From Nitrosopumilus sp. (GTDB lineage Archaea > Thermoproteota > Nitrososphaeria > Nitrososphaerales > Nitrosopumilaceae), in the NCBI GenBank assembly GCA_965214775.1, contig OZ243974.1, positions 320,001-384,000 of the forward strand: a stretch of DNA of 64,000 nucleotides, read 5' to 3'. Under the pieces are notes generated by a model that saw only the letters and a list, made by a program, of their open reading frames with translations, did not search any database and was not told the DNA's origin. Positions 1 to 64,000 of the stretch are shown here, piece by piece (position 1 is the stretch's first letter; each line of letters opens with the position of its first letter). A program made the translations under genes and the position numbers.

Positions 1-13
1 ACTGACTTGAATC

Positions 14-94
14 ATGCGAATGTGGTGGGTTGCAATGGCAATAGCAATCGGAATTACATGGGTTGGAATGAATTATCTGCTTCCGTTCAAGTAG
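14..94 (+). CDS. possible 26-aa single-TM micropeptide (MRMWWVAMAIAIGITWVGMNYLLPFK)
   Basis: Read by hand: ATG at 14, TAG at 92-94, uniformly hydrophobic; below the ORF-track cutoff. Confidence 0.4.
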   Translation: MRMWWVAMAIAIGITWVGMNYLLPFK

Positions 95-179
95 CAGGCT
101 CAAAATTATCACATATTTTCATGTGTGCGGGAGGATTTATGGGAATCATAGCGATCGCTTTAAATTTGCTGAATCATGG

Positions 180-1223
180 TTGTCTTTCGGCTTGAGAAAA
201 GGATTCATCACCAACAGACTGCGCTCCGGAAGAAAGACTATAGAGACATCGTCATCCGTAAAAAGACAGACAAAGACCATACAGGGGGAGAAGTTCGCAT
301 GGACTGACTTGCAGAATCCCGACAGAAAAGACGTAGAGCAACTAGCTGAAAAATACAACTTCAATGCGCTTAACATCGAGGACTGTATGACAAAATTTGA
401 ACTTCCAAAACTAGACAGCTATGACGATCACTTTTTCGTAATCTTGCATTTTCCGCCATTGTCGCAAAAAGTGGGGATTTCAAAGAACAGCCAGCTGTCA
501 ATTTTCCTGGGAAGGGATTTCCTTGTAACGGTTCATCAGGGAGACCTCCAGCCATTAGTGGAACTAGTAGACATCTGCAAGGCAGGCTCATCAGACCGCC
601 AAAGAAAGGACAGGCTCTTGGGCAAGTCCTCTGGATTCCTGCTTCATGAAATTATTGATGTCCTAGTAGACGATCTGCTTCATACTTCAAGAAAAATCAT
701 GGTAAATCTTGACGAGATGGAAGACAGGGTCTTTGACGAGACAAAGGCAGTTGCAAGAAACATTGCCCTTTTGCGAAGGGAGATCAACAGGCTAAGAAGG
801 ATTGCGAATCCCTTGAAGAGATTTGTGCTGGAAATTGCAAAAAGCATCAAATCGTTTTCTGAAAGGGAGGACGAGGAGCTTACGCTGTACTTTGATGATG
901 TGATTGACCACATTGACAAGGTGATTGAGACGCTAGAAGAGTCAAGGGAGACGATGGAGATCTACAAGGATACCGACTTTGTGCTAAGCACCGAGAAAAC
1001 AAACAAGGTTTTGGCAGTTCTGACAATCATCTTTACGCTGGCAATCCCTTCTACTGTGATCGGCACGTTTTATGGAATGAATGTTGATCTGCCAGGCGGA
1101 ATCGGGGACAGCCCTGTGATTCTAGGGCCGTTTACGACGTTTATCATAGTCATACTGGCATCTGCAGTTCCGGCAATCCTCATGTTTGCCTATTTCAAAA
1201 AATTAGGGTGGATCAACAGCTAA
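180..1223 (+). CDS. corA: CorA-family Mg2+/Co2+ transporter
   Basis: WTDLQNP N-terminus, YGMNV signature after TM1, two C-terminal TMs; start more likely TTG at 180 than 123. Confidence 0.93.
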   Translation: MSFGLRKGFITNRLRSGRKTIETSSSVKRQTKTIQGEKFAWTDLQNPDRKDVEQLAEKYNFNALNIEDCMTKFELPKLDSYDDHFFVILHFPPLSQKVGISKNSQLSIFLGRDFLVTVHQGDLQPLVELVDICKAGSSDRQRKDRLLGKSSGFLLHEIIDVLVDDLLHTSRKIMVNLDEMEDRVFDETKAVARNIALLRREINRLRRIANPLKRFVLEIAKSIKSFSEREDEELTLYFDDVIDHIDKVIETLEESRETMEIYKDTDFVLSTEKTNKVLAVLTIIFTLAIPSTVIGTFYGMNVDLPGGIGDSPVILGPFTTFIIVILASAVPAILMFAYFKKLGWINS

Positions 1224-1301
1224 ATTCCAAAAATATCAGGATCATCTGCCAGATCAGGAAATAATGAGCTTAGATAAATACGAGACATTCGTACAAAAAT
1301 T

Positions 1302-1553
1302 ATGGGTAAAATCAAAATCAGAACTGGCAGAGGCACAGGCACCATAGAAGTGGACAGTGACGCTACAAAGTGGTCCGGTGACGAGTTCAGGAAAATTCAG
1401 GAAGCAAGAAAGAAAGCTGCTGCCGGCAGGACAGTATCCTCAGGCAGGGGCACCGGAAGAAGGAAGTTAAGCGACATGCCAGAGCCAAAAGACAGGCCAG
1501 AATACAAGGGAAGAATCAGTTCTGGACGAGGTACCGGTTCTAGAAAAAAATAG
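1302..1553 (+). CDS. small basic protein with three (T/S)GRGTG motifs
   Basis: 83-aa ORF with an AT-rich TATA-like element upstream and an internally repeated motif. Confidence 0.7.
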   Translation: MGKIKIRTGRGTGTIEVDSDATKWSGDEFRKIQEARKKAAAGRTVSSGRGTGRRKLSDMPEPKDRPEYKGRISSGRGTGSRKK

Positions 1554-1624
1554 AAAAAAGAGCAAAATCTTAACTTTTCATTTTTATGATCATTCACCTA
1601 GAGTATTCTCTTGAAGAATGCGGG

Positions 1625-2293
1625 CTAGATCTTGACATCATCAGTGCTTTCTGCCCTGAGCTTGTCCCAGTCGGCAAGGAAGTTTTCCAATCCGGTCTTG
1701 GTCAGCGGGTGCAAAAACATCTTGTCTAGGACCGCAGGAGGCAGCGTGACTATGTCTGCGCCAATCTTTGCCGCATCAACGACATGCAGCGGGTGGCGAA
1801 CGCTTGCGACTAGAATCTCGGCTCCAAGATCATAGTGTGAAAAGATTTCCTTTATCTCCCTGATCAGATGCATTCCGTCTTGGCTGATGTCATCGAGTCT
1901 TCCAATGAACGGACTGACATATTTTGCTCCGGACTTGGCAGCCAGCAATGCCTGGCTTGCAGAAAAGATCAGTGTAACGTTTACGGGAATTCCTTGAGAA
2001 GAAAGTGATCTGCATGCCTTTAGTCCGTCAGGGGTCATGGGAACTTTGACCACCACGTTCTTGCCATATTCTCTCAGACGTCTTCCCTCCTCGACCATTC
2101 CTGCAAAATTGGTACTTACAACTTCCAGGCTGACATCCCCCTTGACGATTGAAGTGATTTGAGCCATCACATCTTTTGGATTTCGGCCTTCCTTGGACAT
2201 CAAAGACGGATTGGTGGTGATTCCGTCCAGCAGTCCCATGTCGTTGAATCTCCTAATTGATTCCAGATTGGCTGTATCAAGAAAAATTTTCAT
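1625..2293 (-). CDS. fsa: transaldolase / fructose-6-phosphate aldolase
   Basis: MKIFLDTAN, GITTNPSL, VVVKVP, YVSPFIGRLDD motifs; last gene of the tkt operon. Confidence 0.95.
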   Translation of the reverse strand: MKIFLDTANLESIRRFNDMGLLDGITTNPSLMSKEGRNPKDVMAQITSIVKGDVSLEVVSTNFAGMVEEGRRLREYGKNVVVKVPMTPDGLKACRSLSSQGIPVNVTLIFSASQALLAAKSGAKYVSPFIGRLDDISQDGMHLIREIKEIFSHYDLGAEILVASVRHPLHVVDAAKIGADIVTLPPAVLDKMFLHPLTKTGLENFLADWDKLRAESTDDVKI

Positions 2294-3546
2294 GGCTTTT
2301 TGCTCCTCAGCTCTTTTGCCTGTTTTGCTATATTAACTGATGTTATGCCGTGTTTTTCCAAGAGGAGCGGAATTTCATCATCTCTGGCAGATTCGCCAAA
2401 CATGTCCTGGGCGCCAATACGCCTGACATGCACCGGATAGGATTCGGAGACTGATTCTGCCACTGCAGAGCCCAGACCTCCAAAGATATTGTGCTCTTCG
2501 GCAGTTACGATACAGCCAGTCTCCCTTGCGGCTTTTTCCAGAATCCCGTTGTCGATGGGCTTGATGGAGAACATGTCAAGCACCCTGCATGAGATTCCGT
2601 CCCGTTGCAGGGATTCGGCGGCCTCTAATGCCATGTGGACCGTAATTCCGCATGCGGCAATCGTGCAATCGGCCCCGTCTCTGATTGTGATGCCTTTTCC
2701 AGTACTGAATTCCTGGGATTCAGAGTGCACCAGAGGGGTTTTGGAACGGGCCATTCTCATATAAAACGGGCCGTATTGGTTTGCCATCAGTCTGGTTAAT
2801 TTTGAGACAGCAATTGTATCGGCAGGAATAAAGACCCTAAAGTTGGGAATCGCACGCATGATCGCAATGTCCTCAAGCTGCTGATGGGAGCCGCCATCAG
2901 GCCCGACAGATAGCCCGCCATGAGAGACCACCAGTTTTACATCGAGTCCTCTACCCCTCTGCATCTTTTTTCCAGTAGGAGACATGGGCGGGGGGTTGGG
3001 AGGAGGAGGAGGAATGGAGGAAGGGGGGTTGGGAGGAGGAGGAATGGAGGAAGGGGGGTTGGGAGGAGGAGGAATGGAGGAAGGGGGGTTGGGAGGAGGA
3101 GGAATGGAGGAAGGGGGGTTGGGAGGAGGAGGAATGGAGGAAGGGGGGTTGGGAGGAGGAGGAATGGAGGAAGGGGGGTTGGGAGGAGGAGGAATGGAGG
3201 AAGGGGAGGAAGGGGAGGAAGGGGAGGAAGGGGAGGAATAGAAAGGAGAAGGATATGCAATGTTGTTTCTTATTTGGTCGACTGCGCGTCCGGGAAGGAA
3301 GATTGCATACGTGCTTGCAAAAGACGTCTTTCCAGAGGCGGCAAGACCGGCAGAAATTGTAACAAGGTTTGCCTCGGCGATTCCTACATTGAAGAACCTG
3401 TCGGGAAATTCCCTTCCAAAGCCTGACGTTTTTAACGAATCGGTGGTGTCTGCTCCCAGAACTATGATGTCAGGATTTTCCCTTCCCAGCAGGATCAGAG
3501 ACTTGGAATACTCAGAACGCATGTCAGTCATTACGGCATCATTCAT
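2290..3546 (-). CDS. transketolase C-terminal (pyrimidine-binding) subunit with a Pro/Ser-rich insertion
   Basis: NVGIAEAN, GPDGGSHQ, VTAEEH..GGLGSAV motifs; start ATG 3546 overlaps the upstream stop. Confidence 0.93.
   Translation of the reverse strand: MNDAVMTDMRSEYSKSLILLGRENPDIIVLGADTTDSLKTSGFGREFPDRFFNVGIAEANLVTISAGLAASGKTSFASTYAIFLPGRAVDQIRNNIAYPSPFYSSPSSPSSPSSPSSIPPPPNPPSSIPPPPNPPSSIPPPPNPPSSIPPPPNPPSSIPPPPNPPSSIPPPPNPPSSIPPPPPNPPPMSPTGKKMQRGRGLDVKLVVSHGGLSVGPDGGSHQQLEDIAIMRAIPNFRVFIPADTIAVSKLTRLMANQYGPFYMRMARSKTPLVHSESQEFSTGKGITIRDGADCTIAACGITVHMALEAAESLQRDGISCRVLDMFSIKPIDNGILEKAARETGCIVTAEEHNIFGGLGSAVAESVSESYPVHVRRIGAQDMFGESARDDEIPLLLEKHGITSVNIAKQAKELRSKKP
2990..3240. repeat. 30-bp tandem repeat (about 7 copies) plus 9-bp tandem repeat inside tkt-C
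   Basis: gggaggaggaggaatggaggaaggggggtt at 30-bp period 3001-3205, then aggggagga units; encodes (SIPPPPNPPS)n in frame. Confidence 0.97.
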
Positions 3547-5216
3547 ACAAAACCTGCCTCCTGCGCAATTTTTCTGATCTGCTCCTGCTTTTCTCCGGCC
3601 ACATGGAGGCCGATCCATTTGTGCACCAGTTCAGAGCCCCCAAGCTGGTTGGCTTTCTCAAGAAGCTGCCTTCTTCGGGATTTCAGGATCTCGTCTCTGA
3701 AATCCCGGATTGCGGCCCTTACGTCTTGCTGACCAACGATCGCCCCGCCGCCAACAAAAGATCTGGCGCCATCGGCAAATACAGAGCCGACATTCTCCAG
3801 ATTTACGCCTCCGTCAGCCTCTATACATCCGGAGAAACCATGCTGAGACAGCAGGGAGTTTAGCCGGGCCATCTTCTCATGCGTGGCTTCAATGTATCTT
3901 TGACCGGATTCTCCGGGAACAACAGACATTACAATGATTTGATCTAGCGTGGGGATGAACCTGTAGGCCCACTCTGGAAATTCCGTCTCGGGGTTTACTG
4001 CAAAGCCGACACCGACCTGGTTTTGTTTTAGCAGATCATGGATTTCGCCGAAGCTTGACTCGTCTGTGGCCTCGGCATGCACGGTTACGACGTCACTTCC
4101 CGCATCAATATAGTCCCGGACGTGTTTTACGGGATCGTTTATCATCAGATGGGCATCAAAGGGGATTACCGTCAGCGGCCTTAGTTCTTTGATTTTTGCA
4201 TGATCAAACGTCTTGTTTGGGACAAACTGGCCGTCCATCACGTCAAGATGAATGCAGTCAGCCCTGCCATTTACGCATCTTTTAACCTCGTTTTCAAGGT
4301 TTGTCATGTCGCCTGCAATAATGGAAGGCGCAATCATGAATTGCGAGTCCAGTTCCTGTCCGATGATCGGGACTACATCCGAATCGGGAGCCTTTCCATG
4401 CCATTGGGGGTTGTCTTCCATGTGCTCGACTGATTTTCCTTTGACGGTTCTGCAGACGATTATTGTGGGAACGCCTTTTGTTGCGTCTGCCTTTTTAATT
4501 GCAGCATCTACCTGTTCTATGCGGTGGCCGTCAACCTCTATTACGTTCCATCCAAATGACCTCCATTTGTCGCCGGTCTTCCACCTTGATGCGTCCTTCC
4601 ACATATCTGAGAGGTCGTCGTCTCCTTCCAGTCTTTGGTCTAATGGCATGACTAGTTCGGTGTAAGAGTCTTGCTGGATGAAGTTCCTGTCCAAAAACAC
4701 AGTCAGGTTGTCTACCTTGTATTTGGACGCAGTCATGGCGGCCTCCCAGACCTGGCCCTCGTCGGATTCACCGTCGCCGATAATTGTGTAAACACGGTAT
4801 CTTTTCGAATCCAGTTTTCCGGCAAGTGCGATTCCAATCGAATAAGACAGGCCGGTACCAAGGGAGCCTCCGCAGAACTCGACTCCCGGACATTTGAGAT
4901 CAGGATGGCCCTGCAATCTGCTTCCAAACTTTCTCAGGGTTTCAATCTCTGCCTCTGGAAAATATCCGGCAACTGCCATGTTGGAGAAGAGGCCGGGCGC
5001 GGCATGACCCTTGGATAGGACCAGGCGATCCCGGTCTTCCCATCCAGGGTTGCCGGGATCAAATTTCAGGTGTTTGTAAAACAGGCATCCAAGAATCTCA
5101 GCCATGGAAAAGGAGCCTCCTGGATGTCCGGAGCCGGCGCTGCTGGTGCCTTTAATGACCAGCTTGCGGGCTCGAAGAACCTTCCTTTTGATCTGATAAT
5201 AGTCAAGCCCCGCCAT
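3543..5216 (-). CDS. transketolase N-terminal subunit fused to ribulose-5-phosphate 3-epimerase
   Basis: SGHPGGS, DRLVLSKGH, GDGESDEGQ (TPP binding), followed by IAPSI, HLDVMDGQFVPN, DAHLMI, EADGGVN (Rpe). Confidence 0.95.
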   Translation of the reverse strand: MAGLDYYQIKRKVLRARKLVIKGTSSAGSGHPGGSFSMAEILGCLFYKHLKFDPGNPGWEDRDRLVLSKGHAAPGLFSNMAVAGYFPEAEIETLRKFGSRLQGHPDLKCPGVEFCGGSLGTGLSYSIGIALAGKLDSKRYRVYTIIGDGESDEGQVWEAAMTASKYKVDNLTVFLDRNFIQQDSYTELVMPLDQRLEGDDDLSDMWKDASRWKTGDKWRSFGWNVIEVDGHRIEQVDAAIKKADATKGVPTIIVCRTVKGKSVEHMEDNPQWHGKAPDSDVVPIIGQELDSQFMIAPSIIAGDMTNLENEVKRCVNGRADCIHLDVMDGQFVPNKTFDHAKIKELRPLTVIPFDAHLMINDPVKHVRDYIDAGSDVVTVHAEATDESSFGEIHDLLKQNQVGVGFAVNPETEFPEWAYRFIPTLDQIIVMSVVPGESGQRYIEATHEKMARLNSLLSQHGFSGCIEADGGVNLENVGSVFADGARSFVGGGAIVGQQDVRAAIRDFRDEILKSRRRQLLEKANQLGGSELVHKWIGLHVAGEKQEQIRKIAQEAGFV

Positions 5217-5260
5217 CTCGATCGTTATCGTGTCAAATTTAATAAAAATCTACTTCTAAA

Positions 5261-5402
5261 CAGCCTTCCCAAAAGCACCCTATTCATGGCAGTGCAGACG
5301 GCTGTATGCGGATCTGCAGGAGGCTTGGGCAGCTGTTTTGAGCTTGGGCAGCTGTTTTGAGCTTGGGCCGTTTGTTTTTACCTGGAACTTTTGGAAAGAC
5401 TG
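5261..5402. mobile_element. MITE family G copy 1 (CAG...CTG ends)
   Basis: Imperfect TIR cagccttcccaaaag / cttttggaaagactg; internal 19-bp tandem duplication; homologous copy at 10033-10158. Confidence 0.7.
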
Positions 5403-5519
5403 ACGATCAGACGTTGTGGTGTGCCGTATGAGGATCATGTTTGTTGGTCATGACGTTCCAGCCCACCTGCCCACCTGCCCACCCACCTGTCTGTCCGTTT
5501 TGGGTAGCTTTTCCTGATC

Positions 5520-5712
5520 GCATACGAGGCATCCTAGACTTTTCACGGGATACTCTCGGCAGCAGATCCTACGAGGCAAAAAGGGACTGATCAAGCATGT
5601 GACAAGCCTCTTCCCGCAGGTAAAAAAACACCAAGAGCCAAGATTCGTTGATCATCTTTGGTGATTTTTGACAAATTTCAATTTTTTAGGCACGGTTATG
5701 CAACAAACTTGG
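5520..5712 (-). mobile_element. left-end remnant of IS5-family (IS903-like) element
   Basis: Reverse complement matches 21707-21815 (agtttgttgcataacc...aaaatcacc...atgatcaac...ggatgcctcgtatg). Confidence 0.7.
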
Positions 5713-5781
5713 CCTAGGGGGCAAACTCATCTGAGGCCAAGGCAAAGTTTTTACACATATTTTACGTATGTTTTGTGACAT

Positions 5782-6627
5782 ATGAATATCACAAAGAATA
5801 CACAAAATATACGCAAAGGACTATCAGACAGAGAGGCGGCATTGCTGAGTATGCTTGCCAGAGATGGCAGGTCAGTCATAGGATACGAGGATGTCTCAAA
5901 TGCAGTACACGCATCCTATCAGAACGCAAGAAAGATCGTAGAGAGGCTAACCAAGAAAAGATGGCTGATACAGATAGCAAGGGGAAGATACCTTATTTCG
6001 CCGCTGAGTGCAGGAATAGAATCCGAATACACGGAACACGAGTTTGTCATGGCGTCTAGTCTTGCCGCAGGCAGACCGTACTATATCGCATACTGGACTG
6101 CGTTGAACCATTACGGATACACGGAGCAAACCCCACTTGTCGTATCTGTTGCAACTACCTCCAGAATATCAAATGCCGTTGTACATGGCGTAAGATACAA
6201 GTTTATCACAATAGGCAAGGCAAAGTTCTTTGGCACAAGAAGCCTCCTTGTCGGAGGCAAAAAAATCACAATCTCCGACAGGAACAAGACAATGGCAGAT
6301 GCCCTGGATCATCCAGAATACTGCGGCGGGATAGAGGAGGTTGCAAAATGCCTGTGGAATGCAAGAGACGACGTGTCGTTTGAGAAAATTGTCGACTATT
6401 CAAAAAGGATACAAAACAGCACGGCAATCAAAAGACTCGGCTACCTGACTGATGTGCTTGGAATGGATGTGCCCTCCCCTTTATACGATCAAATGCGCGG
6501 CCTGATCGGGTCGGGACTCTCCCTGCTAGACCCCCACTCAACTAAAAGCAAGAAATCCAATCCAAGGTGGAGACTATTTGTAAACGCGTCAACAGATGCC
6601 ATTCTGGAGGCAAAATCTACGGCATAG
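5782..6627 (+). CDS. type IV TA antitoxin, AbiEi-like (wHTH + C-terminal domain)
   Basis: L.KK.WL..I.RG.Y, YYIAYWTALNHYGYTEQ, DALDHPEYCGG, KRLGYL motifs; upstream of an AbiEii gene. Confidence 0.88.
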   Translation: MNITKNTQNIRKGLSDREAALLSMLARDGRSVIGYEDVSNAVHASYQNARKIVERLTKKRWLIQIARGRYLISPLSAGIESEYTEHEFVMASSLAAGRPYYIAYWTALNHYGYTEQTPLVVSVATTSRISNAVVHGVRYKFITIGKAKFFGTRSLLVGGKKITISDRNKTMADALDHPEYCGGIEEVAKCLWNARDDVSFEKIVDYSKRIQNSTAIKRLGYLTDVLGMDVPSPLYDQMRGLIGSGLSLLDPHSTKSKKSNPRWRLFVNASTDAILEAKSTA

Positions 6628-7370
6628 GTGATTAGAAGTTCTTACCGATGAGCAGATACGAGTGCTTGCAAGACAGCAGAAAAAGCCAGCAGGAGTGATT
6701 GACAAGGACTATGCGCTAGAATGGCTACTGCATGGCATCTATCACAAGGACTCGGGGATCAGAGACGCGGTGATCCTCAAGGGAGGTACGGCGATAAGAA
6801 AGGTATTCTTTGCCCAAACGTGGAGATTTTCCGAAGACCTCGACTTTACAATACTTCCAGGCACGGATCCGAAGACCATAACATCCGGCTTTGAAGAGGT
6901 TTATGACATCTTGGAGAATGAGGGAGGCATCAAATACGAGGGAGAGCTAAACGTTCCTGGCAGCGGGCGAGCAGTCTTGGGATTCGTTCATTTTACAGGC
7001 CCAATTGGAATGAAGAACAGGATAAAAATCGATGCGTCAAGAATAGAAAAAATGGCAGATTCTGTATCCATGCAAACAGTAACTGCATCTTATGCAGACC
7101 TCGAGGATTTCCCGGTAAGCAGCTACACGCTCAACGAGACAGCATCCGAAAAGATTCGTAGCACCATGCAGCGAAGCAAGGCAAGGGATTACTATGACAT
7201 CTGGAAGATGTTTGGAAAAGACAGCCCACGTGACATTGATGTTGAGTTGGTTGGAGACATGGTAAGGCGCAAGTGTGCAATCAACGATATAGAGTACAAT
7301 CCATCAAAAATCTTTGATGCTGGCCGTCTTGATGGATTAAAAGAGCATTGGGAAAAGGAGCTAGGCAGAC

Positions 7371-9476
7371 GTACAACTTCAGGTCCTTTTTATACTGACA
7401 GTCAAACATTTTTGGGCAGCATCTTATGATCAGATGCCCCTGCGAACATGGCTGAACATCAGACATTTGTGATCAGATATTGCAGGTTTGGAATTTACGG
7501 GAGTGACATAATATCGGCATCTTGGTCAAAGAATTTCGATGGAAATCTTTTTTGATCTTGCCTGTCTGATGTAACATATGGACTCCAAAGCCGTGCTTGC
7601 ACACTGTACGGATCCTGGAAAGGCACTTGTCATGATCATGGAGCAGGATGAGAAGATCTCCGGGCTGGAAAAAGAACTCTCTATTGTCAAGAAGGAGAAT
7701 GCTGATGTCAAGAAGGAGAACTCTAAGCTTCAGGCAAGGCTTGCCCTGTACGAGAGTCCCAACATGCCCACGTCCACGCCGTCATTATACAATGATGCCA
7801 GAAGAAAGTTCAGGGAGAAAAGGGGCGAGGATCCCGGCGGCAGTCCCGGCGATGCTGCTCGGGGCAAGAAACGCGGCCCTCCGTGCAGACACCATGGTAC
7901 ATCGCACGGCAACCGACCATCAATGACATTAAGGTACGATCTTGGCTCCAAAATATGCCCAAAGTGCAACATCCAGTTACGGATGCTCAAGCCGATCCAC
8001 AAGCTTGTAAACGACCTAGATGACTCCATGCGCATGCTCACTGCCAATGCCATCATCCAAAACGCGGTGTGTCCACAGTGCAATACCGTGCATGTCGCAG
8101 CTACCCCGTTTCTAAGCGGCACGTCACTTGGGCCCGTCTCACTCTCTCTAATCATGATGTTCTTTGAGAAGGGAAACACAGACGAGGACATTGCAGAGTA
8201 CTTTCAGTATATGTTTGGATTCAAGATGGCCCCAAATACCGTGACTGCCGCCCGGCACGCAGTGGCAGAGGCGATTCAACAAAACATGATACAACGCATA
8301 CAGTCATTCATTGCGGGCAGGCCGTGGATACAGATGGACGAGACCGGATTTAAGCGCGGCGACGGACACATGGGATACGTCTGGGTGCTCAACTGCGAGG
8401 GGGCGTGCTTTGTGGTATTTGCAGATTCCCGGTCCTCTGAGGTACTGCACACGCACTTTGGATGGCTGGATCCCAAGACTCCCATAGTCGTAGACGGACT
8501 GGCCCAGTACAAGCTGTTCTTTGTGACAATCCAGAGGTGTTGGAGGCACCTTCTGGCGTATGCAGAAAAGCTTGCAGTAAAGATGCCCGAAGGCGATAAC
8601 GAGAAAAGGTATGACTTGCTGCTGGAATTCTACAGGAAGATAGATAAAATCAAGACGCTTGCGCCGCTTACATGCATGGAGCTTTCCAGGGAAGTATACA
8701 AAATAATCAACCCGTATGAGGACGTTCACGTGCGTACACACCTGCTAAACGCCATACATAACATGTTTACGTGTCTGGCGCATCGGGGAATGCCGCTGCA
8801 CAACAACGATACGGAGCGGTGCATACGCGACGGGATCATACCACAACGCAATGCACGTCACAAGATTGTAACTGACGGGGGAAGAAAGACGGCTTCTGCG
8901 CTGCTGACATTTTCGATGACATGTCGCAAGCAGAATATACATCCTGCCGGCGGACTCTTGAAATACCTGCGGAATCCGGGCTGGGATGTCTTTGCAGAAG
9001 CAAGAGATGATGATGATAATGCGCGCCTGCTGTCCTCGCTTGTCAATACGGACGGTACAAAATACAGCGTCTTTGAGTGTCCCGGGCCGCCGCCGGTGTG
9101 GCCGCCTGTAGTCGATGATGACGCAGGCAGTGAAGGAGGAGCGGTACGCCGGAACCGGATGGCCGTCGTACCAGTAGCAGCTCCTACAACAACATGATCC
9201 GTCTGGCGCCTACGGGACGGCGTAACCCGTAGCTTCATGTCAAAGAATCCGGCCGTGTAGGCAAGTCTGCCAGTCAACAACGCCTGGCAAATCTGACAAT
9301 GCTGGTTTCCTGCAGGTGCCGTCTGCCAATAATCTGCTGTCTGCGCGCTGCCGGTCTTGCATATACAAGGGACGTGTGGTGATGATGTAGCGGGTCTGTC
9401 ACAGCAGATGCGGAAGGATCAAAAAGTTCCGGGCAAAAAGTTCCCTAGTCAGTATAAAAAGGACCTGAAGTTGTAC
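7371..9476 (+). mobile_element. IS66-family element, single-ORF (ISBst12-like) type
   Basis: Perfect 29-bp TIRs gtacaacttcaggtcctttttatactgac (7371-7399 / 9448-9476); 8-bp TSD aggcagac (7363-7370 / 9477-9484). Confidence 0.95.
7578..9197 (+). CDS. IS66 transposase
   Basis: Coiled coil, CxxC..CxxC zinc finger, MDETG, VVDG..Y, QRCWRHL, NNDTER motifs. Confidence 0.93.
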   Translation: MDSKAVLAHCTDPGKALVMIMEQDEKISGLEKELSIVKKENADVKKENSKLQARLALYESPNMPTSTPSLYNDARRKFREKRGEDPGGSPGDAARGKKRGPPCRHHGTSHGNRPSMTLRYDLGSKICPKCNIQLRMLKPIHKLVNDLDDSMRMLTANAIIQNAVCPQCNTVHVAATPFLSGTSLGPVSLSLIMMFFEKGNTDEDIAEYFQYMFGFKMAPNTVTAARHAVAEAIQQNMIQRIQSFIAGRPWIQMDETGFKRGDGHMGYVWVLNCEGACFVVFADSRSSEVLHTHFGWLDPKTPIVVDGLAQYKLFFVTIQRCWRHLLAYAEKLAVKMPEGDNEKRYDLLLEFYRKIDKIKTLAPLTCMELSREVYKIINPYEDVHVRTHLLNAIHNMFTCLAHRGMPLHNNDTERCIRDGIIPQRNARHKIVTDGGRKTASALLTFSMTCRKQNIHPAGGLLKYLRNPGWDVFAEARDDDDNARLLSSLVNTDGTKYSVFECPGPPPVWPPVVDDDAGSEGGAVRRNRMAVVPVAAPTTT

Positions 9477-10032
9477 AGGCAGACTGGCAGTTGGGGAGCT
9501 GCCAGAACCTGACAGGGTTTTCAAAGACATGCAGGAGCTGCTTGGGTTTCTTCCTGCAAAATAATCTCAAAGCAAATTGGTACAATCTGTGGCCGGAACA
9601 GTGCCAGATCAGTGGATCTGAAGACTGCCTGCGCCCACAGCATGCCCTGAAAAGACAAGGCCGGCAGGAAACCACGGACGGGGGAGTGTAATCAGCCAGG
9701 TTGAGCACAAAGGCCCAGGTCGGCTGTTTCCTAATTCGGCAGTCCAGTCTAATTTTCCAAACTCTCCAGCGTATTGATCAGGACGGATGCAGGTTCCCTA
9801 ATGACAGGCCGCAAGAGGCGCGACTGGTACTGAAACTATCACCATGCTGTCCACAGCCGTGAACCAGGGTTTCTCCTATCCAATGGTTTCTTTGATCGCA
9901 GGCAACCAATGTCCCGTCAAGAAGAAGAGGAAGAAGACCAGTTCCAGACCCGGACGACTGTAGTGCGCACAGCCGTAACAAGCTTGCATGTCTGCACTTT
10001 GATTGGCCTCTGATTTGACGTACCGTGACATG

Positions 10033-10158
10033 CAGTGTCCTCCCTTATGCACCCTGTTCATGGCAGTGCAAACGGCAACATGCGGATCTGCAGGCGGCTT
10101 GGGCAGCTGTTTTGAGCTTGGGCCGTTCGTTTTTACCTGGAACTTTTTGGAAAGACTG
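10033..10158. mobile_element. MITE family G copy 2 (degenerate left end)
   Basis: About 110 bp highly similar to 5275-5402, same orientation. Confidence 0.7.
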
Positions 10159-10253
10159 CATCGAATCAAAACCGATCAGTCACGGTTTAATTTCAGAATC
10201 TTAAGAATCTATTAAATCTAAATAGTGTGACAGATGTGGTGTGGTGTATCAGA

Positions 10254-11771
10254 ATGAGAATCAGGCTAGAGTCATCATTGCCCAAAAGGAGAACAGAACT
10301 GCTCTGCGGGTTTGTTCTCGAAGGGAATGACAAAGTACTGGGATTGCCAAAATATGACTCCAAAACCGATGCCTCCACGTCATCATCATCATCGTCATCA
10401 TCAATTAGCCAGTCAATAAAAGACAATGGCGGAAAATTTGGGAATTTGACAGTAATTCCGATCTCAGGCAAAAATCCTGCTCGCCGGATTTTGCTTGCAG
10501 GGATTGGAAAGAAAGAAAAGATGACCAATGACACGATCAGGTGTGTTTCTGGAAAGATTGCCCTCAAAGCCAGGGAACTAAAACTAAATGAGCTCACGGT
10601 TGTGGCGCCTCCCAGTTTTGTCAGCAAAGTTTCCTCAAGCATCCCGCAGATTGTTGAGGGAGTAAAAATGTCGCTTTACAAGTTTGACAAATTCAAGGCA
10701 GAAAAAGAAGATGCCGCTCTTGCAAACCTTACAATTGTCAGTCCACGATCAGCCGGAGTCTCCTCCAAGGAGGCTGTCAAGTCATCGGAGATCATTGCAG
10801 ACGGCGCAGTTTTTGCCAAAAGCATAGCAAACCTTCCGCCAAATGAATGCAGTCCCTCAACCCTGGCAGGTTTTGCAAAAAAAATATCATCAAGCAAGAA
10901 AAACAAGATGAAATGCAAGATAATTTCAAAGTCCGAGCTAAAAAAGAAGGGTTTTGGCGGAATTGCAGCCGTTGGCCAGGGCAGCAAAAACGAGCCAAAA
11001 TTGATCATCATGGAGTATGAGCACGGTCCCAAAAACAGAAAGCCGATAGTCCTTGTTGGAAAGGCAATAACGTTTGACACGGGAGGAATCTCGCTCAAGC
11101 CGGGGGCAAACATGGACGAGATGAAGTTTGACAAATGCGGCGGATGCACGGTTTTAGGAATTATGAAAGCTGTCTCAGAATTGGGACTGCCAGTCAACCT
11201 GGTCGGAATCGTTCCATCTGCCGAAAACATGCCTGATGGAGAATCATACAGGCCGGGGGACATTATCAAATTGTACAGCGGCAAGACTGCCGAAATTTTG
11301 AATACAGATGCCGAAGGCAGGCTAATTCTTGCAGATGCGCTTGCATACGGGGAAAAACACTACTCTCCGCAGGCCATCATAGATTTTGCAACGCTGACAG
11401 GCGCCTGCATAGTCGCGTTGGGAACCAACGTTGCAGGAATGGTCTGCAGTGATGAGAAGCTTGCAGGAAAGATTTTTGATTCGTCAAAAAGGACGGCCGA
11501 GGAAGTCTGGCAGCTTCCATTAAACCAGGACTATATGGACATGATAAAATCAGACGTTGCAGACATGAAGAACATGGGAATTGGCAGGGCGGCAGGCACG
11601 ATTACTGCTGCGGCATTTTTAAGAAATGCAGTTGAAAAGACCCCATGGGCACATCTTGACATTGCCGGGGTTGCATGGACTCAGACTGCAACAAAAGAGA
11701 AACCGTACAATCCCAAAGGCGCAACCGGTTTTGGTGTTCGGCTGATTTTAGACTATTTGCAAAACTTGTAA
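10254..11771 (+). CDS. pepA: leucyl aminopeptidase (M17)
   Basis: VGKAITFDTGGISLK, MKFDKCG, NTDAEGRL, ATLTGA motifs; poly-Ser insert near the N-terminus; start probably 10254. Confidence 0.96.
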   Translation: MRIRLESSLPKRRTELLCGFVLEGNDKVLGLPKYDSKTDASTSSSSSSSSISQSIKDNGGKFGNLTVIPISGKNPARRILLAGIGKKEKMTNDTIRCVSGKIALKARELKLNELTVVAPPSFVSKVSSSIPQIVEGVKMSLYKFDKFKAEKEDAALANLTIVSPRSAGVSSKEAVKSSEIIADGAVFAKSIANLPPNECSPSTLAGFAKKISSSKKNKMKCKIISKSELKKKGFGGIAAVGQGSKNEPKLIIMEYEHGPKNRKPIVLVGKAITFDTGGISLKPGANMDEMKFDKCGGCTVLGIMKAVSELGLPVNLVGIVPSAENMPDGESYRPGDIIKLYSGKTAEILNTDAEGRLILADALAYGEKHYSPQAIIDFATLTGACIVALGTNVAGMVCSDEKLAGKIFDSSKRTAEEVWQLPLNQDYMDMIKSDVADMKNMGIGRAAGTITAAAFLRNAVEKTPWAHLDIAGVAWTQTATKEKPYNPKGATGFGVRLILDYLQNL

Positions 11772-11776
11772 CTGCC

Positions 11777-11908
11777 CTAGTATCCGCGACTGTTCCTGTC
11801 AGGCTTGCCGACGTTTGGGTTTCTCCATCCGTGTTTTTCCATCATGTGGTTCATTAGTCGAATGTCATCATCACACGTTTCCCCGCATACAGAGCAGTCT
11901 ACCACCAT
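11777..11908 (-). CDS. 43-aa C2H2 zinc-finger microprotein
   Basis: Read by hand: MVVDCSVCGETCDDDIRLMNHMMEKHGWRNPNVGKPDRNSRGY*, CxxC-x12-H-x4-H; AT-rich TATA-like element upstream. Confidence 0.75.
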   Translation of the reverse strand: MVVDCSVCGETCDDDIRLMNHMMEKHGWRNPNVGKPDRNSRGY

Positions 11909-11954
11909 GAAACGGCTTGAGGGATTCAATATTAATAGATTGGAACTTGGAAAA

Positions 11955-12069
11955 TGCCAGCACTGCTGCTTCCCAAGGGCTCTCGCATCTTAGTAACACA
12001 ACAGCGACGTCAGGTTTGACTTCCAAGTTCGGAAAGGGATTGGGTCGCACCCTAACGCTATGGCCGGCT
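11955..12069 (-). rRNA. rrf: 5S rRNA (stand-alone)
   Basis: Reverse complement gccggccatagcg...acccaatccctttccgaacttggaagtcaaac...tgcgagagcccttgggaa...gctggca has the 5S consensus and paired ends. Confidence 0.93.
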
Positions 12070-12134
12070 TGAAAGACAAGGCCAGAATCCCAATTATTAA
12101 CGTAGCGAAACCCCAGGTTCTTCTGTCAACTTAC

Positions 12135-12265
12135 GGGGCTGGCTGCGGCTCTTCTTCTCCGCATGTCAGCGGCCGGGGCTTTTGAGGCACTCTGCGCGAC
12201 GATGGTCTTCCACTTGCTGTCGCCTTTGACCCCGATTCCGGCCCTCAGCGCAGGCGCAGATACGG
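12135..12265 (-). pseudogene. C-terminal remnant of an archaeal DDE transposase/integrase
   Basis: Translates PALRAGIGVKGDSKWKTIVAQSA, resembling the PA..AGI...G..KW.T.IQNA tail of archaeal IS6/integrase-core proteins. Confidence 0.5.
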
Positions 12266-12319
12266 GACAGAGTTAGTCAAGTTGGCAGATTCGGATCATG
12301 CATGAAGAAGTTTACAAAA

Positions 12320-12565
12320 TCAGCTTAAAAAAAACCAAGCATACGGGATTACTTTTGCCTCAGATGGAATTTTGTTTGGCAGAAAGACTTTAAGGCCAAC
12401 CGCCTTTCCCTTTTTGTCAACGTCTATGAACTGGTCTTTTCCAAGAGACATCGCCTTTGCAACCCTGCCTTTTGTCATATGAAGACAAAGTGCTTTTGCC
12501 TCCTCGTCACATCTTACTGGAACCATGAATCTTTGGACTTCCTGCTCCTCTCCACCCATAGGCAA
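12320..12565 (-). CDS. DUF2283-like small protein (possibly degenerate)
   Basis: DEEAKALCL...DQFIDVDKKGKAVGLKV pattern. Confidence 0.6.
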   Translation of the reverse strand: MPMGGEEQEVQRFMVPVRCDEEAKALCLHMTKGRVAKAMSLGKDQFIDVDKKGKAVGLKVFLPNKIPSEAKVIPYAWFFLS

Positions 12566-12633
12566 TAACCGCCATCCTGCTTGTCATTAATGACACTGCA
12601 CGATTAGCAAATGCGGCTGCTCTAACCGGGGGG

Positions 12634-12933
12634 TCAGTTTCCATTTTTTTTGACTTTGGCAAAATGGACATCAAGTTCTTTGATTTTCTCTTTTAGCAAA
12701 GATTCTAGTTCATTTGAGACATCGCTATTGCAAGTAAAATCAAGATCTTCTGAAAATCTCGTATCTGGAAAATATTTTTTTTTGAGTGCGGTGCCTCCCT
12801 TAAACGCCATTTCGGATATTTTTGAAAATTCAGAAATCACAAACAGCAAGATGCTTGCAGGATAATCTTTTTGAATGGTTTCTGCAGATACCCCATACCT
12901 TCCTCCTAACGACCTTATTTCGTCTGCATCCAT
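12634..12933 (-). pseudogene. truncated AbiEii toxin (second copy)
   Basis: IQKDY, FKGGTAL, RFSEDLDF; only 99 aa remain. Confidence 0.85.
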
Positions 12934-12935
12934 TT

Positions 12936-13758
12936 CTAATACTCCATCCAGCCAAGCAATTCGTCCCTTGTTCTGTCAAGTATCAGTCCGTATTCTTTTG
13001 AATATGCAATTCTTGTTTTTGCAGTAGTGGGATCAAGAAAACTGTAGGGATATCCAGTTGTCTCTTTTCTTATTTTCTCAGACAGATTTTTTTCCACATT
13101 AAGAATGGTAAGCAGGTAGTCCAATCGACGCAACACGACATTAATTCTAATTTTTTTGGTCAGTTGGTAAACTTCATTCCAGTCGGCTTCTTTCCGTATG
13201 TTCCACATCGCTTTTGTTACTTCTACTATCCCGCCACAATATTCCGGATGAGTTAGTCCATCAACAATTGTCTTTTCTTTTGAAGAAATGCTAAAATGAC
13301 TGTTTTTTCCTATTTTGTGTTCGATGTATCCAAGAAACTTCTTTTTTGATATGACGACAAACTGGAATTTTTGATTTCCAAATTTTATGATGCGGTTTTT
13401 CTTTCGTTTTGGCGTGGCGGCAAACCGTGTAGGGTATCTGTTCTGTCATGTCCCAAAAATTCATCGCAGTCCAGAATCCGACGTAATGCTCATCAATTAG
13501 CTGGGGTACAATTAGCCAGGGATCCTCAGACCAGTATCCCTCAGGACCGGCTCTTGCAGGGATAAGGAGGTATCTTCCCTTTTCAATTTCTTGCAGTCTC
13601 TTCTTTTTTTTCAATCCTCCAACTACATTCCAAACAGCAGAATCTGTTCCTTCAAGAATATTTCTTGCATCATCAAATGTAAAGACACTCATTTTCTTCG
13701 TTTCCAGACTGAACAGCAGTTTTGTTTCCTGTGGCCCCAACCGTATATTTTGTGCCAC
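12936..13758 (-). pseudogene. frameshifted AbiEi antitoxin (second copy)
   Basis: LKKKKRLQEIEKGRYL, YVGFWTAM..W.MTEQIP, then PEYCGG and RRLDYL in other frames. Confidence 0.85.
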
Positions 13759-13917
13759 CTTTCTCTCCTCTAAAGAGAGAAAAGTTACATAAAATATACG
13801 GTTTGAGGCAAATGCTCCCACATAAGGGCAATGAGCGTGTCCTGTCCTGTCCTGAGGCAAGGGAGACGCTGGAAAAGTACAAAGGCGAGATCACAAGGGC
13901 AATGAGCGTGTCCTGTC

Positions 13918-14088
13918 CTGAAAGTTGATTCAAAGTTGGCAGATTTGGATCATGTGCAATAAGCGAATTTACATGGAATAATCGATCAAGATGCCTGCAA
14001 ATGAAAAGTCATCCGTATGCAAAATTACCTGGCAAATGTGCAAAAGAATCCGGTCATCTGCAGTTTCTAATTTCGGATCCTCTCTCAG
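13918..14088. mobile_element. MITE family A copy (longer, degenerate)
   Basis: Ends ctgaaagttgattc / ctaatttcggatcctctctcag match 17790-17930 and 51531-51673. Confidence 0.75.
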
Positions 14089-14157
14089 TGACCGGATCCA
14101 CATATGCCGCATCTCCTAGATCACATAAATTCAGGTATGGTACCATACAGAGATATC

Positions 14158-14874
14158 ATGGTGGATCTGTTTGTGGACATCGAGACGGCGCCAAGCTTCA
14201 CTGCCGAGGAATACTTTGAGCTAAAGCGACGGGTCGACTCGGGAAGCCTGTCCAGGGATTCAGATGACAAGAAGCTGTACTGGAAGCTCGTGCGTGGCGG
14301 ACTGACACCGTTTGATGGCAAGGTCATCCTAATAACGTACAGGATCAACAACGCGCATACATTCAGGCTAAAGGAGTGGGAGTCCGGAGAAAAGGAGATA
14401 CTGCAAAAGTTCTACAACACGATAGGGGATCTTCTGAGAGGATCGCCCGAGGACAGGCTCAGGATAATCGGGCACAACATCCTGGGGTTTGACCTGTTCT
14501 TCCTGTACAACAGGATGCTCCATCACGGCATTGCAGAGGAAGGATGGCTGTACCAGAAGATCATAAACAGGCCCGAGGTCGTGGATCTGCTCCAGCTGCA
14601 CCTGCCGCTCAACGATTGCCAGATCAAGGGGCTCAAGCACGACGTCCTGGCCCACGCCTACGGCTTTCCGGTAAAGTCTACGCTGGGCTCCGGGGAGATA
14701 CCCCACTACTTTGCAAAGGAGTACGACAGGATAATCGAGTACTCAGAGCGCGAGTTCATCTACCCCGAACTCTTTGCAAAGATACGGTCCGGGGGCCTGG
14801 TATCCAGGGAGAGGCTGCAAGAGTCAATCAGGCATTACAACAAAATCCACGAGGGGGATTCCAGGAAGTCATAA
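14158..14874 (+). CDS. RNase H-like / PolB-type 3'-5' exonuclease domain protein (stand-alone)
   Basis: FVDIET (ExoI), IGHNILGFDL (ExoII), C-terminal IIEYSERE (ExoIII-like). Confidence 0.75.
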   Translation: MVDLFVDIETAPSFTAEEYFELKRRVDSGSLSRDSDDKKLYWKLVRGGLTPFDGKVILITYRINNAHTFRLKEWESGEKEILQKFYNTIGDLLRGSPEDRLRIIGHNILGFDLFFLYNRMLHHGIAEEGWLYQKIINRPEVVDLLQLHLPLNDCQIKGLKHDVLAHAYGFPVKSTLGSGEIPHYFAKEYDRIIEYSEREFIYPELFAKIRSGGLVSRERLQESIRHYNKIHEGDSRKS

Positions 14875-14960
14875 GCGCACCCGGCAAATCCTCCAGAGAG
14901 TTGATTCGAGATTAGCAAACTCTGATCAAATGGCACAATGTATACCAACCTGATCCAAAT

Positions 14961-15083
14961 CAGTACTTCCTAGGTGTGTTTTTGCAGACCCGGCACTGCA
15001 TAGCCGCTAATTTCGTTTACGCATAAGGTCTTCTCCAAATTACGTAATTACCGTGCCTGTAAAAGTACACTTGGGAAGTACTG
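14961..15083. mobile_element. MITE family E copy 1 (123 bp)
   Basis: TIR cagtacttcc / ggaagtactg, flanking aaat duplication; inverted copy at 19343-19465. Confidence 0.85.
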
Positions 15084-15245
15084 AAATGCAGACAAAATGT
15101 ACATAATTCATGAAGTTATTTGACAAAATAACAGGTTAGTCCCTGCCTAGGCAGCAATCAGGCACGAATCTGCTTGCAGTTGTGATTTTCATTCCTGGCC
15201 GGCAAGGGATGCAGCTCCAACTCTAGTCAGGGGCTAACCTGTTAC

Positions 15246-15410
15246 GTATGAGTTTACCCCTCAGGCAACAAGTACGAGTTTATCCCTTAGGCGTCACTGC
15301 TGTCTGGAACCTTCATGATCACGCCTGACCCGCCGTATCTCAGGTGAGGGATAAACTCTTACAGGCAACAAGGCTGGCTGAGACCTTCATAATCGTGCCA
15401 GCCACCCTTC
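15246..15410. mobile_element. MITE family C copy (15272-15362) inserted into another family C copy
   Basis: TIR gtacgagtttatccct / agggataaactcttac; 9-bp TSD aggcaacaa (15263-15271 / 15363-15371). Confidence 0.88.
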
Positions 15411-15478
15411 CATCCAATTGCACAGGAAAAACCCATGAAAATTAGAAATTCTTATAAAATTCCTGGGTAAATCTAATC

Positions 15479-16360
15479 ATGGTATCAATAGTAAAAAGAA
15501 GGAGGGGAAAGACGTCCTTTTACTACCTGTATCATGACAACAAAAGAGGCGACAGGAGACAGTTTGAAAGGTACCTAGGGAGAAAAATCCCAGAGGACAT
15601 AGAGGAACAAAAAAAAGAGTTTCAACTAGAGATAGAAAGAGAGCAATGGAGGCCAAGGCTGGAAAGAATCCGGGCAAACCATAGAAAGAAACACGAAAGG
15701 ATGCCAAGGGAGGCAAGGGAAAAAAACCTCAAGGCCTTTGCAGTGGTCTTTACATACAATACCCAGAGAATCGAGGGATCAACCTTGACGCTGAGGGAGA
15801 CGGCACTCCTACTAGAGGACGGGCTGACTCCGGCCCACAGGCCCAAGGAGGATGTCAGGGAGGCAGAGAACCATGAAAAATTGTTTTTTGAAATGGTCAA
15901 GACAGCAAGAGAATTAACACTAAAGATAGTACTAGAGTGGAACAAAAAACTACTCAAGGATACCAAGCCTGGATTTGCCGGTAAGTTGAGGACGTGGGAC
16001 GTGCAGATTACTAGGAGCAGATTCCACCCGCCGCCTTACACGCAGATTCCGCTAGAGATTGGGAATTTCTTTGCATGGTACAAGAAAAACAAAAAAGTCT
16101 TACATCCAGTGGAGCTGGCTGCACTGGTGCATCTGAAATTTGTGACTATACATCCGTTTGGCGACGGGAATGGAAGGATATCGAGAATCATGATGAACCA
16201 TGTACTAAAGCAGTTCGGATTTCCAATGCTGGACATAGACTACAGGGACAGGAGCTCATACTATAACGCATTGGAGAGATCACAGACCACCAATAATGAA
16301 GTGTGGTTTTTGAAATGGTTTATGAGAAGATACCTCAAAGCGCACAGCAGGCTTTTGTAA
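15479..16360 (+). CDS. Fic-domain protein (copy 1)
   Basis: TYNTQRIEGSTL helix and canonical HPFGDGNGRISR motif. Confidence 0.93.
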   Translation: MVSIVKRRRGKTSFYYLYHDNKRGDRRQFERYLGRKIPEDIEEQKKEFQLEIEREQWRPRLERIRANHRKKHERMPREAREKNLKAFAVVFTYNTQRIEGSTLTLRETALLLEDGLTPAHRPKEDVREAENHEKLFFEMVKTARELTLKIVLEWNKKLLKDTKPGFAGKLRTWDVQITRSRFHPPPYTQIPLEIGNFFAWYKKNKKVLHPVELAALVHLKFVTIHPFGDGNGRISRIMMNHVLKQFGFPMLDIDYRDRSSYYNALERSQTTNNEVWFLKWFMRRYLKAHSRLL

Positions 16361-16438
16361 CAAGCAAATGACTGCTGCATGAAAATACTGCAATGCGTTT
16401 TTTTGATTTTACCGGCATGCTGGTACAAATCAAGAGTC

Positions 16439-16680
16439 GTAAGAGTTTACCCCTCAGGCGACGTTTCCAGTCAGGGTCTTGGCGACCATCTCACTCACGT
16501 TGTAACCTTGGGTGTGCCAGTTCATCGTACACGTCATCAGTACGGTGAACATCTCCATGCCCTCCATGGTACGGAGTCCCCGGAATATCTTGCACGCAAT
16601 TACGGACGGCCTCAGTATGCGCTCGGCCATGTTGTTGGTGGGCTCCATGCCCGGATACAGCACGAACGTGTACAGGTATT
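16439..16680 (-). mobile_element. IS66 3'-end remnant (transposase C-terminus + TIR)
   Basis: YLYTFV..PGMEPTNNMAERILRPSVI..KI motif; TIR gtaagagtttacccct is the same as the family C MITE end. Confidence 0.85.
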
Positions 16681-17040
16681 CTGAGAGGTGATCCGAAATT
16701 AGAAATATAGCGCCCCGTCCGCAGTTGTTCTGCTGCCGCCACTCATTAGGCCGCAGTGACGATTCTGGCCGGCGCCCTATCGTTGACCAGTCCGCACACG
16801 ATACTGTTGGCAAGGTCGTACTTTTTGAGTGGGTTTCGGTACCTGCAGCCCATGATCCTGTATGTTTTGATCCTGCGTATGGTGTTCTCCACGTATGCGC
16901 GTATCTTTGAGTGCGTGATATTGTACTCTTTTTGTGTGTCGGTGAGCTTGCCGCCCGGTTTTTTCTTGATTGGGAGTATGACGTACGTGCCTGTACCCAC
17001 CGACTGTGCTCCCTGGTATCCGCGGTCCATGTAGTGACGC
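16681..17040 (-). mobile_element. IS5-family (ISL2-group, DDE_Tnp_4) 3'-end remnant
   Basis: DRGYQG, P.KK..GG.LT..QK.YN...SK.R..VEN.I.RIK; TIR ctgagaggtgatccgaaattagaaa identical to the family A MITE end. Confidence 0.85.
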
Positions 17041-17132
17041 GTACGAGTTTACCCCTCAAGCGACAAGGCCGGTCGGGACATTCATGATCGTGCCTACCAC
17101 ACCGTATTCCTCGAGATAGGGTAAACTCTTAC
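17041..17132. mobile_element. MITE family C copy
   Basis: gtacgagtttacccct ... agggtaaactcttac, 92 bp. Confidence 0.85.
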
Positions 17133-17202
17133 GGCAAAGAAATAGTTGATAAAATAGATCATGGGATTTTTCGAAGTGTTTAAATACACTTTTTAGAAAA
17201 AA

Positions 17203-17400
17203 ATGCACATGTTAGAATCGAATAATTTACGGTGCGCAATACAGCAACTAGTATTTACCAAAGAACAGGTGACAGAGCAGCAACAATTCGAAGAGCAACT
17301 AAAAAACGGAACGGCAGATATTGTTTTTGAGGGATCTGTTTTAGAGGCAAAAGCTTACTTGAATGGATTAAAAGAACTTGTGGACACTCATCTACACTAA
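17203..17400 (+). CDS. small protein, candidate antitoxin
   Basis: 65 aa, AT-rich, overlaps the downstream RelE-like ORF. Confidence 0.45.
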   Translation: MHMLESNNLRCAIQQLVFTKEQVTEQQQFEEQLKNGTADIVFEGSVLEAKAYLNGLKELVDTHLH

Positions 17401-17653
17401 AAAATTCCTGCTTCAATTTTTGAAGTTAGAGAGACGTGCAAAGGATTTCGTAGAAGATTGGATAGATTACATACTCAATAATGCAGATATTACCAAGGAG
17501 TTTGAGTATGATATTATTGACGAGTACGATGGTTCAGTAGAAACAATGCAAATGCCAGTAAATTATCTCATTAAAGAAGATGAAGAGAAAGTATACATCA
17601 TATCTTTAAACACAAAAGGTCTAGAACAACATAGATCTCACAGACAATTCTAG
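17378..17653 (+). CDS. RelE/ParE-like protein
   Basis: WTLIYTKKF...LKL N-terminus and Y.I.EDEEKVYIISL C-terminus fit the RelE fold pattern. Confidence 0.5.
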   Translation: MWTLIYTKKFLLQFLKLERRAKDFVEDWIDYILNNADITKEFEYDIIDEYDGSVETMQMPVNYLIKEDEEKVYIISLNTKGLEQHRSHRQF

Positions 17654-17789
17654 AATTCAAATCCATCAAAGATGATTTTGCAATGATTATTTTTTAATTG
17701 TCGGCATAACGTTCTGCATAATCCAAAAAGTAGTTCACCCCTTCTACGATTGTGTACAGTCAGGAGCAGGTGTGTGAGTCTGACCCACA

Positions 17790-17930
17790 CTGAGAGGTGA
17801 TCCGAAATTAGAAACCGTGCGAATTTTTCAAGTGATTTCGCAGATAGTTTGCATTTTGTTGGTATTTTGAGCTGTTTCGTGCAAATTCGTTCACAAATAA
17901 TCAGTCTGCTAATTTCGAATCAACTCTCAG
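17790..17930. mobile_element. MITE family A copy (141 bp)
   Basis: TIR ctgagaggtgatccgaaattag / ctaatttcgaatcaactctcag. Confidence 0.9.
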
Positions 17931-18184
17931 GCCCAGACTACCACCGACGACTAGGACGATACCATGGGAATGACGTTCGTGCCGCGCTCGGAGGGACAAA
18001 AGCGACTCAGGATCGAGGTCGACGTCTAGAACCGGCCCACGGCAGACGCGGTGCCTGAGGCAAAGACGTTCAGATGGCCGGCTTGCGGCAGAATGTCAAA
18101 ACTTCCCAAATGTCCCCGCGATATTGCCCAGTACGTTTAACATATATTCAATAAATTTATTAATTTGCACTGGGCAATACATCT

Positions 18185-19063
18185 GTGGTATCGATAGTAA
18201 AGCGAAAGCGAAACAACAAAACATTTTACTACCTTCAGCACAAAATACGAAGTCAGAAAAGACAGAGGGAGATCTACCTGGGCAAGGAGATCCCAGACGA
18301 CATTGAACAAATAAAGTATGATTTCCTGCTAGAGTTCTACAGGTATGACTGGATCTCCAAGCTGGAACAAATCCAGAAAAACTACAAAAAAACAAGGGCT
18401 AGGACTCCAGAGTCCGCACGAAAAAAAGAGACAGAGGAATTCTCCATCAGATTCACCTATAACACTCAAAAGATAGAGGGCTCCACCCTGACCCTGCGAG
18501 AGACTGCGGATCTCATACTGGACGGGATAACCCCGTCAAGCAAGCCTGCAAGCGACATGACTGAAACTAGGATGCACCAGAAGCTGTTTTTGCAGATCAT
18601 GCACAAAAAGCAGGATCTGTCGCTGAGAACTGTTCTGTCGTGGCACAAGTCGCTCTTTGGCGAAACAAAGCCCGACATTGCAGGCAGCGTCCGTGATTTT
18701 GATGTGCGCATAGGCGGAAGCAGGTTCATCCCACCCAAATCAGAGGCAGTCCCCATTCTACTGAAGGGCTTCTTTGCCTGGTACAGGCAAAGCCAAGGGA
18801 AGCTAAATCCTGCTGAGCTGGCCGCCCTAGTCCACCTGAAGTTCGTAACAATACATCCGTTTGGTGACGGAAACGGCAGGATATCAAGGCTTATGATGAA
18901 CCATGTCCTGAATCGATTTGACTATCCGATGCTTGACATAGAGTATGCAGACCGGAGGTCGTATTATACGGCGCTTGAGAGATCAAGTGCAAGAAATAGC
19001 GACATTGTGTTTTTGCAGTGGTTCATGAAGAGATACATCAAGACATTTAGTGATTTTCTTTGA
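18185..19063 (+). CDS. Fic-domain protein (copy 2)
   Basis: HPFGDGNGRISR; colinear paralog of 15479-16360 (both begin MVSIVKR). Confidence 0.93.
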   Translation: MVSIVKRKRNNKTFYYLQHKIRSQKRQREIYLGKEIPDDIEQIKYDFLLEFYRYDWISKLEQIQKNYKKTRARTPESARKKETEEFSIRFTYNTQKIEGSTLTLRETADLILDGITPSSKPASDMTETRMHQKLFLQIMHKKQDLSLRTVLSWHKSLFGETKPDIAGSVRDFDVRIGGSRFIPPKSEAVPILLKGFFAWYRQSQGKLNPAELAALVHLKFVTIHPFGDGNGRISRLMMNHVLNRFDYPMLDIEYADRRSYYTALERSSARNSDIVFLQWFMKRYIKTFSDFL

Positions 19064-19104
19064 CGGGATACTGCACTCTGGCGTGGGATGCAAAAGGAGG
19101 ACTG

Positions 19105-19215
19105 GTAACTGATCGGGCTCTGGAAGCTATTCCTGATTTTAGGCACAAATTCTGTTTGAACGGCCCTTTTTGGTGGCAAAATTCGTGCCTGATCTTCCAG
19201 AGCCCGAGCTGCTAC
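19105..19215. mobile_element. MITE family D copy (111 bp, GTA...TAC ends)
   Basis: TIR gtaac..tcgggctctggaag / cttccagagcccga..tgctac; copies at 20704 and 31174. Confidence 0.85.
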
Positions 19216-19342
19216 GATTTAAGACGCATATTTGATGACAAATGATTGTAAAAATTAAAAAATTCCAAACACTAGACAATTCTTTTTTAAAATCCATGGC
19301 AACGCGTGTAAATCCACATCCTTTACCTGGAGGAGTAGACTT

Positions 19343-19465
19343 TAGTACTTCCCAGGTGTACTTTTACAGGCATGGTAACTATGTAATTTGCAGAAGACCT
19401 TATGCGTAAACGAAATTAGCGGCTATGCCGTGCCGGGTCTGCAAAAGCACACATAGGAAATACTG
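19343..19465. mobile_element. MITE family E copy 2 (inverted)
   Basis: Reverse complement of 14961-15083 with scattered substitutions. Confidence 0.85.
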
Positions 19466-19544
19466 GCTTGATGGTTGAGCTGCGCAGTCTGCTAAAGAAC
19501 TATGCCGGAAGCCTAGCCTAACGCAGATATGATTGATCCGGATT

Positions 19545-19955
19545 CTATCCAAAGCAGTCTGTATCTTTCATGTTGTTAGAACCTACGGGATATTCAGCAA
19601 AGGTTTCAAGTGTTGCAAGATCCTTACATACCAATTTTGGACCCACGTGGCCTCCAAATATCGTTACCTCCAGCTGGGCAATGTGTGGAGGCTCTTCAAC
19701 GGCAGCTGACCAAACAATAACATGACTGTTTAGTAAACCGTCAGTGACTGTTACCGGCTCCCTAGTATGGTCGGGATATTTTTCCTTGTAGTTCTGAACC
19801 AACCCAGTTTCCTCTAACATGTTTTTCCATTGCTTGCCACTCAAATCTGCAATGCCTGCAAAATGCAAGCCGGCCTCATACATGCCAAAATAAGAAATCA
19901 CTAAAATTCCCACGACAACGGATGCAATTATGACGATCTTTCTGTTTTTAGTCAT
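19545..19955 (-). CDS. N-terminally membrane-anchored hypothetical protein
   Basis: Basic N-terminus, hydrophobic helix, two C-terminal Cys. Confidence 0.65.
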   Translation of the reverse strand: MTKNRKIVIIASVVVGILVISYFGMYEAGLHFAGIADLSGKQWKNMLEETGLVQNYKEKYPDHTREPVTVTDGLLNSHVIVWSAAVEEPPHIAQLEVTIFGGHVGPKLVCKDLATLETFAEYPVGSNNMKDTDCFG

Positions 19956-19992
19956 GTGGGATCCAAAAAGCAGTTCGTCCCCCCCCCCCTTT

Positions 19993-20250
19993 TATCTGAC
20001 ATCATACTCCCTCCTGTCTGCCCGTCAATAACGGTTTCCTCCTTGGGCATCTTTCTGAGAAATGCTTGGGAGGACGTCTCCTGGTTGTCCCAGTCCGGCG
20101 ACCTGTGGGGCCTGTCGTGATTGTACCACTGCATGAACAGGTCTATCGGGTCACTCTTTCTCATCATGATCTCCTCGAACTCGTGCAGTTTGCGCTGGAT
20201 CTCCCCGTGGAGGCGCTCGACCTTTCCGTTGGTCTGTGGACGTCCTAGGC
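19993..20250 (-). pseudogene. IS481-like integrase-core C-terminal fragment
   Basis: RPQTNGKVER, WYNHDRPH.S motifs. Confidence 0.8.
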
Positions 20251-20340
20251 CTGTAGTCAATACATAAAAAATGGAATATGATTTTAACACATCGTGCCTA
20301 TTTCACCAAAAAAATATTCCATTTTCAACTGCATGCACTA

Positions 20341-20413
20341 GAGCAGAAATAATTGAGGTTTTTTACGTGTAGCTATGACCTGCTTTGACTCAAAGACTTC
20401 TGCCCGTTGCTAT
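20341..20413. mobile_element. MITE family H copy (one end truncated)
   Basis: Matches the reverse complement of 21965-22043 and matches 49537-49618. Confidence 0.8.
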
Positions 20414-20417
20414 ATCA

Positions 20418-20703
20418 CAAAAATCCGTGGATACTTTTGAAAAGTTCGTTGAAGAGAACAAAGATGAACTGGCTACACTGGAAATCATATACTCCAAGCC
20501 ATACAGAATGCGCGATATTACCTTTGATGACATAAAGAATCTGTCAAAGGCAATACAGACGCCTCCCTACTCGCTAACGCCGGAGTTGCTGTGGAGTGCA
20601 TACGGGAGACTGGACAGATCCAAGGTAAGGAGGAATCCTGTAAAGAAGCTGACCGATCTGATATCCATCATAAGATATTCCACCGGAAAGCAGGACATGC
20701 TGG
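20418..20703 (+). pseudogene. type I restriction HsdR (EcoEI-R C-terminal-like) fragment
   Basis: F.KF.EENKDEL.AL.IIYSKPY, LWSAY..LD.SKV, LTDLIS.IRY pattern; bounded by MITEs. Confidence 0.7.
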
Positions 20704-20814
20704 GTAACAGGTCGGGCTCTGGAAGTTCAGGCGCGAGTTTTGTTATCTCGGGGAGGCCTCCCATGTAGATTCGTGCCTAAAATCAGGAACAGCTTCCAGA
20801 GCCCGACCTGTTAC
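20704..20814. mobile_element. MITE family D copy
   Basis: Perfect TIR gtaacaggtcgggctctggaag / cttccagagcccgacctgttac. Confidence 0.9.
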
Positions 20815-21330
20815 GTAAATCTTGCAAAAAAACACGAAATATTCACGAAGGTTTTAGATCTTGTCTGTAGATCCGACATTACGCTGGTCAACGTAATTAT
20901 TTTCAAAGACAGGATGAAGGACAAATACGTAACTCCAAAGCCATTGGAATATTCCTGGACTCTTATTGTCGAACGTTTTGAGTATTTTCTAAGACAGAAA
21001 CCTAAAGAGACCAACAACGGATTGCTTTTCGTAGACGCCAGTCAAAAGATTCCAGAGTCGGAAATCAAAGACATAGTTTGGAGGCTGGTTAGAACAGGCA
21101 GTTTGTGGCAACGAGTTGAGCATGTTATCGAAGATCCGATTTTCACCAAATCACATTTGCGAAATTTGATTCAGCTTGCAGATATGATCGCATATGTAAT
21201 TCACAAGCATTACAAAGGCGATCCCAAATTCGCAGATTGGTTTGAGATGTTAAAACCAAAAATGTATCAGCCTAACGGAAAATTGCATGGTTTTGGCATC
21301 AAAGAATTTCCTGACTGGTATAAACAATAG
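20815..21330 (+). pseudogene. DUF3800-family protein, N-terminally truncated
   Basis: LIVERF, LLFVD, IEDPIF..S....IQLADMIAY motifs. Confidence 0.8.
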
Positions 21331-21596
21331 CAGGAAGCAGGTCCACACAGATGCAGAGTACTACTTCCCTACAATCGCACCGATGCGATTCTTACCGTAT
21401 TATGTCATCTTGCCATATATTTTCTTTTTGTATGTGACAGCTAAGTGAAAAGTACCCCAGTCAGGCAGAAAATCAAGGAATTAGACCGTCTTGACAACAC
21501 TATCAGATGCAAACAGATCAATTAGGGTGCGGCCCCGTGGTTTTCGTTGAAGCAAAAATCCAGACAGTGCCGCGATCTTGAGAACAACCCGCGCAT

Positions 21597-21690
21597 ATAT
21601 AGTGAAAAACACAAGTTCGTGAAATCCTAGACTTGATTCCGAGGCATTCCATGATGTCTTGATCTTCACGAACTTTTGTTTCACACTATA
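21597..21690. mobile_element. MITE family F (TA-flanked, single copy here)
   Basis: Imperfect IR tatagtgaaaaacacaagttcgtgaa / ttcacgaacttttgtttcacactata. Confidence 0.6.
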
Positions 21691-21964
21691 TGAACATGTT
21701 GCAGATGGTAGTTTGTTGCATAACCCTTCCTAAAATTTGAAACTTTACTGAAAATCACCGGAATGATCAACTAATTCTGACCGAAAAAGTAATGGATCAT
21801 GAGGATGCCTCGTATGGTATACATTGACACACACGGACAATGCAAAGTACGTAGAGAGAGGGGCAGGCCTGGTCGTCAAGTACAACCCGGACTGGGAGAA
21901 GGATCTCAAGGCTGCCAACCGCCACAAGGAGGGCGCCCCGTTCCTGTACGCAGAAGGCATGATA

Positions 21965-22043
21965 TAGCAACGGGCAGAAATCTTTGAGTCAAAGTAGGCC
22001 ATAACTACGCGTAAAAAACCTCAATTATTTTTGCTCGTTGCTA
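21965..22043. mobile_element. MITE family H (79 bp, TA target duplication, IS630-like)
   Basis: TIR tagcaacg(g/a)gca; TA at 21963-64 and 22044-45; removal restores EGMIMAAAALRTAF. Confidence 0.9.
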
Positions 22044-22383
22044 TAATGGCCGCAGCCGCCCTCAGGACCGCATTCATGCTAAAATACAGGCAGCTGTCAG
22101 GTATGCTCGGGGAGATGCTAAAGGGTGCGGACTCGCCGTGTTACACCACGATATTCAGAAGGATACAGAAGCTTGACGTCGACATTGCAGAGAACATAAT
22201 CACGGTGCGCGACAAGACCTGTAACCTAGTCATGATAGCTGACGCCACGGGCCTCAAGCAGCACAACCGGGGCGAGTGGATACGCAAGAAATGGAAGGTA
22301 AGGCGAGGATTCGTCAAGATGCACCTGATGGTTGATGCAGACACCAAGCAGGTGCTGGCAGTATCTGTCACAAGTGATGCAAT

Positions 22384-23868
22384 AGACTTTATGCGTAATT
22401 GGAAAATCTGATCTAAAAATACAACACAACAGATCATGGTTTGCATACCTACAACCATAAAGATCAGTAATGGTTCTCTAACGGTATGGGTTCAGATGTC
22501 GAGCTTGTCCAAACACTGCAAGAGCAAAACAAGAGTTTGGTAGAGCAAAACGAGCATCTGAAGAGCAGGCTTGCGTTTGAGGACTCGTTGTGGCAGTCCG
22601 AAGAAAACAAGACAAAAAGAGTCGTGCGCGGCGGGACGCCTCTGCGGATGCACGCAATCGAGGTTGCAGACGGCATAATCGGCGATCCGGTGCGCCTTCG
22701 CAACGTCACGGGATGCACAAAGGAGTCATTTGAGATCATACTGGAGCGCTTTACGGAAGAAGTCATGGACGACGAGGACAGACCCCTGTTCTGGGAGGAC
22801 GACGTAAGAGGCGGCGATGCCGGAAACCGGTGCAAGCTGTACATCAGGCACGCGCTGCTTGCAGTACTCATGAGCATAAGGACCAAGGCAACGCAGCATC
22901 ATCTGGCCGCAACGTTTGACGTCGACCAGTCCACAATGTCCAGGTACCTCCGGTACGGTGCCGTGTTACTGCGCCAGATCCTGCCTGCCTCCGAAAAGCT
23001 AACAAGCATCATCTGCAAGACCCCGGCAGGCAAGCTGGAGGAGGTGCTGATCCCAAAAAAGACGCTCCTGATTGACGGCACCCTGACTCCGGTAGACAGG
23101 CCCGGGGACAGGACCGCAAGAAAGACCAGATACTCGGGAAGAAAAAAGCGGCACATGTTCAACACGATAATTACCTCGAACCTGGACGGCCTCATACTGC
23201 ACTGCGGCAAGACTGTGGACGGAAGCGTCAACGACAAGGGCGTGATGAACGCAGGGGGCGGCCCGGACTTTGGAAGGCACACCGGATCAATGAGGAATGC
23301 AAAAAACGCAGACGATCCGGAAGAGGCGTTTGTGATTTACAGCGACCTGGGATTTGAGGGCATTCAAAAGATGCTTCCGGGCGCCATACACAGGCAGCCC
23401 CCAAAGAAGCCCAGGGACGGGGATCTTACTGCAACGCAAAAGAGGCGCCGCAAGCAGATAAGCAGGGTTCGCGTCAGAGTGGAGCACCACATAGGACGGC
23501 TCAAAAGATATGGCATTCTTACCATGCCGTTTGGCGGAACTGCCAAGGATCTCAATTATTTCATGCAGATAATCACGGGTCTTGAGAACCTCAAGACGAT
23601 GTTGAAAAGGAAAAAACACTACGGCCGGCTGCTGCAGCAGCTGCATCTGCTGCCAGACACATGACATACGGCGGTACGGACCGCCATTCTTTCTGACTTG
23701 TCAGCGGGGCACATTGCCGTGCTGCATGGTTGCGCACGTTCTTTTGGCGCAACTGACTTTTACGTGCGTCATGACACGAGATGCATGCGGTAATTTGATC
23801 CGATCAGCGCATTTGCGTTTGGAAAAGCCTACGGAATTTTTAATCACGGTCGATTACGCATAAAGTCT
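22384..23868 (+). mobile_element. IS5-family ISL2-group element, intact, nested in the outer IS5
   Basis: TIR agactttatgcgtaat / attacgcataaagtct; 3-bp TSD aat; removal restores VSVTSDAIGDS. Confidence 0.92.
22486..23664 (+). CDS. DDE_Tnp_4 transposase with HTH
   Basis: LAATFDVDQSTMSRY HTH; IDGT, YSGRKKRH, SDLGFEG, RVRVEHHIGRLK. Confidence 0.92.
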   Translation: MGSDVELVQTLQEQNKSLVEQNEHLKSRLAFEDSLWQSEENKTKRVVRGGTPLRMHAIEVADGIIGDPVRLRNVTGCTKESFEIILERFTEEVMDDEDRPLFWEDDVRGGDAGNRCKLYIRHALLAVLMSIRTKATQHHLAATFDVDQSTMSRYLRYGAVLLRQILPASEKLTSIICKTPAGKLEEVLIPKKTLLIDGTLTPVDRPGDRTARKTRYSGRKKRHMFNTIITSNLDGLILHCGKTVDGSVNDKGVMNAGGGPDFGRHTGSMRNAKNADDPEEAFVIYSDLGFEGIQKMLPGAIHRQPPKKPRDGDLTATQKRRRKQISRVRVRVEHHIGRLKRYGILTMPFGGTAKDLNYFMQIITGLENLKTMLKRKKHYGRLLQQLHLLPDT

Positions 23869-23904
23869 AATCGGCGACAGCACGGAACTGCCGGCACTGC
23901 TTGA

Positions 23905-24090
23905 GGATGCAGTCAAGAACATCAAGAAGGAAGAGGAGGAAGAGGAGCAGAACCGCACCGACAGCGCGGATGCAGTCAAGAACATCAAGAAGGAAGAGGA
24001 GCAGAACCGCACCGACAGCGCGGATGCAGTCAAGAACATCAAGAAGGAAGAGGAGCAGAACCGCACCGACAGCGCGGATGCAGTCAAGAT
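23905..24090. repeat. 54-bp tandem repeat x3 in the outer IS5 transposase
   Basis: Encodes (DAVKNIKKEEEQNRTDSA)3; the first copy has three extra Glu. Confidence 0.93.
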
Positions 24091-24662
24091 CCCCAACATG
24101 CTTGCAGACGGGACATAGCCGCTGGCTGTACTCGGTACCGGCGCGAATCCAGATATACCGGGAAAGATCCTGCTTGCAGACGGCGCATACGGCTCAAGGA
24201 AAAACGTAGCCGAGTGTCACAAACGCGGCATAAAACCGCTCATACGGCTTTTGACAAGTTGCAATGCAAGGGGCAAGGGCACCGGCGACAAGTGGGGCCG
24301 GCTGGTGCGGTGGCAGCTCGGGGGCGGCCCCGAGGTGCCTGTGGGTGATCTCTCAAAGGAGGAAAGACAGGAGAACCTGCGGTACTGGAAGAGCACGGTC
24401 GGCTTTGGCAGCAGATGGATCGTCGAGATCGTGATATCGGCCATAAAGCGTATGTTCGGCGAGTGCGTAATGGCCCTCAAGTGGTCCAATATAGTGCAGG
24501 AAGTAAAGCTGAGGATATGGCTGTACAACAAGTGGATTGCAGAGGCGGTGGCTGCCGTGTAGGAACCGGGCGCCGGTCATGATCCGGGCGGACTGACTTG
24601 GCTCTAGTCGGAGTTATGTAACAAACTAGGCAACCGCAGAACTTTATATAATTCAGCGAGGA

Positions 24663-25061
24663 ATGATCACTGTGATTACCCCACATGATGCACGAAGATT
24701 CATAGACAGCACTGGTGCCGATTACGGACAGGATGTCGTTCTGCCTGATTGCATAGACACAAGTGAATGCCAAGAGTTCTTTGGTACAAGGTGTCCTGAC
24801 AATGTTCATGTCAAGAGTGACAGAACAGCGCACGTAGACAGGGCAGACCCACGCGACGACCCGATCGGGCATCTCAAATATGACGTGGGCGTTCCGTATG
24901 CCGTAATGGCAGCTCCTGTGGGCGCCATGATCGGTGCCGCGGCAATGAAACGTAACAGGAAAAACGGTGCCCTTGTAGGAGGAACCATCGGTCTCGTTCT
25001 GGGCATGGTTGCAGATACCGTAAATAATTCTAAAAACCACAACAGTTGGAGCTTGACATGA
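24663..25061 (+). CDS. hypothetical protein with C-terminal glycine-zipper hairpin
   Basis: APVGAMIGAAA...GALVGGTIGLVLG. Confidence 0.65.
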   Translation: MITVITPHDARRFIDSTGADYGQDVVLPDCIDTSECQEFFGTRCPDNVHVKSDRTAHVDRADPRDDPIGHLKYDVGVPYAVMAAPVGAMIGAAAMKRNRKNGALVGGTIGLVLGMVADTVNNSKNHNSWSLT

Positions 25062-25186
25062 TGGAGGACGTAGATTTTGAAATCCAGTACAAGCCTGAAA
25101 GATACTACAGGAGTTCCAGGCATTATTATGATGATGACGATGGTGAGCTGGATTTGGATGGCCTGAGCCTAAGCTCTCATTCCTAG
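25058..25186 (+). CDS. 42-aa acidic peptide
   Basis: Read by hand: MMEDVDFEIQYKPERYYRSSRHYYDDDDGELDLDGLSLSSHS*; ATGA overlap upstream, ends 8 bp before the next ATG. Confidence 0.5.
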   Translation: MMEDVDFEIQYKPERYYRSSRHYYDDDDGELDLDGLSLSSHS

Positions 25187-25194
25187 AAAACACG

Positions 25195-26198
25195 ATGCCT
25201 AGCTTTAGCGAGATTCAAAAGGAGATACTGGAGGAAAGGGCTCCGGAAACCAAGCATGATACGGTCTGAATCTGCGGCCCAATATGCAAATATCGCAAAA
25301 GAAGGAGGAAAGGGCTCCGGAAACCAAGCATGATACGGTGAGAAGAAGATATCTTGCGAAAATGTCCGAAAAGACAGGCAGAAACACAATACTGTACTAC
25401 TCGGGATGGCTACAAAAGCCGGTCAGGAGCATTTCCGCGTTGACGTCGATCAGCGACAATGACAAAAATGGCTTTATGAGTGTAATACGAGGACTGGATG
25501 TCTCCAAAGGTCTTGACATAATACTGCATACCCCCGGGGGAGACATAGCAGCTACGGAATCCCTCATAGACTATCTTAACCAAAAATTTCACGGAGACAT
25601 GAGGGCGATTATCCCACAACTTGCCATGTCCGGTGGGACGATCATAGCTTGTGCGTGCAAGGAAATAGTGATGGGAAAGCAATCCAGCCTGGGACCCATC
25701 GATCCGCAGATAAACGGGCTGGCCGCATCTGGGATCGTGTCAGAATTTTATCATGCAAGCAAGGAGATGAAACATGACAGAAGCAAGATCAACGTGTGGG
25801 GACCGATCATATCCAGTTATCCGCCATCACTTGTTGAAAACTGCAAGAAGGCGATATCCTGGTCCAAGGAGCTTGCGTCAGACTACCTGTCCGGCTCCAT
25901 GTTCAGAGATGATTTAAAGCTCGATCATGGTCCAGTCCAGCAAAAAATTGATGGCATCATACGCCTTTTGACGGATCAAAACATGACCAAATCACATTCA
26001 AGACACATACCAATGCCGGTATGCCAAAATACCTGATTGAAGATAGTAGAGATGGAAAAAGATCATGATCTGCAAGACATCATTCTCTCGGTACACCACG
26101 CCTCAGCACTGACAATTATGAACACGCCTACTGTCAAAATAATAGAAAACCAGAACGGGCAGGCATACATTTCTGGATATTCCAAGACGCCTGCGTGA
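25195..26198 (+). pseudogene. SDH/ClpP-fold (S49-like) serine protease, disrupted
   Basis: YYSGWLQ, LILHTPGG, AMSGGT, SSLGPIDPQ, HSRHI; 74-bp insertion near the start and an in-frame TGA at 26034-36, with the frame continuing to 26198. Confidence 0.85.
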
Positions 26199-26279
26199 TA
26201 TTGGCAGGCAGAGTCTGCAGTTTTTGACCACTGTAACCTTTCAGACAAGCTCCAGTTTGACATGACCATTACGAGGCAA

Positions 26280-27511
26280 CTTCCTGCGTCAATCCTAGAG
26301 AAGATTGATTCGATTTTTGTGACGATGCGGTGTTGTTCGTTGAGGGGCGGAAGTAAAACAGGAATCATTTTCATACGTGCTTGATTTAGTTTTAGTCTAG
26401 TTGTACCGGTAACATACTCATGATAGTCAAATTGATTCAAGAAAAAACAGAGAAATCGATTATGTAGTATCTCGTTGATTCCCTTTAACACGTGAGCATG
26501 GTTGTTTACCCAGCTTTTTCCAGAAATTAAATATGCTTTGTCTTTAAGTCTGTCTAAAAACGGTGCTGCATCCTCCCCCAATAATGTCAGCTCTTCATCA
26601 AACAGATAATCATCTATCCATCCAACTTGCCCAGTTGAGCCATAATACGGTATATTTCCCTGCCTTTGTTTACGTTCACTGGAGTTTATGGGTATTCTTC
26701 TGCTGTCTAAGATTTCTACACAGTTTTTTAATTCTGTCCTAATCCATCCCTCTGGAAGATTGTCTTTTTCAATGATCAACTCTTTTCCAGAACCCTCGTG
26801 AATTCTCTTCAACAAAACTTCGGCCGGCTCGTCCTTGGCATCCTGCGGAACCAGCCTTCCCTCAAAGGCCTGCTTGAGCACGCTGCTTCTCAGCTGCGCC
26901 AGGCTTCCGGAGGCGGATCTGGCATGCACGGACAGCGCCTCCAGCTTTTCTTTTGCCGCATCAATCTGTGCGAAGATTGATTCTACTTTTGTGACGATTC
27001 TCTTTTGTTCATTGAGTGGTGGAATATTAATTTCTAATTTTTTAATGACTGATTTGGGAATTTCTTTGAAGGTGGTGCCAGTAGCTTTCTCAACGAGTAA
27101 TTTTCTATTTGCCCATAACCAATATGCCAGAAAATAATTATGAACCATCTTCGAACACACAAAAGATGCAAATCCTTGATTTGTAGTAACTTCTGTCCCA
27201 GAAATTGCGACATACCCTATGCTTGCTCTTGATGTTAAAAGAACCGCATTTGAAGGTGTCAATTTTGCAGAGCTCTTTGCCAATCCCAATTGAGTAATCT
27301 TTTCCTTTGATGTATTGATCTTTGTGATTTTCTCTTTAGGAATTTCTGTAGGTGTCAGCCAAATAACGTCTCCGTCAAAATATTCTGAAATTTTTCTTGA
27401 CGGGGTACCTCCACCTATAAGATCACAAATGTTTTCCATTTCTATCCTAATCCATCCTTTTGGAAGATTGTCTTTCTCAAATTCTGTGTTCTTCTGATGA
27501 TGACTGCTCAT
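26280..27511 (-). pseudogene. hsdS: type I R-M specificity subunit HsdS (two TRDs, final helix truncated)
   Basis: LPKGW, GGTP, SRASIG, PPLNEQKRIV x2, SVLKQAFEGRLV; homology ends at FSRIDA (about 26285), ORF runs on to 26063. Confidence 0.88.
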
Positions 27512-27711
27512 TGTTTTTCTGGGGATTGGCTCTTGTTCCAGATCTGAATCTGTCCGCCATAGATCCCGTCATCATACACTATCGGCGGAACCTGTGCATA
27601 GAACCCGCTTCTGCCGGAACTAAACGTCTTTGGAGCCATCGGAACCTCATACTCCTTGCCATCAGGCATCTTTATTGTAGCAAACGCCATTTTTGGTTTT
27701 TCTTCAGACAT
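27508..27711 (-). CDS. 67-aa protein with a KTFSSGRSGFY motif
   Basis: ATG 27711; stop overlaps the hsdS start (ATGA). Confidence 0.65.
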   Translation of the reverse strand: MSEEKPKMAFATIKMPDGKEYEVPMAPKTFSSGRSGFYAQVPPIVYDDGIYGGQIQIWNKSQSPEKQ

Positions 27712-27987
27712 ACCTACACCATCACGCTTGTACAAATAACTCTTGCCAACCCGCTGTTTTTGAAGATGTAAGGTGGCAGGCAGGCATGCATGCAGGCATG
27801 CATGCAGGCAGGTAGGCAGGCAGTCTTGGAAAGCGTCAAGTCCCGGGATTTTGCGGGAAGCGCTGTTTTGCAAGCCCGGCGGCTGACACGGAAGAGAAGA
27901 ACTTCACAAGCCGTCATACGGCATCATAACAAACCCAAATGGCCTCCTCAAAATAGGTATAAAGCAAAGGGACAACAGCTCTAGCAC

Positions 27988-29775
27988 ATGACGCACAGAG
28001 TCGGGGTCTTGGATCACGAGGTATGCCAGCCCAAAAAATGCGGCCTAGAATGCATAAAGTACTGCCCGGTAAACAAGTCAGGTGCCGACTGCATCATACT
28101 CAACGAAGAAACCAAAAAGGCCCAGATTGACGAGGACATCTGCAATGGATGTGGAATATGCGTCAAGGTATGCCCCTTTGATGCCATTACAATCGTAAAC
28201 CTGGCAGGCGAGCTGGCAGCTGACAAGGTTCACCAGTACGGCCCAAACTCGTTCAGACTGTACAGGCTCCCGACCCCAAAGAAAGGAGAAGTCGTAGGGC
28301 TTCTCGGAAGAAACGGGATGGGAAAAAGCACCATAGTCAACATTCTCTCGGGAAACCTAAGGCCGAATCTGGGAAGGCATGAAGATCCGCCAGAATGGGA
28401 CGAGATCCTAAAGTATTACGGCGGAACAGAGCTAAAGCAGCATTTTGAAAAAATCAGGCAGGATCAGATCCGCGCCTCGATAAAGCCCCAGCAGGTTCAT
28501 CACATTGCACAGGCATTTGACGGAACGGCAAGAGAGCTGATTGAAAAATATGACGAGAGGGGCGTGGCAGACAAGCTAATCAGAGAACTGGGACTGCAAA
28601 ATTCCGTAGAGCAGGGCCTCAGGGAGCTGAGCGGCGGCGAGCTGCAGAGAATTGCCGTTGCCGCAGCAGCCTCAAGGGATACGGAGTTTTACTTTTTTGA
28701 CGAGCCGTCCTCCTACAACGACGTGTTTCAGCGGACAGGCGTTGCAAGAGTAATCCAAGGCCTTGCAAAACTTGGAAAGAGCGTCATGGTAGTAGAGCAC
28801 GATCTGACGCTGCTTGACTTTCTTAGCGACTACATCGAGGTGCTGTACGGGGAGCCGTCGGCATACGGAATCGTCTCAAACGTCCTCTCGACCAAGGTCG
28901 GCATCAATGTCTTTCTTGACGGGTACCTGCCAAACGAAAACGTCAGGTTCAGGGACAAGGCATTCTCCTTTGACGTCTCATCTACTGCCGCCGGCGAGTT
29001 TCAAGAGGGCAGCGAAATCATCAGATACCCGAAACTGGCCAAGGAATATCCCTCGTTCTCAGTCGAGATCGATTGCGGACAGGTAAGAAAGGGCGAGGTC
29101 CTAGGCATGATGGGTGCCAATGCCCTTGGAAAGACAACAATGATGAAGATGATCGCAGGCCTTGAAAAGCCGGACTCGGGCAAGGTGGACAAGAAGATCA
29201 GGATTGCATACAAGCCGCAGTATCTTCAAAACGACGTCGATCTGGAGGTCGTTGAACTGCTGGACAGGGCAAACGGAAGCCCCGTGGAGGGGAGCCTCGA
29301 GGAGGAGCAGATCCTAGACCCACTGAAGATAAAAAAGCTGTACACCAGATCAGTGAGAAACCTCTCGGGGGGGGAGCTTCAGAAGGTGGCCGTCGCATCC
29401 TGCCTGCTGCAGAAGGCAGATCTTTATGCGCTAGACGAGCCGTCGGCATTCCTGGACGTGGAAGACAGGATTGCCGTTGCAAAGTTCCTGCAAAAGTTCG
29501 TGCGCTCCTTTGGAAGATCGGCCATCGTAATCGATCACGACCTGCAGCTGATGGATCTGATCTCAGACTCGATGGTGATCTTCGAGGGGGAGCCGGGCGT
29601 GGCAGGCAGGGCAACGTCGCCCCTGCCAAAGGCAGGCGCGATGAACAGGTTCCTGAGATCACTTGACATGTCGTTTAGAAGGGACGAGAAGAGTCTGCGT
29701 CCGCGCGTAAACAAGCCGGAAAGCAGGCTGGACAAGGACCAGAAATCCTCCGGGAACTTTTACTACAAGGCATGA
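27988..29775 (+). CDS. rli: ABCE1/Rli ribosome-recycling ATPase
   Basis: N-terminal Fe-S Cys cluster, two NBDs (GRNGMGKS, LSGGELQ x2, DEPS), terminal FYY. Confidence 0.97.
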   Translation: MTHRVGVLDHEVCQPKKCGLECIKYCPVNKSGADCIILNEETKKAQIDEDICNGCGICVKVCPFDAITIVNLAGELAADKVHQYGPNSFRLYRLPTPKKGEVVGLLGRNGMGKSTIVNILSGNLRPNLGRHEDPPEWDEILKYYGGTELKQHFEKIRQDQIRASIKPQQVHHIAQAFDGTARELIEKYDERGVADKLIRELGLQNSVEQGLRELSGGELQRIAVAAAASRDTEFYFFDEPSSYNDVFQRTGVARVIQGLAKLGKSVMVVEHDLTLLDFLSDYIEVLYGEPSAYGIVSNVLSTKVGINVFLDGYLPNENVRFRDKAFSFDVSSTAAGEFQEGSEIIRYPKLAKEYPSFSVEIDCGQVRKGEVLGMMGANALGKTTMMKMIAGLEKPDSGKVDKKIRIAYKPQYLQNDVDLEVVELLDRANGSPVEGSLEEEQILDPLKIKKLYTRSVRNLSGGELQKVAVASCLLQKADLYALDEPSAFLDVEDRIAVAKFLQKFVRSFGRSAIVIDHDLQLMDLISDSMVIFEGEPGVAGRATSPLPKAGAMNRFLRSLDMSFRRDEKSLRPRVNKPESRLDKDQKSSGNFYYKA

Positions 29776-29809
29776 TGATGATTCCAGGCAACACCAATTA
29801 AACACCGCC

Positions 29810-30191
29810 TGCAAGATGGGTGATCCGATCAGACCGCGCTGATTTTTCAAGCGGTTTTGCAGATAACTCGTGTTTTGCTGATGTTTTGAGCTGTCTTGGG
29901 GGTTGTCGCCTAATTCATCAGAATTCCTGAAAAACATCGAGGGTACGAGTTTACCACTTGGACGTCACTGCTGTCTGAAGCCTTCATGATCACGCCTGCC
30001 ACGCCATATCTCAGGTGAGTGGTAAACTCGTACACATTGAGGTGCCACGCGGATCAGGTGTGCAAAAGGGCAGAAATTCAGAAAAATGTGCAGATTGAGT
30101 CAAATAGACGGAATTAGGCGACAACCCCGCTGTCTTGTGCAATCGCTCACAGGCAATCAGAATCTGTTGATTTCGGATCACCTCCTATCAG
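29810..30191. mobile_element. triple-nested MITE stack: family A > family B (29899-30128) > family C (29943-30033)
   Basis: B TIR ggggttgtcgcctaattc with TSD gctgtcttg x2; C TIR gtacgagtttaccact with TSD acatcgagg/acattgagg; flanks rejoin as a degenerate A copy. Confidence 0.88.
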
Positions 30192-30736
30192 TAGAAGGAT
30201 TCAGACGAGAATGCAGGTCTCCTCAAGAACCAGGAATAAAGCCCGACAGCAAGCTAGGAGATAAGGACGTCCACGCCAAAATGAAGCACAGAAAGGAAGA
30301 TCTCAGATGTTTGACCCGGCATCCTCCCCTGTAACGTATACGGGATGACATGGAATCCTTGTCGCATAGGAGACAGAGAACCGCAGCAGACTGATGCGCA
30401 GTTTCAGAAAGGCATAATCTGCCCGCATGAGGTTCTCGGGTCTGTGCAAGGCAACAGATGGAGCCTCGAGGTGCTAGGCATGCTCAAGTGCGCCGCAAAT
30501 CCCTGTATGCCGGCGGAGGCGGCATGAAGCGAATTAGGAAACAACCCTCCTCCCCTCCCATCATACACAGTGGCAATTGAAAGGTCTTTGATCATCAAAA
30601 GCCGTCTTCCTGCATGTTCACACCCATGTGTGTTCAGGAACTTTTAATCGTCCGTGCGGCAGGTCTTGTATGCATGATCGGCGTGCAACCACCATAACAT
30701 TTCAATCCGGGGGATTACACACAAGGCCTGATCCGG

Positions 30737-30961
30737 TTATCGGCGCTTTAGTATTTTTTTAGCAATTACTTTTTTCTTGGGACTGACCTTTACTTTGTAA
30801 ACAACGATGTATTTAGTCATTGGAACGTCGTTTCTCATACTCATTTCGTGTACGGTAATTCCAGATTTTTCTAATTTTTCTAAACTTTTGACAGTTGTTT
30901 TGATGTTTTGTGCCACACGCTTGTAAGTAACAGGATCTTTTGATTCTCTTAGGTATTCCAT
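30737..30961 (-). CDS. small basic hypothetical protein (possibly the 3' part of a frameshifted gene starting near 31121)
   Basis: AT-rich 74-aa ORF; an upstream frame from about 31121 ends just before it. Confidence 0.4.
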   Translation of the reverse strand: MEYLRESKDPVTYKRVAQNIKTTVKSLEKLEKSGITVHEMSMRNDVPMTKYIVVYKVKVSPKKKVIAKKILKRR

Positions 30962-31173
30962 GTGTTCATTAAAAGTCTGGAAAGGGAGACTTGGAAGGTC
31001 ATTGTAGTCGTTTTAGAATTGCCGCTACTGCCATATCAGCGTTTTGATAGGTGCATACAATTACGTCTTCCCCTTTTTGTTTTCTTCCTAAACCATGTTT
31101 GACTTTCGAAATTGTAGTCATCTATAACTCACCAATTATAGTGTGTTAATTAAACTTATTTTTGTTTCGATCA

Positions 31174-31283
31174 GTAGCAGGTCGGACTCTGGAGGTTCGG
31201 GCGTGAGTTTTGCCACCTCGGAGGCCTCTCCCAGGCAGATTCGTGCCCGGAGTCAGGAAGGCTTCCAGAGTCCGACCTGCTAC
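31174..31283. mobile_element. MITE family D copy
   Basis: TIR gtagcaggtcggactctgga / tccagagtccgacctgctac; contains the TAG of the giant gene. Confidence 0.9.
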
Positions 31284-34200
31284 CATTTTGCCGATTTCGA
31301 ATCGGTCCTTCTCGGCAGCAGCAGCGGCAGTAGCAGCCGCCTTGCAGCGACGATGGCGGCCGCAGGGGCTGCCACGTACATGCCCACGTTCAGGGCGATG
31401 ACCGAGGCGCCTAGCGCCAGTACGGATGACTCGGAGCCCTCCCCTGCAAACGACATTATCGACAGTGTCAAGATCATCGGCGTTATGGCAATCCTTACGG
31501 CATCGCGAAACTCTGGACTCTGGCGCTCCAAGTCGGCTACCGCGGGCGAGAACAAATAGTATACGGAATTGAATCCGGCAACGAATGAGGCACCCGAGTC
31601 AGTCGAGAACAGCACGCCGTCGCGTATCTCCCTGAGTGCCTGTACTTGTGGTGCCAGCTCGGTGCCGTATGCGGCAGTCGCTATCAGGCATGCGCCACCC
31701 GGCTCAGACTCGAGCACTGGCTCAGGCTCTGGCTCTGGTTCGGGCTCTGGTTCGGGCTCTGGCTCAGACTCGGGTTCGGGCTCCTCCGCCGGCGGCGGTA
31801 CCTGCGGATCTGCTGCCGGCGCCGGCGGTCTCATCGCATCATCATGAGCCGCATCACGCTGCTGCTGCATGACTGCCTGCCTGCCGGCATTATCTACAAG
31901 CGCGGACGGCGGAAGTTCATAGTACGTGCGCTTGCCTGCGCATGCGTCCATGACTATCGACTGATGATCAGAGGTGACGGTCCCTTCAAATGGCATGATT
32001 GCGCTGACGCCGACGTATGATGTGCCGGTCTGGCGCATCGGTGCCGTAAACGTCATGTACCAGTCAGTCGCCTCGCCCGTGGCTGCAGCCCGGGTTACGC
32101 CGTCCCCGGCGGTGCGCACCGAGACCCAGAGGCTGTCGGAGACGGGTCCGGCGTCGATTGTTACGAGTCCGGCAGAACAGTCCCACGATATTGAGGCTAT
32201 GTATGCGGGATCCACGAATTTTCCCCGGCCGGTGTGGTTGAAGTGTTGGCCTACGCTACCTTCTCCGGTACCTCCTTGATCGCCTATGGGACTCCTGTTG
32301 TCGTTGCCGTCGTCGTCGTTGTCATCATCATCGCCGGCTCGGATAAGCTCGGTGAGTATGATCGGGTTGTCCGGCGATTCCTCTATCGGGTTGCCCAGTA
32401 TGTCCGATACTGCGGCGGTGGAGATGTCCAGCTGCGGCGTGCCCATCGGGATCACCCGATTTAGTTGTGACTCGACAAGCGTGAGCGAAAGGGTCTCGAC
32501 ATCGGCTGACGAAAAGTCCATCTCGGCACCATCAAGCAGCACGGTGTTTGTCTGGCCCTCGTCGCTGACATACAGCAACGACAGGTTGGTGGCAGAAACG
32601 TCTACCGTCTCGCTGAAGGCGATAGTCATGGCGCCCGTGTTCTCATCAAGTGTAGCCGAGGAAAAGGCGGGCCTGTCGTTCTCGATGAGCGCTATCGGGT
32701 TGTCCGGCGACTCATCTATCGGGATGCCCAGCAGATCCGATACTGCGCCGGTGGAGATGTCCAGCTGCGGCGTGCCCATCGGGATCACATGACGCAGCTG
32801 GGAGCCGGCAAGGGTAAGGGAGAGGGTCTCGACATCGGCTGACGAAAAGTCCATCTCGGCACCATCAAGTGGGATCGTATTTGTCTGGTTCTCGTCACTA
32901 ATGTACAGCAGCGACAGACCGGTTGCCGATATGTCAACGGTCTCGCTGAAGGTGACTGTCATGGCGCCCGTGTTCTCATCAAGGGTCGCCGATGTAAAGG
33001 TAAGAGGCGGTAATCTGTCGCTGACATGTACGATCCTGGTCACCTGATCCGGCTCGTTGCCTGCAGCATCTGCCGGCGCAGTATAGGTTACGGTGTATGT
33101 ATTTACCGAGTCGACGTCTACCGTGTCGCCTCCGACGGTGGCCTCGGTGGTGGAGTACGCGCGATCGTTGTCAGATACGGTGGCGCCCTGCTCGGTGTAG
33201 GTGCCTCCAAGCTCGACTGTGACGTTCTGGTCGCCTGTAAGAGTGATGACGGGTTTTGTTGTGTCGCGCACCTGAACCGTCCTGGAGGCCATGCCCTTGT
33301 TGCCCTCCCCGTCAGTGGCGCTGAAGTTTACGATATAGTCGCCTTTCACGTAGACGTCGACTGCCGTGGAATTGATGATCACTGTAGAGCCGTCGTCTGC
33401 CGTGGCGCCCGGATCCGTGTAGGGACTGTCGCCCATCTCGTGGGCCAGCGGGTTGTCGCCGTCAAGCGTGATTATAGGGGCGTTTGTATCCTGGACTATG
33501 ACGGTGCGGGTCACCGTATCGGGGACGTTGCCTGCAGCGTCCGCAGGCGCCGAGTATGTTATCGTGTAGGTGGCCACCGAACCGGTGTCGACTGCGCCGG
33601 ACGGGGTTGCGGTCCCGGCGTACAGGCGATCGTTGTCAGTCACCGTGGCGCCTTGCTCCGTGTATGTGTCGCCCTTTTCGATCGTGATGTTCTGGTCCCC
33701 GGTAATCTCGATGACCGGCTTTGTGGTGTCGCGCACCTGAACCGTCCTGGAGGCCATGCCCTTGTTGCCCTCCCCGTCAGTGGCGCTGAAGTTTACGACA
33801 TAGTCGCCGTGCACGTAGACGTCGACTGCCGTGGAATTGATGATCACTGTAGAGCCGTCGTCTGCCGTGGCGCCCGGATCCACGTACGGGGAGTCGCCCA
33901 TCTCGTGCTCAAGCGGGTTGGCGCCATTAAGGGTGATTATAGGGGCGTTTGTATCCTGGACTATGACGGTGCGGGTCACCGTATTGGGTATGTTGCCCGC
34001 GCCGTCTGCAGGCGCCGTATAGGTTACGGCGTATCTTCCCACGGAACCGGTGTCGACGGTGGCGCCCCCGACTGCCGCCTCGGTGGTCGTGTACGCCGGG
34101 TCGTTGTCAGATACCGTGGCGCCCTGCTCGGTGTACGTGCCGCCCTTTTCGATCGTGATGTTCTGGTCGCCTGTAAGAGTAATGACGGGCTTTGTGGTGT

Positions 34201-37200
34201 CCTGCACCTTCACGGCCCGGGTGGCCGTCGCCGTGTTGCTTGACGGATCGGTGGCAGTGTAGGTGACGGTATAGTCGCCGGACCGGCCGGCGTCCACGCC
34301 GGCAGAGTCGTTTGTCACAGTCCCGTCGTAGAGCGGATCGTTGTCGGTGGCAGTGGCGCCGGCGTCCGTGTAGTCGTCTCCCAGCTCGACTGTGGCCGGA
34401 TCATCGCCGGCTACGGAGATGACCGGCTTCGTGGTGTCGCGCACCTGCACGGTCCTGGAGGCCATGCCCTTGTTGCCCTCCCCGTCAGTGGCGCTGAAGT
34501 TTACGATATAGTCGCCTTTCACGTAGACGTCGACTGCCGTGGAATTGATGATCACTGTAGAGCCGTCGTCTGCCGTGGCGCCCGGATCCGTGTAGGGACT
34601 GTCGCCCATCTCGTGGGCCAGCGGGTTGTCGCCGTCAAGCGTGATTATAGGGGCGTTTGTATCCTGGACTATGACGGTGCGGGTCACCGTATCGGGGACG
34701 TTGCCTGCAGCGTCCGCAGGCGCCGAGTATGTTATCGTGTAGGTGGCCACCGAACCGGTGTCGACTGCGCCGGACGGGGTTGCGGTCCCGGCGTACAGGC
34801 GATCGTTGTCAGTCACCGTGGCGCCTTGCTCCGTGTATGTGTCGCCCTTTTCGATCGTGATGTTCTGGTCCCCGGTAATCTCGATGACCGGCTTTGTGGT
34901 GTCGCGCACCTGAACCGTCCTGGAGGCCATGCCCTTGTTGCCCTCCCCGTCAGTGGCGCTGAAGTTTACGACATAGTCGCCGTGCACGTAGACGTCGACT
35001 GCCGTGGAATTGATTGTCACGGCAGAGCCATCATCTGTAGTGGCGCCCGGATCCGTGTACGGGGAGTCGCCCATCTCGTGCTCAAGAGGGTTGTCGCCGT
35101 CAAGCGTGATTATAGGGGCGTTCGTATCCTGGACTATGACGGTTCTAGTCACAGTATCGGGGACGTTGCCCGCCTCGTCTGCCGGCGCGGTATAGGTTAC
35201 GGCGTATCTTCCCACGGAACCGGTGTCGACGGTGGCGCCCCCGACTGCCGCCTCGGTGGTCGTGTACGCCGGGTCGTTGTCAGATACCGTGGCGCCCTGC
35301 TCGGTGTACGTGCCGCCCTTTTCGATCGTGATGTTCTGGTCGCCTGTAAGAGTGATGACGGGCTTTGTGGTGTCCTGCACCTTCACGGCCCGGGTGGCCG
35401 TCGCCGTGTTGCTTGACGGATCGGTGGCAGTGTAGGTGACGGTATAGTCGCCGGACTGGTCGGCGTCCACGTTGACAGAGTCGTCTGTCACAGTCCCGTC
35501 GTAGAGCGGATCGTTGTCGGTGGCAGTGGCGCCGGCGTCCGTATAGTCGTCTCCCAGCTCGACTGTGGCCGGATCATCGCCGGCTACGGAGATAGTCGGC
35601 GGCGTCGTGTCGCGCACCTGCACGGTCCTGGAGGCCATGCCCTCGTTGCCCTCCCCGTCGGTGGCGCTGAAGTTTACGACATAGTCGCCGTGCACGTAGA
35701 CGTCGACTGCCGTGGAATTGATGATCACTGCAGAGCCATCATCTGTAGTGGCGCCCGGATCCGTGTACGGGGAGTCGCCCATCTCGTGCTCAAGAGGGTT
35801 GTCGCCATTAAGGGTGATTATAGGGGCGTTCGTATCCTGGACTATGACGGTTCTAGTCACAGTATCGGGGACGTTGCCCGCCTCGTCTGCCGGCGCGGTA
35901 TAGGTTACGGCGTATCTTCCCACGGAACCGGTGTCGACGGTGGCGCCCCCGACTGCCGCCTCGGTGGTCGTGTACGCCGGGTCGTTGTCAGATACCGTGG
36001 CGCCCTGCTCGGTGTACGTGCCGCCCTTTTCGATCGTGATGTTCTGGTCGCCTGTAAGAGTGATGACGGGCTTTGTGGTGTCCTGCACCTTCACGGCCCG
36101 GGTGGCCGTCGCCGTGTTGCTTGACGGATCGGTGGCAGTGTAGGTGACGGTATAGTCGCCGGACTGGTCGGCGTCCACGTTGACAGAGTCGTTTGTCACA
36201 GTCCCGTCGTAGAGCGGATCGTTGTCGGTGGCAGTGGCGCCGGCGTCCGTATAGTCGTCTCCCAGCTCGACTGTGGCCGGATCATCGCCGGCTACGGAGA
36301 TAGTCGGCGGCGTCGTGTCGCGCACCTGCACGGTCCTGGAGGCCATGCCCTCGTTGCCCTCCCCGTCGGTGGCGCTGAAGTTTACGACATAGTCGCCGTG
36401 CACGTAGACGTCGACTGCCGTGGAATTGATGATCACTGCAGAGCCATCATCTGTAGTGGCGCCCGGATCCGTGTACGGGGAGTCGCCCATCTCGTGCTCA
36501 AGAGGGTTGTCGCCGTCAAGCGTGATTATAGGGGCGTTCGTATCCTGGACTATGACGGTTCTAGTCACCGTATCGGGGACGTTGCCTGCAGCGTCTGCCG
36601 GCGCGGTATAGGTTACGGCGTATCTTCCCACGGAACCGGTGTCGACGGTGGCGCCCCCGACTGCCGCCTCGGTGGTCGTGTACGCCGGGTCGTTGTCAGA
36701 TACCGTGGCGCCCTGCTCGGTGTACGTGCCGCCCTTTTCGATCGTGATGTTCTGGTCGCCTGTAAGAGTGATGACGGGCTTTGTGGTGTCCTGCACCTTC
36801 ACGGCCCGGGTGGCCGTCGCCGTGTTGCTTGACGGATCGGTGGCAGTGTAGGTGACGGTATAGTCGCCGGACTGGTCGGCGTCCACGTTGACAGAGTCGT
36901 TTGTCACAGTCCCGTCGTAGAGCGGATCGTTGTCGGTGGCAGTGGCGCCGGCGTCCGTATAGTCGTCTCCCAGCTCGACTGTGGCCGGATCATCGCCGGC
37001 TACGGAGATAGTCGGCGGCGTCGTGTCGCGCACCTGCACGGTCCTGGAGGCCATGCCCTCGTTGCCCTCCCCGTCGGTGGCGCTGAAGTTTACGACATAG
37101 TCGCCGTGCACGTAGACGTCGACTGCCGTGGAATTGATGATCACTGCAGAGCCATCATCTGTAGTGGCGCCCGGATCCGTGTACGGGGAGTCGCCCATCT

Positions 37201-40200
37201 CGTGCTCAAGAGGGTTGTCGCCGTCAAGCGTGATTATAGGGGCGTTCGTATCCTGGACTATGACGGTTCTAGTCACCGTATCGGGGACGTTGCCTGCAGC
37301 GTCTGCCGGCGCGGTATAGGTTACGGCGTATCTTCCCACGGAACCGGTGTCGACGGTGGCGCCCCCGACTGCCGCCTCGGTGGTCGTGTACGCCGGGTCG
37401 TTGTCAGATACCGTGGCGCCCTGCTCGGTGTACGTGCCGCCCTTTTCGATCGTGATGTTCTGGTCGCCTGTAAGAGTGATGACGGGCTTTGTGGTGTCCT
37501 GCACCTTCACGGCCCGGGTGGCCGTCGCCGTGTTGCTTGACGGATCGGTGGCAGTGTAGGTGACGGTATAGTCGCCGGACTGGTCGGCGTCCACGTTGAC
37601 AGAGTCGTTTGTCACAGTCCCGTCGTAGAGCGGATCGTTGTCGGTGGCAGTGGCGCCGGCGTCCGTATAGTCGTCTCCCAGCTCGACTGTGGCCGGATCA
37701 TCGCCGGCTACGGAGATAGTCGGCGGCGTCGTGTCGCGCACCTGCACGGTCCTGGAGGCCATGCCCTCGTTGCCCTCCCCGTCGGTGGCCTTGAATGTTA
37801 CGACATAGTCGCCGTGCACGTAGACGTCGACTGCCGTGGAATTGATTGTCACGGCAGAGCCATCATCTGTAGTGGCGCCCGGATCCGTGTACGGGGAGTC
37901 GCCCAGCTCGTGGCGCAGCGGGTTGGGTGGGTTGAGGTTTATGACAGGGGCAGTCATGTCGCTGACTGTGACTGTCCTGGTAACAGAATCGGGCATGTGG
38001 CCTGCGGCGTCTGCCGGGGCCGTGTAGGACACGACATAGGTTCCCAGCGAGTTTACGTCGACGGTGTCGCCGCCGACTGTCGCCTCGGTGGTCGTGTACG
38101 CAGGATCGTTGTCAGACACCGTGGCGCCCTGCTCGGTGTAGGTGCCGGTGCCCAGCTCGATCGTCATGGTCGCGGCCCCGTTTAGCGTAATGACCGGCTT
38201 CGTGGTGTCCTCGACGGTCACCGTCCTGTCCACGTCATCGGGCTCGTTGTTTGCGGCGTCTGCCGGGGCCGTGTAGGTTACCGTGTAGGTGCCCGCTGCG
38301 TTTGTGTTGACCGTGTCTCCCCCGACGGTCGCCTTGGTGGTTCCGTACGCCGGGTCGTTGTCGGAGACGGCGGCGCCCTGCTCTGTATACGTACCGGTGC
38401 CCAGCTCGACTGTCATAGTCGCGTTTCCTTTTAGTGTAATGACGGGGCTCGTGGTGTCGCGCACCTCGACTGTTCTGGTGGCAGTGCCGGTGTTGCTGCT
38501 CCCGTCAGTCGCGCTGAATCTGACAGTATAGTCTCCGCTCACGTTGACGTCGACGTCGGAGTCGTCGATGGTTACGTCCGAGTTGTCGCTTGCAGTGGCG
38601 CCCGGATCCACGTACGGGGAGTCGCCCAGCTCGTGGCGCAGCGGGTTGGGTGGGTTGAGGTTTATGACAGGGGCAGTCATGTCGCTGACTGTGACTGTCC
38701 TGGTAACAGAATCGGGCATGTGGCCTGCGGCGTCTGCCGGGGCCGTGTAGGACACGACATAGGTTCCCAGCGAGTTTACGTCGACGGTGTCGCCGCCGAC
38801 TGTCGCCTCGGTGGTCGTGTACGCAGGATCGTTGTCAGACACCGTGGCGCCCTGCTCGGTGTAGGTGCCGGTGCCCAGCTCGATCGTCATGGTCGCGGCC
38901 CCGTTTAGCGTAATGACCGGCTTCGTGGTGTCCTCGACGGTCACCGTCCTAGTCACGGGAACCGGCACGTTGCCTGCCGCGTCGGCCGGCGCCGTATAGG
39001 TTACGGCATAGTCCCCCTTGACGTCTGCGTTCACCGCTCCGGTGGCGGTTGCCGTCCCGTCATACGCAGGGTCGTTGTCAGTCACCACGGCACCCGGATC
39101 CTCATACTCGTCTCCCAGCTCGTGGGCCAGCGGATCAGAACCGTTGGGCGTGATCACCGGCGGCGTCGTGTCGCGCACCAGGACCGTCCTTTCGACGATC
39201 CTGGTGTTGCCGTGCGCGTCCGTGGCCGTATACGTCACGGCATAATCGCCCCGCTTGCTGACGTCTACGTCCGAGTGGTCTATGATCACCGGCGCGTCGT
39301 ACGCGGGATCGCTGTACAGTACCGTCGCGCCCGGATCCTTATATGGAGTCCCGAGCTCATGGGTCAGCGGGTCGTCGCCGACAAGCATGATTATCGGCCT
39401 TGCGTGAACGTTGGTGACCAGCTTCCACACCTGGATCCCGTCCTCGCCGGAGGAGACCGTCACCGCGTACGCGTTGCCGCGAAGCTCAAATGCGTCCACG
39501 CCGCGGGTGTCCCGAAGTAGATCGTCCTCGCCGGCCAAAAGATCTCCCGCAAAGACAGGAATGTCCGGATTCGATATGTCGATTAGTCTCAGTCTGTCGT
39601 CAGAGCCCGACGCTATGACCCCGTATGTCGTGCCGCCTATCTCGAATATGTCCAGATCGCGGTTGTCTGCGCGTATCAGTGGGGCGATGCCGCCCTCGTA
39701 CCTCAGCTGCCCGGCAGGCTGCAGATTCCGCGGGTCGGTAATGTCGACAATCTGGAGGCCCGCGCCGAGAAGCGAGGTTATGGCCGCGTAGGTGTTGTCG
39801 CCGGACTCGAAGATGTCCACGTCACGGGTGTCCTCAAGCAGCAGTTCGTCGGTATCCGTCAGAGTTCCAAGGACCGTCGGGCTCATGGGGTCGGTGACAT
39901 CGAAGATCACGATGTCATATGTTGTAGGCTGTACGAGTATGGAGGATCTGGTAACGATCCCGTACGTGTTCTGTCCCTTCTTGTACGTATCGACCGCGAT
40001 GGGGCTGATGCCACGCCAGTCGGTCTCAGGCCCGCCCAGATGGCCTGCCGCCGTGATGTTGGCAGGGTTCGTGATGTTCAGTACCTGCAGGCCGTTCTCC
40101 TTGAATGCGGTGACTATCGCGTAGGTAAGGTCGCCTATCCTGAAGATGTCCACGGTCCTGCTGTCGGTGAGCAGCGTGGGATTGGGTTCGGTTCTGTCCT

Positions 40201-43200
40201 CGAAGGATCCCGCGGGCAGGGGGTCGGTGGGATCGGTGATGTCTACCAGCTGGAGGCCGTGATTCTCCATTTCGGATGCTACGGTGGCCGCATATATCCT
40301 GTCTTTCAGCATGAAGATGTCGATGTCGCGCACGCCCTCAAGCAGCAGATCTTCGTTGTCTGATATCCGGCCTGCCGGGATCGGGGCGTCCGGGTCCGTG
40401 ACGTCGACTATCTGGAGGAAGGACTCGCTGTCGGAGGTCGCTACCGCGTATGTGCCCCCGCCCGTCTCATAGGTGTCCACCGCGTAGGCGGAGCCAAGAT
40501 GCAGGCCCGGATCGGTGCTCAGACTCCCCCTGGGAATTGGGCTGGCGGGGATCGCGATGTCTACGATCTGGATGCCGTTCTCTTCCCTAGAGATCACTAT
40601 CGCGTGGACGGAGCCGTCTAGCTCGAACGTACGCACTACGTTGGCGTCTTTAAGTAGTGTGTATTCCGTGTCAGGCAGGAATCCTGCTGCGAGCGGCATC
40701 TTCGGATCGGTGATGTCGACCAGCTGGAGGCCGTGATCGCTTGAGGATGCCACGGCCGCGTAGGTGCTGCCGCCTATCTGAAACGTGTCAACGTCCGACG
40801 CACCGCCAAGCAGCAGTTCGCCGGTGTCTGCAAGCTGCCCTACAGCCGCAGGATTGTCAGGAGTGGTGACGTTGATTATCTGAAGGCGGCCCGGAGTGGA
40901 TATGGATGTCACGGCCGCGTAGGTGCTGCCGTCCGCCTCAAAGACGTTCACGCCGGTGGAGTACAGGAGAGGCACCTCGCTGGTGTGCAGCACGCGTCCG
41001 GCATTTTCAGGAGTATCAGGATCGGTGATGTCGACCAGCTGTAGGCCGCCTTCGTCTAAGGAGGTCACGGCCGCGTAGGTGCTGCCGCCTATCTGAAACG
41101 TGTCCACGTCCGACGCACCGCCAAGCTGCAGGTCGTCGCTGTCTGCAAGCTTGCCGGCAGCTGTAGGGCTACCCGGATCGGTGATGTCGACTATCTGGAG
41201 GCCGCCTGCTCCGAATGAGATCACGGCCGCGTAGGTGCTGCCGCCTATGGCAAATGTGTCAACGTCGACGACATCATCAAGCAGCAGGTCGTCGCTGTCT
41301 GTAAGATTGCCGGCAGCTGTAGGGCTACCCGGATCGGTGATGTCGACTATCTGGAGGCCATCTTCTTTATTGGATGTCACGGCTGCGTAAATGTTGTTGT
41401 CTATCCTGAATGTGTCGACTCCGTGCGCCTCGCCCAGCAACACGCTGTCGTCTTCTGCAAGTTGTCCTTCTATTATGGGCCTGTTCGCGTTGTTAACGTT
41501 GACAATCTGGAGGCCTCCGCTCTTGTCGGAGGTCACCGCCGCGTACTTGCCCCCTCCTGTCTCAAATACGGCAACATCCTTTGCAGACTCGAGCAGCATG
41601 AACGAGTCGTTCGTGATGTCCGCCGTCGTCACCGTGTTGAGTACCACCGTGACGGGGTTGTCAGCCGACTCGCTTATGGCGTTTCCAACGACGTCGTATA
41701 CCGCGCCGGCCCCTATGTCGATCTGCGGGGTGCCCATGCGGATCACCAGCAGGCGCTGGAGCTCGTCAAGCTCCAGCGATATCGTCTCCGGGCGGCTCTC
41801 GTCAGATACCTGGACGGCATCATCCAGCGAGACCTCGCTGTCCTGTCCCGTCTCGCTCACGTGTAGCAGGGCCAGGTCCGTCCGGGAGCCGTCCAGTGGC
41901 TCGCTGAACGTGATCGACAGCACGCCCTCGTTCTGGTCAAAAAAGGCCGACACGAACGCCGGACCCAACGTATCCCGCGCGTGCAGCTTGACAATCTGGA
42001 GGCCGCCGTCGACTCCGGATGTAACTGCCGCGTAGACGGATCCGTCCAGCTCGAACATATCCACGCGGTTTGCGCCTCCAAGCAGCGTGTCTATCGTGTC
42101 AGTCAGGACTCCTGCTGTGGCCGGCTTCCTCGGATTGCTGATGTCGACTACCCGGAGACCGTCGTCGGCGGGGGAGGTCACGACAGCGTAGACGGATCCG
42201 TCTATCCGAAACGTGTCCACGTCCTGCGCGTCGTCAAGCGACAGCGGGTCACCGTCCGCTAGGCTTCCGACGACGGCCGGACTGGCCGGGTTCGTGACAT
42301 CGATTATGACAAGGTTGTCATCGGATGCTGATACAGCTACCGCGTACGTCCTGCCATCCGCCTCAAAGATGTCCATTCCCTTGAGAACCGACAGCAGCTG
42401 GTCAGGAGTGGAGGGCGGCACCTGTCCGGCCGCTGTCGGGTTGTCAGGATCGGTGACATCAATTATCTGGAGGCCGCCTTCAGTAAGGGATGTCACGGCC
42501 GCGTATGTGTTGCTGCCTATCCGAAACGTGTCCACGTCATAGGCGCCGCCAAGCAGCAGCTCGTCCTCACCCGGCGGGTCTGTAGGCTCTGTGTCTTCAA
42601 GCTGCCCGGCCGCTGTCGGGTTGTCAGGATCGGTGACATCAATTATCTGGAGGCCGCGGCTCTCAAGGGAGATCACGGCCGCGTATGTGTTGCTGCCTAT
42701 CCGAAACGTGTCCACGTCCCACGCGCGTTCAAGATACAGGGAGCCGTCCTCTATGCTTCCGGCGGCGGCCGGACTGGCCGGGTCCGTGACGTCGACCAGC
42801 TGGAGACCGTCCTCGCCGCGCGAGGTCACCGCCGCGTACGTCCTGCCGTCGGCCTCGAAGATGTCCACACCGAGTGCGCCGCCAAGCAGGATCTGCTCGT
42901 TGTCCTGCAGGCCTCCCGCGGGTACCGGATGCGCGGGATCGGTGATGTCGACCAGCTGGAGACCGCCCTCCACGCGCGAGGTCACCGCCGCGTACGTCCT
43001 GCCGTCGGCCTCGAAGACGTCCACGTGATCGGTTTTGCGTAGCAGCAGGTCGCCGCCGTCGGCCAGGCTTCCGGATGGCTCCGGATGATCCGGGCCGACG
43101 TACGCCACGGGGTTGTCTGCCGACTCGTCTATGGCGTTTCCGGCAAGGTCCCTGACGGCACCGGTGGCTATATCGATCTGCGGTTCGGTCATGGCGATCA

Positions 43201-44941
43201 CGGCGCGCAGCTGCTGCTCGCCTAGCGTGACGGAGAACGATGCCGAGTCGGCGGCGTTCGGATCATGGCCCATGCCGGCCAGAGGTATCTGGTTGTCCTG
43301 TTCCGCCTCGCTGATGTACAGCATGCCGGCGTCCGTCTCCGAGGCATCCAGGATCCCATCAAAGTATATCGTCAGATCCCCCGTCTCCACGTCCAGGTAG
43401 GCGCTCTCAAATGCAGGCTTTGTGACATCCGGCACGACGTCTATCGTGTTGCCCTCGGAGGCCGTGATGTATTGCCCGTCCAGATCCGTCACAGCGCCGT
43501 CCCCGATATCGAGATGCGGCGTATCCAGCGCGATGACGTCCCGCCACTGGGACACCGTAAGCGTAAGCCTGATCGAGACTGTCTCCGAATCGTCCCCACG
43601 GTCGTAAACCGTGGCGCCTGCCAGGCTGACGCTGTCCTGTCCCGGACTGCCAATGTGCAGCCGCGACGTGTGGATCGCGTTGACGTAGACCTTCTCGTCA
43701 AACGTCACGGTCAGTACGCCCGTGTTCTCGTCGAATTCGGCTGACTCGAATTCCGGTCTGAGGGACTCTAGCTTGACGACCTGAAATCCTTCGTTGGAGG
43801 ACACGGCAACGTGCGTGTCGCCGTCGGCCTCAAAGACGGCCACGTCACGGACACGTTTAAGCAGCAGGGAGTTGCTGTCGGACAAGCTCCCTGCGGTGAA
43901 AGGGCTGTACGGATCGGTGACGTCGACAAGCTGAAGAGTGCTGCGCGTGGGGAACGCTACCACCGCGTAGGTTCTTGCGTCCACCACGGCTATTCCCACC
44001 CCGTACGTTTTAGCAAGCAACAGCTCGTCTGTGTCTTTTATCTGCCCGGCCGCTGTAGGGTTGTCAGGATCGGTAACGTCTATGATCTGGAGGCCGCCGC
44101 TGGCGCGGGACGTTACCGCCGCGTATGGCTTCTCCCCGATCTCAAAGATGGTCACACCCCGGGTTTTGTTAAGCAACAGATCCTCCCCACCCCCGTTTGT
44201 AGTCTCGGTGTATGCAAGATTCCCTGCGGCGGCGGGACTGTCCGGGTTTGTGATATTTATAATCTGGAGACCGTTTTCATTGATGGAGGTCACGGCCGCA
44301 TATGTGCTGCTGCCTATCTGAAACGTGTCCACGTCATGCGCGCCGCCAAGCAGCAGTGTGTCGTCATCTGCAATCTTTCCGGCGGCGTCCGGATCATAAG
44401 GATCGGTGACGTCTATGATCTGGAGGCCGCCGCTGGCGCGATTCGAGGCCACGGCCGCATAGGTGTTCTGTCCGATTGCAAACGTGTCCACGCCGAAGGC
44501 CTTGCCGAGTAGCAATCCGTCCGAGTCACCAGTATCTACCAGATGTCCTGCCGTTGACGGACTGGCCGGGTTTGTAATATTTATAATCTGGAGGCGGTGC
44601 TCCCCAAAGGAGGTCACGGCCGCGTATGTGCTGCTGCCTATCTGAAATGTGTCCACGTCACGGGTGTCATCAAGCATTGCTAGCTGGCTGACGGGGGACG
44701 GATTGCCCGGATTGGTGACATCGATCAGTTGGAGGCCGCCTTCACTAATGGATGTCACGGCCGCGTATGTTCTACTGCCTATCTCAAATGTGTCCACACC
44801 ACGGGCTTCACCAAGCAGTACTGACGGGCTCTCATCCAGCTGGCCGGCGGGCACCATCCTGATCAGCAGACTCTGCTGCGAGTATGCCTCGTGCATGTAG
44901 CCCATGCCTGCCAGGCCCGAGACGGCAGCTGCGGTTATCAC
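31280..44941 (-). CDS. giant surface protein (4553 aa): LVIVD beta-propellers, Ig-like domains, DUF5011 array, CFI-box-CTERM anchor
   Basis: Repeated YAAVTS..GLQIIDVTDP blades; about 25-27 DTT.PVITL.G...Y...GAT..D units; PEPE linker; GGACLIATAAYGTELAPQVQ.LRE.RD plus TM. Confidence 0.93.
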   Translation of the reverse strand: MITAAAVSGLAGMGYMHEAYSQQSLLIRMVPAGQLDESPSVLLGEARGVDTFEIGSRTYAAVTSISEGGLQLIDVTNPGNPSPVSQLAMLDDTRDVDTFQIGSSTYAAVTSFGEHRLQIINITNPASPSTAGHLVDTGDSDGLLLGKAFGVDTFAIGQNTYAAVASNRASGGLQIIDVTDPYDPDAAGKIADDDTLLLGGAHDVDTFQIGSSTYAAVTSINENGLQIINITNPDSPAAAGNLAYTETTNGGGEDLLLNKTRGVTIFEIGEKPYAAVTSRASGGLQIIDVTDPDNPTAAGQIKDTDELLLAKTYGVGIAVVDARTYAVVAFPTRSTLQLVDVTDPYSPFTAGSLSDSNSLLLKRVRDVAVFEADGDTHVAVSSNEGFQVVKLESLRPEFESAEFDENTGVLTVTFDEKVYVNAIHTSRLHIGSPGQDSVSLAGATVYDRGDDSETVSIRLTLTVSQWRDVIALDTPHLDIGDGAVTDLDGQYITASEGNTIDVVPDVTKPAFESAYLDVETGDLTIYFDGILDASETDAGMLYISEAEQDNQIPLAGMGHDPNAADSASFSVTLGEQQLRAVIAMTEPQIDIATGAVRDLAGNAIDESADNPVAYVGPDHPEPSGSLADGGDLLLRKTDHVDVFEADGRTYAAVTSRVEGGLQLVDITDPAHPVPAGGLQDNEQILLGGALGVDIFEADGRTYAAVTSRGEDGLQLVDVTDPASPAAAGSIEDGSLYLERAWDVDTFRIGSNTYAAVISLESRGLQIIDVTDPDNPTAAGQLEDTEPTDPPGEDELLLGGAYDVDTFRIGSNTYAAVTSLTEGGLQIIDVTDPDNPTAAGQVPPSTPDQLLSVLKGMDIFEADGRTYAVAVSASDDNLVIIDVTNPASPAVVGSLADGDPLSLDDAQDVDTFRIDGSVYAVVTSPADDGLRVVDISNPRKPATAGVLTDTIDTLLGGANRVDMFELDGSVYAAVTSGVDGGLQIVKLHARDTLGPAFVSAFFDQNEGVLSITFSEPLDGSRTDLALLHVSETGQDSEVSLDDAVQVSDESRPETISLELDELQRLLVIRMGTPQIDIGAGAVYDVVGNAISESADNPVTVVLNTVTTADITNDSFMLLESAKDVAVFETGGGKYAAVTSDKSGGLQIVNVNNANRPIIEGQLAEDDSVLLGEAHGVDTFRIDNNIYAAVTSNKEDGLQIVDITDPGSPTAAGNLTDSDDLLLDDVVDVDTFAIGGSTYAAVISFGAGGLQIVDITDPGSPTAAGKLADSDDLQLGGASDVDTFQIGGSTYAAVTSLDEGGLQLVDITDPDTPENAGRVLHTSEVPLLYSTGVNVFEADGSTYAAVTSISTPGRLQIINVTTPDNPAAVGQLADTGELLLGGASDVDTFQIGGSTYAAVASSSDHGLQLVDITDPKMPLAAGFLPDTEYTLLKDANVVRTFELDGSVHAIVISREENGIQIVDIAIPASPIPRGSLSTDPGLHLGSAYAVDTYETGGGTYAVATSDSESFLQIVDVTDPDAPIPAGRISDNEDLLLEGVRDIDIFMLKDRIYAATVASEMENHGLQLVDITDPTDPLPAGSFEDRTEPNPTLLTDSRTVDIFRIGDLTYAIVTAFKENGLQVLNITNPANITAAGHLGGPETDWRGISPIAVDTYKKGQNTYGIVTRSSILVQPTTYDIVIFDVTDPMSPTVLGTLTDTDELLLEDTRDVDIFESGDNTYAAITSLLGAGLQIVDITDPRNLQPAGQLRYEGGIAPLIRADNRDLDIFEIGGTTYGVIASGSDDRLRLIDISNPDIPVFAGDLLAGEDDLLRDTRGVDAFELRGNAYAVTVSSGEDGIQVWKLVTNVHARPIIMLVGDDPLTHELGTPYKDPGATVLYSDPAYDAPVIIDHSDVDVSKRGDYAVTYTATDAHGNTRIVERTVLVRDTTPPVITPNGSDPLAHELGDEYEDPGAVVTDNDPAYDGTATATGAVNADVKGDYAVTYTAPADAAGNVPVPVTRTVTVEDTTKPVITLNGAATMTIELGTGTYTEQGATVSDNDPAYTTTEATVGGDTVDVNSLGTYVVSYTAPADAAGHMPDSVTRTVTVSDMTAPVINLNPPNPLRHELGDSPYVDPGATASDNSDVTIDDSDVDVNVSGDYTVRFSATDGSSNTGTATRTVEVRDTTSPVITLKGNATMTVELGTGTYTEQGAAVSDNDPAYGTTKATVGGDTVNTNAAGTYTVTYTAPADAANNEPDDVDRTVTVEDTTKPVITLNGAATMTIELGTGTYTEQGATVSDNDPAYTTTEATVGGDTVDVNSLGTYVVSYTAPADAAGHMPDSVTRTVTVSDMTAPVINLNPPNPLRHELGDSPYTDPGATTDDGSAVTINSTAVDVYVHGDYVVTFKATDGEGNEGMASRTVQVRDTTPPTISVAGDDPATVELGDDYTDAGATATDNDPLYDGTVTNDSVNVDADQSGDYTVTYTATDPSSNTATATRAVKVQDTTKPVITLTGDQNITIEKGGTYTEQGATVSDNDPAYTTTEAAVGGATVDTGSVGRYAVTYTAPADAAGNVPDTVTRTVIVQDTNAPIITLDGDNPLEHEMGDSPYTDPGATTDDGSAVIINSTAVDVYVHGDYVVNFSATDGEGNEGMASRTVQVRDTTPPTISVAGDDPATVELGDDYTDAGATATDNDPLYDGTVTNDSVNVDADQSGDYTVTYTATDPSSNTATATRAVKVQDTTKPVITLTGDQNITIEKGGTYTEQGATVSDNDPAYTTTEAAVGGATVDTGSVGRYAVTYTAPADAAGNVPDTVTRTVIVQDTNAPIITLDGDNPLEHEMGDSPYTDPGATTDDGSAVIINSTAVDVYVHGDYVVNFSATDGEGNEGMASRTVQVRDTTPPTISVAGDDPATVELGDDYTDAGATATDNDPLYDGTVTNDSVNVDADQSGDYTVTYTATDPSSNTATATRAVKVQDTTKPVITLTGDQNITIEKGGTYTEQGATVSDNDPAYTTTEAAVGGATVDTGSVGRYAVTYTAPADEAGNVPDTVTRTVIVQDTNAPIITLNGDNPLEHEMGDSPYTDPGATTDDGSAVIINSTAVDVYVHGDYVVNFSATDGEGNEGMASRTVQVRDTTPPTISVAGDDPATVELGDDYTDAGATATDNDPLYDGTVTDDSVNVDADQSGDYTVTYTATDPSSNTATATRAVKVQDTTKPVITLTGDQNITIEKGGTYTEQGATVSDNDPAYTTTEAAVGGATVDTGSVGRYAVTYTAPADEAGNVPDTVTRTVIVQDTNAPIITLDGDNPLEHEMGDSPYTDPGATTDDGSAVTINSTAVDVYVHGDYVVNFSATDGEGNKGMASRTVQVRDTTKPVIEITGDQNITIEKGDTYTEQGATVTDNDRLYAGTATPSGAVDTGSVATYTITYSAPADAAGNVPDTVTRTVIVQDTNAPIITLDGDNPLAHEMGDSPYTDPGATADDGSTVIINSTAVDVYVKGDYIVNFSATDGEGNKGMASRTVQVRDTTKPVISVAGDDPATVELGDDYTDAGATATDNDPLYDGTVTNDSAGVDAGRSGDYTVTYTATDPSSNTATATRAVKVQDTTKPVITLTGDQNITIEKGGTYTEQGATVSDNDPAYTTTEAAVGGATVDTGSVGRYAVTYTAPADGAGNIPNTVTRTVIVQDTNAPIITLNGANPLEHEMGDSPYVDPGATADDGSTVIINSTAVDVYVHGDYVVNFSATDGEGNKGMASRTVQVRDTTKPVIEITGDQNITIEKGDTYTEQGATVTDNDRLYAGTATPSGAVDTGSVATYTITYSAPADAAGNVPDTVTRTVIVQDTNAPIITLDGDNPLAHEMGDSPYTDPGATADDGSTVIINSTAVDVYVKGDYIVNFSATDGEGNKGMASRTVQVRDTTKPVITLTGDQNVTVELGGTYTEQGATVSDNDRAYSTTEATVGGDTVDVDSVNTYTVTYTAPADAAGNEPDQVTRIVHVSDRLPPLTFTSATLDENTGAMTVTFSETVDISATGLSLLYISDENQTNTIPLDGAEMDFSSADVETLSLTLAGSQLRHVIPMGTPQLDISTGAVSDLLGIPIDESPDNPIALIENDRPAFSSATLDENTGAMTIAFSETVDVSATNLSLLYVSDEGQTNTVLLDGAEMDFSSADVETLSLTLVESQLNRVIPMGTPQLDISTAAVSDILGNPIEESPDNPIILTELIRAGDDDDNDDDGNDNRSPIGDQGGTGEGSVGQHFNHTGRGKFVDPAYIASISWDCSAGLVTIDAGPVSDSLWVSVRTAGDGVTRAAATGEATDWYMTFTAPMRQTGTSYVGVSAIMPFEGTVTSDHQSIVMDACAGKRTYYELPPSALVDNAGRQAVMQQQRDAAHDDAMRPPAPAADPQVPPPAEEPEPESEPEPEPEPEPEPEPEPVLESEPGGACLIATAAYGTELAPQVQALREIRDGVLFSTDSGASFVAGFNSVYYLFSPAVADLERQSPEFRDAVRIAITPMILTLSIMSFAGEGSESSVLALGASVIALNVGMYVAAPAAAIVAARRLLLPLLLPRRTDSKSAKW
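33100..38950. repeat. near-identical internal DNA repeats of the DUF5011 array
   Basis: Identical shadow ORFs recur at 708-bp period (35223, 35931, 36639, 37347), plus 1173-bp (34050/35223) and 723-bp (38027/38750) offsets. Confidence 0.95.
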
Positions 44942-45445
44942 CAGGCACAGGGCTGCAGTTCCTGCCGGCCCGGGCGGGTGCTGCCGTACCGCTGCTATGG
45001 CAGGCCACCTCCGGACACGTGGGCGCCAGACACCGCCATGTGCGGCCCTTTCTCACGCGGCTCGACCCGCCGTCCTGCAAAGAGGACTGCCTGCCGCGGG
45101 CCGTACGGGTGTCGTCCGCGCCGCGCACCAACCCTTGTGCAGCAAGGATTCGGATCACATGCTAATGCATAGCAGCTACTCGGAGATGGCCGTCCTGTGC
45201 CCCGATGACGTGGCGGAATCCATCCACCCCCCCCCCGTCGCCAGCGATCGCCGGATGGATCATCTGGCTAATCACTCCCAAAGAGCAGGGCAAGCTTGGG
45301 TCGCCGCGCCCCCCCCCCCGTCGCCGATGATCACCAAGGCTTTGGCATGGATGCCCTGTTGCACGGAAGCATGCAAGACGTTCATTTTGATATTTATACT
45401 AAAATATGGCGTATTATTAAGAGTGTGGCTTGATCATAGTCTTCC

Positions 45446-45588
45446 CAGAGAGCTGGTTCGAGATTAGCAGACTTTGATTATTTGTGAACTGATTTGTATA
45501 AAAGAGCTCAAAACGTCAGCAAAATACGAATCATCCGTGGGATCACTTGAAAAACTCGCGCGGCTTCTGGTTTCGGATCACCTCTCTG
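45446..45588. mobile_element. MITE family A copy
   Basis: cagagagctggttcgagattagc ... tttcggatcacctctctg; further degenerate copies near 12268, 14893, 45960 and 53394. Confidence 0.85.
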
Positions 45589-46323
45589 AGGAGAAGGCTT
45601 TTCTCGGAAGGAACGTCGTGGGTTCATGCCCCGCACCAACCGCTTCTTTTTTGCCCTGTTTTAATTCTTGATGGGATTCACGCATAAATCCAAGGGGGCT
45701 TAAGGGCAGGCAAACCGCAGAAGGGCTCGGGTCAGATTACAGGAGTCGGGGGCTTGCGCTACAGTAAGGCCAAGGCAGAGGTCTCATTTGACGGGATGCG
45801 TCGCAAAGTGGCTTCGAACTGGCAAAAGAGCGCAAGGCGCCGGATGTGAAAGCTGCGTTCAGAAGGATCTTCAAAAAAAGCCAGATTCCTCGGTTTTGAG
45901 ACATGCGGGAGAGCCCGCACGGATTTCGGCTGCCAGACACCGGGAGAGCTTGAAAGATCCAGGAGAGGCGATTCCAAACCAGAAGCCGTGCGAACTCGAG
46001 TGATCTTGCAGGCAGTCTGCATTTTGCCGATGTTTTGGCACGACGTCTTGCTGCATGACTCTGCCTGTTCTGCTGCCACCGCCACCCCGTGCGCAAGCCT
46101 AGCCAGGTGCCCAAGGTATCGCCGGCTACCTGGCGTCGAAGGGCTGGGCAAATCCGGTTACGTGCGGCTTTCCAGCCCGGCTTGCTTTCGGCAGCTTCTG
46201 CCGCGCTTGCTTGTGAGGATGCCAGAGTTGCGGCACTGCGCATGGCGCCTCGCACGAAAGAACGGTCCAGGGGAACTGCCTGAAATATATTCGGCGTGAC
46301 TTTTACTACAGGAATTGACGCGG

Positions 46324-47202
46324 ATGCTGAAAAAGGCACTGGAAAATGTGCTCTCCCCGGAGGAAGGCAGGGAGCTGATATCGGCGTTCGATCAGATCGG
46401 CGGCATCATCATCGTCAGAATCCCGGACTCGCTGCTGCCAAAGAAAAAAATTATCGGCGAGACCCTCCTGGAGAAAGTCAAGGTTGCCCGCAGCGTCTTT
46501 TACCAGGCCTCTGAAGTAAAAGGCGATTTCAGGACCAGGAACCTGGAGATTCTGGCAGGCGAGGACAGCACGGAGACGGAGTACAGGGAGTCCGGATGCA
46601 GATTCGCAGTAGACGTACAAAACGCGTTCTTTTCTCCCAGGCTGTCAACTGAGCGGGAGAGAATATCAAACCTTGTCCGGGACGGGGAGGTGGTAACCAA
46701 CATGTTTGCCGGGGTCGGCATGTTCTCCATAATGGCCGCAAAGCAGAAGAGATGCACCGTGTACAGCCTGGACATCAATCCCGCAGCATCAAGGCTGTGT
46801 GAAAAAAACATCAGGCAAAACAAGCTGAAGGGAGACGTCATATCAATCAACGGAGATGCATCCCGGATCATCAGGGAGATACTGCAGGACAAATCAGACA
46901 GGACGTTAATGCTGCTGCCGGAAAGATCAGACGAGTTTTTAGAGTCGGCAATAAATGCCACGAAAAACGGGGGGACAATCCACTACTATTTGCACGTCCA
47001 TGCAGACAAGAAAGCAGACGCGGCAAGGCTCTCTGAGGAGCACTATCTGCAGCAGGCAACAGCTGCTTCTGCTACTGCTGCTGTTACCGACATCCGGTCG
47101 GAGATTCTCGGCTCAAAGGTCGTCAGGGCAGTCGGGCCAAGGTACTACCAGACAGTCGTGGACGTCAGAATCTCAAAGCAGTCAGCCATCAGAGGTCACT
47201 GA
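46324..47202 (+). CDS. Trm5/Met-10+ family tRNA-modifying SAM-dependent transferase
   Basis: FDQIG.I, GDFRTR.LE, FFSPRLSTER, NMFAGVG, DINP motifs. Confidence 0.9.
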   Translation: MLKKALENVLSPEEGRELISAFDQIGGIIIVRIPDSLLPKKKIIGETLLEKVKVARSVFYQASEVKGDFRTRNLEILAGEDSTETEYRESGCRFAVDVQNAFFSPRLSTERERISNLVRDGEVVTNMFAGVGMFSIMAAKQKRCTVYSLDINPAASRLCEKNIRQNKLKGDVISINGDASRIIREILQDKSDRTLMLLPERSDEFLESAINATKNGGTIHYYLHVHADKKADAARLSEEHYLQQATAASATAAVTDIRSEILGSKVVRAVGPRYYQTVVDVRISKQSAIRGH

Positions 47203-47400
47203 TGCTGACGACGGTCTTGTCGTTGCCATGACATATCCGATCCACGCGACCACCCCCAGGATGCCCCCGGCAATCATCAGGACAGACAGCTGCAAAACGA
47301 TGGGACTCCATTCAGAAAGCATCAGCAGGTACGCATAAAGGAAAAAGCCACCTATGCACAAGACAAAGATGGTAACTCCCACCCCCTTGCGCCTGTCCAT
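47182..47400 (-). CDS. small two-TM membrane protein
   Basis: 72 aa, two hydrophobic helices, WIGY.MATT motif. Confidence 0.75.
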   Translation of the reverse strand: MDRRKGVGVTIFVLCIGGFFLYAYLLMLSEWSPIVLQLSVLMIAGGILGVVAWIGYVMATTRPSSASVTSDG

Positions 47401-47461
47401 GGCAAAAAGTTTTCTGCTAGTTATTTATTGGCTTCCTTGGCCATGTCTGCATGTCTGTCTG

Positions 47462-47962
47462 TCATATCTCTATGGCCATGAGATACGCGTCCTCGCCGTC
47501 ACGGTAATACGCGTTAAGCTGCTGTCTTATGACAAATCCAAGCTTCTCGTACAGCCTGACTGCCTCGTTGTTGCTGCAGCGCACCTCTAGATAAAACTCG
47601 TCGCATTTCCGCGATCTTATACCCTTTACGGACTCCTCTACAAGCGCCCTTCCGATCCCCTTATTCCTGAACTCGTCTAGGACTGCCACCGACACGACAT
47701 GGCCCTTTTTTACAAAGCCCAGCTTCTTAAAGTTTGAGAACCCGTGCTCGGTCTTGCACATTATATACCCGACGACATGACTGCCGCCGATCTCGGCTAC
47801 GATGAACGCCTCGGGAAGCTCTGCAAGCAGGCTCTCGTAAAAATAGTCAGAATAGTGCTCCGGAAGGGTCTTCAGGTTTATCTCCATGACGGGAATGATG
47901 TCGCTTGTCTGTGCCCTTCTGATGTTGCAGTCACCGCCCAGCTCTCGAAGAATCACCTGCAT
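47462..47962 (-). CDS. Ard1/RimI-type N-terminal acetyltransferase
   Basis: LPEHY, KGHVVSVAV...R.KGIG, YLEVR.SN..A..LY, YYRDGEDAY; start ATG 47962. Confidence 0.93.
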   Translation of the reverse strand: MQVILRELGGDCNIRRAQTSDIIPVMEINLKTLPEHYSDYFYESLLAELPEAFIVAEIGGSHVVGYIMCKTEHGFSNFKKLGFVKKGHVVSVAVLDEFRNKGIGRALVEESVKGIRSRKCDEFYLEVRCSNNEAVRLYEKLGFVIRQQLNAYYRDGEDAYLMAIEI

Positions 47963-48045
47963 GCCTGATATCTGTTGCAGGCATCGATATTTAATTTTAT
48001 TAAACCAAAAGACCATTAATGGATAAAATCAGCCCATAACAGAAG

Positions 48046-49164
48046 ATGGATGAATACTCGCAGGATGACATTATCTCCCTTGTAAACTCGATATTCGATG
48101 TTACGGACTTTGCCAGATCAGAGTTCTCCCTGGAGTTTGAGATTGGTAATGCTGATTTCAAGTCAAGGTTCGAGGAGCTTGCCAGACGGCTGGAGGGCAA
48201 CCAGTATGCATGCAGACTGGAAGAAGGTACAGATGGCAAAAGGCGCCGCATCATCGTTCAGAAGTTTTCCATCAAAAGGCAGGGAAGGATAATGAGGTCG
48301 CCATGGACTCCAAGGATCCTGTTTGGAATAGTAGTCGGATTCATTTTGCTTGACGGATACGTCAGGACAAAGTGGGCAAACACGGTCATAGAGTTCGGGG
48401 ATCCGGCCCAGACGGCAGTCATCTATGCGGTTGCCTTGATGGGAATACTGGGAACCCACGAGGCAGGCCACATCGTCGCATCCAAGATCCACAGGCTAAA
48501 GACCACGTGGCCCTATTTTCTGCCGGGAATCCCTGTATACGGAATTCCGACCTTCGGGGCGTTCATCCAGTCCAGGGGACTGACAATAAACAGGGAGATA
48601 CTGTTTGACGTGGCAATTGCAGGACCGGTTGCGGGGCTGATCATCGCAGTCGTTGTCTCGTTTTATGGCGCATACGAGGCCCCGGTTTTGGAGCACGACA
48701 GGATAGGGGAGACAATAGGGGATCTGCAGCTAAGGGAGTTTGAGTTCGGACAGCCGCTGTTTATGATATTTACTTTGGGAGTGTTTGAAAAGGGCCCCAT
48801 ATACGACATCCCCGTCTACCAGACTCCGTTGATGTTTGCAGCCTGGATAGGATTTCTGATCACGTTTCTGAATTTGATGCCCGCATGGCAGCTGGACGGG
48901 GGGCACATGGCAAGAACCCTGTTCGGGGCAAAAATTCACAGACTTGCAACATATGGCAGCCTGGGAGTTCTGGTCCTGCTGAACTTTTGGCCCATGGCAG
49001 TGCTGATCATGGTGATGAGCTCAAAGAACATGAGCGCGACGCCGCTAGACGACGTATCGCCGGTTTCTGCCAGCAGAAAAATCTCGTATGTCGGGGTGGC
49101 AGTCCTGGCTGTCTTGTGCGCGCCGCTGCCGTCCCAGGCAGTGTCTGCGCTTTTGTCATCGTAG
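48046..49164 (+). CDS. site-2 protease (M50)
   Basis: HEAGH, AIAGP, NLMPAWQLDGGH. Confidence 0.93.
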   Translation: MDEYSQDDIISLVNSIFDVTDFARSEFSLEFEIGNADFKSRFEELARRLEGNQYACRLEEGTDGKRRRIIVQKFSIKRQGRIMRSPWTPRILFGIVVGFILLDGYVRTKWANTVIEFGDPAQTAVIYAVALMGILGTHEAGHIVASKIHRLKTTWPYFLPGIPVYGIPTFGAFIQSRGLTINREILFDVAIAGPVAGLIIAVVVSFYGAYEAPVLEHDRIGETIGDLQLREFEFGQPLFMIFTLGVFEKGPIYDIPVYQTPLMFAAWIGFLITFLNLMPAWQLDGGHMARTLFGAKIHRLATYGSLGVLVLLNFWPMAVLIMVMSSKNMSATPLDDVSPVSASRKISYVGVAVLAVLCAPLPSQAVSALLSS

Positions 49165-49536
49165 CAGCAGCAAGAGCCGCGCAGAATATCTTTCCTTGAG
49201 GTTTGCCGCAAAATCCGTTGCTGCAAAAACGCCGTTCCCAGACGTGGAATGCTCGGGCAGCAGCTTGCCCGGATCGCCCTTTACTGCCGCAGCGCATCTC
49301 TTTTTGTGTACGTTTACTCCTGCGTTGATCACGTTGTCACCTCATCTTTTTTGATCAAAATGCCTGATCCGGGCCGAATCTCCCATTCACCGTCTTCTGC
49401 GCGGCATGATGTGTTGCCTGTCTGTCTGCTGTTGTTAGTCAGTCCGCTGCTGAGCACCCTTGTACATGGCAAGTTCCGATCGACTCTCAGGCCAAATAGC
49501 AATGTCATATTACGAGATACGAATAAGATTTCATGT

Positions 49537-49618
49537 ATAGCAACGAGCAGAAATAATTGAGGTTTTTTACGTGTAGTTATGACCTACTTTGACCCAAAGA
49601 CTTCTGCCCGTTGCCATA
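49537..49618. mobile_element. MITE family H copy
   Basis: ta-tagcaacgagcagaa ... ttctgcccgttgcca-ta. Confidence 0.85.
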
Positions 49619-49719
49619 GTGCCTGCTGATATGGCCGTCTGCGCCACCACGAGATAGGCACGTTTGGGAAAACTGCCTAAAAATCCATGTTTATTAGTCC
49701 CCGGGTTGATTATAATTGA

Positions 49720-50514
49720 ATGGTAGTTGAAGAGCTTCCCGGAATGCTTTCCTTGCAGCTTGGTGCAGGAGCATCAGCAAGCGAATCAGCTAACGAGTTG
49801 TTTTTAAAAAATACCTCAACTCCCACATTTCCATTCTTGAATGTCAAAATGATACCAGACGATAAACAGGAAGACAGTGTCGTTGAAATTAAAGTGAACA
49901 AGCAGGTTTATGAATTCATAAAAAGTACAGGACAAAGTGACGATCTGGTATTTTTTCTTAACAACTATAATGGTTGTTTAACCCAGTGGGGCTACGACAT
50001 GATCGTTGCGATGAAAGTACTCTCAAAGATGAATGTTTTTGTTGACTTTGAATCTTGGATCAATGATGCAAGGAAGAGTTTGAGTCTTTTCCTAACGAAC
50101 AAAAAAGTTGACGCGACATTTGATCAACAAGATGCACTAAAAAATTCCCGAGAACTACTAAGCGCCATAGGGATTCTAGAGGAAGTTGACAAAAACCAAA
50201 CAATAGTATCGGCTGCAAGAGAGGTACTCAGAGAGAGAAAAATGGATGGAGGAACTTTGATATATCGTTTAGCGATGGCGATCTATCATTCCAACAGAGA
50301 GGGCAGAAGCGAATCAATTCTTGCAATAATGGATGATCCTGGATCTGCATACCTTAAACTAGCAGACAGTCCGACATTTAAAAAATGGGAGAGTGAATTC
50401 TCCGAAATGATGGACGTACACCTGGAATCAAGAATAAAAATCATGAAAGTGTTGATAGCATTTACAGTTTCGTCTTATGTGTACAACAAACTGCAAGGTG
50501 ATAAGAACGAGTAG
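49720..50514 (+). CDS. hypothetical protein
   Basis: 264-aa AT-rich ORF, first of three abutting genes. Confidence 0.7.
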   Translation: MVVEELPGMLSLQLGAGASASESANELFLKNTSTPTFPFLNVKMIPDDKQEDSVVEIKVNKQVYEFIKSTGQSDDLVFFLNNYNGCLTQWGYDMIVAMKVLSKMNVFVDFESWINDARKSLSLFLTNKKVDATFDQQDALKNSRELLSAIGILEEVDKNQTIVSAAREVLRERKMDGGTLIYRLAMAIYHSNREGRSESILAIMDDPGSAYLKLADSPTFKKWESEFSEMMDVHLESRIKIMKVLIAFTVSSYVYNKLQGDKNE

Positions 50515-51181
50515 CAAAGGCAAGATAGAGCACGGATTCAAATCAAAAACAACGATGCAAACAAGACATTATATTCCAATGCATGCACGTATGACTGATC
50601 GAATGGCCATGGCAGACCTTTCTCCGGATGCCATGGCAGACACAGTAGGCTATGCTGAGGCAAATGGCACGCCACGAATATCCAAATCGTGGCTGGAACA
50701 AGCACATCATGAAACCAACATTACAGTAGATCAAGAGTATGAAATTAAAAAAATATTCAACAAGCAGTTTGCAGAAAATACTCCAATACTTGAAAAATTT
50801 GTAGAATATATAGTTGATCGGAAATTACACTCTATGAACGCAGCATCCCAATCACATGATATTCAGGACCGGCTTGAACCTGCAAAAAAGAACACATTGC
50901 CAGAAATCGATATAATAAAGAGGCTAATCCGTGAGCTGTTCAATAAAATCGAGCCTGTCAGAACGATCTCATACAGGCAAAGCGGTAACAAGCTGATTTT
51001 GGTAATAGTGTATGATAACCAGGATCATGAGAGCATGTTTGATCAAATAGAGGATGAACTGATTAGATTAGAAAACGTTCTGCCAGAATACGAGTTTGAG
51101 CCCTGGATCCTACACAACTCAGAATTAGAAGAGAGACATTTGCACGGCGCAAAAACCATACTGCAAAAACCCCGAATATGA
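50477..51181 (+). CDS. hypothetical protein with C-terminal MNT-like alpha/beta domain
   Basis: C-terminal about 90 aa pattern (helix, VRTISY, LILVIVYD, helix, FEPWIL); ATGA-coupled to a HEPN-like gene; start uncertain. Confidence 0.55.
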   Translation: MCTTNCKVIRTSSKGKIEHGFKSKTTMQTRHYIPMHARMTDRMAMADLSPDAMADTVGYAEANGTPRISKSWLEQAHHETNITVDQEYEIKKIFNKQFAENTPILEKFVEYIVDRKLHSMNAASQSHDIQDRLEPAKKNTLPEIDIIKRLIRELFNKIEPVRTISYRQSGNKLILVIVYDNQDHESMFDQIEDELIRLENVLPEYEFEPWILHNSELEERHLHGAKTILQKPRI

Positions 51182-51525
51182 CATCAAACTGGCACGCAGT
51201 GCAAAGCATTCACAACAAAGACGCGTCGGATTTTCTTAATACGAAAACACCTGCCTATGTCGATTGGGAAATCACAAGTTTGTTTTATTCTGCATTGCAT
51301 CTAGTGGATGCATACTGTGCCAAAAATCAGGCAGAACAACAACTATCCAATCATCGTGAGCGGAGCAAGTTTGTAAGAGAAAATCTTTCATCATGATATG
51401 AATCCTATAAAAAACTCTATGATCCAAGTATAAAATCAAGGTATCTCAAGGGGGGGAAAATCAATCCCTCGTGGTTAAACATTGCAAAAAATAACTATGA
51501 TGCGCTCAAATCCAGCCTGCCATAA
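51178..51525 (+). pseudogene. HEPN-like protein with an in-frame TGA at 51394-96
   Basis: DW.IT..FYSALHLVDAY, NH.ER, then in frame Y..LY..S..SRY to TAA at 51525. Confidence 0.7.
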
Positions 51526-51530
51526 TCATC

Positions 51531-51673
51531 CTGAGAGTTGATTCGAAATTAGCAGATTCGGATTATTTGTGGACGAATTTGCATGAAACGGCTCAAAACA
51601 CCAACAAAATGCAGGTTATCTGTTAAATTACTTGAGAAATTCGTACGGTTTCTAATTTCGGATCACCTCTCAG
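51531..51673. mobile_element. MITE family A copy (143 bp)
   Basis: ctgagagttgattcgaaattag / ctaatttcggatcacctctcag. Confidence 0.9.
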
Positions 51674-51816
51674 GGGCCTGGGGCTGACAGGCAACATGAC
51701 AAACGATTACGCGTTTACCACAAGGGTCTCCGGCCTAGGGGAACACGGCATAACTGATGCGATACTTGACGAGCTATGTGTGTATGGCGCCGAGCTGTCG
51801 GCCTGGTAGGTGCGGC

Positions 51817-51964
51817 GCAAGAGTTTATCCCTCAGGCTACACTACTGACTAGAGTCTTCATGATCACGCCTGCCACGCCGTATCTCAGGTGAGGGGTAAA
51901 CCCGTACGATCCGCGTGGCATCTCAATGTTTTTCAGGAATTCTGATGAATTAGGCGACAACCCC
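51817..51964. mobile_element. MITE family C copy (51817-51907) abutting a half family B copy (51908-51964)
   Basis: gcaagagtttatccct...ggggtaaacccgtac; gaattaggcgacaacccc end. Confidence 0.85.
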
Positions 51965-51990
51965 CGTCCCAGGCAGTGTCTGCGCTTTTC

Positions 51991-53079
51991 TCATCGCAAC
52001 AAAAGCCGCGCGCCGTCAGAGACGACTGCGACTTTTTGCCTCGTTCCCTGGGTCTTCAAAATGTAATCCATGGAATGCTTGATTCCAGGCAGGGAGACCA
52101 TGCCTAGCTTTTTTGCATAGAACTCGGGCAATATCGAGACCAGGCAGACTTGGAGATCTTTTTGAATCTCAGATAAGAACAATAGATCCTCCATTCCGCT
52201 GACGTACCTTGAGGGGTTTTTGAGCTGGTTCAGGGCCAGCCTGTCCTCGATAAAATGCTGCATGGCATCTGAGCCCAGTCCGGCCCCGCACTCTGCAACC
52301 AGTATTGCCAGACCGTCTTTTTTGACGGCGTTTGCGCAGTTCCAGAGCGAGGAGAGGGATCTTCCCAGGGTATCGCTGCTTGCTGCCTTGCCGGTGCTGA
52401 TTATCATTGTTTTATGACGCTGATCAGCGTCCCTGATGGAGTTGTTTTCCAAGATCCTGGCAGAAGAAGAGACCGTCTCAGACGGGTGCCCGATGAAAAA
52501 GTCAACTATTCCATGCGAGTTTGCGACTATTTCGATTCCCCGAATTTCAAAATTGTTTGAGAATTTTTTGGCTTCTTCCAGGCTTTCAGGATACTGCCCG
52601 GGGGCCGGAAGGTTTCCCTGTCGCTTTGCGTATGCGCCCAGCATGTACTCCTCGCCGAATTTCTTGGTCAGCCTGGTGGCAATCGTCTCGTATCCAAAGA
52701 GGCCGTCAAACTCCATTTCTGCCATGAAGACTAGGTTCGAGTTTGGGATTTCTGAGCTGTCAAACTCGTTGATCGAGCTTCCTTCAGGCAGGCCCGCCTT
52801 TACCTGGCCGATGATCTTTTTCTCGGCCAGTATTTTTGGGAATGGCCGCGACTTTTGCTCGCACATTGCAAACAGCAAAGAGATGATTTTTTGGATTGAT
52901 CTGGAGCTGTGCAACACCACAAGTTCTGTCTGTTTTGACAGATCGATCTGGTTGAGTTTTTCGTTGATCGCCGAATCGTCAAGTGTTTTTCCTTCAGAGT
53001 CGATTTTTTGTTCCAGGTTTTCAGCCTTTATGTCCAAGACCACGTCTGCAATACCGTAATTCAGCCAGATTTCAGGCAT
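51991..53079 (-). CDS. LarA/DUF2088-like protein (degenerate lactate racemase fold)
   Basis: MPEIWLNYG start, AVKKDG..ILVAEC..GLGS, terminal V.V..DG motif. Confidence 0.7.
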   Translation of the reverse strand: MPEIWLNYGIADVVLDIKAENLEQKIDSEGKTLDDSAINEKLNQIDLSKQTELVVLHSSRSIQKIISLLFAMCEQKSRPFPKILAEKKIIGQVKAGLPEGSSINEFDSSEIPNSNLVFMAEMEFDGLFGYETIATRLTKKFGEEYMLGAYAKRQGNLPAPGQYPESLEEAKKFSNNFEIRGIEIVANSHGIVDFFIGHPSETVSSSARILENNSIRDADQRHKTMIISTGKAASSDTLGRSLSSLWNCANAVKKDGLAILVAECGAGLGSDAMQHFIEDRLALNQLKNPSRYVSGMEDLLFLSEIQKDLQVCLVSILPEFYAKKLGMVSLPGIKHSMDYILKTQGTRQKVAVVSDGARLLLR

Positions 53080-53471
53080 GATTCATACGTGGAATAGTCC
53101 AAGATAAACCAAGCGTAATGGCGAATCCCGGTACGGGGCATGCAGAATTACCGGCAGTCATTTTGCAGTACAGTACGGGATCCCTTGCAAAATCAGGCGC
53201 GAACGGCAAGTTTGAACGGATGTCTTACGCTAGAAGGTTTGGGGGCATGATGTCGCATCTATCTACAATGGTTTTGGCGGCTCAGACAAATGCCTTTCCA
53301 TCATCGTTTCAGATATAACTCTGATTCTTCATTGCAGCCAGTAGTTTTTTGGTTTGCCTGTTTTAAAACTAATGGGAGCGATGATGGGCGCCTGGTTTCT
53401 AATTTCGGATCAGTTTAGGCTGCCGGCACACATACGACGCAGGGCCGGAACACACGCACCAACCAACACAC

Positions 53472-56400
53472 ATGATCCCCGCCGATGCGTCGATCAGCGT
53501 CACGCTTATGAATGGTATTGCAGAACGGTATTCATTCATGATTGTTCTGCATGCCGGCGTGGCTGACAACGGAATGGTGTTCTGGGGCGAGATCACAGCA
53601 GGCGACGACGGCAAGACTCGCAGGCCCGCAAGGGGCAGGAAGGCCAAGGTCATCAGGCATCCGTACTCTGCAACCGCGCAGGAGATCAACGACAGTTTTG
53701 CGGCGCAAAGGGGCATAAAGGTCAGGGGACGCTCCGTCGTTGCAAGCGTATGGCTTCCAAGTACAGTGGGCGGTCCGCTCCCTTCTTTGGGCGTGGGCGG
53801 CAGCATACAGCACGGATCCGTCGGGGGGGAGATCAGCATCGTTCGGTGGAGGATCAAGGCAGTGACGCTCTCGTGGATGGACTCCATACGGGTGCTCGCA
53901 GAGGTGGTACGCAACAAAAGCACGATAGCCGGAATGGCCGTAGGTCCTGACCTTGCATACTGGGCCGACGTCCTACGCCTTGCCGCATCGATAGTGGCAC
54001 GCCAAAAGTTCACGCCGGATCTGTCGACGTATGGCAACTCGTGTGAGGCATATTGGATCCCCCTGACCACGGGCAGGGAGCAGGAGCGGATTGACGCCCT
54101 GGCAGCCTGCATGCCGCCGGCCGCCCGCGCGCTTGATCACGCCAAGAAGACAGAACCCATGGAGCCGCCAGTCACGGTGCTCAGCGGTGCCCTGGCCAGC
54201 CTAGTTGACGGCATCGTGCGCGCCAGGGCGATGACAGATGTGCCGCGAGGATACTCTAGGCGGATGCGCTTTGACAGTACGGATGACGGCTGGCTTCACT
54301 CCCTGAGGACAGAGAACCCCGTCACAGGTAACAGGCAGGACGTCGCCATGCATGAGAAAAGCGTACGCAGATGGCAGTACGCGCTCAACGCCCTAGACGA
54401 CCCGCTTCTAAAGATGTGTCTCCGGCTCGAGGATCCCCAGGAAGGCGCGGCAGATGAATCCGGCCTGTACTGGCCCATCAGGTATTTCGTACAGTCCCGC
54501 AGGGATCCCGGCCTCATGGTTCCTGCCGACGAGATATGGAGTAAAAAGACTGCCATTCCGGGGATCAACGGCGCGTATGCAAGGGGATTCATGGCGACAA
54601 TGCTTGGGAACGCCGCCAGGATAGTAGCCGGAATGTCCGCAGGCATCGAAAAGTACGGGATGGCAGGATATGCCGTCGGTACCGCCGAGGCCCACAGGTT
54701 CCTGCGCGAGGAGGCGCCGATCCTAGAGCAGTTCGGATACGGCGTCATGCTGCCCTCGTGGTGGGCCGGCGGCCGCGCGGGAGCCGGACTGAGGGCGCGT
54801 GCCAGCGTGACATCCAGAATGAAGACGGGCAGGATGCTGGACATGAACTCCCTGGTCAGCTTCGACTGGAAGCTCGCCCTCGGAGATCAGAACATCACGC
54901 TAGATGAGTTGCGGGAACTTGCCGATGAAAAGGCGCCGCTGGTCAACATGCACGGCAGGTGGATCGAGACGGGGTCAGAGGAGATCCGGCGCACAGTAGA
55001 CTTTGTGACAGAAAACGAGACTGCTACTGTCCGCGACGCGGTGATGATGAAGATCGGCGCAGGCACCGCGCCTGAGTGGGCGGATCTTGAGATCTCCGGC
55101 AGCAGTGACGACAACAGGATTGCCGGCATGATGGGAATGCTCAGGGGGGACGACGCGGTAATGGATCAGCTGCCGCAGCCCGAAGGATTCAAAGGCACGC
55201 TGCGCCCGTACCAGCTGTATGGATACTCGTGGCTGTCGTTCCTGCAGGGGATCGGCATGGGCGGGTGCCTGGCCGACGACATGGGGTTGGGCAAGACCGT
55301 CCAGGTACTGGCTCTGATCCAGCAGTACATGCTGGAGGGCGGCAGGCAGCCAATACTCCTCGTCTGCCCGACATCGGTGATGGACAACTGGAAGAGGGAG
55401 GCAGCCAGGTTTGCCCCAGGCATCTCGGTGGCAATCCACCACGGAGCAGACAGGAAGAGTGGCGACGCGTTTGCAAAAGAGGCCGCAGGGTACGACATGA
55501 TGGTCTCCAGTTATGGCCTGGTACAGCGCGACATCGATTCGATCGGCAAGGTAATGTGGGGAGGCGTGGTACTTGACGAGGCACAGAACATCAAGAACGC
55601 CGACACTAGGCAGGCGCGTGCAGTCAGGACGCTGGATGCCGGGTTTCGCTTTGCGCTGACGGGCACGCCCGTCGAGAACAACGTCGGCGACATCTGGTCG
55701 ATAATGGAATTTCTCAACCCCGGGCTGCTCGGAACCCGTGCAGAGTTCAAGCGTAACTTTTTTGCGCCCATACAGACGAGGCGGGATGCCACGGCAACTG
55801 AGACGCTCAGGCGCATAGTAAGCCCGTTCATGCTGCGCAGGCTCAAGACGGACAGGTCGGTGATCTCCGACCTGCCAGAAAAGATGGAGACTAACACCTA
55901 CTGCTCGCTGACCCGCGAGCAGGCATCCCTGTATGCCGCCGTGCTCAAGGATCTCGAGGAGAGGATCAGTTCTGCCGAAGGCATACAGCGAAAGGGGCTC
56001 ATACTGGCAGCACTGACCAAGCTCAAGCAGATCTGCAACCATCCGGCGCACTTTCTCAAGGACGGCTCGGCCATACCGGACAGGTCCGGCAAGCTGTCAA
56101 GGCTGACTGAAATGCTCGAGGAGGCAACAGAGTCCGGCGACCAGGCGCTGATATTCACCCAGTTCGTCGAGATGGGCGAGATACTCAGGCAGCACATACG
56201 CAAGACGACCGGCCGCGAGGTGCCGTTCCTGCACGGCGGGACGTCAAGAGGGCAGCGCGAGGCGATGGTAGAGGGGTTTCAGGACGGCAGATCAGGGGTG
56301 CTTGTCGTCTCGCTCAAGGCAGGAGGTACAGGCCTAAACCTGACGGCTGCAAACCATGTGTTTCACTTTGACCGCTGGTGGAACCCGGCAGTCGAGGACC

Positions 56401-56621
56401 AGGCCACCGACAGGGCGTTTCGCATAGGGCAGGAGCGCAACGTCCAGGTGCACAAGATGGTATGCTCCGGTACGCTAGAAGAAAGGATAGACGAGATGAT
56501 ACGCCGCAAAAAGGAGATATCTGATGAGGTGATCGGCACCGGCGAGGGCTGGCTGACGAGCCTTTCTGATGATGACATCCGCAAGGTGCTGTCGCTGAGC
56601 AGGGAGGCCATCCAGATATGA
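53472..56621 (+). CDS. SNF2-family helicase (YwqA-like)
   Basis: LRPYQ, LADDMGLGKT, DEAQNIKN, LTGTPVEN, LRRLK, DRWWNPAVEDQATDRAFRIGQ; start may be 53538. Confidence 0.95.
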   Translation: MIPADASISVTLMNGIAERYSFMIVLHAGVADNGMVFWGEITAGDDGKTRRPARGRKAKVIRHPYSATAQEINDSFAAQRGIKVRGRSVVASVWLPSTVGGPLPSLGVGGSIQHGSVGGEISIVRWRIKAVTLSWMDSIRVLAEVVRNKSTIAGMAVGPDLAYWADVLRLAASIVARQKFTPDLSTYGNSCEAYWIPLTTGREQERIDALAACMPPAARALDHAKKTEPMEPPVTVLSGALASLVDGIVRARAMTDVPRGYSRRMRFDSTDDGWLHSLRTENPVTGNRQDVAMHEKSVRRWQYALNALDDPLLKMCLRLEDPQEGAADESGLYWPIRYFVQSRRDPGLMVPADEIWSKKTAIPGINGAYARGFMATMLGNAARIVAGMSAGIEKYGMAGYAVGTAEAHRFLREEAPILEQFGYGVMLPSWWAGGRAGAGLRARASVTSRMKTGRMLDMNSLVSFDWKLALGDQNITLDELRELADEKAPLVNMHGRWIETGSEEIRRTVDFVTENETATVRDAVMMKIGAGTAPEWADLEISGSSDDNRIAGMMGMLRGDDAVMDQLPQPEGFKGTLRPYQLYGYSWLSFLQGIGMGGCLADDMGLGKTVQVLALIQQYMLEGGRQPILLVCPTSVMDNWKREAARFAPGISVAIHHGADRKSGDAFAKEAAGYDMMVSSYGLVQRDIDSIGKVMWGGVVLDEAQNIKNADTRQARAVRTLDAGFRFALTGTPVENNVGDIWSIMEFLNPGLLGTRAEFKRNFFAPIQTRRDATATETLRRIVSPFMLRRLKTDRSVISDLPEKMETNTYCSLTREQASLYAAVLKDLEERISSAEGIQRKGLILAALTKLKQICNHPAHFLKDGSAIPDRSGKLSRLTEMLEEATESGDQALIFTQFVEMGEILRQHIRKTTGREVPFLHGGTSRGQREAMVEGFQDGRSGVLVVSLKAGGTGLNLTAANHVFHFDRWWNPAVEDQATDRAFRIGQERNVQVHKMVCSGTLEERIDEMIRRKKEISDEVIGTGEGWLTSLSDDDIRKVLSLSREAIQI

Positions 56622-57622
56622 CACGATACGACCGGCACGACTCGATCGGCATGATCAAATGGGGCATCAAGATGAAGGCAGGCTCGTACTGGCCGCAAAG
56701 CAGGCCTATCCGCGAATGGATGCAGATGCTGGACGCATCATGCGCCGTTGAAGGCAGGGATCTGCGCCACTACGATGACAGGAAACTTCCAGGTCTCGAG
56801 ATTCTGGAGGCTGCAGAGACTGACATAACCACGGATTTTGGCAGGAAACTTGCAGAGAAAATCTTTGCGAGTGTCAAATCCGCTGTAGAGGCCCACACAG
56901 CCACGACGGATCTAGGCAGGATGCGTGCGCAAAGCGGACGAGTGACATCAATGGAGATGCACCTCGGACAGGTCAGTGCGTGGGTGCAGGAACCCGGAGA
57001 ATTCTCATGCAGGGTGGACATATGGATCGACGTAATTGGCATGCCTGCATGGAAGAGGTTGGCAGAGTTGCTGTCCACGCGGCCGGACATAGCCTCAGAA
57101 ATTCTTGCAAGAAGGATGCCTGACAACATAGAGCATTTATTCGAGTCAGCCGGCCAGCACCTCTTTCCTACAAGGGACGAGATCAAGGTAAGGTGCATGT
57201 GCAATGAAGAGGGCAAACTGTGCATGCATGCCATGGCCGTCTTTTTCGTGCTTGCCCAGGAGTGCGAACGCAATCCCTTTCTGATGCCGGTACTGCGCGG
57301 ATGCGTCATATCGGATCTGTTGGAGACGGCAGGTCTCGCACCTGCACCAGAGGAGGCGCCGGAGATCAGCGGCAAGCCAGACGAGCCGGCATCCGAGCCC
57401 CTGCCCGCGGATCCGGACGCCTTCTGGGGACGGAATACAGACGCATACGATCACGAGGACGCGTTTATTCCTGCCACAAACGCCGTGGTACCCAAGATGC
57501 TCGGGGAGCTCCCGCTCTGGCGGGGCAGCGACGACCTTGCCCCGATGATGGAGAAGATATACCGCGAGGCGTCCCAGGACGGCATGAGGCTGTTCCGGGG
57601 GGAGCCGCGCGACGGCATCTAA
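56618..57622 (+). CDS. SWIM zinc-finger protein (YwqB-like)
   Basis: LFP....CMC......CMH..AV...LA......PF....LRG; ATGA-coupled to SNF2. Confidence 0.88.
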   Translation: MTRYDRHDSIGMIKWGIKMKAGSYWPQSRPIREWMQMLDASCAVEGRDLRHYDDRKLPGLEILEAAETDITTDFGRKLAEKIFASVKSAVEAHTATTDLGRMRAQSGRVTSMEMHLGQVSAWVQEPGEFSCRVDIWIDVIGMPAWKRLAELLSTRPDIASEILARRMPDNIEHLFESAGQHLFPTRDEIKVRCMCNEEGKLCMHAMAVFFVLAQECERNPFLMPVLRGCVISDLLETAGLAPAPEEAPEISGKPDEPASEPLPADPDAFWGRNTDAYDHEDAFIPATNAVVPKMLGELPLWRGSDDLAPMMEKIYREASQDGMRLFRGEPRDGI

Positions 57623-57851
57623 CTGAGGCAAGAACAGCCATCAGAGACGAGATTACACGATCCCGTCGCCGCCTAGTCTGTTGCATAACTTCATGTCCAG
57701 TCAAAAGACACCCGGTTTTGATCACAGTTAGATCCGAAATCGACTGCGGTTCTTATCTGGATTTATCACTTGGGACGAATTCAGGCAGAAAAAAATAGAG
57801 TTGGCAACAGGCTACACCAACGCAGGCATTAAGATGGCAGTCGCGTTGTGA

Positions 57852-58604
57852 TCAAGGCATATCGTCGTCGTCATACTGGAATGGGTCATACTTTTTCACC
57901 CCTTTGTCATTTAAGACATACGCCCTTCCAAGCGTCGTATTTTTGACGGTATCATACACGGACAGTATGTCCTTTTTTGTCCGATAGTTATGCATCGGGT
58001 TGCTAAAGTTATAGTCGCTTGTAAATATCAACACCTGCGAGACGTTCTTTGCAAGAAGATCCACTATGAGCGGCCCGTACTTTAGTCCCCAGCGCCCAAA
58101 GCCCTCTATTATCAACGGCAGGTCAATCCTGTATCTCTTGATTATTGCCACCAGCAGTGCATAATACGCGATGGTCGCCTCTGCTGCAGAAAGTGACTTT
58201 GGGACCATGATATGGTTCTTTTCTATCTTCAGAAAGTCAAGCCCGCCGCCATTCTTGTGCTCCTGGGTTATCCTGTTGAATATGTCATTTGCGTTGCCGG
58301 AAATTTCTGAAAACTCGCCTGTAAACTTCATTCCTGCAAAGTAGTCAAGAAGGTCATAATAGTCCAGATACTCTTCTACGAACATGAATCTTGCGTCATA
58401 GCCCCTCTCTTCGATCAGGTCAAGCTCCATGCTTCCGTCACGTCCAAGTAGAAAATACGACTGCATCTTCTCAAACAGCGCATGTCCCAGATCGGTATTG
58501 CAGATTACAAAATTGAGATTTCTGGTCTTACTGGTGGATAGCTTGATCTCGTATTTTTCATAGATGTTCCGGATTGTCTTGATTTTCAACTGCTTCCCTC
58601 CCAA
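57852..58604 (-). CDS. degenerate DndD/Rad50-like ABC-ATPase C-terminal half
   Basis: LSAAE (signature-like), LPLIIEGFGR (Walker B/D-loop-like), SQVLIFTSD; no Walker A. Confidence 0.5.
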   Translation of the reverse strand: MGGKQLKIKTIRNIYEKYEIKLSTSKTRNLNFVICNTDLGHALFEKMQSYFLLGRDGSMELDLIEERGYDARFMFVEEYLDYYDLLDYFAGMKFTGEFSEISGNANDIFNRITQEHKNGGGLDFLKIEKNHIMVPKSLSAAEATIAYYALLVAIIKRYRIDLPLIIEGFGRWGLKYGPLIVDLLAKNVSQVLIFTSDYNFSNPMHNYRTKKDILSVYDTVKNTTLGRAYVLNDKGVKKYDPFQYDDDDMP

Positions 58605-58852
58605 AGTATGAGGCGCTCAGGGCCATGGATGTCGTTAATCCCTGCAGGCAGCGCCATTGTGCCACGGTTAAAGTATGCGCGAGTCATCCTGTCAATATAC
58701 AACTCCGGATCCGGCCCGTCACGGTGCAACCGTTGGACCAACAGTGCTGCAAACATGGCATCACATCTGCCAAACAGAGCCAAGGGACGAGTCCCCGAAC
58801 CGTTCTCACCGAGCTCTTCTGGTTTTGGGGGAGGCGGATCGTTTAGTGACAT
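58586..58852 (-). pseudogene. DndE-like (DNA phosphorothioation) protein, N-terminus decayed
   Basis: SL.DP..P, LFG..D..FAALL.QRL.RDG, RA..NRG...L pattern typical of DndE. Confidence 0.6.
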
Positions 58853-59102
58853 GTATGGTACAACGTCAGGTTCTATTTATACGGGCAGGCAAAACATTTC
58901 TGGACCATCCCATGATCAGGCGCCCTTGCAGACATGGCTGGGCAGCAGACATTATGACATCATCATCATTATTATTATCATCGCAGGTTTGGAGTTTACG
59001 GGGCAGTACAGCACCGGCATCCGGGCCAAAAAAAAAATTTTTTGTTTGCTTATTTTTTATCTTTGTTTTTTTAGTCTCATCCTCAGATTTGATAATAAAT
59101 CA

Positions 59103-59178
59103 GGTGGGCCCGAAGGGCTTCGATCCCTTGGCTCACCGGTTATGAGCCGGTTACTCTACCAGGCTGAGTTACGGGCCC
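59103..59178 (-). tRNA. tRNA with CAT anticodon, most likely tRNA-Ile2
   Basis: gggcccgtaactcagcctggtagagtaaccggctCATaaccggt...gggatcgaagccc.tcgggcccacc; GGGCCC acceptor typical of archaeal tRNA-Ile; TATA-like element about 25 bp upstream. Confidence 0.9.
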
Positions 59179-59219
59179 CAAGCACATGAGCTTGCCCTCG
59201 GGTATAAAATGTTATGAGG

Positions 59220-59870
59220 CTAGCGGCAGTACCTGTCATAACAGCCGTCAAGCAACAGATTTTGCGCAGAGATCGACTTGTCTGCAATCCCTACCAGGTA
59301 GTGGCAGTTGTCCTCCGAGTCGGCTGCTGCGGATTCCTCAAGAATGCTTCTCCATGATGCAGCATGCCTGATGTCGGCCTCCGTGTGCAGTTTAAAGTAT
59401 TCCGTGGATTCCTCGTTTGTCATTCCGTAAAATTCTGCCAATCCATCAAGCTTGGTCTGGCTGATTTTTGGAATCTCCTTCTCAAGTGCATACATGGCAC
59501 ATGCCCCGCCCTCAAAGGTATGCATCAGTTTGCCAAGATCCGAGACGGCCTTCTGTGTTTTTGCCAGTCCCCAATATGAGACCAGTTCCTCCTCTGAGAT
59601 TCCCAGCTGGCCGGCAAACGAGATCCAGGGTTTTATGTGATCAGACTCCTCCTGCCGGTTTTCTTCTAGTTGGCCAACGGCAGAGCCCGGGGCCTTTTCG
59701 ATTATAGGAGTCATGAAAGACGGAATCGCCCTTACCAGTTGAAAGTATTCCCTTGAATATCCTGCCAGCGATTCTTTTGTCAGATTTCCGTCAGACCACA
59801 TCTGATAGAACGGGTGCTTGAGCAGGCTTCTTTCTTCAATCATTTCGTCGATTTTTTTTGTCAGATTCAT
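59220..59870 (-). CDS. CADD/PqqC/TenA-like heme-oxygenase-fold di-metal protein
   Basis: LLKHPFYQ.W..G.L, EE.DH...W, YALE, YF.LH..AD..H; start ATG 59870. Confidence 0.85.
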   Translation of the reverse strand: MNLTKKIDEMIEERSLLKHPFYQMWSDGNLTKESLAGYSREYFQLVRAIPSFMTPIIEKAPGSAVGQLEENRQEESDHIKPWISFAGQLGISEEELVSYWGLAKTQKAVSDLGKLMHTFEGGACAMYALEKEIPKISQTKLDGLAEFYGMTNEESTEYFKLHTEADIRHAASWRSILEESAAADSEDNCHYLVGIADKSISAQNLLLDGCYDRYCR

Positions 59871-60146
59871 GTCAGAACTGGCCTTTAGCCGATAAAAAAA
59901 TCTTTGCGGCTTCTTCGTAAGAGTATAAGGCAACGGAATGTCTAGCAAATACGTCTGACTGAGAAGCGCACACTCGCAGTGGCCCGTGCAGGGAATCAGC
60001 ATAATTTGATATCGGAGTTTACCCCACCACTCCCTAGGCTGCACTGCCGGCCAAGATCCTGATCAACATATACCTCACGCCGCATCCTAGGGCGCGCCAG
60101 TTCACTGCTCAGGCCTATGGTCTTACCGCACCCCGGCAGATGCGGG

Positions 60147-60632
60147 TCATATCTGCAGTTTTGACTTTATCTTGGTTATGTCGTTTTCTATCCTCTCGAA
60201 CCGAGAGTCAAGCATCTCGTGGATGTTGGATGAAAGATCTCGGATCTCCGTTATGGTCTGATCCTGCTTGTCCAGCATCTGTCTCTGCCCTGCGGCAATG
60301 TCATTCAGGTACATGGCCTCGGTAGCAAAGCCCTCGACAATCTCGCTTTCCATGTTTCCTGCCACTATCCTGAATGTCTTGAACCTTCCGGTACCCTCTG
60401 AGTACTGCACGTCGATGTCGTCTACCTGCACCGGCTCTTTGCTGTCCCTTATTGAGGCGACAAGCCCCTCAATGTCCTCCCTTTTGCCCTCGCACTCTAT
60501 CATGACCGTGCCGTCATCAAGGTTCTCGACGTGTCCGGTGATTCTCCGGCGGCCTGCCTCGCTCCTTACCCGGTAGCGAAAACCGACGCCTTGGACGATT
60601 CCGCTTGCGTGTATCCGTGCAGCATGTCGCAT
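60147..60632 (-). CDS. acyP: acylphosphatase with C-terminal coiled-coil extension
   Basis: GIVQGVGFRY, G.VENL.DGTV motifs plus about 70-aa helical tail. Confidence 0.85.
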   Translation of the reverse strand: MRHAARIHASGIVQGVGFRYRVRSEAGRRRITGHVENLDDGTVMIECEGKREDIEGLVASIRDSKEPVQVDDIDVQYSEGTGRFKTFRIVAGNMESEIVEGFATEAMYLNDIAAGQRQMLDKQDQTITEIRDLSSNIHEMLDSRFERIENDITKIKSKLQI

Positions 60633-60924
60633 GTTCTCATGTGTGGTACGTCGTTATTATATTTTAGACGCAGGGCGGGGGCAAACTCTTGCCCGGCCGG
60701 CAGTGCCATAGTGCGTGCAGTTGAAAATCGAATATTTTTTTGGCAAAACAGGCACGATGTGACAAAATTATATTCCATTTTTTGATGTTGGTACTACGCC
60801 TGAGGGGTAAACTCTTTCTTCTTGTTGTTATCGTCGTCGTTCTTGCTCCTCCTGCTCCTCCTGCTCCTCCTCTTCTTCCTCTTCTTACAAAAGATTTTAT
60901 GGTCAAAATACGGAATTTTGTTGG

Positions 60925-61018
60925 GTTCCAGTGGTGTAGACCGGTCAAGCATACTGCCCTTTCAAGGCAGTGATCCCGGGTTCAAAATCCGTTGATGAAA
61001 GTCCCGGCTGGAGCACCA
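60925..61018 (+). tRNA. tRNA-Glu(TTC) with a 15-nt T-loop intron (60987-61001) and encoded CCA
   Basis: Acceptor gttccag/ctggagc, anticodon arm ctgcc-ctTTCaa-ggcag; BHB ggg-ttca-aaa-tc..ga-tgaa-agt-ccc. Confidence 0.93.
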
Positions 61019-61032
61019 AGATTTAATTACCA

Positions 61033-61920
61033 ATGGCAGAGTTTTTTGATCAGGTCGCCGTCTTGGACAACAACAAAAACATCGAGATCAATCCGTTGCT
61101 TGAAACCTATGGCCAGTACATCACAAAGATAGACCGGGCCCTCAAAAGAGAGCTGGACCTGTACTCAGAATCAGAGTTCATCGAGCCACTAAAGTACTCC
61201 CTGGAGGGAGGCAAGCGCATTCGCCCGATAATTTTGGCACTGGCAGCAGAAAGCGTAGGCAAGGTTGACGATGACACGCTGGCAGCATCCTGCTGTGCCG
61301 TAGAGTTCCTGCACATGGAGTCAATCATTCATGACGACATCATCGACAATGAAACCATGAGAAGGCACAAGGATCCGTTTCACATCAAATACGGGTACAA
61401 CACCAGCGTGCTTACCGGGGATTTTGTCTTGGGCCTGATCCTGGCAATTTCATCCAGGCTTGACAACGCCAGAATCACAAAGGATCTGGCAACAACTGCA
61501 ATGCTGATGAGCGAGGGCGAGATGATCGAGGGCAGGCTGGAGGCAAGCCAGGACGTCACCTTTGATGATTATCTCAAGGTTATCGAGTACAAGACTGCAA
61601 CTGCGTTTGAGGTTGCTGCCAGGACAGGGGCAGTAATTGCAAAAGGCACAGAAGAGCAGGTGGAGGCACTGACAGAATACGGGAAAAACATCGGCATTGC
61701 GTATCAGATCAGGGACGACCTGCTGGATTGGAAAAACGAAGACAAGCTGTTCAATTTGCTGATTAAAAAGAGCGCAGATCCCAGGGACGTCTTTGACAGA
61801 ATGGAGGAGCTGCTAAAGGAATACTCGGAAAAGGCAAGGGCCGGACTGAGAAAGATTCCGGATAACAACGCCAAGGGCAACCTGGATAACCTAATCAAGT
61901 TTACCTCGTTTAAGGCATGA
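61033..61920 (+). CDS. polyprenyl diphosphate (GGPP-type) synthase
   Basis: GGKRIRP, IHDDIID...RR, KTA, YQIRDDLLD. Confidence 0.93.
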   Translation: MAEFFDQVAVLDNNKNIEINPLLETYGQYITKIDRALKRELDLYSESEFIEPLKYSLEGGKRIRPIILALAAESVGKVDDDTLAASCCAVEFLHMESIIHDDIIDNETMRRHKDPFHIKYGYNTSVLTGDFVLGLILAISSRLDNARITKDLATTAMLMSEGEMIEGRLEASQDVTFDDYLKVIEYKTATAFEVAARTGAVIAKGTEEQVEALTEYGKNIGIAYQIRDDLLDWKNEDKLFNLLIKKSADPRDVFDRMEELLKEYSEKARAGLRKIPDNNAKGNLDNLIKFTSFKA

Positions 61921-63397
61921 GGCCCAAGCCGAGAGCAGGCGTTGCAAACTCTACAAACTGCAGAACCGGCTCCGGATAGACGCCAAATCCCACCAGGAAC
62001 GCAATTGAGAATATCATTACGCCAATTACTGATTTTGGTTCTCTGACCCTCCTTTCTTTCTCCCCCTCAAAGTACATCTTTCTTGTGATCCAGCCATAGT
62101 ATGCAAGCGATAGTGCACTGTTAAGAACGCCGGCAATTGCCAGCCACGGGGCCCATTGCAGCGTGGCGCCTGCGTCAAGTGCGCCTCCAAACAGCATGAT
62201 CTTGCTCCAAAAGCCCGCAAGAGGCGGAACTCCTGCCAGTGCAAACAGCGAGATGACCATTCCAAGAGAAGTGATCGGCATTCGCCTTCCAAGGCCCTTG
62301 AGCTTGTCAATGTGGGTTACTGCCAGAGTTGTCACGATTCCCGCAATTGCAATGAATGCCGCACCCTTCATTACTGCGTGATTCAGAATCTGGTAAAGCG
62401 AGCCCTGCAGGCCCAGGGAGCTGTGGGGGGCAACTGCAAGTCCGATCAGTATGTATCCCGCATGCGCGATGCTGGAATAGGCCAGCATTCTGGATATGCT
62501 CTTTTGCATGATTGCCGCAACGTTTCCAACAGTCATCGTCATGACGGCAAGAATGCCAAGGGCCAGGGTCCAGTCAACGTTTAGGACCGCCATTCCAAGG
62601 ACGACAATCCTGATTGTCGCTGCAAATCCCGCCTTTTTTGTTGCGGCAGCCAGCAATGCGGCAATTGTAGGGGGTGCCCCCTCATAGGTGTCCGGCAGCC
62701 ACTGGTGGAAGGGCACAAGGCCCATCTTGAATCCGAATCCCGCGATAAACATTCCGACAGACAGCAGTGCCAGCGGATACAGCGAGGGATCAAGCGTCGC
62801 ATATCCCCTGATTACCTCGCCGATGTTCGTAGATCCGGTCAGGCCATAGGACAGCGAGATGCCATAGACGATTATTGCAGAAGACAGGGCGCCAAACAAA
62901 AAGTACTTGAGGGCCGCCTCGTTGGAACTGGGATTTCTCTTCATAAATCCGACCATGACATATGTCGGAATGCTCATGAGTTCCCAGGCAACAAACAGCA
63001 TTACAAGGTCCGTCGAGTAGGCAACAAGAACCATGCCGATTGTCGAAAGAAGGATCAGCGAATAGTAGACGGCAGGAGAAGAGCCTTGTTTTCTCATATA
63101 GTTCAAGGAGCCAACAGTAGTAAAGACGGCCACAATCAGCAGTGCAATTGCAAAGAACCCGCCAAACGCATCATCTGCAAGTACGTCCTCAGAGAACAGG
63201 ACAGACGGCACTATGTGCTCGCTTACAAACTGGTATCCCACATAGCCCATTGAGACGGCAAGCGCTGCAAACGCAATTACCGCATAAAACGAGTTGGAGC
63301 CCCTCTCCTTTCTTGCAATGCTTATGATTGGAAGGGCAACGCCTACGGTTCCCAGTATTGCAATGAGTATCAATGGGGTGGAGGTAATTTCTAGCAT
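61910..63397 (-). CDS. nuoN: NADH-quinone oxidoreductase subunit N
   Basis: EAALKYF, GFKMGLVPFHQWLPDTYEGAP, RMLAYSSIAHAGY. Confidence 0.96.
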   Translation of the reverse strand: MLEITSTPLILIAILGTVGVALPIISIARKERGSNSFYAVIAFAALAVSMGYVGYQFVSEHIVPSVLFSEDVLADDAFGGFFAIALLIVAVFTTVGSLNYMRKQGSSPAVYYSLILLSTIGMVLVAYSTDLVMLFVAWELMSIPTYVMVGFMKRNPSSNEAALKYFLFGALSSAIIVYGISLSYGLTGSTNIGEVIRGYATLDPSLYPLALLSVGMFIAGFGFKMGLVPFHQWLPDTYEGAPPTIAALLAAATKKAGFAATIRIVVLGMAVLNVDWTLALGILAVMTMTVGNVAAIMQKSISRMLAYSSIAHAGYILIGLAVAPHSSLGLQGSLYQILNHAVMKGAAFIAIAGIVTTLAVTHIDKLKGLGRRMPITSLGMVISLFALAGVPPLAGFWSKIMLFGGALDAGATLQWAPWLAIAGVLNSALSLAYYGWITRKMYFEGEKERRVREPKSVIGVMIFSIAFLVGFGVYPEPVLQFVEFATPALGLGLMP

Positions 63398-63412
63398 CTC
63401 AAATCAGCACCC

Positions 63413-64000
63413 CTACATCAACAATATCAAGACTACGAACAATAGTCCTGCTCCAAATACGAATAGGTATGACTGCGAGACGCCGGTCTGGGTTCCCTGC
63501 ACGACTCGGGCCCCCCAGGAAGCTGCCTTTTGGAACCCGTCGTTCATGCCGTAATCCATTGCGGTCCTTTCAAAGTATCTGAACACGCCCCTTGCCAGCC
63601 ACAGCGGCGCCACGACAAAGCACCAGTAGATAATCGCGTTGAGATACCACCTGTTTAGGACGACTTTGTGAACTGCGTAAAAGAGGATGTTTGAGTTTAC
63701 AAACCTGACAGGATCAACCCATCTGCCGATGTAGAATATGTAGCCCAGTCCGATTCCCGTGGCAAACGCCACAAGCGAGGCGCCAAGTGCCGTCGGGTTG
63801 ATACCGCTCAAAAAGTCCGGCAGTATAGAGGATTCAGCCTTTGCGTATTCACTGCTGTGAATGCCAAATGAATCTTCAAGGTATACCTCGAACATGTGAT
63901 GCAGTCCGTGCTCCGTTGATAGTCCGATCAGCCCGATTCCAATAGTAAGGACTGCAAGGATTCCGTACGGGACCCACATTGACAGTGATGCCTCGTGGAT
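63413..64000 (-). CDS. nuoL: NADH-quinone oxidoreductase subunit L, 3' part (runs off the window)
   Basis: MWVPYGILA, NRWYL, QTG..QSY C-terminal motifs; directly upstream of nuoN. Confidence 0.88.
   Translation of the reverse strand: MHEASLSMWVPYGILAVLTIGIGLIGLSTEHGLHHMFEVYLEDSFGIHSSEYAKAESSILPDFLSGINPTALGASLVAFATGIGLGYIFYIGRWVDPVRFVNSNILFYAVHKVVLNRWYLNAIIYWCFVVAPLWLARGVFRYFERTAMDYGMNDGFQKAASWGARVVQGTQTGVSQSYLFVFGAGLLFVVLILLM

What the first reader, a model, noticed from the sequence alone, without database searches (positions are those of the whole stretch)
25230..25339. Repeat-spacer-repeat scar with CRISPR geometry inside a protease gene (36-bp duplication + 38-bp insert)
Seen: ggaggaaagggctccggaaaccaagcatgatacggt occurs exactly at 25230-25265 and 25304-25339, around an unrelated 38-bp insert. 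Deleting one repeat plus the insert restores MPSFSEIQKEILEERAPETKHDTVRRRYL, so the repeat is duplicated coding target. The insert has no TIRs, and IS/MITE TSDs in this window are only 2-9 bp. Known: Cas1-Cas2 duplicates a repeat of about 30-37 bp around a spacer of about 35-40 bp and can integrate off-target. Inference: a natural ectopic spacer acquisition (or casposase event) that disrupted a gene. No cas gene is visible in the window.
Basis: partly seen in the sequence, partly recalled or inferred. Interest (0 to 1): 0.8.

Follow-up and report, generated by a model that had tools for sequence, protein, structure and literature searches.

The report
CRISPR spacer inserted outside the array
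A 38-letter piece of the cell's own F420-reductase gene sits inside a protease gene between two exact 36-letter copies of the target, the scar expected when the CRISPR spacer-inserting enzyme hits the wrong place, and about forty more such scars lie across this archaeal chromosome.

Summary
In detail: an exact 36-bp direct repeat (25230-25265, 25304-25339) encloses a 38-bp insert.

- **Real and derived.** Contigs of three runs bridge both junctions. A roughly 90%-identical relative has the empty site, skipping exactly 74 bp. A 93%-identical homologue has the unbroken N-terminus.
- **Source of the insert.** It is an exact 39-nt copy of codons 37-50 of a single-copy F420-dependent NADP oxidoreductase gene 1.05 Mb away.
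- **CRISPR content.** The genome has one complete type I-B system beside an array with a 37-bp repeat and 33-39-bp spacers. It also has an orphan array with a 36-bp repeat and 36-39-bp spacers.
- **Genome-wide peak.** 42 isolated, mutually unrelated scars have periods of 70-76 bp, with a modal 36-bp duplication.
- **Self-derived inserts.** 14 of 42 inserts are copied from the genome itself, against 0 of 78 array spacers.
- **Target ends.** Pooled, they resemble the leader-repeat junction of array 1.
- **Relatives.** A Cas1-bearing congener has 6 scars; 1.2 Mb of a Cas1-less congener has none.
- **Against.** No PAM was found.

Best reading: natural off-target Cas1-Cas2 integration, a known laboratory phenomenon. 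This scan has noted the same class in at least 30 other genomes.

The parts
25230..25265 (.). Copy 1 of the duplicated target (36 bp; codons for EERAPETKHDTV of the protease)
   Evidence: Exact repeat. A single copy in a relative's contig and in homologue L017.
25266..25303 (+). Spacer-sized insert, 38 bp (39 with the ambiguous G at 25304), copied from the F420-dependent NADP oxidoreductase gene at genome 1393038-1393076 (minus strand)
   Evidence: A 100% match over 39 nt, the only other copy in the genome. It lies within codons 37-50 of a PF03807 gene whose orthologue in relative G023 is 80% identical. Its contig has about twice the depth of the flanks.
25304..25339 (.). Copy 2 of the duplicated target (36 bp)
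   Evidence: The 36-nt contig has about twice the depth of the flanks in run X4.
25195..25269 (+). Cut-off N-terminal reading frame of the protease (24 codons, then a TGA created by the insert)
   Evidence: Translation. Matches the N-terminus of L017, MPSFSEIQKEVLEERAPDTKYDTV.
25284..26036 (+). Remaining protease ORF (250 aa, PF01972 SDH-type ClpP-like serine protease), restarting at an ATG that lies inside the insert and is in frame
   Evidence: PF01972, E 3.2e-21. Homologues.

Best explanation
The scar is the product of a full-site spacer integration by a CRISPR Cas1-Cas2 integrase at a non-CRISPR site. A prespacer of 38-39 nt, cut from the cell's own F420-dependent NADP oxidoreductase gene, was joined by its two 3' ends to opposite strands of the protease gene at points 36 bp apart. 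Gap filling then duplicated those 36 bp, as it duplicates a repeat in a real array. Shown: the anatomy, the donor, the empty site in relatives, an intact adaptation module in the genome, and about 40 sister scars with the same geometry. Inferred: that Cas1-Cas2 did it. Unresolved: which module acted, the resident type I-B one or a lost one belonging to the orphan 36-bp-repeat array. The unit is unlikely to make a crRNA, because its repeats are not Cas6 substrates (inference). This would explain why self-derived inserts are tolerated here but are absent from the true arrays. The event cut off 14 N-terminal codons of the protease. It also supplied an in-frame ATG, so a slightly altered protein may still be made (inference).
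For: - **Geometry.** The event is 36 (35) + 38 (39) bp. Native array 1 has a 37-bp repeat and 33-39-bp spacers; array 2 has a 36-bp repeat and 36-39-bp spacers.
- **Derived state.** A relative's 3416-nt contig skips exactly 74 bp. L017 has the contiguous N-terminus.
- **Donor.** It is an exact, unique 39-nt match inside a conserved gene.
- **Adaptation genes.** cas4, cas2 and cas1 are intact, beside cas6b, cas3, cas5, cas7 and cas8b1.
- **Genome-wide peak.** Of 110 isolated exact repeat pairs (20 bp or more, period 40-120), 58 have periods of 70-76. After cleaning, 42 events remain, all with different sequences: duplication 36 bp x13, 37 x8, 35 x5, 38 x4; period 72.9 +/- 1.3.
- **Self-derived inserts.** 14 of 42 inserts have a source of 30 nt or more elsewhere in the genome, against 0 of 78 native spacers (Fisher p 8e-8).
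- **Target ends.** Over the 84 pooled ends: G at -3 in 37 of 84 (p 3e-5), G at +1 in 37 of 84, G at +4 in 36 of 84, A at +6 and at +7 in 34 of 84 each. The array-1 leader-repeat junction reads gct|GTCGTAAT. This event's left end, act|GGAGGAAA, matches 6 of those 11 positions (p 0.03).
- **Relatives.** G053 (same genus, Cas1 present, 1.6 of 1.70 Mb read) has its own array (36-nt repeat) and 6 isolated scars of period 69-73, two with exact self donors. G078 (same genus, no Cas1 hit, 1.2 of 1.61 Mb read) has no array and no such scar.
- **In print.** P. furiosus Cas1-Cas2 integrates in vitro at non-CRISPR sites whose G/C borders are one repeat length apart (PMC6698737, passages read).
Against: - **No PAM.** No shared motif flanks the 14 oriented donors, in either orientation. 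The native PAM could not be determined: array spacers had no match in GenBank phages or in the genome.
- **Repeat length.** The modal duplication is 36 bp, one less than the 37-bp repeat of the cas-adjacent array.
- **Insert length.** The inserts (mean 36.7, n=30) are longer than array-1 spacers (35.1; p 4e-7). They do not differ from the spacers of the orphan array 2 (37.5; p 0.11). The acting module may therefore not be the resident one.
- **No overall likeness.** This 36-mer shows no overall likeness to either native repeat (9 and 11 of 36; random mean 10.4).
- **Small comparison.** It rests on three genomes, two of them only partly read.
- **Odd events.** Five of the 42 events have 43-46-bp duplications at an unchanged period, which the simple model does not predict.
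Confidence: 0.78

Rival explanations
1. The integrase was a Cas1-Cas2, but not the resident type I-B module. A second adaptation module went with the orphan 36-bp-repeat array 2, perhaps on the conjugative-element-like DNA beside it, and has since been lost or acted in trans.
For: The duplication mode of 36 bp equals the array-2 repeat. Insert lengths fit array-2 spacers (p 0.11) and not array-1 spacers (p 4e-7). Array 2 lies beside VirD4-like, prepilin peptidase-like and actin-like genes and has no cas genes.
Against: Only one Cas1 gene is in the genome. The pooled target ends match the array-1 leader-repeat junction at least as well as the array-2 ends. Congener G053 makes 35-37-bp scars with a single Cas1 of the same score class. 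Longer, PAM-less inserts could also come from prespacers that escaped Cas4 trimming (recalled from Cas4 deletion studies, not checked here).
Confidence: 0.2
2. A CRISPR-independent process makes these X-Y-X scars, and the likeness to CRISPR geometry is coincidental. The process would be either an unknown integrase with a 36-bp stagger or replication template switching (a jump to a remote template for about 37 nt and a return 36 nt upstream).
For: No PAM was found. Five events have odd duplication lengths. Three donors overlap the target by 3-5 nt, a hint of microhomology.
Against: Template switching predicts variable lengths and junction microhomology. Here the period is 72.9 +/- 1.3 over 42 sites, and this event has 0 and 1 nt of junction homology. 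The lengths equal the native repeat and spacer lengths in both G000 and G053. The ends resemble the leader-repeat junction. None was found in 1.2 Mb of a Cas1-less congener. No integrase with a 36-bp stagger is known to me (recalled).
Confidence: 0.12
3. A casposase (transposon-borne Cas1) event, or the footprint of an excised IS or MITE.
For: The window holds IS elements.
Against: The single Cas1 sits between cas2 and cas6b in the cas operon, so there is no solo casposase. Casposon and IS target duplications are far shorter than 36 bp (recalled). The insert has no terminal inverted repeats and is a piece of a housekeeping gene. All 42 inserts differ.
Confidence: 0.01
4. An assembly artefact.
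For: Short repeats can mislead assemblers.
Against: Contigs of three runs cover both junctions at flank depth. No empty-site joint appears in those runs. The empty site appears only in a diverged relative.
Confidence: 0.01

Closest known systems
Neo-CRISPR loci from non-canonical (off-target) Cas1-Cas2 spacer integration in E. coli type I-E (Nivala, Shipman and Church, Nat Microbiol 2018). The paper is not held here; it is known to me only through passages citing it in 10.1101/148544, PMC6698737 and PMC9456107.
   Same: A spacer-length insert flanked by a repeat-length duplication of an ordinary genomic site. Such a site can take further spacers: genome 1266843-1267015 has three repeats and two spacers.
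   Different: Here the events are wild, fixed and archaeal, with a 36-bp rather than a 28-bp duplication. They are numerous (42 in 2.83 Mb) and often self-derived. The citing text says natural evidence was only circumstantial, in two species, and that E. coli needed artificial up-regulation of the acquisition machinery.
In vitro integration by Pyrococcus furiosus Cas1-Cas2 at non-CRISPR plasmid sites (PMC6698737, passages read)
   Same: Paired joints lie one repeat length apart, with G (then C) preferred at the joined base and several repeat-like positions conserved. Here G is at +1 in 37 of 84 ends, and positions -3, +4, +6 and +7 match the leader-repeat junction.
   Different: That work used a 30-bp spacing on plasmids in vitro. 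This is a 36-bp spacing in chromosomal fossils.
Ectopic spacer acquisition inside CRISPR arrays of Streptococcus thermophilus and S. mutans (PMC7999890, PMC8265633; search listing and abstracts only)
   Same: Integration away from the leader-proximal repeat.
   Different: Those events use genuine internal repeats of the array. Here the target is a protein-coding sequence unrelated to any repeat.
Casposon integration by casposases
   Same: A Cas1-family integrase that duplicates its target.
   Different: Casposons are kilobase-sized elements with terminal inverted repeats and a short target duplication (recalled). No solo Cas1 is present here.

Membership tests
Off-target Cas1-Cas2 spacer integration product (neo-CRISPR unit) | The target duplication equals the native CRISPR repeat length (within 1 bp) | tested here: met
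   The duplication is 36 (or 35) bp; the native repeats are 36 and 37 bp.
Off-target Cas1-Cas2 spacer integration product (neo-CRISPR unit) | The insert length lies within the native spacer range | tested here: met
   The insert is 38-39 nt. Array 1 spacers are 33-39 nt (mode 35) and array 2 spacers 36-39 nt.
Off-target Cas1-Cas2 spacer integration product (neo-CRISPR unit) | Cas1 and Cas2 are encoded in the genome | tested here: met
   Cas1 (336 aa, TIGR00287, 218 bits), Cas2 and Cas4 lie in a complete type I-B operon.
Off-target Cas1-Cas2 spacer integration product (neo-CRISPR unit) | An empty (pre-integration) site exists, with the target present once | tested here: met
   A contig of run X1 skips 25230-25303 (74 bp). 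L017 has the intact N-terminus.
Off-target Cas1-Cas2 spacer integration product (neo-CRISPR unit) | The insert is a copy of a protospacer elsewhere | tested here: met
   It is an exact 39-nt copy of genome 1393038-1393076, inside a conserved PF03807 gene.
Off-target Cas1-Cas2 spacer integration product (neo-CRISPR unit) | The protospacer is flanked by the system's PAM | tested here: inconclusive
   The native PAM is unknown: array spacers have no match in the genome or in GenBank phages. The 14 oriented donors share no flank motif. This donor is flanked by cag on the 5' side and by (g)cgt on the 3' side.
Off-target Cas1-Cas2 spacer integration product (neo-CRISPR unit) | [quoted passage not shown] | tested here: met
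   This holds for the 42 events pooled. For this event alone the support is weak: 6 of 11 positions at the left end (p 0.03), and no likeness over the whole 36-mer.
Off-target Cas1-Cas2 spacer integration product (neo-CRISPR unit) | The event depends on Cas1-Cas2 activity | not testable with these tools
   Only a correlation over three genomes is available: 42 scars (Cas1 present), 6 scars (Cas1 present) and 0 scars (no Cas1 hit; 1.2 Mb read).
Genuine CRISPR array | The repeat is shared with other units or recognised as a CRISPR repeat; several units; a leader | tested here: not met
   There are two copies only. The repeat is protease coding sequence and is found nowhere else in the genome.
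Casposon | A solo Cas1 (casposase), terminal inverted repeats and a short target duplication | tested here: not met
   There is one Cas1, inside the cas operon. No inverted repeats lie at the insert.

The most novel reading that the evidence does not exclude
In this wild ammonia-oxidiser-type archaeon (nearest records are Nitrosopumilaceae) the CRISPR adaptation machinery acts as a chronic endogenous mutagen. It has fixed at least 42 off-array integrations (about 15 per Mb), a third of them made of the cell's own DNA and apparently PAM-less. They truncate genes, add in-frame 24-codon inserts to long ORFs that stay open (for example at genome 617292, 1267835 and 1275414), and at one site have already seeded a two-spacer proto-array. 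The scars would then be a natural, selection-filtered map of the in vivo target and prespacer preferences of an archaeal Cas1-Cas2, and a live example of how new CRISPR arrays are born.
Probability: 0.6. Interest if true: 0.75.

Novelty: new member of a known kind. Interest (0 to 1): 0.62.

Why it matters
Off-array integration has been shown in E. coli that over-produces Cas1-Cas2, and in vitro. According to the texts I could read, natural evidence was only circumstantial. Here one event has all of its parts in hand: the donor, the target, the empty site and the enzyme genes. It sits in a genome with about forty sister events. Three questions become directly testable:

- how costly adaptation is to the host;
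- what the integrase recognises in vivo when no leader guides it;
- whether self-derived, PAM-less prespacers are routinely captured but purged from functional arrays (14 of 42 off-array inserts are self-derived, against 0 of 78 array spacers).

The finding also gives a practical warning for annotation. Isolated repeat-spacer-repeat units are neither mini-CRISPRs nor mobile elements.

Tried and rejected
- **PAM.** I oriented 14 donors by the better leader-like end and found no common flank.
- **Native PAM.** Array spacers had no genomic match longer than 22 nt. Leader-proximal array-1 spacers and all of array 2 had no match in GenBank phages. I did not scan viral or metagenome contigs with single spacers, because typing several neighbouring spacers would have meant splitting one stretch.
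- **Replication landmarks.** Cumulative GC skew shows no clear origin or terminus, so event and donor positions could not be tied to replication.
- **Whole-repeat likeness.** The scores for this event's 36-mer against the native repeats are at the random level.
- **A repeat-like donor.** The donor of the event at genome 2776475 begins with 11 nt identical to the end of the array-1 repeat, but the surrounding DNA is not a degenerate repeat. I left this as coincidence.
- **Array 2 neighbourhood.** It holds no cas genes.
- **The Nivala 2018 paper.** It is not held by DOI or by PMC id.
- **Print searches.** Searches for 'neo-CRISPR', 'non-canonical spacer integration' plus Cas1, four 'off-target/ectopic spacer' phrases, and 'off-target integration' plus Cas1-Cas2 plus genome listed no report of a wild genome with many such scars. 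Supplements are closed and subscription journals are mostly absent, so this is not proof of absence.
- **Depth in run X1.** The dip over the insert reflects the skipped 74 bp, not missing cover.

Full report
**Observation.** The 36-mer stands exactly at 25230-25265 and 25304-25339 with 38 unrelated bases between. The upstream frame (25195-25269) reads MPSFSEIQKEILEERAPETKHDTV and ends at a TGA formed by the insert. A 250-aa ORF (25284-26036) restarts at an ATG inside the insert and carries the PF01972 ClpP-like SDH serine protease domain. The gene lies between an IS transposase and a type I restriction specificity subunit.

**The insertion is real and derived.** Contigs of runs X3, X4 and X6 bridge both junctions at flank depth, and the 39-nt insert word and the 36-nt repeat word stand at about twice that depth. 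These runs may be the source sample. Run X1 comes from a different study and a relative that differs at roughly one base in ten. It has a 3416-nt contig that joins 25229 to 25304 and so skips exactly 74 bp; this is the empty site. A homologue 93% identical in protein (L017) begins MPSFSEIQKEVLEERAPDTKYDTVRRRYL without interruption, and more distant homologues agree.

**The donor.** The only other copy of the insert in the 2.83-Mb chromosome is at 1393038-1393076 on the minus strand. It is 39 of 39 identical and covers codons 37-50 of a 223-aa F420-dependent NADP oxidoreductase gene (PF03807). The orthologue in relative G023 is 80% identical in protein and holds the same segment. The gene is therefore the donor and the scar is the copy. 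Junction homology is 0 and 1 nt.

**CRISPR content.** There is one Cas1, in the operon cas4-cas2-cas1-cas6b-cas3-cas5-cas7-cas8b1, which is type I-B.
- Array 1 (genome 2420114-2425007) lies beside this operon. It has 68 repeats of 37 bp. Its 67 spacers measure 35 x25, 34 x16, 36 x12, 37 x5, 33 x3, 38 x1 and 39 x1, plus four outliers.
- Array 2 (1977219-1978062) has 12 repeats of 36 bp, the last one degenerate, and 11 spacers of 36-39 bp. Its neighbours look like a conjugative element and include no cas genes.

**Genome-wide scan.** There are 110 isolated exact direct-repeat pairs (20 bp or more, period 40-120, not tandem arrays, native arrays excluded). Of these, 58 have periods of 70-76. A mismatch-tolerant scan gives the same peak. 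Of the 59 pairs at periods 69-77 I dropped three groups:
- 6 copies of one IS-borne 25/50 pair;
- a collagen-like tandem and a multi-copy element;
- 9 pairs with repeats under 30 bp.

This leaves 42 events. Their sequences are all different. The duplication is 36 bp x13, 37 x8, 35 x5 and 38 x4. The period is 72.9 +/- 1.3.

**Donors of the other events.** Fourteen of the 42 inserts have a donor of 30-39 nt elsewhere in the genome at 94-100% identity, five of them in multi-copy IS elements. None of the 78 array spacers has a genomic match above 22 nt (Fisher p 8e-8). This is what one expects if self-targeting spacers are lethal in a working array and harmless where no crRNA is made (inference).

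**Target and prespacer preferences.** Pooling both ends of the 42 duplications gives G at -3 (37 of 84), C at -2 (31), G at +1 (37), T at +2 (32), G at +4 (36), and A at +6 and +7 (34 each). The strongest p-values are 3e-5 to 8e-5 against base composition. The array-1 leader-repeat junction reads gct|GTCGTAAT. Events also resemble the native repeats slightly more than random sites do (z about 3.3). This particular event does not; only its left end, act|GGAGGAAA, fits.

No PAM emerges from the donors. Inserts average 36.7 nt, longer than array-1 spacers and similar to array-2 spacers. Either another module acted, or these are prespacers that escaped Cas4 trimming. I recall, without checking here, that Cas4 deletion gives PAM-less spacers of altered length. 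A recent paper calls the P. furiosus I-B integrase promiscuous for prespacer length without Cas4-2, and finds that histone lowers off-target integration (PMC13748974, passages read).

**Relatives.** Cas1 was found in 50 of 151 family genomes and in 1 of 9 further genomes of the genus (the tally includes two unpublished genomes).
- G053 is that congener; I read 1.6 of its 1.70 Mb. It has an array with a 36-nt repeat at periods 70-75 and six isolated scars (periods 69-73, duplications 35-37 bp). Two of those scars have exact self donors.
- G078 has no Cas1 hit; I read 1.2 of its 1.61 Mb. It has no array and no such scar.

**Mechanism.** The best-supported reading is full-site integration by Cas1-Cas2 at a site whose borders weakly mimic a leader-repeat junction, followed by gap repair. 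Rival readings are scored in their own section:
- a lost second module;
- a CRISPR-independent process;
- a casposase or an IS footprint;
- an assembly artefact.

**Known and new.** The phenomenon is in print for E. coli and in vitro for P. furiosus. My four searches listed no wild genome with many such scars. This scan has flagged the class in at least 30 genomes, and other readers flagged sister scars in this genome. I therefore file it as a new, unusually well-documented natural member of a known kind.

**Limits.**
- Cas1-Cas2 dependence is inferred.
- The acting module and the PAM are unresolved.
- Five events with 43-46-bp duplications at an unchanged period are unexplained.
- Donor clusters near the cas locus (genome 2405777 and 2445016) and at 1.02-1.09 Mb are post hoc observations.

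Noticed in passing
window 13824-13920: A second scar-like unit in this window: an exact 26-bp direct repeat at period 71. Its insert holds 33 nt that are 94% identical to an element present in 7 copies. The boundaries are blurred by a TCCTG run.
   Followed up: partly
genome 1266843-1267015 (outside the window): Three copies of a 36-mer with two different spacers. The second spacer is identical to a 12-copy IS. The first repeat copy differs at its 5' end by an indel. This is a possible nascent array, and it lies in a 16-kb stretch holding 6 of the 42 events.
   Followed up: partly
genome 90701, 305641, 849741, 1281865, 2701975: Five events have 43-46-bp duplications and 26-32-bp inserts, yet the usual 70-76 period. 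In the three with known donors, the donor match runs 3-5 nt into the repeat. This is unexplained.
   Followed up: partly
window 25284-25303: The insert supplies an ATG in frame with the rest of the protease. The gene may therefore still be expressed, with 8 new N-terminal residues in place of 14.
   Followed up: no
window 23937-24089: A perfect 54-bp tandem repeat (2.8 copies). Its unit recurs in tandem at several other loci of the genome, for example 10 copies at genome 1876142.
   Followed up: partly
window 31280-44941 (minus strand): A 4553-aa open reading frame full of internal repeats of 156, 249, 333 and 465 bp. Similar 156-bp-period repeat genes occur at many places in the genome.
   Followed up: no
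G053:C1:43914-44022: A two-repeat, one-spacer unit in the congener. Its 37-nt repeat closely resembles the array-1 repeat of G000 and is unlike G053's own main array. It is a genuine mini-array or a remnant of a second system.
   Followed up: no
genome 617292, 974020, 1267835, 1275414, 2297249: Period-72 events inside long ORFs leave the frame open, adding 24 codons; for example 615 aa against 591 and 834 against 810. These are possible protein-coding insertions made by spacer integration.
   Followed up: partly
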